Made by a program: the position numbers and the translations under genes | Notes under the pieces: generated by a model | Told to the model about the DNA's origin: nothing | What the model saw: only the letters and a program-made list of their open reading frames with translations | Databases searched by the model: none | NCBI GenBank assembly: GCA_951406725.2 | Contig: OX597826.1 | Coordinates: 26,784,001 to 26,848,000 of the forward strand | DNA length: 64,000 nucleotides | Origin: Octopus vulgaris | Taxonomy: Eukaryota | Direction: 5' to 3' | Shown here: piece after piece, positions 1 through 64,000 of the stretch | Position numbering within the stretch: position 1 is the stretch's first letter | Layout: every line of letters begins with the position of its first letter

Positions 1-205
1 ATGTGGCACTCCGTCGGTTAAGACGGGGAGAGTTCAAGTTGATCTGATCAACGGAACAGCCTGCTCATGAAATTAACGTGAAAGTGGTTGGACACTCCAC
101 AAACACGTGTGCCCTTAACGTAGTTCTCGGGGAAATTCAGCGTGACACATACTGTGACAAGGCTGGCCCTTTGATATACAGGTACAGCAGAAACAGGAAG
201 AAACG
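1..205 (-). mobile_element. SINE fragment (3' portion), same family as 9977-10285
   Basis: Aligns by eye with 9977-10145 (gcactcc.tcggtta.gacg...gatcaacggaacagc...gaaattaacgtg...gaaattcagcgt.acaca). Confidence 0.7.
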
Positions 206-589
206 GAAAGAAAGAGCGCAGCAGGGCTGGCTACCACCCCCTACCAGGTGTTTTCTCTTAATAAACCTCCCCACACACACACACATACACACACAAACAT
301 ATATATTTATATATATATTTGTATGTATGCATGTGCGTGCGTGTGTGGGCTATGAAGAATAAAAACAGAGGCTGGTTATATAATCTATCATTATACAATA
401 CCTCTGTTATAGAATATTTCATATTGGATTCCTGATTTTACTTCCTCTCCTGCACTACTTTTCTTTCGTCCGCTCGTCCGCTCGTCCACTCGTCTGTTCG
501 TCCATTCTTTCGTTCTTTCGTTCGTTCGTTCGTTCGTTTCTTTGTTCTTCTAGTTACTATTATTATTTATCATTATTACAATAATTATC

Positions 590-1510
590 AAGAATCGTTT
601 GCACGCCGGGCAAAATTCTTCAGATGCTTTCATCCGTCTTTACGTTTTGAGTTCAAATTCTTCTGAGGCCGCCTTTGCCTTTCGTCCTTTAGGGTAGATA
701 AAATAAGTACCAACTTGGGGTCGATGTAATCGACTTACCAACTCCCATGAAATTGGTGGCTCTGTGCCAAAATTTGAAATCATAATTACAATAGTTATTA
801 AAAATAAGGCTGTGAGCAGGCAGAATTGTTAGCACGCTGGGCGAAATGCTTAGTGGTATTTTGCCTGCTGCTTCTTTCTGAGTTCAAATTCCGCCGAGGT
901 CGACTTTGCCTTTCATCCTTTCGGCGATGAAATAGGTACCAGTTACGCACTGAAGCCGACGTAATCGACTAAATTTCTTCGCCCATGCTGCACTTGTGGC
1001 AAAAATTTGAAATCATTATTATTTCTAATAATCTTTTCTACTATAAGCACAAGGCCTGAAATATTGGGGGAGGGGGTGAGTTGATCACATCGATCCCAGT
1101 ACTTGACTGCTACTTAATTTATCGACCCGAAAGATTGAAAGGCAATGCCAACTGCGGTGGAATTTGAACTCGGAACGTAGCCACGGGCGAAATACCGCTA
1201 AGCATTTTGCCCAGCGCACTAACGATTCTGCCCGCTCACCGACTTAGTTTATTATTATTACTAACAATACCAAACACTATTATAATTACTATAATTATTC
1301 GCCCTACTACTCTATTATTTTCTCGTTAAGGTTGCGAACTCGCAGAATCTATAACCCACCGGACAAAATGTTTATCGGCATTATGTTCGTCTTTAAATTT
1401 TAAGTTTGACTTCAGCCGTTGTACCTTATGTGTCGATGTAGTAAGTACCAGTTCGCCATTGAGGTCAACGTAATCGATTAACAGCTTTTCTTCAAAGTTT
1501 AGGCCTTGAT
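590..1510. mobile_element. Cluster of four SINE family B copies: about 590-785(+), 807-1015(+), 1030-1245(-), 1328-1510(+)
   Basis: Recurrent body gcagaatcgttagcacgccgggc...gagttcaaattccgccgaggtcgactttgcctttcatcctttcg...aagtaccagtt...gtcgatgtaatcgact; B-box-like GAGTTCAAATT; central part resembles the Meta/MESC-type SINE domain (from recall). Confidence 0.8.
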
Positions 1511-1824
1511 AAGTCTCCTAGATCGATCTCATCGTTCTGTCTCCGTGTACACACCTCTACTGATAAGACACATATATAATAGTTACTAAAAGGTCATATT
1601 CTCAGCGTAAACCATATTATTAAAACATGTCTTAATTCATTGTGCCAATGTACACCTCAACATGCTCATCATTTTATTCGAAGTAACATCCTGTTAACCA
1701 CATTGATCCCAACCCATCAACATGTATCATCGGCGGACATTTTCGCAAAAATTGATCTTCAATATGAACATACTGTCAAAGTCGTATATATCTGTATATG
1801 CATATGTATGTATGTATATATATG

Positions 1825-1904
<80 letters not shown>

Positions 1905-1957
1905 TGTGTGTGTATGTATGTATATATATATACTCTCTCTTTTCACTCACTCTCTTT

Positions 1958-2155
1958 ATTCTTTTACTTGTAACAGTCATTTGACTGTGGCCATGCTGGA
2001 GCACCGCCTTTAGCAAATCGACCCCAGGACTTATTCTTTGGAAGCCTAGTACTTATTCTATCGGTCTATTTTGCCGAACCGCTAAGTTACGGGGACGTAA
2101 ACACACCAGCATCGGTTGTCAAGTGATGTTGGGAGGACAAACGCAGTCACACAAA

Positions 2156-2206
<51 letters not shown>

Positions 2207-2390
2207 GTATGTATATCTATACACACGACAGACTTCTTTCAGTTTCCGTCTACCAGATCCACTCACAAGGCTTTGGTCGGCCCGAGGCTATAGTAAAAGA
2301 CACTTGCCCAAGGTGCCACGCAGTGGGACTGAACCCGGGATCATGTGGTTGGTAAGCAAGCTACTTACCACACATTCACTCCTACGCCTA
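1958..2390 (-). mobile_element. tRNA-derived SINE family A, near full length, with internal (TA)n(TG)n
   Basis: Reverse complement of 22448-22915; tRNA-like head ggcgtaggagtg...ccgggttcagtccc; CORE-like ccttgggcaagt. Confidence 0.85.
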
Positions 2391-3284
2391 TGTGTATATG
2401 TGTATATATATATATACACATATACACATAACTGCAGAGAGACAGTTACAGAGAGTAACGCAAGTTTTATTTTTTATTTTTTTATTTTTTTGAATAGTGA
2501 ACTGCGCATACATCAGTATCAGTCTGTCTAGTTCTTGCATTATATAGCAAAGACAGATTCAAACCAGCTGTACTTGTATAACATTCCGTATTGCCTAAAC
2601 GACCGAAGGGATGTTTAGATCCTTCAATGGTGTGTATTTAGAAAAAAACGAACATGTTGTTGCTGATGTTGTGAATTACAAATTGAGAACCCACCTAAAA
2701 TACATAGGCATGGAATGTACATGGTTTATTCTAAGAAGGGACATTCTAATTAGTAAGACAGATATCGAAACTCTTTACTTTACAAACATGACGGAGAGGA
2801 AATTGATACTTTACAATAGAGAGTAGAATACCGGTAATTTTTCTCGCGAAGCAGCAGTGGTTAATGCTACGGAGTTGGCATTACTCTGAACCAAAGTGGT
2901 ACTAAGTAACAATGGCTCCATATTTATTTTTAATACCTTCCGAAATATTCAAATGTAAATATTTTAGTCACTATTGTGTATCTCACACGAGTACCTTTCC
3001 CTTTTTTTACGATAATAGTGTGTTCATAATATTGTTGACTCACTGGCGTAGGATATTCCAGTACCTAGTTGTTGTGACATGTATTTAGTTAGCCAGATGC
3101 ATCGGGACTTTTGAGCACAAACATGGATTTAGTTTATAAATTCAGCGAACACAACACTTTGCTGATCAGTGCTTATATATTCCAATTAATAAATACGTCG
3201 TTATTTGCCCTGTGTACAGCAAAATCTGAAGCCATGCTCTGCATATCTATTCTTAACAGAAGTGTGTATCTTATACTCTCTCTT

Positions 3285-3485
3285 TACTCATTTATTTGTT
3301 TCAGTTATATGACTGTGGCTATGCTGGGGCACCGCCTTTAGTCGAGCAAATTGACCCTAGGACATATACTTTGTAAGCCTATTACATATTTTATCGGCTC
3401 TTTTGCCGAACCGCTAACCAGCATCGGTTATCAAGCGATGTTGGGGGGACTAACACAGACACACAAACCGCATACACACACATAC

Positions 3486-3568
<83 letters not shown>

Positions 3569-3731
3569 ACGGGCTTCTTTCAGTTCCCGTCTACCAAGTC
3601 CACTCACAAGGCTTTGGTTGTTCCGAGGCTATAATAGAAGACACTTGCCCAAAGTGCCACGCAGTAGGACTGAACCAGGAACCACGTGGTTGGTAAGCAA
3701 GCTACTTACCACAGAGTCACTCCTGTGCCTA
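3285..3731 (-). mobile_element. SINE family A copy
   Basis: Same head, body and tail as 1958-2390. Confidence 0.85.
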
Positions 3732-4139
3732 TGCAAATAAACCAGCTAAACTAGATAGACGAGACTTACAGGAAAATCACACAACGTCAGAAATATCAGT
3801 ACAATACTTCAGCAATAGCTGTGAATAACTGTGTGTTGGACGCATTTCGCGATACAATTTCAGAAGTTAACCAATAGACTTCAAAAGATCGGAATTTGGT
3901 TAAAATATAAATATTATGGTGGGAAACTAAAAATAAAGTCAGCAGTAGTGGACATTTTCAGTTGAAGAACTTTAAATGATCAAGGTAGCCATTTAGTTGA
4001 GTTTCATGAATAAGATACAATTTTCATTCCTTTTAAATGTCGCATGTGAAATTCTAGAGAACTTTGCATTTGGATTTCTTTTAATTGCCGGATTCTTAAA
4101 GATATAGATTCTTTAAAAAATTTGAAATATAGATTCTTT

Positions 4140-4323
4140 TAAGGTCCAGCAGTGATGGTAAATTAGTAGCTGTAAGATGAGCTTGCTTGTGTGCTAAGGG
4201 ATTCATTTCCCAGACATGGTTCTGGGTTTACTTTTACTGTGCAACACTTTGGGCAAGTGTCTTTGGCTATAGCAACGGGCCTTGTGAGTGAATTTAACAG
4301 ACGGAAACCTAAAGAAGCCCGTC

Positions 4324-4390
<67 letters not shown>

Positions 4391-4610
4391 TGAATGTGTG
4401 TGTGTTTGTTATTGTCTCCCACCACCGCTTGAAAGCTGTTGTTGTTTATTTGCCTCTAAGTAACGTCGCGATTCGGCAAGAAAGAGATCGATGGAGGAAG
4501 GGTTAACCTTAGAAGAGAAAATAAATATTGGGGGTAGATTTGTTCGACTAAATAATTCAAAGCGGTGCCCCAGCATCGACGCACTCTAAAGAGTGAAACA
4601 AGTAAAAGAT
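4140..4610 (+). mobile_element. Degenerate SINE family A copy
   Basis: tttgggcaagtgtct...ccttgtgagtgaattt..agacggaaac..aaagaagcccgtc, then microsatellite and tail ggtgccccagcat. Confidence 0.7.
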
Positions 4611-5399
4611 GAAATATGAAATATAAAAGATACACCCATTTCTTTTTAGTGTAGCATTACCCTCAACATGTGGCAAGAGTTAATTTATGTCTTGATAGCA
4701 ATAAAATTATTTTAACATCAAAAAAACACGGTCTTGCAAAATATTGAAATAAAAAAAAAATTAAAATAAGAAAAAGAAGATTTGTTCAATGTTGGTAATA
4801 TGAAGAAGAAAGTCACCCAGAAGAACTGTGGGATAAAAGTTAAGCTGCGGTCTCGCAAGATGGCCAAAGAAATATAAAAGAGCCATTGAAGTGGTTAGTA
4901 GACGACACATTAGCGGCAACTGAAGGAAAAAGATCTATAAAAATCGAGCGGCATGATATCATCTGAACGTAAAGGACGATATCAGCATTTGAGCAATAAA
5001 AACGAAACCACGATAGAATAAAAAATAATTTCAAAAAGGTAAAGAGAGAACATTCACAAAATTTTGTGACGCAATTGAAAAATAAAACGCACACTAGCAA
5101 AGTTCTTCCCAAAGCTAAAAAGCTCATAATAAAATACATTTCAGTCAAAAAGTGAAGTTATCAAAGACAACGATGGTAATATGTTTTGTGTAGGGAATTG
5201 TGAAGTAATATTGGTTTAAGTTTGTAGAAGACAACAGATGGTAATCGTTAATCAAAACGAATATAATCCGAATGTTCAAAGTTAAAATTGTATAACAGAA
5301 TGAGAACCTTCATTAGTCATTACAATCTAATGTAAAATAGATAAATAAATAAGTAAAGGCGCAATTAAGATTCTGTAAAATATATATGTTGTGAAATAC

Positions 5400-5576
5400 G
5401 TGGCGAACATGTCTGTGTTGTGTGGTAAGAAGTTCTGTTTCAAACACATACTTCCTGTTTCAGTCCAGCTGTGTGCACATTGGGAAAACATGTCCTATTA
5501 TAGCTTAACGTCGATCAAGGCGTTGTAAGTGTATTTGGTAACGAAAACTATATGAAGTACGTCATTCACACGCACA

Positions 5577-5633
<57 letters not shown>

Positions 5634-5860
5634 TCATGTCTGTGTGTGTGTGTGTCCTTGTGTCTGTGTTTGTCCTACCATTACCTCTTGACAACTGCTT
5701 TTGTTGTATTTATGTCCCCGTAACTTAGCGTTTCGGCAAAGGAATTCGATAAAATAAGTACCAGGATGGAAAAGGTACTCCAGTAGATTCGTCCGATTAA
5801 AATTCAAGGCGAAATTGCTGCATGGCCGCAGTCAATTGACTGGAATATTTAAAATGAGAC
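5400..5860 (+). mobile_element. Degenerate SINE family A copy
   Basis: tgtccccgtaacttagcgtttcggcaaa...gataaaataagtacc...gcatggccgcagtcaa. Confidence 0.65.
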
Positions 5861-6249
5861 GAAAAGGGTAAATATGGCACTTGGAGTTTGGGAAAAGGAT
5901 CAAGGATTCTTTGGGAGATTTCTACACTCTGTGTACATAGAAATATGCAACTTAAATTTATAGCCGAATGATGGGGCTGAATAGGTTGCAGTCTGGTTAT
6001 TAAAAAAGGCAAGAAAAAATGTGTGTATATGAGCAGTTGATATTAGGTGGTTAATTGGTTTGTTGGTTGGTTGGTGATTGTTTGGCTGATTTCTGAAAGT
6101 CAGGTAGTGTGTGTGTGTTAGAGAGAGAGAGAGAGAGAGAGTGAGAGAGTGTGTGAGAGAGAAAGAGAATAAAGGATAGATAGAGAAATTAAAAGACGGT
6201 AGGAGAGGTAAAGAGTTATAAAGATAAAAGTAAAGATCAGAGCACTTAC

Positions 6250-6307
6250 GAGGCTTAGTGGCAGGCAATGAATAAAAAATTACGACACACCTGCACACAG
6301 ACACTGA
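6250..6307 (-). other. Candidate non-coding exon
   Basis: Minus strand reads ttctttctcttttAG | 58 nt | GTAAGT; strong splice consensus in non-repetitive sequence; no transcript evidence. Confidence 0.3.
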
Positions 6308-6339
6308 CTAAAAGAGAAAGAACCAAAGAGATACAGGAC

Positions 6340-6383
<44 letters not shown>

Positions 6384-6769
6384 CTGTACTTTTTAAAGCA
6401 ATTATACAAACGAGGAATTTGTTTTAAGTAATATTATTTCAAGGTAATAATTTTTCTTTTAAAATTGGAATTAGTTTCATAATTTTGTGTAGCTACCAAA
6501 GAAATTTCATAAAATTTGAATTGTAATTATTATGTGAATGCCATGTTTACTACCATGGCTCATATTGGTAAAAGTATATTCCCTGAGTTTCTCGCTAAAT
6601 GACGGGTAACACCCTATTGAGAGACAACATGGAAGATGAAGAAGCAAAACCATCGAACGGATTATTGAGATAGATAAGTCCGATTTAAGATCATTGTTGA
6701 TAGAATTAGAATCAAATAGCAACGGAACCTGTTGGTTTTAGAACTGCAGGAGAGGACAGAGTAATATTG

Positions 6770-8650
6770 ATTTCAACTTTTGAAACGAGGCCAGTAAATT
6801 CGGGGCAGGGGGAAAGTCGATTACATCGATCTCAGCATTGAACTGGTACTTGTTTTATCAAGCCGAAAGGATGAAAGGCAAAGTCGACCTGGGTGGAATT
6901 TGAGCTAACAACGTAAAGACGGGCGAAATGCATTTTGCCCGGCGTTCTCACGATTCTGACAGCCCACCGCCTTCGGACGGTGTAATAATACTCTTTTCTA
7001 CTGTAGGCACAAGGCCCGAAATTTTTAGGGCGGGGTGGGGGCAAGTCGATTATATTGACCCCAGTACGCAACTGGTACTTAATTTACCGACCCCGAAAGG
7101 ATAAAATGCAAAGTCGACCTCGGCGGAATTGGGAACTCAGACGAAATACCTATTTCTTTACTGCCCACAAGTGGCTAAACACAGAGGGGACAAACGAGGA
7201 CAGACAAACGGATTAAGTCGATTACATCGACCCCAGTGCGTAACTGGTGCTTATTTAATCGACCTCGAAAGGATGAAAGGCAAAGTCGACCTCGGCGGAA
7301 TTTGAACTCAGAACGTAGCGGCAGACGTAGCATTTCGCCGGCGTGCTAACGTTTCTGCTCACTCGCTGCCATACAGACGGAGTAATATTGCAATTCTTGC
7401 CTAAAAAGAGTTCTTCACTATAATAAAAAAGAAGCAAAGAAAGAAAATGGCACAGCAAGTGCAATGGTGAAGCATTTGCAGATTTTATTGAATATTAAAC
7501 AGCTTTTGACACAGGTGTTCAAACCTTGTTTCAGCAGGTGTTGAAAGAAATGGGACTTTATTAAGTTCTTATTGAATTATTAAAATCTCATTTTAGGGCG
7601 TCTTGCTGGCAGAGTCGTTAGCAAATGCTTAATGGCATTACGTCAGGTTTTGCGGTGAGGAAATGTTTTTAAGGAGAAAAAGTTAGTCGATTTCATCGAC
7701 CCCCACAGCGTAACTGGGACTTATTTAATCAATACTGAAAGGGTGAAAGGCAGAAACGACTATGGCACAATTTCAATTTATAACATAAGAGCGGGCGAAT
7801 TGTTGCTAAGCATTTTGACTGGCGTGACAGCGATTCTATCAGCTCACCACCTTCTCTAGAAGCTAAAAATAATGGTTTCGAATTTTGGCAAAAGACCAGT
7901 AGTTTTCGTAGAGGAGGACAGTCGATTACATCGACCCCAGTGCTCAACGGGTATTTATTTTAGAGGTTACGAAAGGGTAAGAGGCAAAGTCGACCTCGGG
8001 GTCATTTGAACTCGGAACGTAAAGACGAACGGAATACCTATTTCTTTACTACCCACAAGGGGCTAAACACAGAGAGGACAAACAAGGACAGACAATCGGA
8101 TTAAGTCGATTATATCGACACCAGTGCGTAACTGGTACTTATTTAATCGACCCCGAAAGGATGAAAGGCAAAGTCGACCTCGGCGGAATTTGAACTCAGA
8201 ACGTAGCGGCAGACGAAATACCGCTACGCATTTCGCCAGGCGCGCTAACGTTTCTTTTCTACTCTAGCCACAAGGCCCGAAATTTTTAGGAGAGGGCGCA
8301 AGTCAATTAGATCGACCTCAGGACGCAACTGGTACATAATTTATCGACTTCGAAATGATGAAAGGCAAAGTCAACCTCGGCGGAATTTGAACTCAGAACG
8401 TTAAGACGGACGGAATACCTATTTCTTTACTATCCACAAGGGGTCAAACACAGAGAGGACAAACAAGGACAGACAAACGGATTAAGTCGATTACATCAAC
8501 CTCAGTGCGTAACTGGTACTTTATTTATCGACTCCGAAAAGACGAAAGGCAAAGTCGACCACTGCGGAATTTGAACTCAGAACGTAGCGGCAGACGAAAT
8601 ACCACTAGGCGTTTCGCCCGGCGCGCTAACATTTCTGCTAGCTCGCCGCG
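6770..8650 (-). mobile_element. Tandem array of SINE family B monomers and dimers
   Basis: About eight occurrences of aaaggatgaaaggcaaagtcgacctcggcggaatttgaactc; linker gaaatacctatttctttact.cccacaag recurs at about 7142, 8031 and 8412. Confidence 0.85.
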
Positions 8651-9363
8651 TTTCTGTAAGTTAAAAATAACACTAGAAACTCACCCAAACATTTCTTTGT
8701 TTGAAGACATTCTTCTGCACAAGTAAAGCGAATGGAGATGAGACGAGGTTCGAAAGAGGAATACAGTGTGACACGATGAAGAAATACCCCATTTGTCACA
8801 AAGCACTTGCTACACTCATCACAAGACATTAATTTCTTAATGAATCATAACCATTTAAATTCCTAAGAAATTGATGAAGTTTTCCATTAAGCGGGGAAAT
8901 GAGTGCATTCTATCTGAGGATCGAAACAGAGGTCGCAGATTCGCCTCACTGAGCTACTTACCTACTTTCAGTCACTTGCCCTCACCCTACCGCACACCTA
9001 CGACACATTCTGTTTTAATTTAATTCAATTTTACTCTATTTTATTTTGTCTTATATTTTATAACAAACTTTGTTATTCTGATAATGATATATTGGTGAAG
9101 GACTGATTGATATATGAAAGTCAACCGCCGCTCCGCCCCAGAATATATTGGGCGTAAGTTGATCCCTAACCCTTCTACTATATTTCATAGCAGCAATGAA
9201 TCAAATCATAGGAGATCAATATGACCAACCTTACCAACACCCAACATCAGGTGATTAATTTCCAATTAGCGTAATATAGATTTGCTTCTTAATAATTGCA
9301 CAGATTTTCATTTATTTTCATTAGTTATTATTATCATTATTATTATTAATATTATTATTATCG

Positions 9364-9422
<59 letters not shown>

Positions 9423-9862
9423 TTTGTAGTATTTTTTGTATCTTTGTTTGTTAAAATTAGCTGCCAATCAAATGTAGTTATTGTAGAGGGTAGATGTAGG
9501 AGTAATGAGAATAATTTTTGGTGATGGTTGCTGTTGTTCTTGTTGTTGATGATGATGATAATGAAGTTGTTAGCGTTGTTGTCCTTGACGTTCTGGTTGG
9601 TGTTGTGTTTGTGTTTGTGTTGTTGTAGTTTCCATAGACGTGGACTCTATAACAGCTTGCAGACGGACTAAAGAAGTTCTGAAATCAGACTTCTAATGTT
9701 TAAATTAGAATAACAAATAAATAAATAAATACATTGCCTCTAAATTATACATACATACATTCATACATACATGCATACATACAAATAATATATTTTTGTA
9801 TGCATGTATATGTGCGTGTATATATACATGCACACATATATACATATATTTATATAAACATA

Positions 9863-9969
<107 letters not shown>

Positions 9970-9976
9970 GTGTGCG

Positions 9977-10280
9977 GGTGCACTCCCTCGGTTACGACGA
10001 AGAGGGTCGCAGCTGATACGATCAACGGAACAGCTTACTCGTGAAATTAACGTGCAAGTGGCTGAGCACTCCACAGACAAGTGTACCCTTAGTTCTCAGT
10101 GAAATTCAGCGTAACACAGAATGTAGCCCTTTGAGATACAGGTACTATTCATTTTTGCCAGCTGAATGGACTGGAGCCACGTGCAATAAAGTGTCTTGCT
10201 CATGGACACATCGCGTCGCCGGAAATCGAACACATGACCCTACGATCGTGAGCCAAATGCCCTAACAACTAAGCCACACG

Positions 10281-10285
<5 letters not shown>
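9977..10285 (-). mobile_element. tRNA-derived SINE family C
   Basis: Reverse complement gives tRNA-like head (tggcttagttgttagggc...gtgttcgatttcc) followed by ccatgagcaagacactttatt; head related to 34339-34612. Confidence 0.8.
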
Positions 10286-10312
<27 letters not shown>

Positions 10313-10809
10313 TAAATTTGTCAAAACGTATGGTTTCTAGTAATATGGTACTACTCATAAAAAGAATATCCTTAATATATCGTTCTACAAAATAGAGAAT
10401 TCATAGCCCGATACAAGAGGGAAGCACAAGGAGTATATAAAGTCACAAATGACTGAGAAATAGTTTGATGAAAATTTATTCAGTAATAAGAAAATTCTAA
10501 TGTCATCACAAAACAAGTAACTAATTTATATTATCATAATTAATAATAAATAAATTACTTAGATGCCTGCATCAATGCAAAGTACAAACAATCATTCAAA
10601 ACAAGGCAGAATTTAAAATACGTCTTTAGGTGAAAGAAAGTCTTTGTTAAATACTCATGTAAATTATTTATTCTTAAATATAAAATATGATGTTATTTAA
10701 ATGTGTTTATGTTATGAATCAATTTGTCGTCTGATATTAGAAATGTCTCGTTGTTAAGTCAAACTTCATCAAACTATTTCTCTGTCATATATATATATAT
10801 ATATATACA

Positions 10810-10854
<45 letters not shown>

Positions 10855-10857
<3 letters not shown>

Positions 10858-11067
10858 CCATGTTGAATCGCTAGCTTCTGCACGCATATGTTTTCTCTCC
10901 TTGTTTCTATCCGTGTTTCTTTTCCGTGTATCTTTCTGTTGAAGAGCGTAGGCTCGAAACGTGAAAGACTTGTTTTATTTATATTCCTGAGCGCCATACT
11001 AATACAATTGTTTGTTTATACTCCACCTGCCTTCGTCTTTTCTTTATTTTCATAAAGCTTCCCGTTA
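10855..11067 (+). mobile_element. Penelope-like terminal-repeat remnant in (TA)n with decayed minimal hammerhead (10931-10968)
   Basis: tcttt-CTGTTGA-a-gagc gtag gctc-GAAA-cg-TG-aaaga; A6 and H17 are non-consensus; flanked on both sides by (TA)n. Confidence 0.55.
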
Positions 11068-11314
11068 TATATATATATACATATATATATATACAGTATA
11101 TATATAAATTTAAATAATAAGGGTGAAAAATAGAATATTAATTTGGTTAATATCAATTTAAAACCAGTGGCCTAGCATAATGAAAAATTTGAAGATTCAG
11201 AATATTTATATTACATACATATAAGGTGGATGACCACTAAGTGGATATCCATTATGCTAGAAGCAGAAGCCCTATGGTCTGACCACGAAGAAAATATCCT
11301 TTCTCATTCCGTCT

Positions 11315-11346
<32 letters not shown>

Positions 11347-11378
11347 TGTATGTATGTATGTATGTATGTATGTATGTG

Positions 11379-11410
<32 letters not shown>

Positions 11411-11432
11411 TGTATGTATGTATGTATGTATG

Positions 11433-11504
<72 letters not shown>

Positions 11505-11619
11505 CACACACACAATGTAAGGGGGTTTAGTTCTTAGTAGCTGAGCTGTTGCAATGAGACGATCTTCATTGTGAAGCTTCGCTGGATTGCTTCAAGTTCC
11601 GGTGTTAATTTTAGACTCT

Positions 11620-11995
11620 TGGGCCATGGTCTAGAAGTGAGAAGGTGACTGGAGAGCTGTGAAATGTAGTTCTTAAAGAGAATAATGAGGATAGCATGGA
11701 CGATGTGTCAAATGAAGAACTGATGAGCCGAGCTGCAGTTAACAGAAAACTACTTTGTAAGATATAGGCTATAACTGAGATGTTCGGTTCATCTGATAAG
11801 AAAAGAAAGCTTGGAGAATTGAGCGATGACCGGGAAGATTGATCGAAAAGAAGCAGAGGACGAAGAACGAAGATGACGACAGGTTGGAAGAAAGAGGCTT
11901 TAAACATGAAGTGAAACTGTTCCAGGCAACAAAGTACAGAGGATTGTGACATGACATGCTCAACTATACCCTACATTCTAGAGATGGAAACTAAA
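11620..11995 (+). pseudogene. Decayed 3' end of an RTE-type LINE ORF
   Basis: Frameshifted fragments FLKRIMRIAWT / VSNEELMSRAAVNRKLL / GKIDRKRSRGRR resemble the RTE C-terminal region (LRRILRISW..VSNEE, GK..GKR.RGR). Confidence 0.55.
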
Positions 11996-12224
11996 GAGGA
12001 AGCTGTGTAGTATGGAGATTGTTTCTCATGCGCAAAGATGCCGGTTCAACCCCATTGTGTGGCAAACTGGAAATATACTTTCAACTACAGCCTCGAGGCA
12101 AACAAAACTTGGTTTGTTTACGTCCCCGCAAGTCAAGGTTTCGGCAAATAGACCGTTGGCATAAGTACCAGACTTTAAAAGCTTCGAAGAGAGAGAGAGA
12201 GAGGAAGAGAGAAAACGTGTGTGT

Positions 12225-12312
<88 letters not shown>

Positions 12313-13216
12313 GATAGATAAAAAAACAGATATAAGTATATATAGATATAAGTATATAGGAACTTAAAATGTGCGTTGTTATTTTTGTCTTTGTTACATT
12401 TTATTTAATCATTTCAGAAGAATCATGGAGCGTGAGGAAATATAAATGCACAATAATAATAATAATAATAGCAATAATAATAATAGTGAGAAGAAGACGA
12501 AGAAGAAGAAGAAGAAGAAGAAGAAGAAGAAGAAGAAGAAGAAGAAGAAGAAGAAGAAGAAGAAGAAGAAGAAAAAGAAGAAGAAGAAGAAGAAGAAGAA
12601 GAAGAAATAATGCATGATTGATAAAATATTTATAGTTTATGTATGATCGGAATTGAGCAAGATAATAACTTAAGGCGAGTTAATGCGTTAAGCAAAAAGG
12701 GGCTTTTAAGGGGAACGGTTAAAATTATCTAAAAGAACGCCATAGGCAGGTATATTTTCTTAGTTATCCTCATCCATGCTTTTCATCATCATCACCATCA
12801 CCATCACCACAGCTACAACGGCCACCGCCGCTACCACGGCCACCGCCCCACCAGCACCACCGCTACCAACAACATCATAATCATCATCATCATCGTCATA
12901 ATCGTCGTCGTCGTCATCATAATCGTCATAATCGTCATCCTCATCATCGTTGTCGTCATTGTTATTGTTGTTACTGTTGTTGTCATTATTATTAATTCAA
13001 CTCTTCATTCTTCATATGTCGCCAGGTGGTTTTATTATATTAGACGTGGCCGATATACCGGCCGAATCCTATCAAATTATAAAAGTAAGGTATCTATGTA
13101 TATTTATATATATATACGTATGTATGTATGCATATATATATGTATATATATGTGTATGTATATATATATGTGTTTGTGTGTGTGTGTGTTTGTGTGTTTG
13201 TGTGTGTGTATGTGTG

Positions 13217-13260
<44 letters not shown>

Positions 13261-13329
13261 ATTTAGAGATAGTATTCCCCTTCAACACATCATATAAAAG
13301 AATTTTAATTTAATACTACTAATTTTTCT

Positions 13330-13422
13330 GCTACACGTGTTTCTTGTGGTTCATTTTACGGTTCCTTAAGCACGCAGTGTTTTATAGGAACCTTTCTTAA
13401 AATATAACCCCAATCATCAGGC
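13330..13422 (-). ncRNA. Type I hammerhead ribozyme motif, core intact, stem I weak
   Basis: Reverse complement: gc-CTGATGA-ttg..long hairpin..caa-GAAA-cacgtg-TA-gc; palindromic stem III; GUA triplet. Confidence 0.6.
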
Positions 13423-13624
13423 TTCTAAATAACTTTATCATAGTTCGATACCAAATCTCTAATAACATATATATTTCCTCATAGAGAATAATTTGAACCC
13501 CTGTGATGCCGGAATTGTTATTCCCTAATATATATATATATTTATATATATATATATAAATATAAATAGTAATGCAATACGAGAGTATTGCTTTCCAGTA
13601 AAGAATAGCCCGTGAGGGAAAATT

Positions 13625-13998
13625 ATACATAGAAGTAAATATATGGTACAACGAAGTACCGATATTTACTGGAAAATAGCGAACGTAATAAATACGACGC
13701 TAATGTATAGCTTCACCGCGTATGTACAAACTTGAAAAAATTGTTGGCTGATGAAGACAAATCAAGTATATGTGTGCAGACATATCTTGAAAAATCTGAA
13801 ACCGGTACCACATTATCCCTTTCTATGTATTTCATATTTCAGATGTTCTCCCTGGAGGTAAGACAATTTTTTTCAAGTTTGTTGCACACACGCATTTTTG
13901 CTAGTACATACGCGGTGAAGCTATACATTAGCGTCGTATTTATTACGTTCGTATTTTCCAGTAAATATCGGTACTTCGTTGTACCATATATTTACTTC

Positions 13999-14005
<7 letters not shown>
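13625..14005 (+). mobile_element. Penelope-like fold-back unit with inverted terminal copy (13625-13744 vs 13863-14005) flanking a hammerhead
   Basis: About 100 bp near-perfect inverted repeat, ending in (TA)n. Confidence 0.7.
13745..13810 (+). ncRNA. Type I hammerhead ribozyme motif, core intact
   Basis: tgg-CTGATGA-aga..(tcaag/cttga, atatgt/acatat hairpin)..tct-GAAA-ccgg-TA-cca. Confidence 0.75.
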
Positions 14006-14037
<32 letters not shown>

Positions 14038-14233
14038 ATATATACATTAAATAACAAGGGTAGAAATTGATATTAATCAATTAAAACCAGTGGTTTACCA
14101 TATTTCAAAAAAGTGTCAGAGTGAAGACATTTAAAAAATACACCCAAATATAAATTATAGAACTTTATACATGCTCGATTTCGGTTAAGCGTACTGTATC
14201 TAGTTCTGGAAATTGTGCTTTGTAAGCGACAGA

Positions 14234-14309
14234 CTACACTGATGATCTTGCAGATGTCTGTTTGTTTTATATACGTAGACATTAACAAGTGAAACCAACC
14301 GGTACGTAG
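14234..14309 (+). ncRNA. Type I hammerhead ribozyme motif, core intact
   Basis: ctaca-CTGATGA-t-cttg..atgtct/agacat..caag-t-GAAA-cc aacc gg-TA-cgtag; one mismatch closing stem I. Confidence 0.75.
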
Positions 14310-14485
14310 GTATTCGTTTTTAATTTCGTATATTTTCATTTGTCTTGCTCATTTTTACAGTTTGGCGTTTTGCTGAGATTTTTCTTGAGAACACATTCTT
14401 CGTGGTAATGGTATTTGACGTCTACGTTTAGCATATTAGGTGTCCACTTTAGTAGTCATTCCTCTTAATTCTTATATATATATAT

Positions 14486-15012
14486 ACTGTTTAGCGGTTT
14501 GAGTTTGGCTGCTCTTTCTGGTGAGTTGAATGGTCTATCAAGGCCATTCCTTAATATTGTTGAATGTCTATTATGTAGTATGTTGACTATTTTTTCTTTC
14601 TCACTAGACCGATGGTGGCGAAAAATTTTTCTTGAATCTTTTGCTACCCTGATATTGATTAATTAATGATTTTTTGGCTAATTCTGAAATTAAATCAGCA
14701 GTTTATATTGCTGCTGAGAAATTGGCGCGGTGACGGTAGATTTTGAAAATTTAGAATATATATACTCGAGGCGTCGCTGCTATCGCCTCGTGGATATATA
14801 TTTCCCTGGCTTCTTTACTGACGAGACAGGCCAGTGGTAAATAGATTTAATTTAGTTAAATTGGTTTCCCAATATGTCTGTCGAAAATATGCATAGTCCA
14901 GAGATGATAAGGGTAAATGTTTTTATTTTCCTTTGGTTTCTGAATTACAACTGTTTAGCAGTTTGAGTTTGGCTGCTCTTTCTGGTGAGTTGAATGGTCT
15001 ATCAAGGCCATT
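14486..15012 (+). mobile_element. Retrozyme-like non-autonomous unit: direct repeat with 464-nt period enclosing a hammerhead (14812-14904)
   Basis: actgtttagc.gtttgagtttggctgctctttctggtgagttgaatggtctatcaaggccatt at 14486 and 14950; between them CTGACGA-gacag...ctgtc-GAAA-atatgcatag-TC-cagaga. Confidence 0.65.
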
Positions 15013-15138
15013 ACGGATAATTCGAAAGATAACCGATACCTGGGTAGCAAACTCACAACAAAAAAGGCACGGTTGAAGTTACGACCATAGGGCATAAAAT
15101 CCGTGCCTTAGTGCGGAAATTTGAAGTTTTATATATTA

Positions 15139-15262
15139 AGTATAGGAAAGAATGGAGCTGAACGAAGATTTAACAAAATTCCTTTATTTTATTTCGAAAC
15201 ATATGTCGAAAATAAAATAAAGGAATTTTGTTAAATCTTCGTTCAGCTCCATTCTTTCCTAT

Positions 15263-15266
<4 letters not shown>
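15139..15266. repeat. Near-perfect palindrome (about 55-bp arms) with a hammerhead 3' half at its apex
   Basis: aagtataggaaagaatggagctgaacgaagatttaacaaaattcc / ggaattttgttaaatcttcgttcagctccattctttcctatactt; apex GAAAcatatgTC. Confidence 0.85.
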
Positions 15267-15324
<58 letters not shown>

Positions 15325-15527
15325 TATGTATAATCAGCCTGCGGTGAGTCTGTGCATTCGTTTTCCCTTCCTTCAGTTTCTGCTTGTAATCAAGGTAAAA
15401 AATAGATTTGCAGGGATTTGAAAGGGATTTTATTACACGCACATGTATAGGGACAGTTGAGTACACATGAATGCATATGAGTATTTATATATGTGTGTGT
15501 GCGTGTGTGTGTCTGAGTGTGTGTGCA

Positions 15528-15565
<38 letters not shown>

Positions 15566-15592
15566 TAGATATATTTATATATCTATATATAC

Positions 15593-15637
<45 letters not shown>

Positions 15638-15699
15638 TATGTATATATGTATGCATGTGCATATATGAGTATATATATATTTATAAGTATATGTGCATA

Positions 15700-15730
<31 letters not shown>

Positions 15731-15903
15731 AGGGAGCATAACTCCAAACATTATCTTTAATTTATATTTTATATATATACATATATACATATGCATATAT
15801 CTATCTATGTATCTTTCTAGCTAACTATATATTTATTAAAATTTTATGTATTGATTAAGTCTTTCCTTGTTTGTTTTACAAAATAGTGGTCTTGTCTCTA
15901 ATA

Positions 15904-15979
<76 letters not shown>

Positions 15980-15983
15980 TATA

Positions 15984-16188
15984 AAATATGAATTAGAGAT
16001 AAAACCACTATTAGGCAACTCAAACAGTGATAGACATAAACCAATACGTAATTAACAAATAATATAAATATAATTAATATATTATATACTATATTAATAA
16101 TGTTTATATTATTTCATACTTATGTATTGGTTTATGTCTATCACTGTTTGAGTTGCGTAATAGTGGTTTTATCTTTAATTCATATTTT
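15984..16188. repeat. Inverted repeat next to (TA)n, Penelope-like terminus fold-back
   Basis: gataaaaccactatta.gcaactcaaacagtgatagacataaaccaatac and its reverse complement at about 16125-16174. Confidence 0.75.
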
Positions 16189-16265
16189 GTATATTTAATC
16201 TTAAATCAAACTTCTTCCCTGTAAGTTTGGAGCCATACTCCCTAATATTATTATTATATACATAT

Positions 16266-16316
<51 letters not shown>

Positions 16317-16371
16317 CATACACATTGAAATATATATACACACATATATATATATATCATTCTATCTATCC

Positions 16372-16458
<87 letters not shown>

Positions 16459-16541
16459 CATACATATATAAATATATGCTTGTATATATAGGCACCGCAC
16501 ACATATCTTATTCTATACACACACACAAACACACTTGCGCG

Positions 16542-16586
<45 letters not shown>

Positions 16587-17144
16587 GCAATTCACAAACG
16601 CACGTTCAGGATTTTATACGTATATCTTTAGCTATATATACTCTGAAAGAGACGCCCATCCATACAAAATGTATATTTCGAAAGTTCATTGCAAGAGGTT
16701 GACGTTGCCATTACTCTGACGATGTTATCTTCCATTTCTTTCGCTTAATGAAGAATATTGCCTGGAGACGTGAATGTTATGTTTATTATATTGTCTATGT
16801 GTTAGTTTCCTTGACTGTTTTGAAGGTGATATTTTCTGTGAGGTTGGGAGCTTTGTCAATACCGTCGCCAGAGCCGTTGGTTGTTTTGCCTCTATGTGGG
16901 GAAACGACCCTGCCTAGGATGCCTGAAGGATGTGAATGCAAATATGTTTGTATTACGAGATTGTCTATTGTAATTTGTCTAGAAGAGATATGGGAATATT
17001 ATTTAGAGAGACGACAAATGATATTAATAATAAGAACAATGTCATCAATAGTAATTTAATAATAGTAATTATATAATATTAATAATAATTTTAATGAAAA
17101 TATGACTAGCTCCCTTCTAAGTTACAGGTCTTGTAGTAGAAAGT

Positions 17145-17179
<35 letters not shown>

Positions 17180-17243
17180 ACTACTACTAATAATAATAAT
17201 GATTATTATTATTATTATTATTATTATAATTATTATTATTATA

Positions 17244-17294
<51 letters not shown>

Positions 17295-17297
<3 letters not shown>

Positions 17298-17455
17298 CAG
17301 TTTTATTTTCATAGCGTGCTTTCACTTCACTACCGAGCGCAGCTCTGTGTACCTTGGGTATGTGCTGTGGTTTGTTGTGATGCTCTTATGGTTACTGTAT
17401 TGAAAGCGTTTTGTGTAGGATGTGTGCAGTGTCCAGTAGTGCAATTTTCTGTATG
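17295..17455 (-). mobile_element. 3' fragment of an R4/Dong-like RLE non-LTR retrotransposon with (TAA)n tail or target
   Basis: Reverse complement translates as IQKIALLDTAHILHKTLSIQ*, like the QK.ALLGTAHILR C-terminus of R4/Dong; abuts a long (TTA)n tract; Dong elements are known to target (TAA)n. Confidence 0.7.
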
Positions 17456-17490
17456 ATATATATATATATATATATATTTGTAAGTCTTGG

Positions 17491-18160
17491 TATTTTAAAA
17501 TGCTTATAATTTATTTATTAACTGTAATTTTTTTCTCAAATTTGTTGTGTATCTTCTTTAATGTATGGGAATTTATTCCATGTTTTTTTTTCAGACTGAT
17601 TATTTTGTTTGAAATTTAGAAGCCCTACAAACATGGCTGGATGTTTTACTATGCAGGAGCATGCCCAGCTAGTTGCACATTACGAAGTTCGGAGATCAGT
17701 TGTTCAAGTGCAAGGATGGTGGAGGACTATTAGAGGAAGACATGCTCAAGTTGATGCAAAGATAATCAAGAATTGTTATGCAAAATTCATGACTAGAGGA
17801 TTTGTAGCTGATACTTAAAGTGGTGGTCCTTCCAGAAGCCCTGATTTAACACTCTGCGACTGTTTTCTTTGGGGTTGGTTAAAGGAGGAAGTCTTCTCTA
17901 CCAAACCAATGACTTTGGAAGAACTTGAAGGGTGAATACGAGAAGTTATATCTTTCATTCCACAAGACTTCCGGATGAGATCAGTTGATGTGGTTCCCAG
18001 GCAGCTTCAGAAGCTGGTGGTGAATGCTGATGCCTATATCAAATTTTAAATAAAACTCTATGTTATACTCTTTCTTTACATATTCGTTTTTTTCTAAAAA
18101 TTATAGTTAATAAATAAATTATAAGTATTTTAAAATAGGGAGTTACTTTTCAAGCACTCA

Positions 18161-18161
<1 letters not shown>
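17491..18161 (+). mobile_element. Internally deleted Tc1/mariner-superfamily DNA transposon
   Basis: TIRs tattttaaaatgcttataatttatttattaactgtaatttt (17491) and its reverse complement (18097-18137), extending to ...caagcactcag|TA; N-terminal HTH-like ORF (MAGCFTMQEHAQLVAHYE...) fused to C-terminal PSRSPDLTLCDCFLWGWLKEEV; stop codons present. Confidence 0.8.
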
Positions 18162-18214
<53 letters not shown>

Positions 18215-18222
<8 letters not shown>

Positions 18223-18860
18223 TTAATAAGGGTGAGAGAATTAGATACTAATTTAATAGTATATATAGTGGCCTAGTGCTACGAGAAACCTGGATTATTA
18301 TAATATTTTATAACATATTATAATATTTTCACAAAATAAATATAAGAGAGTGGTCACTATATTATCACACGGACAGGGCAAATAAAAAATAACAAAAATA
18401 CAGATTATTTTGGGACAATTGTTTCGCTATAATGAATTAAATGTAATATTACTTACAATAATCCATTTGTAGCTCGTCAGCCAAGACTATGGATGAAATC
18501 CACTCAATCACACGCCAGATTTTACCATAACGATAAATACGCGTGTGGTTCAATTGATTACATCCGACGTTATAATTCAAATGCCCCAACCAACAGCGCG
18601 CCAAACTCTCACGGAAAACAAATACAGCATTTAGAAATAAATGCAGCATAATTATAATTAATTAATAAGGGTGAGAGAATTAGATACTAATTTAATAGTA
18701 TATTTATTCCACACCAAGTGGCCTAGTGCTACGAGAAACCTGGATTATTATAATATTTTATAACATATTATAATATTTTCACAAAATAAATATAAGAGAG
18801 TGGTCACTATATTAAAATAATCTGTATTTTTGTTATTTTTTATTTGCCCTGTCCGTGTGA
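18215..18860 (-). mobile_element. Retrozyme-like/Penelope-derived unit: about 1.45 copies of a 439-nt monomer with a short terminal inversion
   Basis: Direct repeat at 18215 and 18654; inverted 47-nt block at 18814-18860; hammerhead in between; adjoins (TA)n. Confidence 0.75.
18410..18484 (-). ncRNA. Type I hammerhead ribozyme, fully canonical core
   Basis: Reverse complement: ttgg-CTGACGA-gcta...tagc-GAAA-caattg-TC-ccaa; G10.1-C11.1 pair, GUC triplet, palindromic stem III. Confidence 0.85.
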
Positions 18861-18888
18861 GCTAACAGTCGTACTGGCTTTCATGGGA

Positions 18889-18935
<47 letters not shown>

Positions 18936-18995
18936 AGTCTCTCTGTCTGTCTGACTATCTATTAATCTATCTATCTATCTTTCTGTCTCTGTCTG

Positions 18996-19046
<51 letters not shown>

Positions 19047-19080
19047 GTATATATATATATGTATGTATATATATGTGTAA

Positions 19081-19114
<34 letters not shown>

Positions 19115-19513
19115 GTATATATGTGTGTGTGTGTATGTATATAACGATAGATGTATATATATCATATAATATACATATGTGTGTGCGCGCGTGTGTTTGT
19201 CTATGTATGTATGTATGTAAGGGCTACATTTGACTTCCGTATTCATTGCAGTTAATGTTAGTTGTCGTTGAATATGTGACCAAAGCTCGTTGTCATGCTC
19301 TCACCAACATTTGGCACCAAATAAATGAACTGTTTTATACTTTGACATTGTGACGACACGAGGAAACACACGACTGTCTGTAACAGAAAGAACCTTACCG
19401 CATATTTACATTCTTCTGATGGTTGTAACTCTGAGTCTTACCGAATGTTAGATATCAAGGCATATCGCCTTACACACACACACACACACACTTATATATA
19501 TGTGTATCTATCA

Positions 19514-19613
<100 letters not shown>

Positions 19614-19635
19614 GTCTGTCTCTCTGTCTGTCTGA

Positions 19636-19705
<70 letters not shown>

Positions 19706-19786
19706 GTCTCTCTGTCTGTCTGACTATCTATTAATCTATCTATCTATCTTTCTGTCTGTCTGTCTGTCTGTCTGTGTCTCTCTCTC

Positions 19787-19850
<64 letters not shown>

Positions 19851-20332
19851 GCGTATATATATATATATATGTATATATATATACGCATAAAAATAAAAAC
19901 GTATACTGGATGAATGGGACTAAAATGTGTGTATATATTTCCTATTTTTAATGATAGTAGTTTGAAGGTGAATGAAGTGCCGAGACATTTATATATAGCG
20001 CTAATCAATCTGGCTGGGTAAGTCCCTTGTACGGACTAGCTAAATATGTTTGTGTGTGTGTGTGTGTTATATTGGTATCATTGCACGTGCATGTGCTGCC
20101 TGATTTGTGATTGTAAGCGGTGAAATGAGCATGTTCCATTTTAAAACATTTTTTATAATATTGAACTGTGCCTCAATTAAACATTTCTGGAACTATTATT
20201 TTTAAGAAAGTTTTCTCTTCTTTCGCAATTATTAGTCGTTAATATACTTTTTCTAAATACACATATATGTATACAGCTTTGTTGTACTTACATATCTACA
20301 GTCTAATCTGACCGACTGTGTACCTCCTGGTA

Positions 20333-20837
<505 letters not shown>

Positions 20838-21271
20838 TATACATATATGTGTGTGTGTGAGTGTTTAAGTAACTATGTGTATGGTTGTGAATCTAAGCGT
20901 AAATCATTGTACGTTTAGCTCTCATCAACAGCGGTTATCTCTTAACAAAACAAGCAGTCCCTTTCATGAAAATATTGCATGAATCTTATCAATACATCCC
21001 TATTATACCCTTGGCAATGTGTGATATCTTGTTGAAAGTTCTAAGACACTGTTATTGCGACCTTTCATTCTCATATTCCAGTGTAACCACACCTGATCCT
21101 GCTCGATAAATTTGTGCCTTAAACTATAGATACTTGAACATTTGATTTCAATAAGACCAGTATATCCCTGGACAAAGTGGAATGCAGTTTTGTGAAAGTA
21201 AACATTGCAATAGAAGGTTATTTAACTGAATGTCAATGTGTTTGTAGCCTGCTCACACACACACACACACG

Positions 21272-21322
<51 letters not shown>

Positions 21323-21344
21323 GTGCGTGTGCGTGCGTTCGTGT

Positions 21345-21438
21345 AGTTGTGTGTGTGTGAGTGTATGTGTTGTAGGTTATTATCAGCAAACATATATATA
21401 TATATATATATGTTTGCTGATAATAACCTACAACACAT

Positions 21439-21455
<17 letters not shown>
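21345..21455. repeat. Palindrome centred on (TA)n
   Basis: gtgtatgtgttgtaggttattatcagcaaacat(at)n atgtttgctgataataacctacaacacatacac. Confidence 0.85.
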
Positions 21456-21491
<36 letters not shown>

Positions 21492-21560
21492 TTTACAAAA
21501 ACCTTGCATATTCATATATATGTATCAATATTCGTGTATGTGCATGTATGTTTTATTATG

Positions 21561-21619
<59 letters not shown>

Positions 21620-21661
21620 TCGTTTATCTATCTGCCTATATATCTATCTAGATAGACAGTC

Positions 21662-21750
<89 letters not shown>

Positions 21751-22447
21751 TGTAGACAGATGGGTGGATTGGTAGATGTACATATAGTTGAAGAGACAAA
21801 TAGATGGATAGATAGAGAGATAGAAATGAATGCCTGTATATTTATGTACCTAACCGTCACTTGCAAACAAGTGTGACATGCTAACCAGTACCACATTTTC
21901 AATATATGTGTGTCCGCTTGTGCCAGGCGTTATGTATGCAGGTGTGTAAATAGCTTTTTAGATCATAGGACTCATAGATCGATTGGAATTTATTTATAAA
22001 ATATCAGATCATTAAATTGTATAATCCGACCTTAGTTGTAGCACAAATGAAAACGGATGAGTCAGGTACGAAATCATCATGCCCGGCGGATGTCCGTTTC
22101 TAATTTGAGTGGTGCTACTCGCGCCACCATCAATGGCCTATCGAAGACCGACGGCTAAGCTGTGGATAAAAGATAGTGGGAAATGTAGTTATAATACGAA
22201 CTAAATAAAATCTTCTTTCGAATAACACAGAAGTGGAATGATTAAAATAGACATTTAAACATCTTAAAGTCAAATTATTTAATGAATATGATGAAGTCAA
22301 TGCTAAAATATACATCCGAATGGTTAGATAGTGTTTTTTTCTACATATTGTAGGTACCATTTCAGCGTAACCAATAACTTCGTGTGATATTCTGTCCATG
22401 CTTCAAAACTTTTCACCCAACCTTGCAACTTGCTCTAAAAATTTACA

Positions 22448-22614
22448 TAGGCGCAGGAGTGGCTGTGTGCTAATTAGCTTGCTTACGAACTACATGGTTC
22501 CGGGTTCAGTCCCACTGCGTGGCACCTTGGGCAAGTGTCTTCTACTATAGCCTCGGACCGACCAAAGCCTTGTGAATGGATTTCGTAGGCGGAAACAGAA
22601 GTAAACCCATCGTA

Positions 22615-22707
<93 letters not shown>

Positions 22708-22915
22708 TTGTGTGTCTGTGTTTGTTCCCCAACATCGCTTGACAAGCGATGCTGGTGTGTTTACATCCCCGTAACTTAGCGGTTCAGCAAAAGAGACCGA
22801 TAGAATAAGTACTAGGCTTACAAAGAATAATTCTTTGGGTCGATTTGCTCGACTAAAGGCGGTGCTCCAGCATGGACACATTCAAATTACTGAAACAAGT
22901 AAAAGAGTAAAAGAG
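22448..22915 (+). mobile_element. SINE family A, well-preserved full-length copy
   Basis: taggcgcaggagtggctgtgtg...ccgggttcagtcccactgcgtggcaccttgggcaagtg...(TA)n(TG)n...gaaacaagtaaaagagt. Confidence 0.9.
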
Positions 22916-23071
22916 AGTATTCAATATTATAATTCCTTTAAAGTATACACAAGCAATCCGGCATAACTGACTGGCGATTCGTTCTCTTATGGATTAGAGT
23001 TCAATCTCTCCAAAAGTTTCTTCAAAACATAACAGTGTTTCGGAAAAGTTAATTTTTCGTATTTGCTTAAT

Positions 23072-23280
23072 TTGGCGAGCTGGCAGAATCGTTACCGCGC
23101 CGGCTAAATGCATAGCGATATTTCGTCCGTCGTTACGTTTCGAGCGCAACTTCCACCGCGCTCAACATTATCTTTTTTCAATTAGGTGTTGATAAAATGA
23201 GTACCAGTCAAGCACTGGGTTCAATGTATTCCACTTACCCACTCTCTTGCTGACCTTTTTGCCAAAATATGAAACCAATA
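23072..23280 (+). mobile_element. Degenerate SINE family B copy
   Basis: ggcgagctggcagaatcgtta...gataaaatgagtaccagtcaagcactggg. Confidence 0.7.
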
Positions 23281-23882
23281 TTAACTATTTGCAAAGAAGT
23301 GGTCAAATTTGACAGTTTGGTGGGTGAGGTTTCAGTTGTCTTCGTCATATTATTGTAGAAAATGTCACGGTTTTGGATATAGAATTTGATAGGGTCACGT
23401 ATTCTAGAGCAAAAAAGGAATTACTTTATTGGCAGTTTGACAATGGTCCTTTAACTTCATGGTAAACGCGAAGATCTAATAATAGGAGTAATATTCTCTG
23501 AACAGTTCCATAAAAAAAAAACGCGTGCTTTTTTCTTCCAGTCACTAATTGGCAAAGACGTTGTCTTAACGGAATAATCGCTCTCCCTTGAAAAAAATGT
23601 CACCTTTCTTGGAACATTTTGAAGCGAGAATCTACTACGAATCAATATATGCTAGATTCTGGTCATGTCATTGTATATGGTTTTTATTTAGTGACCTTAC
23701 ACTCTCAAAGGAAGTGAAGTGTAGCATTTATATTTTATAAATGCAATAGACCAAGTTTAGTTGCTGCTCACTGAATGCAAGTAGAAGCATTCATTTAAGA
23801 AATTGAAGGTGTTTGCGTGAAACAGCAAAGCTAAACATTGGGATTTCAAAGAAAGAAAAGACGATGAATTATTAAGAAAACC

Positions 23883-23931
<49 letters not shown>

Positions 23932-23970
23932 GAGAAAACGATGATATTGTACAGAGGAATGAAGAGAAGA

Positions 23971-24005
<35 letters not shown>

Positions 24006-24923
24006 CATTAGTCATGGCATAGATAAAAATAAGCCAGATTTTCTAGGTGGTTTCTTGGGTCAAGTATGTTGGAAATATACTTATTCGTTCAAACATATTG
24101 TGTTATACATTATATATCTCAACGCTCCGGTGCATATTTATTTCATGCTATTTATTATTTTTATATATTTTTATTTACAAATTATTTAATTTTATTGTTT
24201 TATCTTTTTATATTTTTCGGTAAGGAAAATCGTCCATATTGAGAGAAACTAGAATCCAGAAATAATGCACAAATAAAAAGAGAAATCGAATTCAGCTATA
24301 AAAAAAAATGTTACGCAAAACAACTGGTGAGAAAATACATACCTCTACATGAAGTCCTAAAATAAACGCCATCTTAAAATGGAATGCATTTGGTTAGTGT
24401 TATCCAAGATAAACGATGCCTGATAATATATAATCTCTATGTCTGGCATTCGTTTCATGACAAATCTACACAATCGAGGGCGACTTGGATCTAAACAATA
24501 CTAATAAGAATTGTCTTTTTTTTTCTGAATACTTGTGGCATCATGTTTCTTTAAATTTAAAGTACACACACCGACTATATATTCTATCGATTTCATCGTG
24601 AAGCTAACACAAACTTTCAAACAGAATATTGAAATAATCTTTTATTCCTTTTTTTTACTGAAATGTAACGTATATTCTCTTGTTTTATGATCTAACTACC
24701 GCATTGCTTTGTTTAAATTTAGTTTCTTTTTCGATTGAAACGTCCATATCTATTTAAATAAGTTTCTTTGTTCAAATATTATTACATATTTTATTTACTT
24801 AAATATACATAAGTACATGAATACATACACACACACACATATATATATATATATGTATATATAAACATATATATATTTATATATGTATATATAAACACAT
24901 ATATATATGTATGTATATATATA

Positions 24924-24968
<45 letters not shown>

Positions 24969-25461
24969 GTATATTAAGCATGGATTTGCTATCAATTATT
25001 TTGACAAATGAAGGTTTCAAAGAGGAGTAAAATAAACATGTGAACGAAATAAGAAGCTAGTTGAAAAAAATAAAACGGATATCAAACGTGCTATTAAAAT
25101 GTTTGGTGTATTTTTTAGGCAATCTTTCTCAATAATAAAAGCTATTAAAGAAAGAGAAATTATAAATCACAGATTCATACAAACACACAAAAAAAAAGCT
25201 TAAAAGAAAGAGCTTGTGTGCGCACGCATGTATTTCGGAATTTGAGGAAGAGACTAGAAAATCGAGGGTGAGAGGGACAGAGAGGTGGGGAGAGAGAGAA
25301 GGAGAGAGGGGTCTGGTGGAGACTGAGTTTACGTGTGTAAAAGTCTTGTATAATTAAAGAAATAAAGTGTATACAAATAAACATGAAACTAAATACTCTA
25401 ACTTATGCTGAAGATGGAGTACCTTCACATTAGAACTTACACATCCTCGCACCATTATATG

Positions 25462-25493
<32 letters not shown>

Positions 25494-25636
25494 GATATAT
25501 ATATATATAAATGCATATATATATATGTGTGTGAGAGTGTGTGTGTGTACTTGTGTGTGTATGTGTTTGTTTGTATATATGTATGTATATGTATATTTAT
25601 GTGTGTATATGTATATATTGATATATATATATATAT

Positions 25637-25768
25637 TAGGCGCATGCGTGACTGCGTGGTAAAAAGCTTGCTTCCCAACCACATAGTTCTAGGTTCAGTT
25701 CCACTGCTATACCCTCGAGCCAACCAAAACCTTGTGAGTGGATTTGGTAGACGGAAACTGAAAAAAGC

Positions 25769-25829
<61 letters not shown>

Positions 25830-26010
25830 GTGCGTGTGTGTGTGTGCGCGCGCGTGTGTGTCTGTGTTTTTGTTTTGCTCTCACCACTGCTTGGCAAACG
25901 GTGGTGGTGCGTTTACGTCACCATAAGTTCTGCAAAAAGGGAGTGATAGAAGCAGTGCTAGGCTTCAAAAGAGATAAAGCCTAGGGATAATTGTTCGATT
26001 AAAACCCTCC
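25637..26010 (+). mobile_element. SINE family A copy with internal deletion
   Basis: taggcgcatgcgtgactgcgtggtaaaaagcttgcttcccaaccac...ccttgtgagtggatttggtagacggaaactga. Confidence 0.75.
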
Positions 26011-26372
26011 ATGGACGTCAAAATAGAAAAAAAGAAAAGCCCAACATATTTCTTATACACACATGTGCATACATATTTATGTACAAATATATATACACTC
26101 CTTCCAGTGCTATCTGTCGCTGACAAATCACGGCCTTGTCGTCCTCGCGTCTTGCTTTGTTGGGTGGGTGGATGGGAGGTGCTCTTGCCAGTGCCATATA
26201 TATGAATGAATATGTCCATTCCTTACTTTCACCGAAGACTAACGATTAACAGTAACGATTAACGACACTTTCCAGAATTTAAATTGAGAAAGTCTCCCGT
26301 GTTGCACTGATGGATGTTTTGCATTTTATCATATTCTTTTAAACATACATACGTACACGCATACATCATACA

Positions 26373-26406
<34 letters not shown>

Positions 26407-26424
26407 CATACATACATACATACA

Positions 26425-26457
<33 letters not shown>

Positions 26458-26459
26458 TA

Positions 26460-27757
26460 TGGCTGTCCCCTCGTTATCGAGTATGGCCATTGCACGAAGC
26501 TTAACCGTTACTGGTGCTGTGATCGAATGTGACTTTTTAGCCCAGCTAAAGATCTACAATGTCTTGTACAAAATTGACAACTAAAACCTTTACTGGTAAT
26601 AGCCGGCTGTAGTTGTAACTGGGCTTCTTGTACCTTTGTATGTCGTTTAAGTCCTCCTGCCGAATTACACTCTCTTCCACATGCCCGACAGATATGATTA
26701 GTATGGTGTGCTACACCACCACCAGTGGCCAGGTTGTCACTCATCTGTCTCGTTTTATGACTACGAAGATGACTCATGAGTCCAGCTTTACTGAGGCACA
26801 GACATTGCATGTCAGAATCAAAGGAAGACCCTTCCCTTCTGGAAGTGTAACAGCGATGCCCTTCCTGACATCCCTCCTTACTTTCTCATGTGCAACTCGA
26901 GATTTCTCAAAAGTGGCTGTCCCCTCATGCACAATCCTTCTCCACCTGCTACGACCAATAGCTATGCCTTCCCATGTGTCAGGAGAGATGCAAGCATCTC
27001 TTAAGGAAGCCTTCAGTAAGTCCTTATACCTCTTTTTTGGTTTATGTGGAGGTCGTTCTCCTTTAGCTAACTCTCCATAAAAGAGTTGTTTTGGCATCCT
27101 TGAATCCTTCATTCTGACCTGATGACTACTCCATTTGAGCCTTTGCTTTAACACAAGAGCTTCTATACTTTCACACCGAGAGCCTTCCAATATTTCAAGA
27201 TCACTGATGCGGTCCTTCCACTTAATGCCATAGATCCGTCTGAGGCACATCTGATGGAAACGTTCCGGTTGTTTAAGGTGGTATCGATATGTGACCCACG
27301 TCTCGCAGGCATAGAGAAGAGAAGGGAGCACACATGCCTTGTACACCTTTATCTTTGTCTTTCTGCGTATGTCTCGCCGACTCCAGAGGCGCTTTTCTAG
27401 CCTTCCGAAAGCAACACTTTCTTTCCTAATTCTAAATGGAATTTCATCATCCACATTGCCATATCTATTAATAGTGCTTCCCAGGTAGACAAACTGATCA
27501 ACTACATCAAGTCGTTTACCATTCACATAGATATTTGGTACACTATACTGCTTACCAGGGGCAGGTTGATGCATGACAACAGTTTTCTTGAGATTGACTG
27601 TCAATCCTAAGGCAGTGCAAGCATCAGAGAATGCATTCAAAATGTGTTGCATATCAATCTCTGTGTGTGCTACTAGCTCACAATCATCTGCATACAAAAG
27701 GTCTCTTATGATAGAGGTAAATATCTTTGTTTTTGCAGCAAATCGCCTGATATTTGT
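26460..27757 (-). pseudogene. RTE LINE 3' segment: RT from just before YADD to C-terminus, three C2H2-like zinc fingers, short 3' UTR and (TATG)n tail
   Basis: ORF 26774-27769 contains LLYADDCEL, LGLTVNLKKT, FVYLGS, LLYACETW; frameshifted continuation 26508-26810 has CLSKAGLMSHLRSH, CRACGRECNSAGGLKRH and CQFCTRHCRSLAGLKSHIRSQH; 3' hairpin ctcgataacgag. Confidence 0.92.
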
Positions 27758-28321
27758 CAGCAAAGCCACAGGAAAAGGAAGTGTTGCATAGGGACCTCAA
27801 GGATGTAAAATCATGTGTGAGACAAAAGCTCTCTCAGATGAGGGATGCGTGGTGGAGTACCAAGGGTGATGAGATACATGCGGCATCAGATTCCAATAAC
27901 ACAAAGCTGTTGTATGGTCTCTTGCGAGAAATTTATGGACCGACGTCGTCCCTGATGACACCACTTCGAAGCTGGGATAGTAAAGAACTTCATGATTCAC
28001 AAGGAATTCTGCGAAGGTGGCAAGAACACTTTGATGAACTTTTGAATCAGCAGTCTGTAGTTAGTGAGGATGTTCTCAATCTCATCCCTGGATTGCCTGT
28101 GAAGGCAGCACTCGCGGAACAACCAAAGTTGGAAGAAGTTGCAATGGCTGTCTCAATGTTGAATAATGGGAAGTCTACGGGTATGGATGGCATACATGCG
28201 GAGTTGTTACAGCATGGTGGTAAGAAACTTCTGCAGAAACTTCACTCTTTGTTTGGTAAGATATGGACTAGTGAATCTGTACCTGAGGACTGGAGAGATG
28301 CAGTAATGGTGGTCCTGTATA
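27757..28321 (+). pseudogene. RTE LINE middle segment (EN-RT linker to RT N-terminus)
   Basis: RRWQEHFDELLN, NNGKSTGMDGIHAELL, VPEDWRDAVMVVLY; breaks off just before the expected K..G..NYR motif. Confidence 0.9.
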
Positions 28322-30150
28322 TCAGGTCACTTTCGGGTGCTACTGGTAACATGTAACCCAGTGCAACCTTATGTCAGGTCACTTTCGAGTGCTACTGGTA
28401 ACATGTAACCCAGTGCAACCTGTTGCATGGTCGGGTCGTCGGCGACTAAACCGGCAACCCCACCAAGCTTGCTTGGTTTATTGGACACCCTGCGGGATGA
28501 AAAACAAAACCCGTCAAAGGGCGGAGGATCTCTTGAGAGTCAACGGCCATCCAATAAATGAGTAATTTTTTTTTAAGGCTTAAGTCTGTATGATGCGCGG
28601 GAACACAGAAATAATCGGACTGAATACCCGATCGCGCGGTTAAACCATTGGGAGTGAAGGACTCATAGCCTTTGTTAGGGCATCCTTCTAGGAGAAGGTA
28701 ACTCAGGTAACTGGGATAACACCGACATAAAACCTGCGGCTCAGTGGTTACCGATAATGTTGACTTGTTCTTCTTTTCGGATTATGGCTGCTGTTGCTTA
28801 GTGAGTGGGATTGACTCAGTGCACAGCCTTTCCTCACTTAAAAAAATCTTTTTGCACAGGCATTGCACGATAACTACATTGGATTGATTAAATTGATTAA
28901 CTAATTCATGATTGTTGATAGTGCTGTGAGTCTCAAATGAATGGCTGGCTGTTGCCTTAAAAAGCAAAAAATCAATGATGTACCAAAACAGTATAAAAAT
29001 AAATGGCAGTAAGGACTCTGGAATCACATCAGCTGAAAGAGTCTGGCCCGGCAGGGTCTCCAGAGCATCAGAGTCTGAACCCGGCCGTCATCATGCTACT
29101 GTGACAGAACCGAAGAAAATAGTGAATATTGGCTGTTGGAATGTACGGATACTGCTTGACCGCAAGTCCTCCGAATGTCCTGAAAGAAGGACTGCGCTTG
29201 TTGCGAAGGAGCTTCAACGCTATGATCGTGACGTCGTTGCTTTATCTGAGACGAGATTACCTGGAGGTGGTCATCTTACAAAATCTTGTGGAAAATATAC
29301 ATTCTTTTGGAAAGGGAGGAATGAAGAGTTTAGAGGAGAAGCTGGAGTGGCATTTGCCGTTAAGACTACTCTTGTGGACAAGTTGGAAGAATTCCCAATC
29401 GGAATTAACGAGCGTCTTATGTCCATGAGAATTCCTTTGGCTAGAGAAAATTATATGACCTTGGCGAGTGTGTATGCTCCAACTATGTGCTATACTGATG
29501 ACGAAAAGATTTTCTTTCTACCATGCTTTGAAGGGCATTATAAGAAATATCCCTCGGGCAGACAAAGTCATCGTACTGGGTGACTTTAATGCTAGAGTTG
29601 GTAGGGATTTTAACACATGGACTGTGATTGGAAAGCATGGGGTGGGGAAGTGTAATAGTAATGGCATGCTTTTGCTGCAGATGTGTGAGGAGCTGAGTCT
29701 GTGTGTTACCAATACTATGTTTCAACAAAAGAATAAGCTTAAGACTACATGGATGCACCCTGCATCTAACGAATGGCATATTCTGGATTACATCCTAGTT
29801 AGGGTGCGTGACAGACAGGATGTGCAGTGTGTTCGTGTTCTTCGTGGAGCTGAGTGTGGGACTGACCACCGCCTAGTACGTGCAAAAGTGAAATTAGTCA
29901 CAAAACGTAAACTCCGAGCTGCAGAGATTACCCTGCCTAAAAGACTGAATGTTGATCGTCTTAGGTATAATAGTGTGAAGAGAACTTTACGAGAGGAAAT
30001 GAATGCTGCAGATATTGGGGTGGATTGGCCGACCCTTAAAAAGTCAGTTTATGATATAGGCAAGAAAGTTCTGGGATTGATACAAAGAAAGCATCAGGAT
30101 TGGTTCAAAGAAAATGATGAACATATAGATGATTTATTGGCGGATAAAAG
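28322..30150 (+). pseudogene. RTE LINE 5' segment: 5' UTR plus APE endonuclease, frameshifted near 29510
   Basis: IGCWNVR, ALSETR, GVAFAV, SVYAPT, LGDFNARVG, ILDYIL, TDHRLV, HQDWF; the 5' UTR has tagggca..ctaggagaaggtaactc, which I recall as RTE-typical; 52-nt tandem duplication at the start. Confidence 0.92.
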
Positions 30151-30281
30151 ACATACATATATACATACATACATATATACATACATACATTAATACATAC
30201 ATACATACATACACACATATGTCTAGACATACATACATACATACACACGTATGTCTAGACATACAACTATGTGTTTGAGAA

Positions 30282-30467
30282 TAGGCGCAGAAATGGCTCT
30301 GTGGTAAGTAGCTTCCTTACCAACCACATGGTTTCAGGTTCAGTCCCACTGAGTGGCACCTTAGCAAACTGTCTTCTACTACGGCTTCGAGCCGACCAAA
30401 GCCTTCTGAGTGGATTTGGTAGACGGAAATTCAAAGAAGCCCGTCGTACATATATATAATAAGTGTG

Positions 30468-30534
<67 letters not shown>

Positions 30535-30720
30535 GTGTGTTTGTCACCCCACCATCGCTTGACAACCGACATTGCCATGTTTGCATCCCCGTAACTTAGC
30601 AATTCAGCAAATCAGAACGATAGAATAAGTACTAGGCTTACAAAGAATAAGTCCTGGCGTTGATTTGTTCGACTAAAAAAGGTTGTGCTCCAGCATGGCC
30701 GCAATCAAATGGCAAACACA
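30282..30720 (+). mobile_element. SINE family A full-length copy
   Basis: Colinear with 22448-22915. Confidence 0.88.
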
Positions 30721-30877
30721 TAAAATGATAGAAGAATAAAACAGAACATACAACACATACATACATACACACATACATACATACATACATACATACATAC
30801 ATACATACATACATGCATACATACATGCATGCATGCATACATACATGCATACATACATACATACATACATACATACA

Positions 30878-30911
<34 letters not shown>

Positions 30912-30955
30912 CATGCATGCAAACATACATACATACATGCATACATACGTACATA

Positions 30956-31325
30956 CAAGGAATATTATTGGAACACTCCCACAGAAATATGTATCGAATG
31001 GAAACATAATAATCCAATTGTTATTTAGGGCACCAGAAAAAAGTACGCGGTGTCATAGTTTTCAGGTGTTGACCTCGTATGAATATCACTTTGAAAATCC
31101 GTGAGGGAAGTAGGACAACTATTGACAACAGCTCCGAAATCTCCATATTCTATATCCAGATAATAATTTCACATTTATACAAATAATAACTGGTGCAATT
31201 AGATTTTCTGAGTGAATACTTAATTGATAACCTGGACAAGCTAGAGTTTTCAGAAAAAGAAATCGAGGAACTAGTACAATCTGTAAGTGCAACTGTAGAA
31301 TTATGCAAGACTGTTTCTAAGCATA
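30956..31325 (+). pseudogene. Decayed C-terminus (restriction-like endonuclease) of an RLE-type non-LTR retrotransposon
   Basis: Fragments KEYYWNTP..KHNNPIVI (HNRPDIV-like), LRNLHILYPDNNFTFIQIITGA, NLDKLEFSEKEIEEL..TVELCKT. Confidence 0.55.
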
Positions 31326-31701
31326 AAACATGACTTTGTTTTTGTTATCTACATTCCAACGACGGAAATTTGTATTATTGTTAGAAACCAGTTCCTTTCT
31401 GAGAAGAAAAATTCAAATAATTAAAATTAGAAAGACTTACATTTATAAATTAGCAAAGACGTACATTTCTACACGTACGTTCCTGCTTACATATATACAG
31501 TCATCAATCTTAAATATCCACTCATACATACATACATACATACATACATACATACATACATACATACATACATACATACATACATACATACGTATCTCTC
31601 ACCTTTATATACTAATTAAATAATGGCTTACTAGCGCAAAAGACACACTTCTGTTTGCTATTTTTCCTTTTCCTCCATTTTCTTCTGGTCTCCCTCTCTC
31701 G

Positions 31702-31746
<45 letters not shown>

Positions 31747-31915
31747 CATGCATACATACATATACACACACACATATATATATATACATATATATATCTG
31801 TATATATATAAATATATATATATATATGTATATATATGTATATATATATATATGTTTATATATATATATCAAGAACAATCTTACTTAGAAAGGGATGCGT
31901 GCGCTCCGTCATATA

Positions 31916-32132
31916 ATATATTAATAAATAAAACATATGCATATATATATACATATATGTACGTACCTACCTCTACATGTATATATACACGCATATATGA
32001 GTACAGGACACCAAAAAACGTCGAACACAATGAGAAACGAAAACATAGACACAAACCCAAGTAAATATGTAGAGGTAGGTACGTACATATATGTATATAT
32101 ATATATGCATATGTTTTATTTATTAATATATA
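31916..32132. repeat. Inverted repeat (about 65-bp arms) around a Penelope-like terminal fragment
   Basis: attaataaataaaacatatgcat...gtacgtacctacctctacat versus atgtagaggtaggtacgtac...atgcatatgttttatttattaat. Confidence 0.75.
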
Positions 32133-32683
32133 TATATATGTGTGTGTGTGTGTGTATATATATGCATATATGCCTATAGATGTGTATGCATATGCATAGA
32201 GAATTAATCTATTTGAGCATATATAGCATACACACACACATATACATACAAACACATACACACACACACACACATATACAGGTATACACATATATATGCA
32301 TACGTTTATAACGATGTATCTATCTATCTATCTATCAATATACCCACCTAGCTATCTGCGTGTGTGTGTGTGTGTGTGCTTATGTCCCGGTAGTCGATAT
32401 AACATCGAAGAGCACTATATGTTCAATTCATAAAAATACAGATAGAGCATTGACAGATACATCAATTGTCTCCGGACAGCGGTTTCTTTTCGTTGATTTT
32501 TATATTTACATTTCACTCTCGGTAAATAATGATATGGAACTGACAAGTTGCTTACATATTTGCATAAATTTTTATGTGTGCTTACACATACATTCTCAAA
32601 CACCTGCGCACGCGCTCACAATTATGCTCCTAGTTACACACATATACCATCCACCAGGTCCTATATTACAGTCTATGTATGTG

Positions 32684-32780
<97 letters not shown>

Positions 32781-32860
32781 GTATATAGATATGTATGAAT
32801 ATATATCTAAACATCTTTATATATATATATATATATATGTATGTACGTATGTCTATATGC

Positions 32861-32925
<65 letters not shown>

Positions 32926-33004
32926 CGTGTGCGTACGTTGGTGCAAATATACGAAATTGCAAAATCAAGTTTATGTTTATAAGTATGTGTGTATGTGCAT
33001 GTGC

Positions 33005-33054
<50 letters not shown>

Positions 33055-34031
33055 TTATCTTGTAGAAAGGGAGAAGTTGCGATAAAATGATAGATAGCAA
33101 GGGTAAAAGTTATTCCGACCATCAGATATAATATTTTCATATGTTAACGTGGACACATAACTTCTATATGAAGTCTTGTGAAGTTCTATCCGTGTATGAA
33201 TGGCTGTTTGTCTTCTTACAGCCTTGGGCACCAGCTTCATAATTAAGACAAGAAAAAATATAGAAATTCAACAAAGCTTCTGGACATTTCTATATTGCAC
33301 TATTCACCTGAAGTTTCAGACTAACTATCGACCGAGGTACGCTAGCGTATGATGTGATAGTTCAGGTGCTTTAGGGTATGATGTCTTTGAGTAAATTTCG
33401 CTAAATTCTATTGAATGTTTCTGATTGTACATCCGTAACCTGCAAGAATCTATGGTGCTAGACAAATTCTGCGATATATTTTATATCGAAACCTATCCAT
33501 ATAAGAAATGGTCTTGTGTTCCATAAATATTCTTTCAGCTATGATGTTTTGGTTCTGATACGAATTTGCATAAAACGTTAACATTCATTTTTGTATTCGT
33601 GAGGGCTGGGAAAGCAAGATGATACGAAGAAACACGTCGTATATTATATTTTTATGTTAATTATTTAATCTCCTCAGTATCTGACTATCGTAAATTATAT
33701 TTTATTAACCAAACGATATTACATACATACATAGAAATGTATGTACGTACAGTCATTATAATTATCATATTATTAATAATATTATTATTATTTGCTGTAC
33801 GTACATATATTCATTTATAAAATGTATATGGGAACAATGAACATCTGCAAGAGGTTTTCAACTTTAAAATGTGATACTTTTTATTTTATCTGCAATCCAA
33901 TGATGAACATTTTAATTATATCTAAGAAAGCAGATCCGTCTCTATAGACTTCAAATAATAGAAATAGAAGAGAACATCTCACTCTCTGTCTTCATCTTTC
34001 TGTCTTCCTCTGTCCTTCCATATCTAATCTA

Positions 34032-34126
<95 letters not shown>

Positions 34127-34338
34127 ATCTGTTTGTAGGTTGTGTGTATGTGTGTATATATATATATATATGTATATATATGTGTTTGTGTGTGTGTGTG
34201 TGTGTTAATATGTGTGTGTATATCATGTGATCATGTAATCGACCAGACAAACGGATGTTGTGATACATCGCTGGTCACAATGCGCTTTGCTTTGTTTCAG
34301 CTTTCGAATTATGCAATAGTTAGGCGAGCAGGAGTGAA

Positions 34339-34612
34339 GGCGCATAGCTCAGTGGTTAGAGAGTAAAGCTTACGATCGTGAGGTTGTGAGTTCGATTCCC
34401 GAATCGGGTTGTGTGTTGTGTTCTTGAGCAAGACACTTTATTCCACGTTGCTCCAGCTAACTCAGCCGTAGAAATGAGTTGCGACATCATTGGTGCAAAG
34501 CTGTATCGGCCGTTGCCTTTCCCTTGGAAAACATCTGCGGTGTAGAGAGGGGAGGGTGCCTCGGAAGGTAACTTTCTACGTACAATCCCATGGTCATTCA
34601 TGACCGAAGGGG
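34339..34612 (+). mobile_element. tRNA-derived SINE (family C head), preceded by an opposite-strand SINE tail at 34223-34330
   Basis: A box tagctcagtgg, B box gagttcgattccc, then ttcttgagcaagacactttatt; tail catgaccgaagggg also at 39365-39470. Confidence 0.85.
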
Positions 34613-34630
34613 TTCTCAACGTAGGCGAGA

Positions 34631-34696
<66 letters not shown>

Positions 34697-34754
34697 CACC
34701 CCTACACACTCGATAATACTATAAAAAGAGACAAAATTCCTGCAAAAGTTCAAT

Positions 34755-35040
34755 TCGACTCCGAAAGGATGAAAGGCAAAGTCGACCGCGGCGGAATTTG
34801 AACTCAGAACGTAGCGGCAGACAAAATACCGCTAAGCATTTCGCCTGGCGTGCTAACGATTCTGCCAGCTCGCCGCCTTAATTAGTATATAGAATAGGGG
34901 AACTAGAAAGCATTGTTAGGGGTTCGAGCAGGATGCTATGCGATTTTTGGTACGACTTCATACATTCTGCGTTCAAATCCAACCGAGATCAACACAAGCA
35001 TTCATTCATTAAAGGGCGATAAAATAACTACCAAGCTAGT
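34755..35040. mobile_element. Head-to-head SINE family B fragments (34755-34880 minus; 34900-35040 plus, degenerate)
   Basis: gaaaggatgaaaggcaaagtcgaccgcggcggaatttgaactcag...tctgccagctcgccgcctt. Confidence 0.7.
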
Positions 35041-35125
35041 GCTTAAGACTTCCCTGATATATAAGATAGACTTCGGTAATTGTTCCGGGTCTTCGTGTTG
35101 TGTTCAAATCACACCATAGACTTAC

Positions 35126-35278
35126 TTGATTGTAGACTTAATGTGTCGCTCGATTAGACACAACCACGTCACTTTGGATTTTGGATTTCTTTATCAGGGT
35201 CCCTTTTGTTGCAAGTCTTCGGGTAAAGATTCTGTTCCTCCCAAGGAGACACTGTTAATCTGGTAGGCGTTGTTTTCC
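35126..35278 (-). other. Candidate non-coding exon (153 nt)
   Basis: Minus strand reads ttttatttgttttttgtttctAG | ... caa | GTAAGT; non-repetitive sequence; stops in all three frames. Confidence 0.4.
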
Positions 35279-36155
35279 CTAGAAACAAAAAACAAATAAA
35301 AGACATTAATGCTGGCGAAAAAAAAAGAAACAAAAAGAGAAGACTCGTTTTCCTCAATTACTGCAAATTGGGCTAATTAAGAAAGAGACCTCACCTAATC
35401 ACTCGGCCAATTGCATGTACCAACCAAACAATAACAACAACAATAACTAGAACAGCATTTAATATCTTTTTTGAGTTAAAACGCTAAAAATACGAACCCT
35501 TCAAGTCACTGTGGGTGTTACACCATTTCTAGGAAATGTAAATTATTATATCAACAATGTTGGTTAGAGTGCGTTTGACCTTAATATCACAGAGTCACAC
35601 TTTGGGATAAAATATTTTGTGCCTTAGCTGTCTGGGTTTCAGAGTTTTTGTATTCTAAGACGCCTGGCTTATATCCTTTGAACGTGTATATATATATGAG
35701 TGTGTATGTGTGTGCGTGTGTGTGTGTATGCCTATGTGTGTCTGTGTACATTTGCTTCATTGTGTCTATGTCATGTTTCTTCCTCTGCCAGTGCTTGGCA
35801 ATCGGTGCTGGTTTATTTACGCTCCCGTAACTTCAATGGTACAACAGATGGAAAGAATAAGTAATAGACTTTAAAATAAAGCAACAATAAGGCTAATCAT
35901 ACTGTGTTCAATTTATTGGTGAGCATCGTTCATGGTGGTGCCCCAACATGGCCGAAGTTCAATGACTGAAGCCAGTCATAGATTACGATAAAGATATGTG
36001 TGTGTGTGTGTGGGGGGCTGGTTGTCCCTCCGTCTTTATATGTACATACACTTGTCAATAACTATAAAAAACACACGCGCACACAAAAAAACTAACACAA
36101 CACACACACACACATATATATATACATATATTCACATGCACATATATACACACAC

Positions 36156-36193
<38 letters not shown>

Positions 36194-36320
36194 TAAGAAA
36201 CAATAAAATATGTAGGCAGTCACTCTCTATACACACACACTTACACAAACATAAATATATATAAATGCACACAAGCATAAATTTATATACATGCGCGCAC
36301 ACTTACACGCGAGCACAAAT

Positions 36321-36358
<38 letters not shown>

Positions 36359-37396
36359 GTATATATGTATGTGCGTATATATATATATATATGTATGATC
36401 GTATGTTTGCATGCATGTATATATTTATATGTTTGTATGCATGTATGTATATCTGTATGTATGTATATCTGTATGTATGTTATCTGTATGTATGTTTGTA
36501 TGTATGTATGTATGTATGTATGTATGTATGTATGTATGTATGCATGTATGTATATAGACTACATTCTTTACCCAATTACCCCTGGAAGTTCCAATCTACA
36601 CAACGTGAATCTAAAAAAAAAAGAAAAGAAAAATAATTATATAAAGGCCATCATAGATATTCCTGCAATTATATTATTCTGCATCAGTGTCTATATCTGT
36701 GTCTCTATCTGTCTGGACGTTTAATACCCTGGCTACGCATTCATAAACATATGTCGAAAAATGCTCAACATCCGTTCTGGGATATAAGCAGTTGAATGCA
36801 GAAGCATAGACGCACATGTATGCGTAAAAAAAAAAACATGCATAACTACGAATGGGAAACGAAATAATTATTTCTAAGCATCAAAGTCCTCTTACACAGA
36901 AGGCAATTATTCTCTGTGTGACTGTCTGGATGTTGGTTGGTCACATCCAGCCTCCCCGCCATCATTCCCGCTTTGTCATTCTTTCGCCCTTACTTTCTCA
37001 CACAGTGTGTAATTTTGCGACACCTCTCTCTTTCACTGCTCTCCTGCTCTGTCGTATTGTATTTATGTCTCGTGTCCTCCAACTGTATATACTTTCATCA
37101 CTCGACCAGTTTATGTTATACGCGCCATCACAAATCCATGCGTATAAAAGCACATACGGGCGCAAATGCATATAAATATATACGCATATGTGTGTACATG
37201 CATGCATATACATATGTGTGTGTGTGTTTGTGTGTTTGTGTGTGTATATACGTATATACACATATGTACATCTATATGATTATAGCCAAGCAGATATATA
37301 GAGACATGCTTATATGCATACAGATGTATACAAATATATTTGAGTCTGTATAAATTTCTACATACGAGTGTATGTACCTACGTGTGTATATACATG

Positions 37397-37431
<35 letters not shown>

Positions 37432-37506
37432 GTATATATATAGGTTTATTTATACATGGCTAAATATCTATGTGTGTATAGATGATAGTGTGTGTGTTTG
37501 TGTGTG

Positions 37507-37552
<46 letters not shown>

Positions 37553-37684
37553 CGTTCATATACTTATAGTCATGCAGGTACACAGAGGTCCTTGCTTATA
37601 TGCATACCAATATATACAAATATATCGGAGTGTATATACATTTCTACAGACACGTCTATATACTCGTCTAGACATGAGTGTGTG

Positions 37685-37762
<78 letters not shown>

Positions 37763-38075
37763 TGTGTTTGACAGAGGATAAACGAAAAGCTAGCAACCGA
37801 CATTTGTTTAAAATTTTTAATTGTCATATGGACGGCAATTCAGAATTGTAAAGCTGAAGGTTATCATAAAGTACATTAAAAATGCGTAGTATTATATAAA
37901 TTCAAAATCATAATTGTATGGCCGTGTATGTAATTGGTGCTTGATAAAATCTCAGCTGGCGAATACGGTTGTATGAGATGGGTTTTCGACGTATAAAACG
38001 TATATAAAACTATCGATATATTGATATACATACATATGTATATCCTCACATAAACATATACATATATATTTATTT

Positions 38076-38112
<37 letters not shown>

Positions 38113-38157
38113 CACATAGATAGATATATACATACATACATAGACAGACAGATAGAC

Positions 38158-38222
<65 letters not shown>

Positions 38223-38311
38223 CGTAGGTAGATAGATAGATAGATAGATAGATGGATAGGCAGATAGATTGATAGATGGATGGATAGAAAGATAGATAGA
38301 TAAACAGACAC

Positions 38312-38349
<38 letters not shown>

Positions 38350-39083
38350 CGATAGATAGATAGATGTTACAGGATTGAAGATTTTGGCTTTTCTTCCTAT
38401 GTCTATAAACTGAATTTTAAATTTAATACCGATTTGGATCCAATAAATTATTGCATCGAGACACAGACGAGTAAACACTGAGCATCAACATTAGGCATTA
38501 TATGCCTAACATACAATTCATAAGAAACCTAATTTCCAGCGAAATCCCACGTAATAGCACCTGCACTCAGACTCACACATACCTACGTAAATATATGCGT
38601 GTGCGCGCGCGCATGTGTGTACGTATGTTTGTATGTATGTATATATGTAGGTATGTATGTATGAAGCATAGCAAAATTATATTAACAGTGCCTTCGAAGT
38701 GCCGGCCTACCAAGCCATTAACGGACTAGGGTGCGCTGTCAATACTTTACTAAAAATAATATATACGTACCCTACGAAAAGTAGAGTATACCATCAGTTT
38801 AATTTAATATTGTCATACATATCACTTGACAAAAAAAAGGAATCGGCCGAAGAATTTTGTGAGCTCTGAACAAAAGGTTTAGCAACATTTGCTCCGTTTT
38901 TATGTCTGGCATTGGAATTCCGGTGATGTCGACATTGCCTATCGTTCCATCGACGTCGATAATATAGGTACCAGTCGAACGCTGGAGTCGATGTAATCGA
39001 CTAACCCCATCTCCATAATTCGAAACCTTTGATCAAACTTTGCAATTATTATAGCTTTCACAGAAAAACAAACAGTAATATGA

Positions 39084-39125
<42 letters not shown>

Positions 39126-39179
39126 TCATATTACATATATATATATCTGTAAATATAATGTGATAATTATTCGGTAGCC

Positions 39180-39238
39180 ATGATAAAACTCCGATTTTCG
39201 GATGTCAGGGAGGGAACCGAAACTCGGAGTTTTATCAT
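39180..39238. repeat. 22-bp stem hairpin within a (TA)n-flanked insert
   Basis: atgataaaactccgattttcgg [15 nt] ccgaaactcggagttttatcat; one mismatch. Confidence 0.8.
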
Positions 39239-39308
39239 ATTAAATTTACAGATAATTTCGTCTTTTTACATAATATCGATGTCTCTTTTATTCCTTTGCT
39301 TTCTTACC

Positions 39309-39369
<61 letters not shown>

Positions 39370-39664
39370 TGGGCAACTGCTGGTCTTCCATAAACAACCC
39401 TGTCCGGACTTGTGCCTGGGAGGGTAAATTCCTAGGTGCAATCCCAGTGTCAGTCATGACCGAAGGGGGTCTCTCTCTCATATATTGAACCACAACCCTT
39501 TACAAGCTATGACCCCTAACAAACTTCATACAATTCTTAGAAGTGTAGTATATTCTTAGCTACATTATTAGCAGCATAAACTCTTTCCCTCTTCTCGCTC
39601 TTTTAGAAAATTTGAATAAAATTGTATCAATGTGTCCAACTGATTAAAAATTTTATTTGTTGAT

Positions 39665-39745
39665 ACAGCTGAGGATAGCCCTGCATTTAAATTGATGTAA
39701 TGATTGCACTATTCAATTAAATGGAGCCGCCTGAAACGGTTATAG
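39665..39745 (+). ncRNA. Decayed hammerhead motif, paralogue of 53981-54066
   Basis: CTGAGGA-tagc..catttaaattga/tcaattaaatg..gcct-GAAA-cggt; 3' strand degenerate. Confidence 0.45.
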
Positions 39746-39903
39746 TTATGTGCATGAGTGGGTGAACATTCAAAGAAAAGTAGATTCAACACATACAGAT
39801 TCAAATTGTATTTGTTGAGTAAAGAAGTCGAGTTAATCTCTGATTATTCTTTAAATTCGTGGGAGTGAAAGCAGCCCATCTCCCTATACAATTGGCAGTA
39901 TAT

Positions 39904-39939
<36 letters not shown>

Positions 39940-40466
39940 ATTTGTGTTTACAATGCGGATATTCGTACGTGCATATCCATTGTGATGAAATACCAATACA
40001 TGAATAACACTACCTTCTATATTCCGAAGCGATCATGTTGTCACTTGTACAAGAAATTTCAGGCCATCGCACTCCGTTCCTCAAGATTTCCTCTGCGTAA
40101 TCTTTGGTAATGGAAGATTCTGAAGATTTGATGTGAGAAAGCAAAACTATCATTGAATACTTCCTCTTAGCATTGTGTCATTATTTGCGTATTATACAAA
40201 ATCATTTTGATTCTAAATTTTACGATGGAAAAGAAAGTACTTCTGAATTGTGACCTTTGGTCCTTGTTACTTACGCATAAAGATGGTGTTTCATGTTGTC
40301 CGTGTTCTAGTCATTAGACTGTGGACATCTTGAGGCACCGCCTTCGAAAGGTTTTTAGTCAAAAGAATCGACCACAATACTTTTAAATCCCTTACTTATT
40401 CTATCGGTCTCTTTCGCTGAATCGCTAATTTACAGGGACATAAAGAAGCCAACTGTACTACGCTTA

Positions 40467-40525
<59 letters not shown>

Positions 40526-40564
40526 TTATTTATTTATTTATTTATATTTATATATATATATATA

Positions 40565-40613
<49 letters not shown>

Positions 40614-40846
40614 GTACACATACATACCTACATACACAAACACATATGCAAATAGATAGTCACACGTACATAAAGCGCTTATTGAAGACGCTGTGTGAAG
40701 TATCTTACTAGGAAAAAAACATACATTCGACTAAAAGAATACAAGAAGACAAGAGGTTAACAGGAAGCAAGTTAGAACTGTTGATAAATGTATAGACCGC
40801 CATTTGATAGATATGAAAATAGACAGAGACAGATAGACAGACATAG

Positions 40847-40936
<90 letters not shown>

Positions 40937-41336
40937 TTAGATAGATAGATAAATAGTCCGATAGATAGAACAGAAAGGCAAATGGCTGTAAGACAGGCAG
41001 AATGAATATAGGAGAATTGCAGCGAAGAGTAAACAACAAAGACGGACGGAGTGAGATGCGAATAAAGATAGACAATGAGTGATAAGACTGAATATAAGAG
41101 AAAGATATAATATGAAATATTCTAGGGTGTAGGTTGGAGGTTAGTATAGTGAGGGGGTAGGAGGTTAGTATAAGGAGAATGTTTGAGAAAGTGACACAAC
41201 AAAGACGAGTGAGACAATTATCTCTTAATTTCTAAGAGTTGTGTAATCTTGCAGATTTCATATTGATTCGTTGAAAAACCGCAGTGAGAAAGACTGGTTT
41301 ACGATAACTACTTCCGCTCCGTTCGACAGGAAATAC

Positions 41337-41433
41337 CTGCCATCTAGTGAGCAAGCTGGACATTAGACATACATCAACAGCGCACTAAAGAGATGACAAG
41401 TCAGACTTCATTTTCATCTCCACTGTCTGCAAA
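41337..41433 (-). other. Candidate non-coding exon
   Basis: Minus strand reads ttttactttgtttcatgtacAG (or tttgcAG) ... gatgcag | GTATTT. Confidence 0.25.
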
Positions 41434-41515
41434 CTGTACATGAAACAAAGTAAAATGTAACACAAGAAAGAATGGTCGAAAGAGAGTAGGGATAAAGAAA
41501 GAGAGAGAGAGAGAT

Positions 41516-41558
<43 letters not shown>

Positions 41559-42585
41559 TAGGAGGATAGAAAGAAAGAAAGAATAAAATACAGAGGCGCA
41601 AAAATGTGAAATAAGGAGTAACGTGTCTATTTGGAAGACAATAAAACGCAAAGAAAGGAAAGAAGGAAAGAAAGAAAGAAAGAAAGAAAAGAAAGAAAAG
41701 AAAGAAAGAGTGAAAGAAAGGGAAAGAGGGAAAAAACTTAGAGAAAGACAGAAGGAATGAAGCCAAGAAAACAGCAAAAACGGAGGGAAAATGATTGGAA
41801 ATAAAGAAAAAACTCTGAAAATTTACTATTTGGAAACAAAAACAAAAAAAATGAAGGAGAAGAAGGAAGTAAAGAAAAGTATATAAATGAAAAAAATAAT
41901 AATAATAAACAAATATAAGATTGATAACATAAAATAAATAAATACGGCGGATAGGAACGAAAGACAGCGTGGAGAAAAAGAAAACGGTAATCGAAGGCAG
42001 CTAAGTTTGAGAGTGAATGTAGAATGGTTTTAATGAATGAAAACAGAAATGAAATCACGGTTATAGATTGAGCGACCAAAGAAAGAAAGAAGTGAAAGAG
42101 TGAATTTTCGCGGGATAATGAAGATGAAAAGGCGATAGATTAATTGAAGAATTTATAAATGAAGTGAAAAATTTTAGAACCTGTATTTAGTATGTGTCGT
42201 TGAGTATGGTTCTATAGGTGCGATGCATATGTAAACGTGTGTTTATGGGTGTGTTGTTTGTGTATTAGTATACGTGTTTATGCGTTTCTGTAGCTGTGTG
42301 TTTGAGTGTGGGTGTGTGTGAATTTGTAGGTAGGTGCGTAATGGATGTGTGTTAGAATGTATGTGCCTAGGTTTCAGAATGGACGCTCGTGTGTGTTTGT
42401 ACGTATGTGTGTGTGTATGTGTGTGTGTATGTGCTCGCGCAATGCTTGTGTGTGTGTGTATGGGTTTGATAAAATGTGTTGTGGAGGGAATGAGTTAATG
42501 GGTTTGTTAATGTGTATTTACGCGTGTGTGTGTGAGTGTGTAAGAGTGTCGAGAAGGAAGGAAAGCAAAAAAGTAGAAGAAAACT

Positions 42586-45350
<2,765 letters not shown>

Positions 45351-45407
45351 TATCGTACACAACAGTCCTGATGTTTTAAAAGCCAGCCTCCCTCATGCGT
45401 CACTCAC

Positions 45408-45755
45408 CGTACCTCTTATTCTTTTCACATCAACGCCAGCATTACTTCTCCAGCATCTTCTCATCTCCTTCTTCTCATTTAATATTCCAGTCTCTCTCTT
45501 TCTTTCTCTCTCTCCCTCTCTCTCACTTTCTCTCAGCCCATTTTTTTGTCTTTCTTTTCCTTGCTCATCCTTCGCAACAGTCTGTCATCATTGACTTAAA
45601 TGCTGTTCCGTTATTGCAGTTATTCTTTGATGGTTCAATCTTAACGTTGCTGTTCTTGCGATGTTTCACAATGAAACGCCGACTGCAGTTTGCGCATCAG
45701 TTCTTCTGGCGGCTGCAGTGGCATAAGAAGTGATAAACGGTGCGATTTAAAAAGC
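45408..45755 (-). other. Candidate exon, probably UTR or non-coding
   Basis: Donor acg|GTGAGT at 45407; possible acceptors ttgtttgcatgcAG (about 45756) or cttcttatgccactgcAG (about 45713); 5' boundary uncertain. Confidence 0.25.
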
Positions 45756-46922
45756 CCTGCATGCAAACAAATCCGCTCATACACACACTCACACACTCAG
45801 ATACACACACATATACGTACATATGCACATCTTCCGAAAGATCGATATATGTGTGTGTGTATGTGTGTGTGTGTGTATGATTGTGTAAGTGTGTGTCTAT
45901 ATATATATACATACACACATTGAATCAAAGTGAACAAGGAGTACAGTTGGACATTTCTAATCACTACAATTGTTTCCACGCAACGTAGTTCTCCAGGCTT
46001 GCAGGTATTTGGTAAATTCTGAAGGTAGACGAAGTTCTTAATATAACATAACCATATATATATATATAGTCAATAATAATAAAGTGTAAAATTAATTAAT
46101 TAATTTGTAATTAATAATTTTACCAAGCAGTGTTCAGTATGTAAAAAGATCATTTACGGTAAATTTAAACATTACTTTATATAATTAGGGTGTAATTATA
46201 TATATATATATTAAATATATATATATATATACAAACATATATGTGTGTATATATACACTTTTAAGTTATGTATTATACGTGTAGTTTACTTTTTTCTCCT
46301 TGTTTCTTTCTTTCTTTCTTTCTTTTTTATAAATAATACATGAGATTGTTATAAAAAATAAACCTCCACGAATCTAGACATAGCTAAATAATATATTGAC
46401 TGCAAACCTCCAGCCTGTCGTTAATTTGGGTCCCTTGTCTGTCTATGAAGATAGCTTCCTTATTCCTTAGATTCCTCAAATTTATTTCATTGGCCTCAAT
46501 TGTAACTGTTATGCTTTTGTCGGTGTTCCGACATCTATCTAGACGTTTTCTGAAGGAGGAGGCTCTCGCGTTTAGATGTTTTTTGATGCGAATTTGTAAC
46601 GGTCGTGTGTGTGTATGTATATGTGGAAACCTTCTCACCCGATATTCGAAACTTTAAATAAAGCTTTAAGGTTTGTGTATATTGCCCGTTGAAGTCATGT
46701 AAAGTATCGGAGGTAAATTGCGAAAGCAATGCTTCTCATCGCCGCCGAAAGAAGAATCACATAAGGAAAAGAGTGGGTACTTTCGAAAAAACACGGATAT
46801 TTCATGCAGAATTTAGGCAAGTTGCTTCAAAACACACCGACAGTGTAGTGAATAGATGAAGCTTGGTCTGCAATAGCTGCGAGCGTGTACGGTCTCAGAA
46901 TGTATAGAAAGGGAAACTTTTT

Positions 46923-47093
46923 CTGTAGCTTTTAGCCCCAGGAGATCATCGTTTCCAACTGGATTTAGGCACACTATCTGTGCCCTTATGGTATTTGCAA
47001 AGGGATGGCCTCCCTTTGCAAATACCATAAGGGAACAGATAGTGTGCCTAAAGCCAGCTGGAGACGATGATCTCCTGGGGCTACAAGCTACAG
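46923..47093. repeat. 171-bp GC-balanced palindrome (83-bp arms, 5-nt spacer)
   Basis: Arms 46923-47005 and 47011-47093 are reverse complements, with 5 mismatches by eye. Confidence 0.95.
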
Positions 47094-49714
47094 TAACCCC
47101 CCCCTTTGTGGTTAGCCATATTGAGATGGCTATTATACTTTACATTGTCGAGCGGTTACTGTTTACATCTCGTTCTGAGATTTAATAATGAAACTTTTTT
47201 TATTTGAAATTTATTTGAAATCTGAAGGTACAGAAGTTTACTTTCAGCCTAGGAGTATCAAATAAATGAAGAATGGAATTATTGGTTCGCATTTAGTTCC
47301 ATTATTTTTAATATTGTATGGCTGACGAATATTATCATCTGAGTAAAGATGGGAGAACGATATAACACTGTCATATCGATTAGATTGAAACACAGTTACC
47401 TTATCATAAGTTTGTTATGTAAATACATATACGTACATACATATATGTATGTATGTATATTGAGAAAAAGGAGGCAGTCAGAATTTCAGATAATTCTTTA
47501 TTAGCGCTTTCGTTCGTTTTTCGAACTCGTCAAGATAAAATCAAAGTCAAAATCAGATACATTTTTGTTTTGTTTAGAAGAGGAAAATATAGTTTTTCTT
47601 CTTTTGGAAAATGGGGTGGAGACAGAAAGAGAAGCAAAGAGGTGGAAATAGAGAGGGAGGTTTCAAGACGACCAAGAAAGAGAAAAATAATAAAGGGTGG
47701 GGGAAGGATAGATCTATCCTTTCACCAACCTTTATTATTTTTACCCTCTTTCTTGACTGTCCTGAAAACTGTCAATTTCCCCCTCTTTGTTTTTCTTTCT
47801 TCCGTTTTTTCTTTCTTTCCTTCTTTCTTTCTTTCTGTCTCTCTCTCTCTCTCCTTTTTTGCAAAAGAACAAGAATAATATTCTCCCCTTCTATACAAAG
47901 CAAAAACAAGCATCTGATTCATATAAATGAATAACGAATCGTTCCCTTTTATACCCTTTTGATTTTGATTTTGAGTTGACGAGTTCGAAAAACAAACGAA
48001 AGTGCTAAACAAAAATTGCCCAAAATTCTGACAGCCACCCTGTTCACAATATATAATATCTGCACCCCACTTCAAACACACGTATAATAATGACGGTTAT
48101 TCTCCGATTTGAAGCTACAATTGTTTGAATATACACAAATGAGCGAAAAATGGTGAGCTAACGTCAGGCTAAATCGAACTCAAAAATCGACGCTTTCATG
48201 GCTCCATGCGAATCCGATTCGCCAAACGCTCAACTATCAATCTCAGTCAAATTTAGTTAACATACACTTAAACTGTCTTGATACTACATAATATTTTTAT
48301 GCACAAACCCGAAAGGCTTTGCGAGTTACGGAGAGAAAGCTACTATGGAAGGCTCAAAGTATAATAATTGTATAAATACCTGTACATAATGATATTTATT
48401 CTCCTATTTGAAGCGACAAATTTTAAAAAACTATAAACGACGCGTTTATGGTCATTTGCGAATCTGATTGGCCAAACACGCACCCATCAATTTGAATATG
48501 TTTAGCTGTGTGTGTGTGTGGTATATGTACATATATGTGTGTATGTATGTATATATACATGCATACATCTATATGTATATATGCACACACACACACACAC
48601 ACACACAGAGGAAGGTAAAATAGCTAGGCAAATAAGATTTGCATTACTTTCTGGTGTATATGCGTGCGTGCGATCATTTGTCTGGAGTAACGCGAATACT
48701 GCGGAATAACGCAAATACTGCGGAAAGAATGCAAAACCGTTCATTTGTCGACTACTACATACCACAACAACAACAACAAAAATTACTACTAATGTCGCTG
48801 CTGCTGCTGCTACTACTGCTATTACTACAATTACACCTGCCCTATGCACTGCGCCGGCTCTATTCTACAATATAGCCAGGCGTTGCCATGTCTTCCCAGT
48901 TAGGACGAAATTCACAACCAAAAATGGCACATGTAATAAACGATGCGTGTTGAAAGCCAATAACATACGGTGAACCATTCTGCTTTTGAAATCATTAATT
49001 GATGTAAATAATTGCTCTATATACATTATATATTCCCTCGCTGAACAAATATCTACGACAGATGATGACTTAAACTAACATGTAATTTCCCAGCGCTTGA
49101 TTGAATCAAATTCAGTGATAACTCATTATGGTAAATGCTACTACACAACAAGAATGTAGTTATGTCACTGCGGTTTATGTTTTTCCTGGATTTATTAATC
49201 CTGTGTTGTTATATCATACTTAATGTGGTAGATAACGATATCTAAATCTGATACATCCTGATGTATTACAGCATAAGCCTCGAGTTGATTCCTCTGTGAG
49301 CAACGACGCTAAATAGTTTATAATGAAATAAATAGAATATACGAACGTGTAACATGATTTTAGTCCTTGGGTAGCAACAGTTATTTGCTACTTATATACC
49401 CCTAGAAAGTATGAAAAAATGGCTATTTTCTTCAAACTTTGCTTTTGTTACATTTATTCAAAACTCGAAAGAATCCGCTGTTGCCCTTGAACATGGGCGC
49501 TAAACCAAGTAACTCTTCTCAGTAGGACTCTGTTCCAATGTTAAGAACTATAGCCATTTTATTATTATTTTCATTTGTAGGTGATTATACTTAGGTGGAC
49601 TTTCCATCCATACTCCCATTACTCCTACTCATGATTAGAAATGCACATATTGTCAATCACTAAGGGACATGCTCAACTGTTTAAGATCAAACCACTGACA
49701 AGTAAATATGTAGT

Positions 49715-50130
49715 GTTGAACAGAATATTTGTTATAACGATATTTCTGCTTCAGCAACTCAGCGCTGAATCTGATTGAAATGTAATGGAAAATAGGTTAG
49801 TTTCAAAACACTGACGTCCAGATCACAAAAACAAATTTTGAAAGGAATAGTAATTATTTCCTTTGATTTCTAGATAGAAGCAAAGAGGAAATAACACTTA
49901 CTGACCAAAAACACCAAGTAAATTTGTGTTATTGAGCGGAATATTTGCTATAATGATATTTATGCTTAAGCAACTCAGCACTGATTCTGTCTGAAATGTA
50001 ATGAGAAATAAGTCAGTTTCAAAACACTGATGTCCAGGTCACAAAAGCAAAGTTTGAAGAGAATAGTAGTCACTTCCATTGGTTTCTTAATAGAGGTAAA
50101 TAGAAAAATAACAGTTACTGACCAAAGACA
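49715..50130 (+). repeat. Diverged tandem duplication, 216-nt period
   Basis: gaatatttg.tataa.gatattt.tgctt.agcaactcagc.ctga...gtttcaaaacactga.gtccag.tcacaaaa at 49723 and 49939. Confidence 0.85.
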
Positions 50131-51073
50131 AAAGGAAAAAGAATTGTTACACTCTGTTATTACAAGCATAACATTGATTTTCCGGAATTTTTGGTTCTAA
50201 AGCTGTTTCGGATTTCAGAATGTTTTCCAACTACGGTTTAGCTTTTGGCGTGGCATTCGTAAACCGCCCAAGTCCCGCTGAGGTACTGTAGTATAGGATT
50301 GTAGGGACATTAGAAAACGGGAACTGCGTAAGTCCAGAGCTAGCATCTTGTCTTCAGTCCTTGCAGAACCACCGATCCGCAATATGTGGCTGAGCCTTCC
50401 GAGCATGCATCAGACAGATCAACCAGAGCCGGATACACTTGATCTGTCCTCTACCCCATCTGATGTCCTCGGTCGTCGACGACAACGACAAACAAACTAA
50501 TAATAATATTTTTTATGTAAGATTCTAGTAAACTTATCTAGCAACCGGGGGAATTTGAAGTTCGTGAACAAAAACTAGGATGGGATGTACGAGATTCCAC
50601 ATCATTAGTGTCCGAAAAATTGGCGTTGTCCGGCCATATAACTGGACAATTGCATACGTTCCGAAAAGAACATGCATGGTTCTGTTCAAGTTCCACATGG
50701 AAGAAACAAAGTGAGGGCAGAAACTAAAAGCAATCTCTTCATGCGGAGGAGTTAAAAGACGGGTGATTGGGAAAGAAGTTTATGGTGAATGAAACTACTC
50801 TAAACCTAGCATATAGATCAGAGTACAATAGATAACCGAGGACTTCAGTCTTTGGCGGTAAAAATGATTCTGGATCAGTGAGTTCCTTCATCATCCTTAG
50901 CTGTGACCTCCTTTATATCAGAAAGACTGCATTATCCATGTGTTCACATATTTTATATACCATGTATACGTTTCTCACATTCCCCCTAATTTTCCCGTTC
51001 TCTTCATCATTTTTATGGAAACCTTCACACAAAAAGTAATGTTTCCTTGTTATGACGCTGGTAAATAAAACAT

Positions 51074-51285
51074 CGAGTTGGCAGAATCGTTAGCACGCCG
51101 GACAAAATGCTTAGCTGCATTTCGCCCCTACTTTACGTTCTGGGTTCAAATTCCGCCGAGGTCATCTTTACTTTTCATCATTTAGAGGTCGATAAAATAA
51201 GTACAACTTGACCACTGGGATGGCTATAATCCACTTGCTCCCAGTTTCGAAAATGGTGGCCTCGTGCCAAAATTTGAAATCATCA
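51074..51285 (+). mobile_element. SINE family B copy
   Basis: cgagttggcagaatcgttagcacgccggac...gttcaaattccgccgaggtc. Confidence 0.8.
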
Positions 51286-52474
51286 TCATCCTCATCATCA
51301 TCATCAGCAGCAGCATAGATATTCTGTGCAACTCGCTGCTGTCCTTGAACATGGGCGCTAAACCAAGTAATCCTTCTCAGTAGGACTCTGTTCCAAGGTT
51401 AAGAAATAAAGCCATTGTATTATTATTATTATCATTAGTAGGTCATGATACTTAGGTGGACTTTCCTTCCATTTACTTTACATTGCACGCGCTGGAATTA
51501 GGATTTAAAATTTACGATCTGAAACGCTTAAGATGATGGGGATTATTTTTAGGAAAAGCTACGGTGGATGCTGTTTTAAAACAGATCTAGATGGCGATTA
51601 ATTTTAGATTCTTTCTATGTTATATGACTCAAACGCATTAACTGGTTTTCTGCAACGATTAATTCTTATTCATATTATGTTATCATAGGAGATATATATA
51701 TATGCTGAGATCACGAAAAATAAAACCTGTGTTATTAGAAGAACGTATGTAGGATGAAGGGAGGGAAACAAGGATAATCTGATTAGAGAACGGCCAGTTT
51801 CCAACCGCAAAATTCACATTAGAAGAATGAATGGAATGTAGACGCTATAGTGATTAGTTCCAACCATATGTGTTCTGAGTTCTATTTTCGAAAAAGAAAG
51901 GACAGCGAAACATAACGAAAATACATACATACATATAGATAGATAAATAGATAGATATACGTATATACATATATAAGATTAGCTGAGTTAGCGGTTAAAA
52001 TAACCGTCTAAGGGATAGAAGTATCAGTTATACTACCGGTATATTACCTAAGTTTAACTATGGACATACATATGCAAACATGTTATGCTCATAAATTATG
52101 GGTATAAACAAGGGTAAGCGTGAGTTTATCAACAAACAAAATTTAATAGAGAAAATGGAGAAATATTAGTGACTTAGATCAATTATTTATTAATTCGAAA
52201 CTAATTGACTGCATCCCATATAACAGCAGTTTCTGCTTCCAATTTTGTATGGAATTGCCATTGATATACTAAAAATAATTATCATATTTGGTAATAAAAC
52301 AGATCTGAAACATGGAGCTTCATCAGAGTGAAGAATAAATAAATAAATAAACTAAAATTGATGTATGTACATACAGAAATGTATATATAAATTGTGCGCA
52401 AGTACCGGTATGTCATTGCGTAGTTACATGTGAATTCTTATTCAAACCTCACTAATTTATACACCCCACCACAC

Positions 52475-52533
<59 letters not shown>

Positions 52534-52829
52534 TGTGTGTGTGTATGTATGTATATATATATATACATATATACATACATATATATATATATGTGTGTAT
52601 ATATATATATACACGAGCAAAACACACACCCCCCCGTCCAATGGACGGTGCTGAATCATATCTGCTGAATAAAAAGCAATCAGTGTTTTCTTTTCAATTA
52701 AATTTTTGGTTTTGTTTAACGAAGTTAAGGCAAAAAAATAATAACTTCTTGGGAAACCAAATAGTCTTTCCTTCCTTCATGCCAAGTTTCAAGAAAATAT
52801 CTCTTTTGCATCTTACTTTTTTGGTCTCT

Positions 52830-53122
52830 TAAATATACTGCATTTTGCGGCATTATTTGATGCCAACCGGCTTTTTTGCGCAAACTGCACTTGCATCTTT
52901 CTCGCGTACGCGTAGTATCGATCGCAACAGATGATGTACTTGCGCGTACAAATGTACGTTCCCACGGCTTTATCGATCGCATTCTCACCTGGAATCGATT
53001 TTTGTAACTTTTTCAAGATTTGTACACGCCCTGATACTGTGGGTATCTACATATCAAGTTTGAACGCAATCGGATGGAGGATGCCCGAAATTCTAGAAGA
53101 CACACAGACAGACAGAACGGAT
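52830..53122 (-). mobile_element. Non-autonomous Helitron/Helentron-like (DINE-1-type) fragment
   Basis: CpG-rich body ending atcaagtttgaacgcaatcggatg...acacacagacagacaga, like the subterminal motif plus microsatellite of these elements (from recall). Confidence 0.45.
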
Positions 53123-53131
53123 TAAGGTGAA

Positions 53132-54096
53132 TAAATACAAAATATGCAACATATCAAGTAGTAATGCAGTACGACCGTATACATATATATAATGTATTAC
53201 CATTACCTCAATATCTCGCTCCTTATTCATGCTTTAAAATTAATAGATAGTATGTATATCTTTCCAGATATACTACATGTAAGTACCTTGTGCGGCCTTT
53301 ATAGAAACCACCTAATAATTTATTAATTAATCACTAGAATGGTTATCAAACTGATTCTACATAATATTCCTTTTTGATTTGTATAATTGATATATATACA
53401 CCTGTCGACTATTTTGGTTATGATATCATTTTCGAATTCTTAAATTTTATTTTTATACAACATAATATTGTTTATACACGTTCCGCAATCGTTCCCCTCA
53501 TAAATTTTCCATGAATTAACATCTTAAGTTTGTGTCTTTCCCCTTTAACTGGTAACAAGCATCATGATTGAAAGTCTTCCCCTACCCTGCCTCTTTTTTT
53601 ATAGATAGTTACTTCTACGAAACTGAGTTTTCCCAATGTCTTATTTCCTTTCTCTTGGGGAAAAGGAATACCTATAATAATATTCATGACCATACCTAGC
53701 CATGAGCTATCAACTCACACTTGTTCTTTATTTAAGATAAACACAGTCTTCTAGACTCAGATTTTAATAGATGATAAAGCGATAAATAAATTAGAAATTA
53801 ATTACAAGCCTTACAACCCTGAGAACCCACTATGCTTCATGCGATTCTTACAAATTGCAGTCTATTCTTAGGCACTTTGCTACAATAGCGACATAATTTT
53901 CTTCCATCTTTTTAGTCTGTTAAAATATTTAAGAAAAATCATATTAATGTGTCCTACTTGTTAAAAAATTCTATATATTGTGTAGCTGAAGATAGCACTG
54001 CATTTAAATTGATGTAATGATTGCATTGTTCAATTAAATGGGGCCGCTTGGAACGGTCGTACTGCATTACTACTTGATATCCTGTTGCTTATTTTG

Positions 54097-54100
<4 letters not shown>
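53132..54100 (+). mobile_element. Penelope-like remnant with inverted terminal copy and hammerhead (53981-54066, GAAA changed to GGAA)
   Basis: 53132-53178 is the reverse complement of 54053-54100; tgtag-CTGAAGA-t-agc..gct-t-GGAA-cggtcg-TA-ctgca; ends in (TA)n. Confidence 0.65.
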
Positions 54101-54135
<35 letters not shown>

Positions 54136-54388
54136 GTTAATCCAAACCTGAAAACACAAAGAGAAAACACAAAAACGCGAGGACGTGGAACAAGTATAGT
54201 GTTATTGGACGCTCAGGAAATGAAAGAAAGAAGGAGGATTTAATATATATATATATATCAATATTGCGGTCGCACGAGGAGATATAGGTGGTCGCGTGCA
54301 TACGTGCATATATATGTATGTATACGTTCGTATATGTAATTATATCGTATGTTGTATATATATTTGTATTTATGGACTATCTGAGTAT

Positions 54389-54447
54389 ATTCCACTGATG
54401 AAGGCAGAGCATTTCTTATGCAGAGCCAGAAATCCGGGATCTGGAAT
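54389..54447 (+). ncRNA. Type I hammerhead ribozyme motif, core intact
   Basis: attcca-CTGATGA-a-ggc aga gcat..atgc aga gcc-a-GAAA-tcc g gga-TC-tggaat; 6-bp stem I; AUC triplet. Confidence 0.8.
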
Positions 54448-54941
54448 TATCCAGTAATTGTTTTGCTAGTTTATTTTGTCTCTATCTCTTCTCTCCTGGT
54501 GCTGTATGAACATTTAATGTGGTTTTAGAGTCAAATTTTTGCTGCTATCTCCAGCGTGTTGGTATCTCTTATATACCCTAAATTATAATTTCATATATAT
54601 TGTAAATGTTCATAATAACACTTCCAACCAGCTAACATCATACGGCATGAGAGCCAGTGCCTCGTAGTGCATCTTATCCGTTGAGGATACGGGTATTTCT
54701 GGCTTTTCAATTTACGATTCTTTTCGTTATTGGCACGAGGGCTTAAAATTTCTGCTCCACCTCCGGGTTTCACTTGATGAATATCAGTGAAAATTTGTGT
54801 TTGTAGTCGTCTTCTGGCTGCTATTTTTAACGTGTTAGTGTCATTTCTAACAACCTTAATTATTGATATATATCTATATCTATATCTATATATGTATATA
54901 TATACTAGCGAATCCAAAAATACGAATGAGATCTATATCTC

Positions 54942-55004
<63 letters not shown>

Positions 55005-55005
55005 T

Positions 55006-55689
55006 AAATCACAATAAGGGTGAAAAAAATTGAATATTAATTAATAACATCAATTTAAAACACCAAGTGGCCTAGCGTAAAAAAACTGTGATACAGTAAA
55101 AATTGTTAATGCAAGTAATAAGAGAGAGACCACATGTGGTCACTCTAACGCTAGAAATAGATCCGCAAAGGGAATCAACCACTAAAGAATTGTTCTCAAG
55201 CATTAATTCAACACGCCAAGAATGTAAGCGGGCAGGACAAATGAAAAATAACGAAAAAATAGATTAACGAAAAAAATAGATTGTTTCATCGTTAATAGAT
55301 TGTGTAATTTTACTTACATAATCATTTTCGAATCCTCAGTAGAGTATATCAAAAATATAATTTGCTGAACCGAACGCCAAAATCCATACGAAGCCGAGCA
55401 AAGGCGAACGGCACAGTCGATTATATTTGCAGTTATGTTCAAATATCCTCATTTTTGGCGCGTTGAAAATACTGAATGTAAATACTACCCCAGTAATTTA
55501 CTGCCGGTTTGAGAAGATATTAATTTATAATTAAAATCACAATAAGGGTGAAAAAATTGAATATTAATTAATATCATCAATTTAAAACACAAAATTAATG
55601 CTTGAGAACAATTCTTTAGTGGTTGATTCCCTTTGCGGATCTATTTCTAGCATTAGAGTGACCACATGTGGTCTCTCTCTTATTACTTG

Positions 55690-55690
<1 letters not shown>
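55006..55690 (-). mobile_element. Retrozyme-like unit with 528-nt period, terminal inversion and a hammerhead lacking its cleavage site (55277-55342)
   Basis: aaatcacaataagggtg repeated at 55006 and 55534; 55593-55689 inverts about 55112-55208; reverse complement CTGAGGA-t-tcg...cga-t-GAAA-caat; loop II similar to that of 18410-18484; (TA)n on both sides. Confidence 0.7.
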
Positions 55691-55728
<38 letters not shown>

Positions 55729-55936
55729 ATATATATATATATGTGTATATATATATATATATATAGGCATATATATATATACATATAGATATATGTATGT
55801 ATATATGATGTATTCATGTATATATGTATCTGTAGATAAACGTCTGGGCTCTGGGTGATTGTATTAGCATGTATATGTGCGTCTGTATAAAAATATATAC
55901 GAGTGTGTTGATGCATATATACATACATGTATATAG

Positions 55937-55982
<46 letters not shown>

Positions 55983-56156
55983 ATATATATATATATATAC
56001 ATACATACATATATATATATACATATATACATACATGTATATATGTATACATACATATATATATTCATAGATATATACCCATGTATACACTAACTATACA
56101 TATATATGTAAGTCGTTTATCTATGCACTTGTATATGCGTGTATATTTTAAATGTT

Positions 56157-56199
<43 letters not shown>

Positions 56200-56525
56200 A
56201 TGCTGCATTGTGAGTAGAAACAAACTTATGCAGTGCACGGTATGTGCGTTTTAAAGCACTTGGGGCGCCTTAGAATTTTATGCCTGATTTGTACATTTGT
56301 CGCTTCAATATTTCGCACTATTAACTCTATTGTAAATCCACATCATGTTATATTGATGTTAAACTTTTTTCTATACCATTAAAGCACCGCTTATCTTTTT
56401 TCTAAGTTTCTTTTTTTTATCACAACTCTTTTTGTCTTTGTTTTTCTTCCTCTGTCACATCTTCCGCTATGTCTTTATGTATCTGCCGCTACCTCTCATT
56501 CAAATCCCTTGTCTTGTTTTATTCT

Positions 56526-56560
<35 letters not shown>

Positions 56561-58024
56561 AGCTCAGTACAGACGTAGATAAATTAAATATAAAAAACAA
56601 AAAGCCATAGATATGTCTGCTATACATGAATATGTGGAAAAATACATACATACATATATATATATATATACATACCCACTTGTATATATACTTAGCCATG
56701 CGAGCATTAATATATAAATGTACGAATCTCTAAAATGTATTAATAAGCACCATATATATTTGTGTAGATGTAAATATTGGTTTAAACATACGAATTTCTA
56801 CGTAAGGAAACGCATGAATATTTATATATAGAGAGAGATAGATAGAGAGAGAGGGAGAGACAGATAGATAGATAGACTGATAGACAGGTAAATATAGTAC
56901 AGCTATATTATGTATATATATATATAGATATTTATATATATATGTATGTATGTGTATATATATATACATACATATATATATCAATCTATCTATCTATATA
57001 TATATATAGTACATATATATACATACATATATATGAATGCTTATGTATATACATGTATATGCATGTATATAACTATATTTATACATGTACATATAGTTAT
57101 ATACATACATATACATATGCATATGTATATGCATATATATGTGCATATACATCTGTGGATCTACATATATATACATGCATATGTATATATAAATATATAT
57201 ATATAAATATGTATATGTCTCTCTCTCTCTATATATATATGCATACGCATATGTATATGTTTATATGAATATATAGATATACACTATTTATATGTATACA
57301 TATGCTATATACACATACATATATACCTGTATTTCTATGTATATACATAGAAGTGTTTGGTAAAATATATAGAGAAAAACTAGGAAAATGTGAAGGGATC
57401 TTTTAGAAAGGATAAAACAATTTTCCTAAAGAAATACTGAAAGCGGAAAGAAAAAAAGTGTTACAGAACCAACTCTGAACACATATATATAACACATACA
57501 TTTACCGTAACATTCACATACACATCTTTTCCCATCTCCTACCTTAGTGGTACATATAATGTATTATCACTACATTCGTTAATAAGTTCAATATATACAT
57601 ATATATGCATTTATACACATTTACGCATGCACACGTGAAGAAAATAATAAGTCGAGAGTATGTTTGACCTGAAGTGAAAAGACACTTAGGCGTCATTTGT
57701 CACTGTAATGGCTAATGGCGAATTTCAACGCAGTCGTTTCTGTGGTTGTCACCGTTTCTCTGAAGTAGAATTTGCGACTAAAGATGGCCGCATCAAACCT
57801 AATCCCCTCAACGTCTACTTAATTCAGCCATAACTCAACAAGAAGCTTTACAATCTTGACACCGATTTCTTCCTCGAAAATTTGTTTTATATTTTTTCTT
57901 GTTGAATGGCTTGGCAAAAAATCAAAAATCAAACAAAAACATAAAGGTAAATCAAAAAAATAAAAGATAATAAAAATAAAGACAATAAATCTAAAATGAA
58001 TAAGAAATGTTTGATGACTCTCAC

Positions 58025-58058
58025 CTGCAATATCTTCAATATTCTTCAACGTCAAATG
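58025..58058 (-). other. Candidate 34-nt micro-exon
   Basis: Minus strand reads cttttttcttttAG | catttg...ttgcag | GTGAGA; one open frame HLTLKNIEDIA. Confidence 0.35.
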
Positions 58059-59829
58059 CTAAAAGAAAAAAAGGGATATTATAAAATTACAAAAACACTA
58101 CTTCCGTTCCTATATTTATTGTTTTACTCGTCATGAATCTGACAGTAATTCTGCATGATGTTTCCATAGTGATGTTTGTTTAACAATGCTACGTGTTGTC
58201 CTATGTATGTGCATCATCTTCTTCGAAAGACCCAGTTCGCCCTTGTTACGGTATATATAGTTATTGCTTATATTGTTTAACTGTACTTCTCCTCATCCCC
58301 AACCAGTTCTTTTGTTATCCAGTATAATACATCGAGGACCGCATTATCTGTCATGTCCTACATTTTTTCGAAAAAGTTATGATATTATTTAAGGAATATT
58401 TAGCAGTTATCCTCTAACGATCATGAATCAATATATGGACTTCGAGATAATGCTGTAGTTCTCAATATTGTTTTTGCATACGGACGCTTCTGATTCATAT
58501 CTTATTCTACTGGGTCCTTATAGCTATTCCTTAAAAAAATCCCACCTATTATTAAATATCACCTATACTTAAATAAAAAAAAACACCTATACTTAAATAG
58601 CATTAAGAATTGTTAAGATATTTTGTGTATAACTGAAGTATAACCAATTTGATGAGAATTATTTTAAAAATCAAAAAATCTTATATGCAGCCCCAAAGGT
58701 CATAATGACACCGGTTGAGAGCCACTGAGCTAATGGCTTTGAGATGTTATTCAGGTGATACATGAATATGAAGACGCATACATTTGATAAGAACTGTCCC
58801 AGTTAATTACTGGTATATATTTTATCAAGTTGGGATGGATGAAAGACAAAAGACTGAAGGTAAAAATATACAACTAAAAACTCTAAAGTATTCGTTTTTA
58901 ACGTCTGAATTCGAAGTAGATTAAGCAGTATTAATAGCTTCTATATTATGTGTTAAAACCTCTTTGGATAGAAGAATTCGAATGCTGCCTATAGGACTAC
59001 AACACATATCTCCAGTAAGCATGACAGACGTTCTGCCATTAAAGCAAATCAATCCTTTGAATTTCTTTATCTATTTTATAAACTCAGCGAGAATTGAAAG
59101 TTGTTAAGATCGTAGCCTAAAGACTGAAACATGCAAAAGAACATTTTCTGTCGTTTCAAATTAAATACAAGAGCATTTACACAAAAATCCACGGAAATAA
59201 CAGTTAAACTATGTGTGTATCTAAGTTTCTTTTTTTATATTTACCGACCAAATTATTTTTCTTAATATTCTTATCTAATTATTTTTATCTAAATTTCGCG
59301 ATTACATCCACCCCAGTGATTAACTGGCATTTATTTTATAGACCATTTAAGGGATAAAAGGTAAAGGCGACATCGACATAATTTGAACTCATATCGTAAA
59401 GACGGACAAAATGCTGCTAACAATTTTGCCCGGAGTGCTAACGATTTTGCCTTATTATCTCCGCCATAGCGAAGGCTGAGGTATTGTTTTACAGTCGCAT
59501 TTATTTGTCCGGGGACAGGATATCTCAAGAACTGCTGGATGGATTCAAAGGAAACTTTCAGGGATGTTTGGCCTCGTAAATGGCACGAACTGATTGGATT
59601 TTGAGATCGATCCGCTATAGGACAAGGATTCTGGATTATTTTTTCGTTTATGTTTTTTAACATAATTTTTGACGGATTCATTTTTAGTATTCTCGTTTGT
59701 GAGAGCAGTCGAGTTTATTTCAGATATTCTCATTTAAAAAATCACCTCTGGCTAATCGTTGAGATGACGTTGGTGTTTCCTTGGAGGAAGTTTGCACTCT
59801 CTGAGTGCTCTTGTTATTTTATATGTTTA

Positions 59830-59990
59830 TAAATTTTGGCATAAGGCCAGCAAGTTCAGAGCAGTGGGTAAACCGATTATATTGACCCCAGTGCTTGACT
59901 GATACTTATTTTATCGATCCCGAATGGATAAACGGCAAAGACGGCCTCGGCGAAATTTGAACACAGGACGTAAAGACGGATGAAATTCCA
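59830..59990 (-). mobile_element. SINE family B fragment (another at about 59300-59450)
   Basis: gaccccagtgcttgactgatacttattttatcgatcccgaatggataaacggcaaag...cctcggcgaaatttgaac. Confidence 0.7.
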
Positions 59991-60070
59991 AAATTAGAAT
60001 TTAAATTTAATATTAAAATGTAAACGTGCCAGTTGAATTAACCCTTAAAGTAAATCCGTTTTAGTTTATT

Positions 60071-60173
<103 letters not shown>

Positions 60174-60214
60174 TAAGAAAGTTGGTATGTGAAAGCACTT
60201 GGTTGAATATATAG

Positions 60215-60950
<736 letters not shown>

Positions 60951-60970
60951 GTATATATATATATATATAA

Positions 60971-61066
<96 letters not shown>

Positions 61067-61499
61067 TCTGTTATTTTCTTTCTCTCACTCTCTTACTCGA
61101 TTTCTCTCTCTCTCTCTCCCTCACTCTAAGATGCATAACTTGGCTGGAGAAATTAACCACTCAACCAAAGCAAAAGGAAAAAATAATAAACCAGCCAACC
61201 AACGCTTCTATATATCAGTAATTATTCTATAGAAATTATTTTGTAGCGAACTATTTCTTCAGTAATCTTTCCAATGTAATTTGGTATTGCACTCATTAGA
61301 AAATACTGCTACAGTTCAGCCGGCTTCTGGTTTTGATAAACAAGGCGAAAATGTCTGTCAAAATACATTACACTAGTAATTTTTTACTAATGGCATTTCT
61401 CTACGTATACGATGCAAAATATTTCCCGTTTAGCACATATAAAACAAGTTTAATATTTCGCACGGCTACAGGTGATAGCGAACGTACCAAATCCTCACA

Positions 61500-62298
61500 T
61501 CTATATATATAAAACTCAACTTGTGTATCTGTGTGTGTGTGTCTGTGTGTTTAACTTCCCGGCACATCTCCTCCTAGCCAACAAATCGTAGAATCACCAA
61601 AAATGGGTCAGTTAAAGTTTAGGCGAATGAAAATTGAACTGCGCTATTTCTATTCCGAAATTCATCTCGCAAGTGCAAAAATCGATAATATGTTTGTTTA
61701 GGCCTTATCCCATTCATTGAATAGTCAGCTGTTTTACGTGAACTGTGTTCACCACGCGTGCAAGCATGCGTAAATTGCATGAAAAATAAAAAATCAAGAT
61801 ATAAAAACGAATCGCCGTAAACATTGTAGAAATTCGGCAAAGAAATGAATTTTCGAGATGTAACATGGAAGGTTTTTTCGTATTAATCGTTTTGACTTTG
61901 TAAACACATACCAATTGTTTTCATAACATTTTTAACGCTGTGAATTAAATGTGACCATTTTGCGTTGAGTCTGCAGTTTGAATCACTTTAACCAAATTTT
62001 AGCAGGCCGGATTTTGATCATCACGATACATCGCCAACGGCTCCCTGAAACTCTCCCCTGAAATCCCCGTTGAAAAATACTGATCTAAAAGTATAATTCA
62101 ACAATGCAATTATTTGATCAACAAAAATTTATGAAACGTTTCTACGTACTTCCTATTGGGGAAATGAAACAAATAGAGGGCATTAAATGCTTGATTTTAA
62201 AACCAAAATAATTTAATTTTAATTGAACTTCACCCAAGTTTAGCTTAATTCACGCGTGCCTAGAACGTACGAGCGCACGAGCCGGGCAATACTGCTAG
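61500..62298 (+). mobile_element. Non-autonomous Helitron
   Basis: A|TCtatatatataaaa 5' end; GC-rich degenerate subterminal hairpin, then CTAG|T 3' end; no TSD. Confidence 0.7.
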
Positions 62299-62401
62299 TA
62301 TTCATATATAATTTATGTTGACCTGTCCTGCGTTAGTAAAAACAAATTTTACAGTAAACTTCGTATGTAAACGAAACACCTTCAATGCTGTGATGATGTT
62401 C

Positions 62402-62463
<62 letters not shown>

Positions 62464-62559
62464 ATACATGTATATACTTTTATAATTTGTACATATATAT
62501 ATACATAGATATATAATTATGTGAGTATATGCAGGTAACTATCTATCTATATATATATA

Positions 62560-62920
62560 TAAATGAGGGAGGCACTAATTAATACCAAGTGGTTATATTT
62601 ATCACCATTTGAACGTGGAGGTTCTATTCGAACAAACGTTAAAGCCATAGATAATATAAGATAATATATATAGAATATTGGTGCAAAAGGCACTCTAGTT
62701 TACATCGCTAACAGGAAGATAAAGACACCCTAAAACTCCAGAGTCGAGAACACCAGGTCACATGGTTTCGACCTTCCTTTGTCTCATCGGTGACAGACGC
62801 TTGACTGCCAGAGATAACAGTTCCTCTCATAGTGTCTACTTCAGTAAACTTTCGTCTAACGGAACATCCAGGTTTATGTGAGGATAATATTACTTCCTCC
62901 CTCATTCTCTGTATATACAT
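62560..62920 (-). mobile_element. Penelope-like terminal unit with decayed hammerhead (62757-62794)
   Basis: Reverse complement gtca-CCGATGA-gac aaaggaag gtc-GAAA-ccatg-tgac (U4>C, cleavage triplet missing); terminus attaataccaagtgg resembles those at 18700 and 55060; (TA)n flanks. Confidence 0.5.
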
Positions 62921-63130
62921 ACATACACGTGTATATATATATATATATATATATATCGTGAAAAAGGGCAAATGAGACGTAGATAAAAATTAAACATTCC
63001 ATGAAAAAGATCTAAATATGTGTACTTGAGATATGATTGAATGAATATAAAGATGTTTGTGCGTAAATGTACGTGTGTATGTGTATGTATATATACGCAT
63101 ATTTATACGCACATTTTTACACATATTTAC

Positions 63131-63161
<31 letters not shown>

Positions 63162-63265
63162 AACACAAACCCTTGGCATATACGTGTATGTTAGTTTGGA
63201 TATATAATATAATATGCATGATAGACAAATTGATAGATAGATTAATAGGCAGATAGATAGATAAG

Positions 63266-63335
<70 letters not shown>

Positions 63336-63950
63336 CATACATACATACATACATACATACATACATACATACGCATACTTACATACACGCATACATACAT
63401 AGACACGGATATAAATATAGGTCTTGTAAGCATCTCAGAAATTCATGAATATATATTTGCGTGTACCTCTTTCCGCACGATTTTATCTATAATTTTGTCC
63501 ATCAATCTATCCATCCGTCCATACATCATTCTTTCTTCATCTCTTTAGCCCATCAGGGCATTTCTTTTTTTGATGATGTTCAAAGGAAGAGAAGATCAAT
63601 AAGTATTGTCGGTTTGATCATATTACGCACTGATATCTGTGTAAGATATATCTACACTTACGTGAATATGTGAGTGTGATTATTTGCGATTATAGCTGAT
63701 GAAGATGTGTTTGTACGAAACTGGCTAAATATATTTATATGTGTGTGCATGGATGTGTGCGCGCGCGCGGTTATATGGGTGTGTTTGTGTTTGTATATAT
63801 GTATATATATGTATGTGTATATATATCTGTATGTATATATATATATATCTATATACATACAGATATAAATGTATGTATATATTATATATATATACATATG
63901 TAAATATATATATATATATGCATATACATATATATCTATATACACACATA

Positions 63951-64000
<50 letters not shown>

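What the first reader, a model, noticed from the sequence alone, without database searches (positions are those of the whole stretch)
13330..15266. Ribozyme hotspot: four different hammerheads plus a half-motif in under 2 kb
Motifs at 13330-13422(-), 13745-13810(+), 14234-14309(+) and 14812-14904(+), plus a GAAA-catatg-TC half at about 15196, have unrelated stem sequences and are separated by short (TA)n runs. This suggests serial independent insertions into one TA target that each insertion regenerates. A transcript across the region on either strand would contain potential self-cleavage sites.
Basis: partly seen in the sequence, partly recalled or inferred. Interest (0 to 1): 0.75.

Follow-up and report, generated by a model that had tools for sequence, protein, structure and literature searches.

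The report
Penelope retroelement pile-up in TA repeat
This 2-kb stretch is a chain of five unrelated, cut-short copies of Penelope-like jumping genes and their likely non-coding hitch-hikers, each carrying its family's predicted self-cutting hammerhead RNA, that likely landed one after another in one TA repeat; it is an extreme case of something common in this genome rather than a ribozyme device of its own.

Summary
Observation confirmed: four type I hammerhead motifs and one remnant lie at the stated places. The block is five separate insertions (F1-F5) from five dispersed families; every base is family sequence or (TA)n, and the two junctions I tested occur once in the genome. F1 and F5 are 3' ends of Penelope-like elements (PLEs) resembling the Hydra clade; F5 has copies with open 896-904 aa RT-endonuclease frames. 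F2-F4 are 426-530 nt tandem units (retrozyme-like). Inverted arms, tails and (TA)n targets are described PLE hallmarks. Hammerheads occur about once per 32 kb genome-wide and are about 4-fold enriched beside other insertions, so serial insertion is supported. Corrections: F4/F5 are fused without TA; the half-motif is a truncated F5 copy; the window's F3 and F4 motifs carry pairing defects. Two leads go beyond the papers I read: F5 lacks the cysteine linker credited with (TA)n targeting yet still targets (TA)n, and F5 5' ends peak at the ribozyme cut (suggestive, confounded by microhomology). The scan noted similar PLE-mobilised hammerhead families earlier elsewhere in this genome. Cleavage and expression are untested.

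The parts
13223..13257 (.). (TA)n run, left edge of the block
13258..13456 (-). F1 forward arm: 5'-truncated 3' end (pLTR) of a Hydra-like PLE, ending at the main end
   Evidence: full but broken element L096; about 92% to the closest copies fetched
13332..13420 (-). F1 type I hammerhead; palindromic helix III ACACGUGU; helix I only 2 bp; predicted cut after 13332
13455..13527 (+). F1 inverted arm, almost only the tail
13528..13561 (.). imperfect (TA)n run between F1 and F2
13562..13741 (-). F2 inverted arm with tail; arms identical at 103 of 104 positions
13742..14000 (+). F2 forward arm; family is a 426-nt tandem non-coding unit, young (98% to other copies)
13748..13807 (+). F2 type I hammerhead, palindromic helix III ACCGGU, matches its family; predicted cut after 13807
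14001..14045 (.). imperfect (TA)n run between F2 and F3
14046..14111 (-). F3 inverted arm (tail only)
14117..14472 (+). F3 forward arm; family is a ~530-nt tandem non-coding unit, ~90% to other copies
14239..14304 (+). F3 hammerhead; first pair of helix I is A.C and helix III is altered relative to best-paired family copies; predicted cut after 14304
14473..14486 (.). (TA)7 between F3 and F4
14486..15012 (+). F4 partial tandem (1.1 units, 464-nt period here, 472 in the family reference); 3' end lost
14818..14898 (+). F4 hammerhead; two family pairs next to the core are broken in this copy (helix I G-C to A.C; helix III C-G to A.G); predicted cut after 14898
15010..15194 (-). F5 inverted arm with tail; outer ~20 nt lost; fused to F4 through the 3-nt overlap ATT
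   Evidence: (table 7)
15193..15266 (+). F5 forward arm, 5'-truncated inside the hammerhead; with the inverted arm it makes a 65-bp hairpin (64 of 65 paired)
   Evidence: 98.6% to full element L136
15196..15207 (+). the 'half-motif': GAAA, helix III and cut site of the F5 hammerhead; intact family copies have the full motif with a 6-bp helix I
15267..15332 (.). (TA)n run, right edge of the block
15727..16260 (.). two further fold-back fragments (15727-15900, 15985-16260) related to another hammerhead-bearing family, without the ribozyme part, each between TA runs
   Evidence: (15830-15937 is 98% like L087/L204)

Best explanation
The block is a chain of five 5'-truncated copies from five dispersed hammerhead-bearing families, likely laid down one after another by Penelope-like target-primed reverse transcription into one (TA)n repeat. 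Shown: F1 and F5 are the 3' ends of RT/GIY-YIG elements, F2-F4 are short tandem non-coding units, each copy has PLE anatomy (inverted arm, tail on one arm), and ends abut (TA)n. Inferred mechanism: the PLE protein nicks both strands of a TA run and primes one cDNA from each strand, one at the internal AU-rich 'main end' and one at the tail end; the two truncated cDNAs are joined head to head through short microhomologies; TA is left on both sides, so the site stays a target, and later insertions (F2, F5, the youngest) entered the leftover runs. F2-F4 are predicted to borrow the PLE enzyme in trans. The hammerheads are passengers of the elements' 3' regions, predicted to cut only as dimers through their palindromic helix III; most genomic arms run through the ribozyme, so uncut RNA is likely the main template and cut RNA at most a minor one. 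A later 3-nt microhomology deletion likely fused F4 to F5.
For: Dispersed families: 797-4103 first-look candidates per unit; exact 33-34-mers occur 228 (F5) and 288 (F2) times. 0 of 2009 bases left uncovered by other-locus hits or TA. Junctions F3/F4 and F4/F5 found once each; 21 of 238 loci with a hit hold more than one window family, in varying pairs, none the five in order. Full elements: L096 (F1, broken), L136 (F5, 896-aa open frame). Tail on exactly one arm in 27 of 28 two-armed F5 insertions (P 3e-8 against independent choice). (TA)6 follows 87 of 97 F5 arm rows (one row a duplicate) against 4.7% of random windows. Other-family hammerheads within 600 nt of 75 anchors: 9 insertions against 2.4 expected, P 0.003; four inspected cases share one TA run. 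Covariation in 14 distinct F5-group hammerheads: 90.5% paired, 11 of 21 pairs with two-sided change, 0 of 500 shuffles as high. PLE hallmarks as described in PMC8557442, PMC4209133, PMC11167929.
Against: No empty or partly filled allele was seen, so one ancestral TA site and the order of events are inferred. No autonomous partner was tied to F2-F4, and their TA flanks are less regular in old copies (both ends in TA in 43 of 75 anchors, one end in 27, none in 5). At the background rate about 0.9 two-kb windows with four motifs are expected genome-wide with no clustering at all, so a single such site needs little special cause. The covariation rows were descriptor hits, which already demands pairing, and are related. 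No cleavage or strand-specific expression data. In the one PLE studied in vitro both strands used the same start sites and the start was not homologous to the target (PMC11167929), unlike the pairing inferred here.
Confidence: 0.88

Rival explanations
1. The block is one composite element (or segmental duplicate) that moved as a unit.
For: No host spacer inside it; 21 of 238 loci hold more than one of the families.
Against: F3/F4 and F4/F5 junctions are unique; units differ in age (89-98%); pairs elsewhere differ in kind and spacing. F1/F2 and F2/F3 junctions were not searched directly.
Confidence: 0.02
2. The inverted-repeat units (F2, F5) are Tc1/mariner-type MITEs with TA target duplications, or miRNA hairpins, and the hammerheads are incidental.
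For: Near-perfect inverted arms flanked by TA; the F5 hairpin scores below threshold on many miRNA models.
Against: Arm length and junction differ from copy to copy, one arm carries a tail, tandem copies occur, and F5 continues into an RT-endonuclease frame.
Confidence: 0.02
3. The elements are PLE-derived, but the pile-up reflects a permissive, TA-rich region with several separate microsatellites and tolerated insertions, not reuse of one target.
For: (TA)8 or longer runs are frequent (457 in 600 kb) and the flanks hold more of them; about one such window is expected by chance; two more fragments lie beyond a non-element gap at 15333-15726.
Against: No host base between F1 and F5; enrichment falls off beyond 600 nt; neighbours share one run elsewhere.
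Confidence: 0.08
4. The cluster is kept as a host device that cuts a read-through transcript at several sites.
For: Three motifs lie on one strand; F2 matches its family's intact form.
Against: F3 and F4 copies have lost pairs next to the core, F5 is half, helix III of F1, F2, F4 and F5 does not fold as a monomer, and no host exon was recognised nearby (by eye).
Confidence: 0.03

Closest known systems
Hydra clade of C-terminal EN+ Penelope-like elements (Craig et al. 2021, PMC8557442; passages and section 11 read, supplements not)
   Same: F1 and F5: single ORF, RT then GIY-YIG, RxW[KL] and DKT motifs, CxxC and CxH near the end, no two-cysteine CCHH core, canonical hammerhead, (TA)n targets, tandem/inverted copies with a tail.
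   Different: Elements are 3.6-3.7 kb (Hydra generally under 3 kb); tails are 60-150 nt (30-40 described); the F5 group has no CxCX5C linker (57 of 58 long homologues have it) and an N/S-rich spacer instead; F1's linker is degenerate in the one full copy read.
Metazoan non-LTR retrozymes (Cervera and de la Pena 2020, PMC7229834, passages; Li et al. 2026 bioRxiv 10.64898/2026.07.22.740005, part 1 of 5)
   Same: F2-F4: short, AT-rich, non-coding tandem units with a type I hammerhead.
   Different: Mostly 1-1.6 units with inverted arms and tails rather than long arrays; F3 and F4 are longer than the 150-450 bp described; circular RNA untested.
PLE hammerheads with palindromic helix III that act as dimers (Cervera and de la Pena 2014, PMC4209133, part 1 of 4)
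   Same: Type I topology, short palindromic helix III, single motifs from truncated PLEs, pairs on opposite strands 100-700 bp apart.
   Different: Helix II is long here (43-70 nt between core halves).
Poseidon PAc mechanism (Frangieh et al. 2024, PMC11167929, parts 1-2 of 4)
   Same: Both strands primed, two RT start sites that delimit the tail, AT-rich target, uncut RNA as the main template.
   Different: Here the two arms of one insertion nearly always use different start sites, the main start is AU-rich like the target, and some 5' ends sit at the cut, where that paper found no RNA ends.

Membership tests
Type I hammerhead ribozyme | Core CUGANGA, GAAA, NUH in type I order | tested here: met
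   F1-F4; F5 window copy has only the 3' part, family complete
Type I hammerhead ribozyme | Helices I-III can pair | tested here: inconclusive
   Good for F2; helix I 2 bp in F1; A.C next to the core in F3 and F4, A.G in helix III of F4
Type I hammerhead ribozyme | Compensatory changes support the fold | tested here: met
   F5 group only; rows were descriptor hits; F1-F4 not tested
Type I hammerhead ribozyme | Match to an Rfam hammerhead model | tested here: not met
   long helix II and minimal helix III are the likely reason (inference)
Type I hammerhead ribozyme | Self-cleavage | not testable with these tools
   only indirect 5'-end counts
EN+ Penelope-like element (F1, F5) | One ORF with RT and C-terminal GIY-YIG nuclease | tested here: met
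   YRDD and YIG/YVG motifs in 896-904 aa frames; Pfam gives only sub-threshold GIY-YIG hits (E 0.02; none)
EN+ Penelope-like element (F1, F5) | Partial tandem or inverted 5'-truncated copy, tail at one end, hammerhead in the pLTR | tested here: met
Hydra clade | RWK-type and DKT motifs; CxxC and CxH at the end; no CCHH | tested here: met
   for F5 group; F1 N-terminal motifs, its end motifs read by eye; definition
Hydra clade | CxCX5C linker | tested here: not met
   absent in L136, L137, L139; degenerate in L096; so filed as Hydra-like, not as member
Hydra clade | Insertion into (TA)n | tested here: met
Hydra clade | Placement in the RT tree with named Hydra elements | not tested
   no named reference sequences were held
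Non-LTR retrozyme (F2-F4) | Short AT-rich non-coding tandem unit with type I hammerhead | tested here: met
   tail runs straight into the head of the next unit
Non-LTR retrozyme (F2-F4) | Two consecutive complete hammerheads | tested here: inconclusive
   not in the window; spans covering both sites in some loci, e.g. L256, L055, L058, L040
Non-LTR retrozyme (F2-F4) | Expressed as circular RNA | not testable with these tools
   only contigs available
MITE (Tc1/mariner type) | Fixed terminal inverted repeats and uniform length | tested here: not met

The most novel reading that the evidence does not exclude
This octopus carries an active, linker-less branch of Hydra-like Penelope elements that finds (TA)n without the cysteine linker thought to do so, by pairing an AU-run in its own RNA with the nicked repeat; each insertion uses both RT start sites, one per target strand; and a minority of insertions are copied from ribozyme-cut RNA, which leaves 5' ends at the cut and gives the first genomic footprint of PLE hammerhead cleavage in vivo.
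Probability: 0.3. Interest if true: 0.65.

Novelty: new member of a known kind. Interest (0 to 1): 0.38.

Why it matters
The cluster itself is known biology in an unusually dense form. Its value is as a handle on two open points named in PMC8557442: what the PLE hammerhead does and what aims PLEs at microsatellites. The genome offers many open-frame copies of a linker-less (TA)n-targeting element, hundreds of young insertions whose junctions can be counted, and non-coding families with the same footprint, which bears on the proposal that PLEs move animal retrozymes. It also suggests roughly 85,000 type I hammerheads in this genome (extrapolated from 19 in 599,700 bases); Rfam missed all such motifs in this window.

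Tried and rejected
Rfam: no hammerhead model matched. MFE folding does not single out the window motifs. Pfam on PLE pieces and homologues gave only sub-threshold hits; PDB none; a homologue search with the F1 nuclease piece found none. My first guesses of Naiad or Neptune were dropped after domain order and motifs were read. Sequencing runs: no RNA holder listed. Contigs of four DNA-type runs could not resolve locus-specific junctions because the families are high-copy, so presence/absence across individuals is open. Contigs of four runs guessed to be RNA cover the F5 hammerhead region but cannot show ends, strand or level. The idea that tandem copies never extend past the upstream cut was rejected: 2 of 11 F2, 10 of 24 F4 and 2 of 6 F3 upstream copies do. 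No pile-up at the cut in the downstream F2 copy (1 stop, ratio 1.0). A shared tail motif among F3-F5 is too weak to claim (E 0.12-0.15). Literature: no paper on octopus hammerheads in a search for both terms; the O. vulgaris repeat paper PMC13282606 (passages) has no mention of ribozyme or Hydra; (listings only) showed nothing on 5' ends at the cut or linker-less Hydra. Subscription papers, Repbase and the supplements of PMC8557442 (which may list octopus Hydra families) were not seen.

Full report
Setting. The window is G000:C13:26784001-26848000 of a 2.8-Gb animal genome. The closest named protein relative of an element found here is from Octopus sinensis (76% over 40% of the query), so the host is taken to be an octopus (inference). 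Stop-free frames near the block showed no recognisable host exon by eye.

Observation. A strict descriptor recovers two of them against 0.002 per shuffled region; a relaxed one, tuned after seeing the motifs, recovers all four and gives 0-1 hits per 600 kb of shuffled sequence. Rfam misses them. Helix III of F1, F2 and F5 is an exact palindrome and that of F4 is one in the family; these do not fold alone but self-pair at -7 to -16 kcal/mol, the dimer-type layout described in PMC4209133.

Five insertions, not one. Each unit retrieves its own dispersed family. Other-locus hits plus TA runs cover all 2009 bases of 13258-15266. The F3/F4 and F4/F5 junctions occur once in the genome. Best identities to other fetched copies differ: F2 and F5 98%, F4 94%, F1 92%, F3 90%, and the arms of F2 and F5 are 103/104 and 64/65 identical, so F2 and F5 are the youngest. 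F4 and F5 are fused through the overlap ATT with loss of both natural ends and any TA. Two more fragments of a further family lie at 15727-16260.

What the families are. F1 continues upstream into a broken ~3.7-kb element with N-terminal domain, YRDD RT, a degenerate cysteine linker and GIY-YIG-like nuclease (L096). F5 is the 3' end of a 3.6-kb element with an 896-aa open frame (L136, 98.6% to the window's forward arm); related open frames of about 899 aa are numerous among the 150 scored matches. Their motifs fit the Hydra description except for length and, in the F5 group, the missing CxCX5C linker, present in 57 of 58 homologues of 680 aa or more. In F2, F3 and F4 the tail runs directly into the head of the next unit, giving non-coding periods of about 426, 530 and 472 nt, as in non-LTR retrozymes. 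The half-motif is an F5 copy truncated inside the ribozyme and joined to its inverted arm through TTCGA; intact copies have the whole motif, and a like junction recurs at 5 other places.

Anatomy of an insertion. Copies consist of a forward and often an inverted 5'-truncated arm, with both outer ends in (TA)n. In 68 F5 insertions taken in genome order from an exact-pattern search (the 30 loci it returned, two dropped as second arms of the same insertion, plus 40 further listed places; 228 matches in all), 27 of 28 two-armed cases have the tail on exactly one arm, and (TA)6 follows 87 of 97 arm rows against 4.7% of random windows. Inverted arms, one-sided tails and microsatellite targets are described for PLEs, and the tail has been traced to two RT start sites. 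Each family has a short alternating AU stretch at its main end (read from sequence). That this stretch pairs with the nicked TA target is inference.

Is it a hotspot? Sixty fixed 10-kb stretches hold 19 motifs (16 insertions) in 599,700 bases. Four in 2 kb has Poisson probability 6e-7, about 0.9 expected over the genome. Around 75 anchor insertions, other-family motifs number 11 within 600 nt (9 insertions, 2.4 expected, P 0.003) and are not enriched further out (5 against 3.4). In four of five neighbourhoods inspected the neighbour starts in the same TA run. So chains are a general habit here and this is a long one. No empty allele could be seen.

Do the ribozymes work? Covariation supports the fold in the F5 group, with the caveat that rows were descriptor hits. 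In the window, F2 matches its family; F4 has lost two pairs beside the core and F3 one, relative to the best-paired family copies; F1 has a short helix I throughout its family. Most F5 insertions (56 of 68) extend upstream of the cut, so uncut RNA is the main template, in line with PMC11167929. But 12 of 68 end at 0 to +13 and 6 at 0/+1 (hazard ratio 8-12 against nearby positions), the top 2-nt window of 313. Against this: a second hot spot at -147 to -160 has the same 14-nt rate; four of the six exact cases have 1-5 nt microhomology in an A-rich tract and only two are clean (by eye); windows were chosen after seeing the data. F4 upstream copies show a weaker excess (9 of 24 at 0 to +25, P 0.04; best-hit loci), F2 upstream copies 3 of 11 (P 0.002), F2 downstream copies none. 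I put the cleavage reading of this peak at slightly under even odds.

Verdict. Earlier scan notes on other parts of this genome reached the same reading for other families; they are not independent support. The linker-less (TA)n targeter, the strict one-tail pairing and the 5'-end peak are the leads worth following. Papers seen: PMC8557442 passages and section 11; PMC4209133 part 1 of 4; PMC7229834 passages; PMC11167929 parts 1-2 of 4; bioRxiv 10.64898/2026.07.22.740005 part 1 of 5; PMC13282606 passages; no supplements.

Noticed in passing
window 18218-18830: Another type I hammerhead (18480->18414, minus strand, palindrome ACAAUUGU) in a partial-tandem insertion beside a TA run; family also seen in random locus L179.
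   Followed up: partly
window 54395-54441: A further type I hammerhead on the plus strand with a 5-bp helix I; a relative lies in L194.
   Followed up: partly
window 15727-16260: Two fold-back fragments between TA runs, related to a hammerhead family seen whole in L087 and L167.
   Followed up: partly
L137, L140 (G000:C1:119.5 Mb, C24:21.6 Mb): Head-to-tail arrays of a sister PLE subfamily with 899-aa open frames and three hammerheads at 3.62-kb spacing; many matches with 899-aa frames suggest current activity.
   Followed up: partly
L201-L300 (F5 insertions): In two-armed insertions the 5' ends of the two arms often lie within 10-50 nt of each other in RNA coordinates although they start 150 nt apart; fits a shared template end or a fold-back step.
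   Followed up: no
L002-L200: At least 15 other hammerhead families with different, mostly palindromic helix III sequences appear in flanks and random stretches.
   Followed up: no
window 26500-30200: Pieces of a LINE (endonuclease and RT frames on both strands, RTE-like by recollection).
   Followed up: no
window 14620-14665, 15030-15051, 14064-14086: Weak shared motif near the tail ends of F3, F4 and F5 (CTACCC followed by an AT-rich stretch), E 0.12-0.15; possible protein-binding signal.
   Followed up: partly

Follow-up and report, generated by a model that had tools for sequence, protein, structure and literature searches.

Animal non-LTR retrozymes have been described by Cervera and de la Pena (2020, PMC7229834) and by Li, Clavereau and Pollet (2026, bioRxiv 10.64898/2026.07.22.740005), and in the sections of both papers that were consulted their mobilisation by Penelope-like elements (PLEs) is proposed from co-occurrence, shared hammerheads and pLTR phylogeny. 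PLEs themselves occur as partial tandems with an optional tail at one end, an adjacent inverted and 5'-truncated copy, and (TA)n targets, according to the excerpts available of PMC8557442 and PMC3846280. Furthermore, as far as the accessible text of Frangieh et al. (2024, PMC11167929) goes, the Poseidon protein of Anolis (PAc) cuts and extends both strands in vitro, begins reverse transcription at two internal sites, one on either side of the tail, and has no need of hammerhead cleavage; uncut RNA is its main substrate, no RNA ends were seen at the hammerhead site, and the target is AT-rich.

The window analysed here, a stretch of 64,000 nucleotides of Octopus vulgaris DNA, contains a genuine retrozyme insertion at 18214-18889 (Table 1). 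Its body is rearranged, its signature is of Penelope type, and the whole is a damaged copy of a young repeat that occurs in abundance. It measures 676 bp, or about 1.3 family monomers rather than the 1.45 given by the initial annotation, and consists of monomer sequence only, with no open reading frame for reverse transcriptase (RT) plus GIY-YIG as in autonomous PLEs. Positions within the repeat are given as q coordinates, where q1 is the first base after the predicted ribozyme cut and the ruler is one real genomic monomer from locus L033.

Table 1. Features of the insertion and its flanks, in window positions.
Feature	Positions	Strand	Remarks
(TA)28 microsatellite, left target	18162..18217	no strand	last bases overlap the q291 terminus
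Direct arm, 600 nt	18214..18813	minus	q131-533, q1-49, jump to q130/131, on to the fixed q291 terminus
Tail q161-291, terminal copy, with 11-nt deletion	18214..18333	minus	lies between the two fixed 3' termini of the family
Junction of the internal deletion, q49 to q130/131, with loss of 80 nt	18364..18365	minus	GTGA microhomology
Type I hammerhead motif	18410..18484	minus	motif positions and RNAfold fold; cleavage activity predicted
Tail q161-291, internal copy	18653..18783	minus	
Head-to-head junction, q131 joined to q3	18813..18814		overlap 0, added bases 0
Inverted arm, 76 nt, q3-q78	18814..18889	plus	short of the usual q160 terminus of the family
(TCTA)n microsatellite, right flank	18890..18935		

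The direct arm passes through one intact predicted cleavage site. It had been read as carrying a 439-nt monomer, which has to be replaced by the family value of 533 nt: the apparent spacing of 439/450 results mainly from the 80-nt internal deletion (q50-129), together with deletions of 11, 2 and 1 nt, and 533 less all four gives 439. A separate 439-nt subfamily was considered and rejected, as the 440-nt unit had no further full-length match among the 40 of 726 candidates scored. The inverted arm is 100% identical to the family reference, and 18814-18860 is the perfect 47-nt inverse of 18411-18365. Its beginning at the third base after the cut, noted before, is correct, while its supposed end at 18860 is not: the arm reaches 18889, and the absence of q50-129 from the internal copy is what hid the part beyond 18860. 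Since the inverted arm has q50-78, which the direct arm is without, it was not copied from the deleted unit. Its outer end (q78) is shorter than all 65 visible ones of the family, of which the shortest reaches q105. The reading of the insert as a longer-than-unit retrotransposed copy of a hammerhead-bearing RNA, with its inner junction where a cDNA ended, is upheld. As a separate observation, q130/131 is both the position of the internal jump (18363-18365) and the 5' end of the direct arm (18813); L038 and L058 likewise end at q129, and this could be an RT pause site.

An assembly artefact would be another source of the inversion. The locus does sit between microsatellites, and no contig from other runs bridging 18813/18814 was present among the 27 pieces listed (2814 lie beyond these), which is no evidence either way. 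Against this, the junction is clean and did not recur in any of the 39 candidates scored (39/39), two-armed loci number 66 of 98 and almost all differ in their junction, and a contig set from another sample has three other head-to-head joints of the family. An artefact is therefore most improbable.

The minus-strand ribozyme had been called fully canonical, a description that holds for its core nucleotides and predicted cut (between 18414 and 18413) and is limited to the core. Stem I comprises 4 bp (18484-18481 paired with 18413-18410), followed by the core CUGACGA at 18480-18474, a long stem II at 18473-18426, GAAAC at 18425-18421 (GAA at 18425-18423), a helix III of 2 bp with a palindromic loop (18422-18415), and GUC at 18416-18414 with C17 at 18414; stems I and II were both recovered by RNAfold. 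Hammerheads with a short helix III and a palindromic loop are described as poor as monomers and good as dimers in the parts of PMC4209133 and PMC7229834 consulted. The Rfam hammerhead families gave no match at the gathering score and none at E<=10, probably because of the long stem II. Variation in the catalytic core across 66 loci is restricted almost wholly to N7 (C470A/G, 20 locus counts), with T467C in 2, and this conservation fits selection for ribozyme activity at some stage of the cycle. The T467C change, at U4 of the core, is found in some monomers of the L084 and L116 arrays, mixed with intact units in the same arm. At least one intact predicted cleavage site is present in 70 of 98 loci.

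The family to which the insert belongs is a young non-LTR retrozyme, putatively non-coding, dispersed and recently mobile in a microsatellite-rich host genome of 2.8 Gb. The unit search returned 726 candidates, of which 40 were scored; among those 40, many lie in arrays of 533-nt period, and copies 99-100% identical occur on many contigs. Exact search for q291-(TA)n termini found 811 in the genome, so that the family has at least 811 termini. In total 205 full monomers of 514-538 nt were extracted, each cut at the motif, and many are identical. The unit is AT-rich, and arrays, which reach 11 or more units, pass straight into (TA)n without an LTR. Elsewhere in the window, 54950-55620 (minus strand) and 11087-11175 hold an older sister repeat, about 72-84% similar, with a decayed hammerhead-like core; its equivalent of the q291 terminus also runs into (TA)n.

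Two sets of loci were assembled. Set 1 takes the first 100 of the 811 terminus matches by position (contigs C1-C2), less L125 and L127, whose junction is identical to that of L070, and comprises 98 loci with 164 arms and 163 observed 5' ends, as L152 runs off the retrieved stretch. Nine irregular loci in it were entered by hand. The outer end of L112 lies outside the stretch and was set by hand to q161, so a count of 56/66 corresponds to 55/65 observed. Two-armed loci are undercounted because arms under about 18 nt were missed, and L148 and L159 seem to have one. Set 2 contains 31 loci including this copy, is skewed to long young arrays and was not picked by termini; L042 was excluded from it for being too heavily rearranged, and four loci are counted under set 1 instead. 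The cut-site breakpoint test rests on the 98 unbiased loci (C1-C2) and the 31 others. A search with the tail segment of another subfamily listed 40 matches, mostly known loci, which stand outside the counts, and searches for fold-back junctions are selected samples kept outside the statistics. The distant loci L070, L125 and L127 share one common junction (q37/q522), two of them with identical arm lengths, and here the two-armed insertion was itself duplicated or re-mobilised.

In set 1, whose loci were picked by their q291 terminus, inverted arms have their outer end at q154-163 in 55 of 65 visible cases and at q291 in none. The 56 arms with an end at q154-163 all continue into (TA)n; one of them belongs to a neighbouring insertion in L067. 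In set 2, one terminus of each type is present in 16 of 18 two-armed loci and two alike in none; the two that depart from this are this copy and L057, and in the latter BLAST extends the arm to q161. One-armed loci have one or the other fixed site as their terminus. Fixed sites at about q160 and about q291, one per arm and in (TA)n, are the known Penelope tail/inverted-pLTR signature.

In L1 twin priming, the second strand primes at a random internal site just upstream of the stop of the first cDNA, and the outer end of the inverted piece adjoins the 5' end of the direct piece. The initial annotation had invoked twin priming for the flipped 5' segment. This copy alone would suit it: the insert is collinear with one RNA, inverted q3-78 being followed, after a 52-nt gap, by q131 onward, and its q78 end is not at the fixed site of the family. 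Elsewhere the outer end stays near q160 wherever the direct arm stops, and the two ends adjoin within 20 nt in only 4 of 66 loci (4.6 expected by chance in permutation) and 7 of 84 (7.5). For the family, L1-type twin priming is refuted, and for this copy it is a very remote prospect.

Two features suggest that both arms derive from one template or source. Locus-private variants are common to both arms for 17 of 78 variants, in 15 of 33 testable loci, and arm lengths correlate (rho 0.46, p=8e-5). Junctions overlap by 0-4 nt in 66 of 84. The other 61 of the 78 variants are not shared, which counts against two arms copied from one RNA, though later mutation would give the same result, and the shared ones could reflect gene conversion after insertion. 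The q291-arms that end on the first pass (3 at q124-154, 6 at q155-185 and 0 at q186-216) are too few to tell if two enzymes share one RNA.

The 5' ends of the two arms lie within 15 nt of each other in 16 of 66 loci against 4.1 expected (p=5e-5), and such near-symmetric junctions would fit either two enzymes stopping at one RNA position or fold-back. Under fold-back, or self-priming, a cDNA primed at one fixed site would use a short inverted repeat to fold back or to switch template onto itself, after which the second target end would capture the copied strand at the other fixed site. It explains the near-symmetric class at least as well as the Penelope mechanism does, and predicts shared private variants too. 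Several of these junctions lie on short palindromes, fold-backs at or near the q79 palindrome recur in L065, L234, L236 and L239, and palindromes at inverted junctions are interpreted as self-priming in the part of PMC3846280 consulted; three of the 16 are the irregular loci L082, L111 and L160. The remaining 50 of 66 junctions are asymmetric, including that of this copy (q131/q3), and arm lengths there still correlate (rho 0.46). Moreover, the inverted arm of this copy has the q50-78 segment absent from its direct arm, and in L065 the variant C453T is out of register between the full monomers of the arms. Fold-back is thus an unlikely source of this insert.

The closeness of the junction to the cut site had been taken as genomic evidence of cleavage in vivo, that is, of a reverse-transcribed RNA with a ribozyme-made 5' end. 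Comparison of paralogue breakpoints, as the initial annotation itself proposed, does not support this reading. The 163 5' ends from 98 loci are scattered across the entire monomer, largely as foreseen there for the case that its reading was wrong, and only a small excess at q1 is left. With expected counts derived from a stopping rate fitted by arm length, ends exactly at q1 number 2 of 163 (L106 and L149) against 0.34 (p=0.046, uncorrected), ends at q1-5 number 4 of 163 against 1.70 (p=0.094, ratio CI 0.6-6.0), and wider windows give 5 against 3.42 (q1-10) and 10 against 6.92 (q1-20). A similar excess lies just upstream of the cut, at q524-533 (6 against 3.32), and cut RNA cannot template these ends; by eye, the arms of L107, L126 and L143 extend 2-3 nt beyond the cut even allowing for microhomology. 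When set 2 is added without this copy, the signal weakens, with 4 of 210 ends at q1-5 against 2.16 expected (p=0.17). A post hoc window of q527-q5 holds 10 ends against 4.04 (p=0.009), but an excess of this size is equalled somewhere in 58% of null scans, and the q46-57 window is stronger. Read-through is the rule, as 213 of 224 arrivals at q10 go past q524, and stops at q1-5 beyond expectation make up at most about 4% of arrivals. Because breakpoints are spread and read-through is common, the 2-nt spacing in this copy is no evidence of cleavage. Here one cDNA most likely stopped at q3 by chance or through stalling at the ribozyme fold, and a small real excess of ends at q1 may exist in the family.

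A cleaved template could nonetheless act within the same two-arm mechanism, with a minority of templates being cut linear multimers and the inverted arm stopping at q3 by run-off at a ribozyme-made 5' end. The geometry fits, given that the inner junction is a cDNA end, and the two unbiased ends exactly at q1 point the same way. So does L149, where the arms end at q1 and q4 and their lengths are compatible with a single RNA, and core variation is almost confined to N7, as for an active ribozyme. Junction-selected searches gave further ends at q1 (L212), q3 (L223) and q4 (L229), but these were picked by query and are not an unbiased count. The low significance of the excess at q1-5 and its weakening with set 2, the matching enrichment upstream of the cut and the post hoc nature of the q527-q5 window all weigh against this reading, as does the direct arm of this copy, which passes an uncut site. 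Run-off at a cleaved end is a possible but doubtful account of the q3 junction.

Considering the RNA template, L033 and L152 carry arrays of 11 identical units each, as would result either from a homogeneous tandem transcript or from a single circle that was reverse-transcribed in a rolling manner. Arrays in L112, L116, L065, L041 and L074 contain recurring, non-identical monomers and therefore need a multimeric template or template switching, so that rolling copy of a single monomer circle as the sole route is excluded for these five. The whole monomer is covered by contigs of four runs from four studies, the RNA nature of these runs being a guess. Such contigs do not reveal RNA ends, and their listings gave no pile-up of ends. 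X2 contains one loop, 563 nt long, in which the youngest variant alone is represented, while the genome is a mixture of subfamilies. Looped 563-nt contigs (X2 and X17) were considered as proof of circles and set aside, as circle and tandem fit equally. The repeat also appears in runs X16-X20, labelled as four other organisms, and X17 has, at low depth, a looped 563-nt contig that is slightly diverged; the presence of the repeat in these runs may reflect related species, low copy number or carry-over.

Clusters of A>G changes only are a mark of A-to-I hyper-editing of double-stranded sense RNA. Loose single-contig ends over the ribozyme in X1 and X11 carry, by eye, 9 and 10 changes per 30 letters, all A>G. 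They lie in the region of L033:2269-2312 and both alter the GAAA of the core, while the X1 piece spans the cut site intact; no comparable A>G cluster was found in the 205 genomic monomers. These ends suggest hyper-editing that would destroy the GAAA of the ribozyme core.

A possible source of the enzyme is present in the same genome. A young autonomous Neptune-like PLE with a unit of about 4.7 kb occurs at loci L193-L208 (for example L204:2500-7270), and its 781-aa frame contains RT (RVT_1, E=1.2e-6, just below its cut-off) along with a GIY-YIG domain at the C-terminus, above its cut-off, and with the CxxxxCxxC linker of Neptune/Nematis type, a motif described in the portion of PMC8557442 consulted. 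Its direct ends, all running into (TA)n, occupy two sites separated by about 40 nt (10 copies at one and 3 at the other, the anchor being found in 13 of 16), and both of its two-armed copies (2/2) have one end of each kind. Comparison of the monomer with this family gave no significant DNA similarity, the best local score being 36 against a shuffled maximum of 44, and the element is for this reason a candidate driver only. Similarly, no match of the monomer to a pLTR was found in 46 GIY-YIG loci or one family's pLTR, with 150 of 6136 candidates scored. By eye, the PLE pLTR (L204, about 7150-7210) contains a minimal hammerhead with the U3-A8 core variant known from the part of PMC4209133 consulted; RNAfold on this segment did not return that fold. 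Further, unrelated motifs were observed in the flanks, namely a minimal PLE-type hammerhead with identical palindromic helix III at L196 (about 1158) and L205 (about 7539), on the opposite strand of the oriented copies, and a second long-stem-II type I hammerhead motif in the flank of L201 (about 8069).

Taken together, the insert is probably a deleted copy of a 533-nt hammerhead repeat in TA microsatellites, written in trans by a Penelope-like RT-endonuclease. The enzyme would cut both strands of the (TA)n target, and each cut end would prime reverse transcription on a shared RNA longer than one unit, the first starting at about q291 and the second at about q160. The template would be an uncut tandem transcript or a religated circle; both cDNAs would pass intact ribozyme sites, stop at largely arbitrary positions and become joined at their ends through 0-4 nt of microhomology. 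The ribozyme is predicted to act upstream of integration, resolving multimers to monomers for circularisation. The short q78 end and the q49-q130 jump of this copy may be template jumps or later deletions. Besides the variant and symmetry data given above, the Penelope mechanism has against it the lack of DNA similarity to the one autonomous family, a tail of 131 nt where 30-40 nt is published for PLEs, the q78 end of this copy in (TCTA)n and the weak q1 excess. An extended model, which we regard as tentative and rather improbable as a whole, would have a Penelope enzyme dimer use two fixed sites on a single retrozyme RNA to prime both ends of the (TA)n break, with a few percent of templates ribozyme-cut and both cDNAs on these running off one shared 5' end (candidates being L149 and perhaps this copy), while host A-to-I hyper-editing of inverted-repeat transcripts would rewrite GAAA and switch the ribozyme off.

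Compared with animal non-LTR retrozymes, as portrayed in the consulted parts of the literature, the family shares the low-GC tandem repeat, a single type I hammerhead in each unit, arrays from dimers up to long multimers and dispersal, as well as the short helix III with a palindromic loop and the proposed mobilisation by PLEs. It differs in its 533-nt monomer, against a published 150-450 nt that is a descriptive range and not a strict criterion, in its very long stem II, and in having (TA)n in place of a long target duplication. Inverted arms, fixed termini and breakpoint maps are not described in the sections seen of PMC7229834 and bioRxiv 10.64898/2026.07.22.740005, and our literature search found no breakpoint map for retrozymes; the supplements (the PMC7229834 integration model and the preprint tables) were outside its scope and may bear on novelty. 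In contrast to the retrozyme literature, circles and cleavage are here predictions from sequence alone, and no pLTR homology was found. What the family adds is hundreds of near-identical young insertions that carry a Penelope integration signature on a retrozyme.

The resemblance to L1 twin priming is confined to an inverted 5' segment and microhomology at the junction, whereas the second priming site is fixed and not beside the truncation, and poly(A) and target duplication are both missing. Endonuclease PLEs of Neptune/Nematis type are closer, sharing partial tandems, 5' truncation, an inverted 5'-truncated copy and a tail at one end (PMC8557442, PMC3846280), along with palindromes at some junctions, (TA)n targets and a hammerhead in the repeat (PMC8557442, PMC3846280, PMC4209133). 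Relative to what the excerpts of these papers give, the octopus repeat is putatively without an ORF, its tail is 131 nt rather than 30-40, and its hammerhead is full-size rather than minimal.

The closest biochemical counterpart is PAc, to the extent covered by the accessible text of PMC11167929. In both systems two internal start sites bound the tail, the target is AT-rich and uncut RNA is the main substrate, and both target strands are, or in the octopus family would be, cut and extended. No difference in start site between the strands was seen in vitro, whereas the genomic arms here use strictly one site each, a rule that constrains the PLE integration step. The integrated templates of the octopus family were overwhelmingly uncut or religated, in agreement with the in vitro PLE result (PMC11167929, in the part consulted).

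Follow-up and report, generated by a model that had tools for sequence, protein, structure and literature searches.

Between two (CATA)n tracts in the 64-kb window (the whole stretch of DNA analysed) lies a LINE retrotransposon whose parts stand out of order, on both strands, and with one part missing. Its structure, read from one genome assembly, is best explained as one dead copy that had its parts rearranged, and some of them lost, in the course of insertion. As a ruler we used P0001, a protein of 1185 aa from an ENA record that was the best full-length relative found, and compared it with the window by tblastn. The pieces, here named A, B and D in the order of the intact element, and the features around them are as follows.

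26343..26457 (+): left (CATA)n tract (26343-26454 in TRF), target DNA that may also include some of the simple-repeat tail of the element (TRF and sequence)
26446..26457 (+): left copy of a candidate 12-bp target-site duplication (TSD), ACATACATATAT, abutting the end of the element
26458..27754 (-): segment D, with the C-terminal part of the reverse transcriptase (RT) including YADD, the thumb, C2H2 zinc fingers and the 3' end (P0001 residues 780-1185)
26458..26507 (-): 3'UTR of about 50 nt within D, ending ...GGGGACAGCCATA; the stop codon is at 26508-26510
27755..28321 (+): segment B, which carries the linker and the first part of the RT region (P0001 residues about 411-599), with a left edge uncertain by a few bases
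28318..28421 (+): head-to-tail duplication of 52 nt with 2 differences, straddling the junction of B and A (TRF and repeat comparison)
28322..30151 (+): segment A, 5'UTR, AP-type endonuclease and start of the linker (P0001 residues about 1-401)
30151..30162 (+): right copy of the candidate TSD, 12 bp, ACATACATATAT, abutting the end of the element
30151..30245 (+): right (CATA)n tract, sharing its strand with the left one (TRF and sequence)

The tblastn alignments place residues 6-202 of P0001 at 28987-29553 (+), 186-402 at 29504-30154 (+), 415-599 at 27769-28320 (+), 780-1103 at 27754-26783 (-), and 1101-1185 at 26801-26511 (-). On the forward strand, D (minus) is followed by B (plus) and then A (plus), with no overlap between pieces when measured against P0001; read in the sense of the element, this becomes flank, inverted A, inverted B, D, and tail. 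Residues 600-779 (about 540 nt, segment C) are absent from the whole 64 kb, where the best tblastn match has E = 0.084 and falls inside A, and no second copy of the family was found in the window by blastn or tblastn. A preliminary description of this DNA had already proposed that D, B and A stand in this order and orientation with the RT core missing, and the alignment of P0001 bears this out; the edge of D that it placed at 27757 is corrected to 27754, where homology stops. It had passed over the 52-nt tandem duplication, the candidate 12-bp TSD, the C2H2 fingers at the C-terminus, and two frameshifts. As it stands, the copy cannot encode a working RT.

Within segment A, the AP endonuclease was confirmed by Pfam (Exo_endo_phos), and one of the two frameshifts lies in a T run near 29510. 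The 5'UTR runs to 28974, with the first in-frame ATG at 28975, and the longest plus-strand frame wholly within it encodes 71 aa. Its length of 605-653 nt is similar to the roughly 600 nt of RTE-2_OV, an element of Octopus vulgaris, and fits a reading in which A may reach the RNA's 5' end. A search for a ribozyme at the element's 5' end gave one chance-level match in Rfam (25 bits against a cut-off of 54.5) and no match to hammerhead or twister core words or to an HDV-like descriptor, the last of these not validated on a positive control. In segment D, Pfam identified the C-terminal part of RVT_1 and, at its end, the C2H2 fingers; homology begins about 20 codons ahead of YADD with an Asn codon whose last base is 27754, without the Phe codon that relatives usually have before it, and the second frameshift lies near 26800 (tblastn).

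The element is built, and would work, like an RTE-clade LINE with C2H2 fingers; the clade label, which is putative, rests on anatomy. A single open reading frame carries both AP endonuclease and RT, with no ORF1 (Pfam Exo_endo_phos and RVT_1, and the colinear single-ORF P0001), Pfam gave no RNase H family match in D or in P0001, and the 3'UTR of about 50 nt is followed by a simple repeat with a tail unit of TAA or TATG. Absence of RNase H and a very short 3'UTR that terminates in a simple repeat are described as features of the RTE clade in PMC2887409. None of the relatives among the matches listed is named as RTE, and matches in the PDB were only to distant L1 and R2 proteins. Searches for relatives with B returned two matches among 829 candidates in the "longer" mode, with only P0001 useful, and none among 74 in the "near" mode. 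With D, the "near" mode gave 261 matches among 1134 candidates, the best of the 120 listed having about 50-56% identity over most of D and up to 69% over half of it, and identity in a search of representatives reached at most 55% among the 150 matches listed. A search of GTDB for DNA of the family gave two loci out of 91 candidate stretches, with 37-42% identity and no blastn match. Two LINE RT fragments (L001, 5001-5789, and L002, 4998-5683) are separated by 7 kb on a contig whose title names a Dehalococcoidia MAG; they are probably eukaryotic contamination of the genome bin.

RTE-2_OV, as presented in PMC9115989, resembles the element in having a single ORF with endonuclease, RT, and C2H2 finger, a similarly long 5'UTR, and a 3' microsatellite; it differs in the length of its ORF, 1109 aa against 1185 aa in the closest relative of the element here. 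Identity with RTE-2_OV was ruled out, since none of its six published primers matches the window—one is unmatched at up to 3 mismatches, and the other five have 6-7 mismatches at best. Three words from the window were likewise absent from supplements 1-4 and 8 of the same paper.

Elsewhere in the window, no host-gene domain was matched by Pfam in the 72 of 98 ORFs scanned. ARAGORN found no tRNA at 30285-30450, nor at 2225-2372 (-), 3567-3728 (-), 22451-22614, 25656-25776, and 4279-4326. Weak tblastn matches (E of 1e-4 to 4e-10) at 44350-45458 involve non-RT parts of two relatives and CCA/CAA-rich low-complexity sequence, and are probably compositional. Between 41000 and 45000, where long arrays of triplets lie (TAT, TAG, GAA, ATA, and CCA), GC skew flips abruptly from +0.7 to -0.66.

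We then asked whether A, B and D belong to one lineage and are of one age, using a comparison set of 12 near-full-length relatives; they were picked from the 32 proteins that reached 700 aa in a collection of 271. Identity to P0001 is similar throughout—81/132 (61%) and 135/213 (63%) for the two parts of A (A1 and A2), 107/187 (57%) for B, and 197/317 (62%) for D—and in unrooted trees each piece groups with P0001 (support 92 for A1, 100 for A2, 99 for B, and 98 for D), with terminal branches of 0.39-0.47. The comparison of divergence among the three pieces for which the preliminary description had called is consistent, at protein level, with a single insertion; it is blind to subfamilies, which the trees cannot separate because identity to even the nearest relative is only about 60%. 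The pieces contain no stop codon in 993 codons, an outcome with a probability of 0.08 at 2% divergence and 0.02 at 3%, so that divergence above about 3% is unlikely. GC3 is 0.38-0.44 in every piece, and mismatches at conserved sites (3/25, 3/46, 2/19, and 4/54) are within the range of intact relatives, so that they carry no power on age. Taken at the resolution of these protein-level tests, which are coarse, the pieces behave as one young copy.

The strongest argument for a single event is the geometry: the pieces do not overlap, B and A together have no 3' end of their own, and the start of B corresponds to a point by the end of A. These same facts weigh against separate events, in which a 5'-truncated D and an unrelated B-plus-A insertion came together, or against a source element that was already rearranged. 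Subfamilies beyond the resolution of the protein-level data would leave room for such a history, but B and A would have had no 3' end to prime from, and neither a repeat tail nor a TSD lies between D and B; we regard it as very improbable.

Both flanks of the element consist of (CATA)n on the same strand (TRF), as the preliminary description had noted, and plus-strand CATA tracts make up 0.8% of the window. The shared strand rules out that the right tract is the tail copied in inverted orientation. When the flanks are joined at the candidate TSD, they form a single tract that is in phase, as read from the sequence, and the 12-bp length falls both in the mode of 10-12 bp given for RTE elements (Ichiyanagi and Okada 2008, as quoted in PMC6007223) and in the ranges of 10-20 or 12-18 bp that accompany L1 5' inversions (PMC4245944 and PMC11702581). 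The candidate is nevertheless weak, because its word is common in the window (19 occurrences of ACATACATATAT on the plus strand and 17 on the minus strand, 36 in total) and lies inside a microsatellite; an alternative TSD would be a 25-bp match at 26394-26418, with some 40 nt of tail after it. The right tract itself contains, at 30163-30265, a 32-nt higher-order repeat with a TGTCTAGACA palindrome, in about 3 copies.

The flanks also bear on the possibility that the structure is an assembly or library chimera. It comes from a single assembly, and the frameshift in a homopolymer run is of a kind seen in long-read errors, but the window contains no N, the flanks are on the same strand with a candidate TSD, and the three junctions, two of them in unique sequence, match the pattern predicted by a known mechanism. 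A chimera therefore seems extremely improbable.

The junctions hold the most specific information on how the copy arose. B resumes at about residue 410-411, that is, 8-10 codons (about 25 nt) past Arg401, the last codon of A; the earlier statement that it resumes shortly after A holds, but the gap is larger than the few residues then given, and it falls where relatives vary in length. In a simulation, a start of B within 30 nt of the end of A occurred in about 1.5% of random placements, or about 0.9% if B was also required not to overlap D. At its other end, at 28321, B reads ...VVLY plus one base that fits a Lys-containing motif of relatives. The 52-nt duplication across this junction is either a feature of the family's UTR or a stutter specific to the event. 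The first three bases of the duplicated unit coincide with the last Tyr codon of B, an overlap in the sequence that is suggestive only, as a possible 3-nt microhomology with an adjacent mismatch. At 28375-28422, the duplicated unit is nearly coextensive with a stem-closed hairpin domain lying where the 5'UTR begins (z of -0.8 alone).

A colinear copy could also have been inserted normally and been rearranged later at the DNA level, with B and A each flipped in place and C deleted. The layout does equal two in-place inversions and a deletion, and the region is very rich in microsatellites. Such a history, however, would take some five breaks, including one at the 5' boundary of the element that spared the candidate TSD, in a copy that is young, and no inverted repeat of at least 12 nt links the junctions among the 25 longest of 26 pairs. 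We consider it quite improbable.

The reading that we judge probable is one target-primed insertion of an RTE-type LINE into (CATA)n, by twin priming, in which the second cDNA switched onto B. Starting from the order, orientations, gaps, single lineage, and youth of the pieces, which are established, we infer four steps. The first nick would prime at the 3' end of the RNA, and its cDNA would stop after 1.3 kb, giving D. The other target end would prime internally, near codon 401, and copy A towards the RNA's 5' end, so that A would lie inverted with its internal end against the flank. The second cDNA would then move some 0.6 kb downstream of where it had itself begun and copy B back, halting at its own priming site and leaving the gap of about 25 nt. 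Finally, the two cDNA ends would be joined, and C, never having been copied, would be lost. The layout fits twin priming with 5' switching—D in sense, A inverted so that its internal end meets the flank, and B oriented as A—and the model accounts at once for the breakpoint at the flank, the inner position of the 5'UTR end, the proximity of B to A, and the lack of overlap. Against it stand the gap of about 540 nt, far above the median internal deletion of 14.5 nt given for L1 twin priming in bioRxiv 10.1101/2024.08.27.596794, the near restriction of 5' inversions to L1 in human cells, the unexplained 52-nt duplication, and His402, which would give a 4-nt primer match and is found in 0 of the 12 relatives. 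Twin priming in one insertion, with a switch onto B as first proposed, is the best-supported account, and the protein-level tests did not refute it. Two parts of that proposal are putative, the reach of A to the true RNA 5' end and an R2-like jump from end to end; the novelty then implied was overstated, as this combination has already been described for L1.

The same junctions are predicted if twin priming took its ordinary course: the first cDNA would have run through D, C and B to the second primer and then broken, with C lost and B end-joined to the second cDNA by host repair, and with no switch by the RT. An end of B by the internal primer would then be the classical twin-priming collision (bioRxiv 10.1101/2024.08.27.596794), and extra cDNA pieces end-joined into L1 junctions have been reported (PMC11702581). 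This route requires two extra breaks and an oriented ligation, and leaves the 52-nt duplication at the B/A junction unexplained if it is specific to the event; we think it unlikely. A more tentative elaboration of the twin-priming-and-switch model, which we find doubtful, is that the RTE enzyme left the RNA at its true 5' end, copied the first 52 nt again, and then made an end-to-end jump to the broken 3' end of that same RNA fragment, so that the first 2.4 kb became circularly permuted. If this were true, the break in the RNA would also account for the stop of D and the missing C.

Architecturally, the copy corresponds to a rare outcome already known from L1 retrotransposition, found here in another clade. 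In bioRxiv 10.1101/2024.08.27.596794, "twin priming and 5' switching" is assigned to 20 L1 cases in a set with 1,836 5'-inverted insertions, and the extra piece is attributed to a switch by the internally primed cDNA. As in the element here, the 3' part is in sense, the 5' part is inverted at the flank, and an extra inverted piece lies at the inversion junction, although equating that paper's "upstream" with the present geometry is our interpretation. Those cases are human somatic L1 insertions, whereas the copy here belongs to an RTE-type element and comes from the genome assembly of an animal; the L1 class as described there also carries a 5' deletion, whereas A seems to keep the whole UTR and the gap measures 540 nt. 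A GREM mRNA retrocopy made by L1 (PMC11702581) likewise has three non-overlapping pieces, of which the outer two are inverted and the middle one comes from a secondary RT switch before joining. It consists of adjacent mRNA pieces and arose in cultured human cells, whereas here a large piece was skipped and the element copied its own RNA.

Template jumping by R2 (PMC8857657 and PMC2912911) resembles what the third step needs, a continuous cDNA across separate templates with little pairing; it was shown in vitro with the R2 enzyme, whereas the ends between which a jump started and landed here are putative. Chimeras of U6 with RTE-like elements are reported in PMC4476161, so template switching is known in the RTE clade. 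In human cells, according to PMC4245944, 5' inversions among more than 200 inserts were confined to L1 apart from one Nimb-2 insert, in a set in which RTE was not included. The literature for comparison also includes PMC2718515, PMC13282606, and PMC3510499. We found no report of twin priming in an RTE element in the literature searched, mainly open-access, and no description of the switching variant outside L1 in the open-access literature searched. The novelty is limited to the RTE-type element that hosts the event, a 5' end that appears complete, and the large size of the gap.

This is a single dead copy without function, and its value is as a fossil of mechanism, one that repeat annotation will split into three insertions. 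A confirmed case in an RTE element would suggest that twin priming with switching is general to LINE reverse transcriptases. If such copies prove common in the family, twin priming would be a regular route of RTE elements into microsatellites rather than a speciality of L1, and the copies would record template jumping in vivo and mark the RNA's 5' end.
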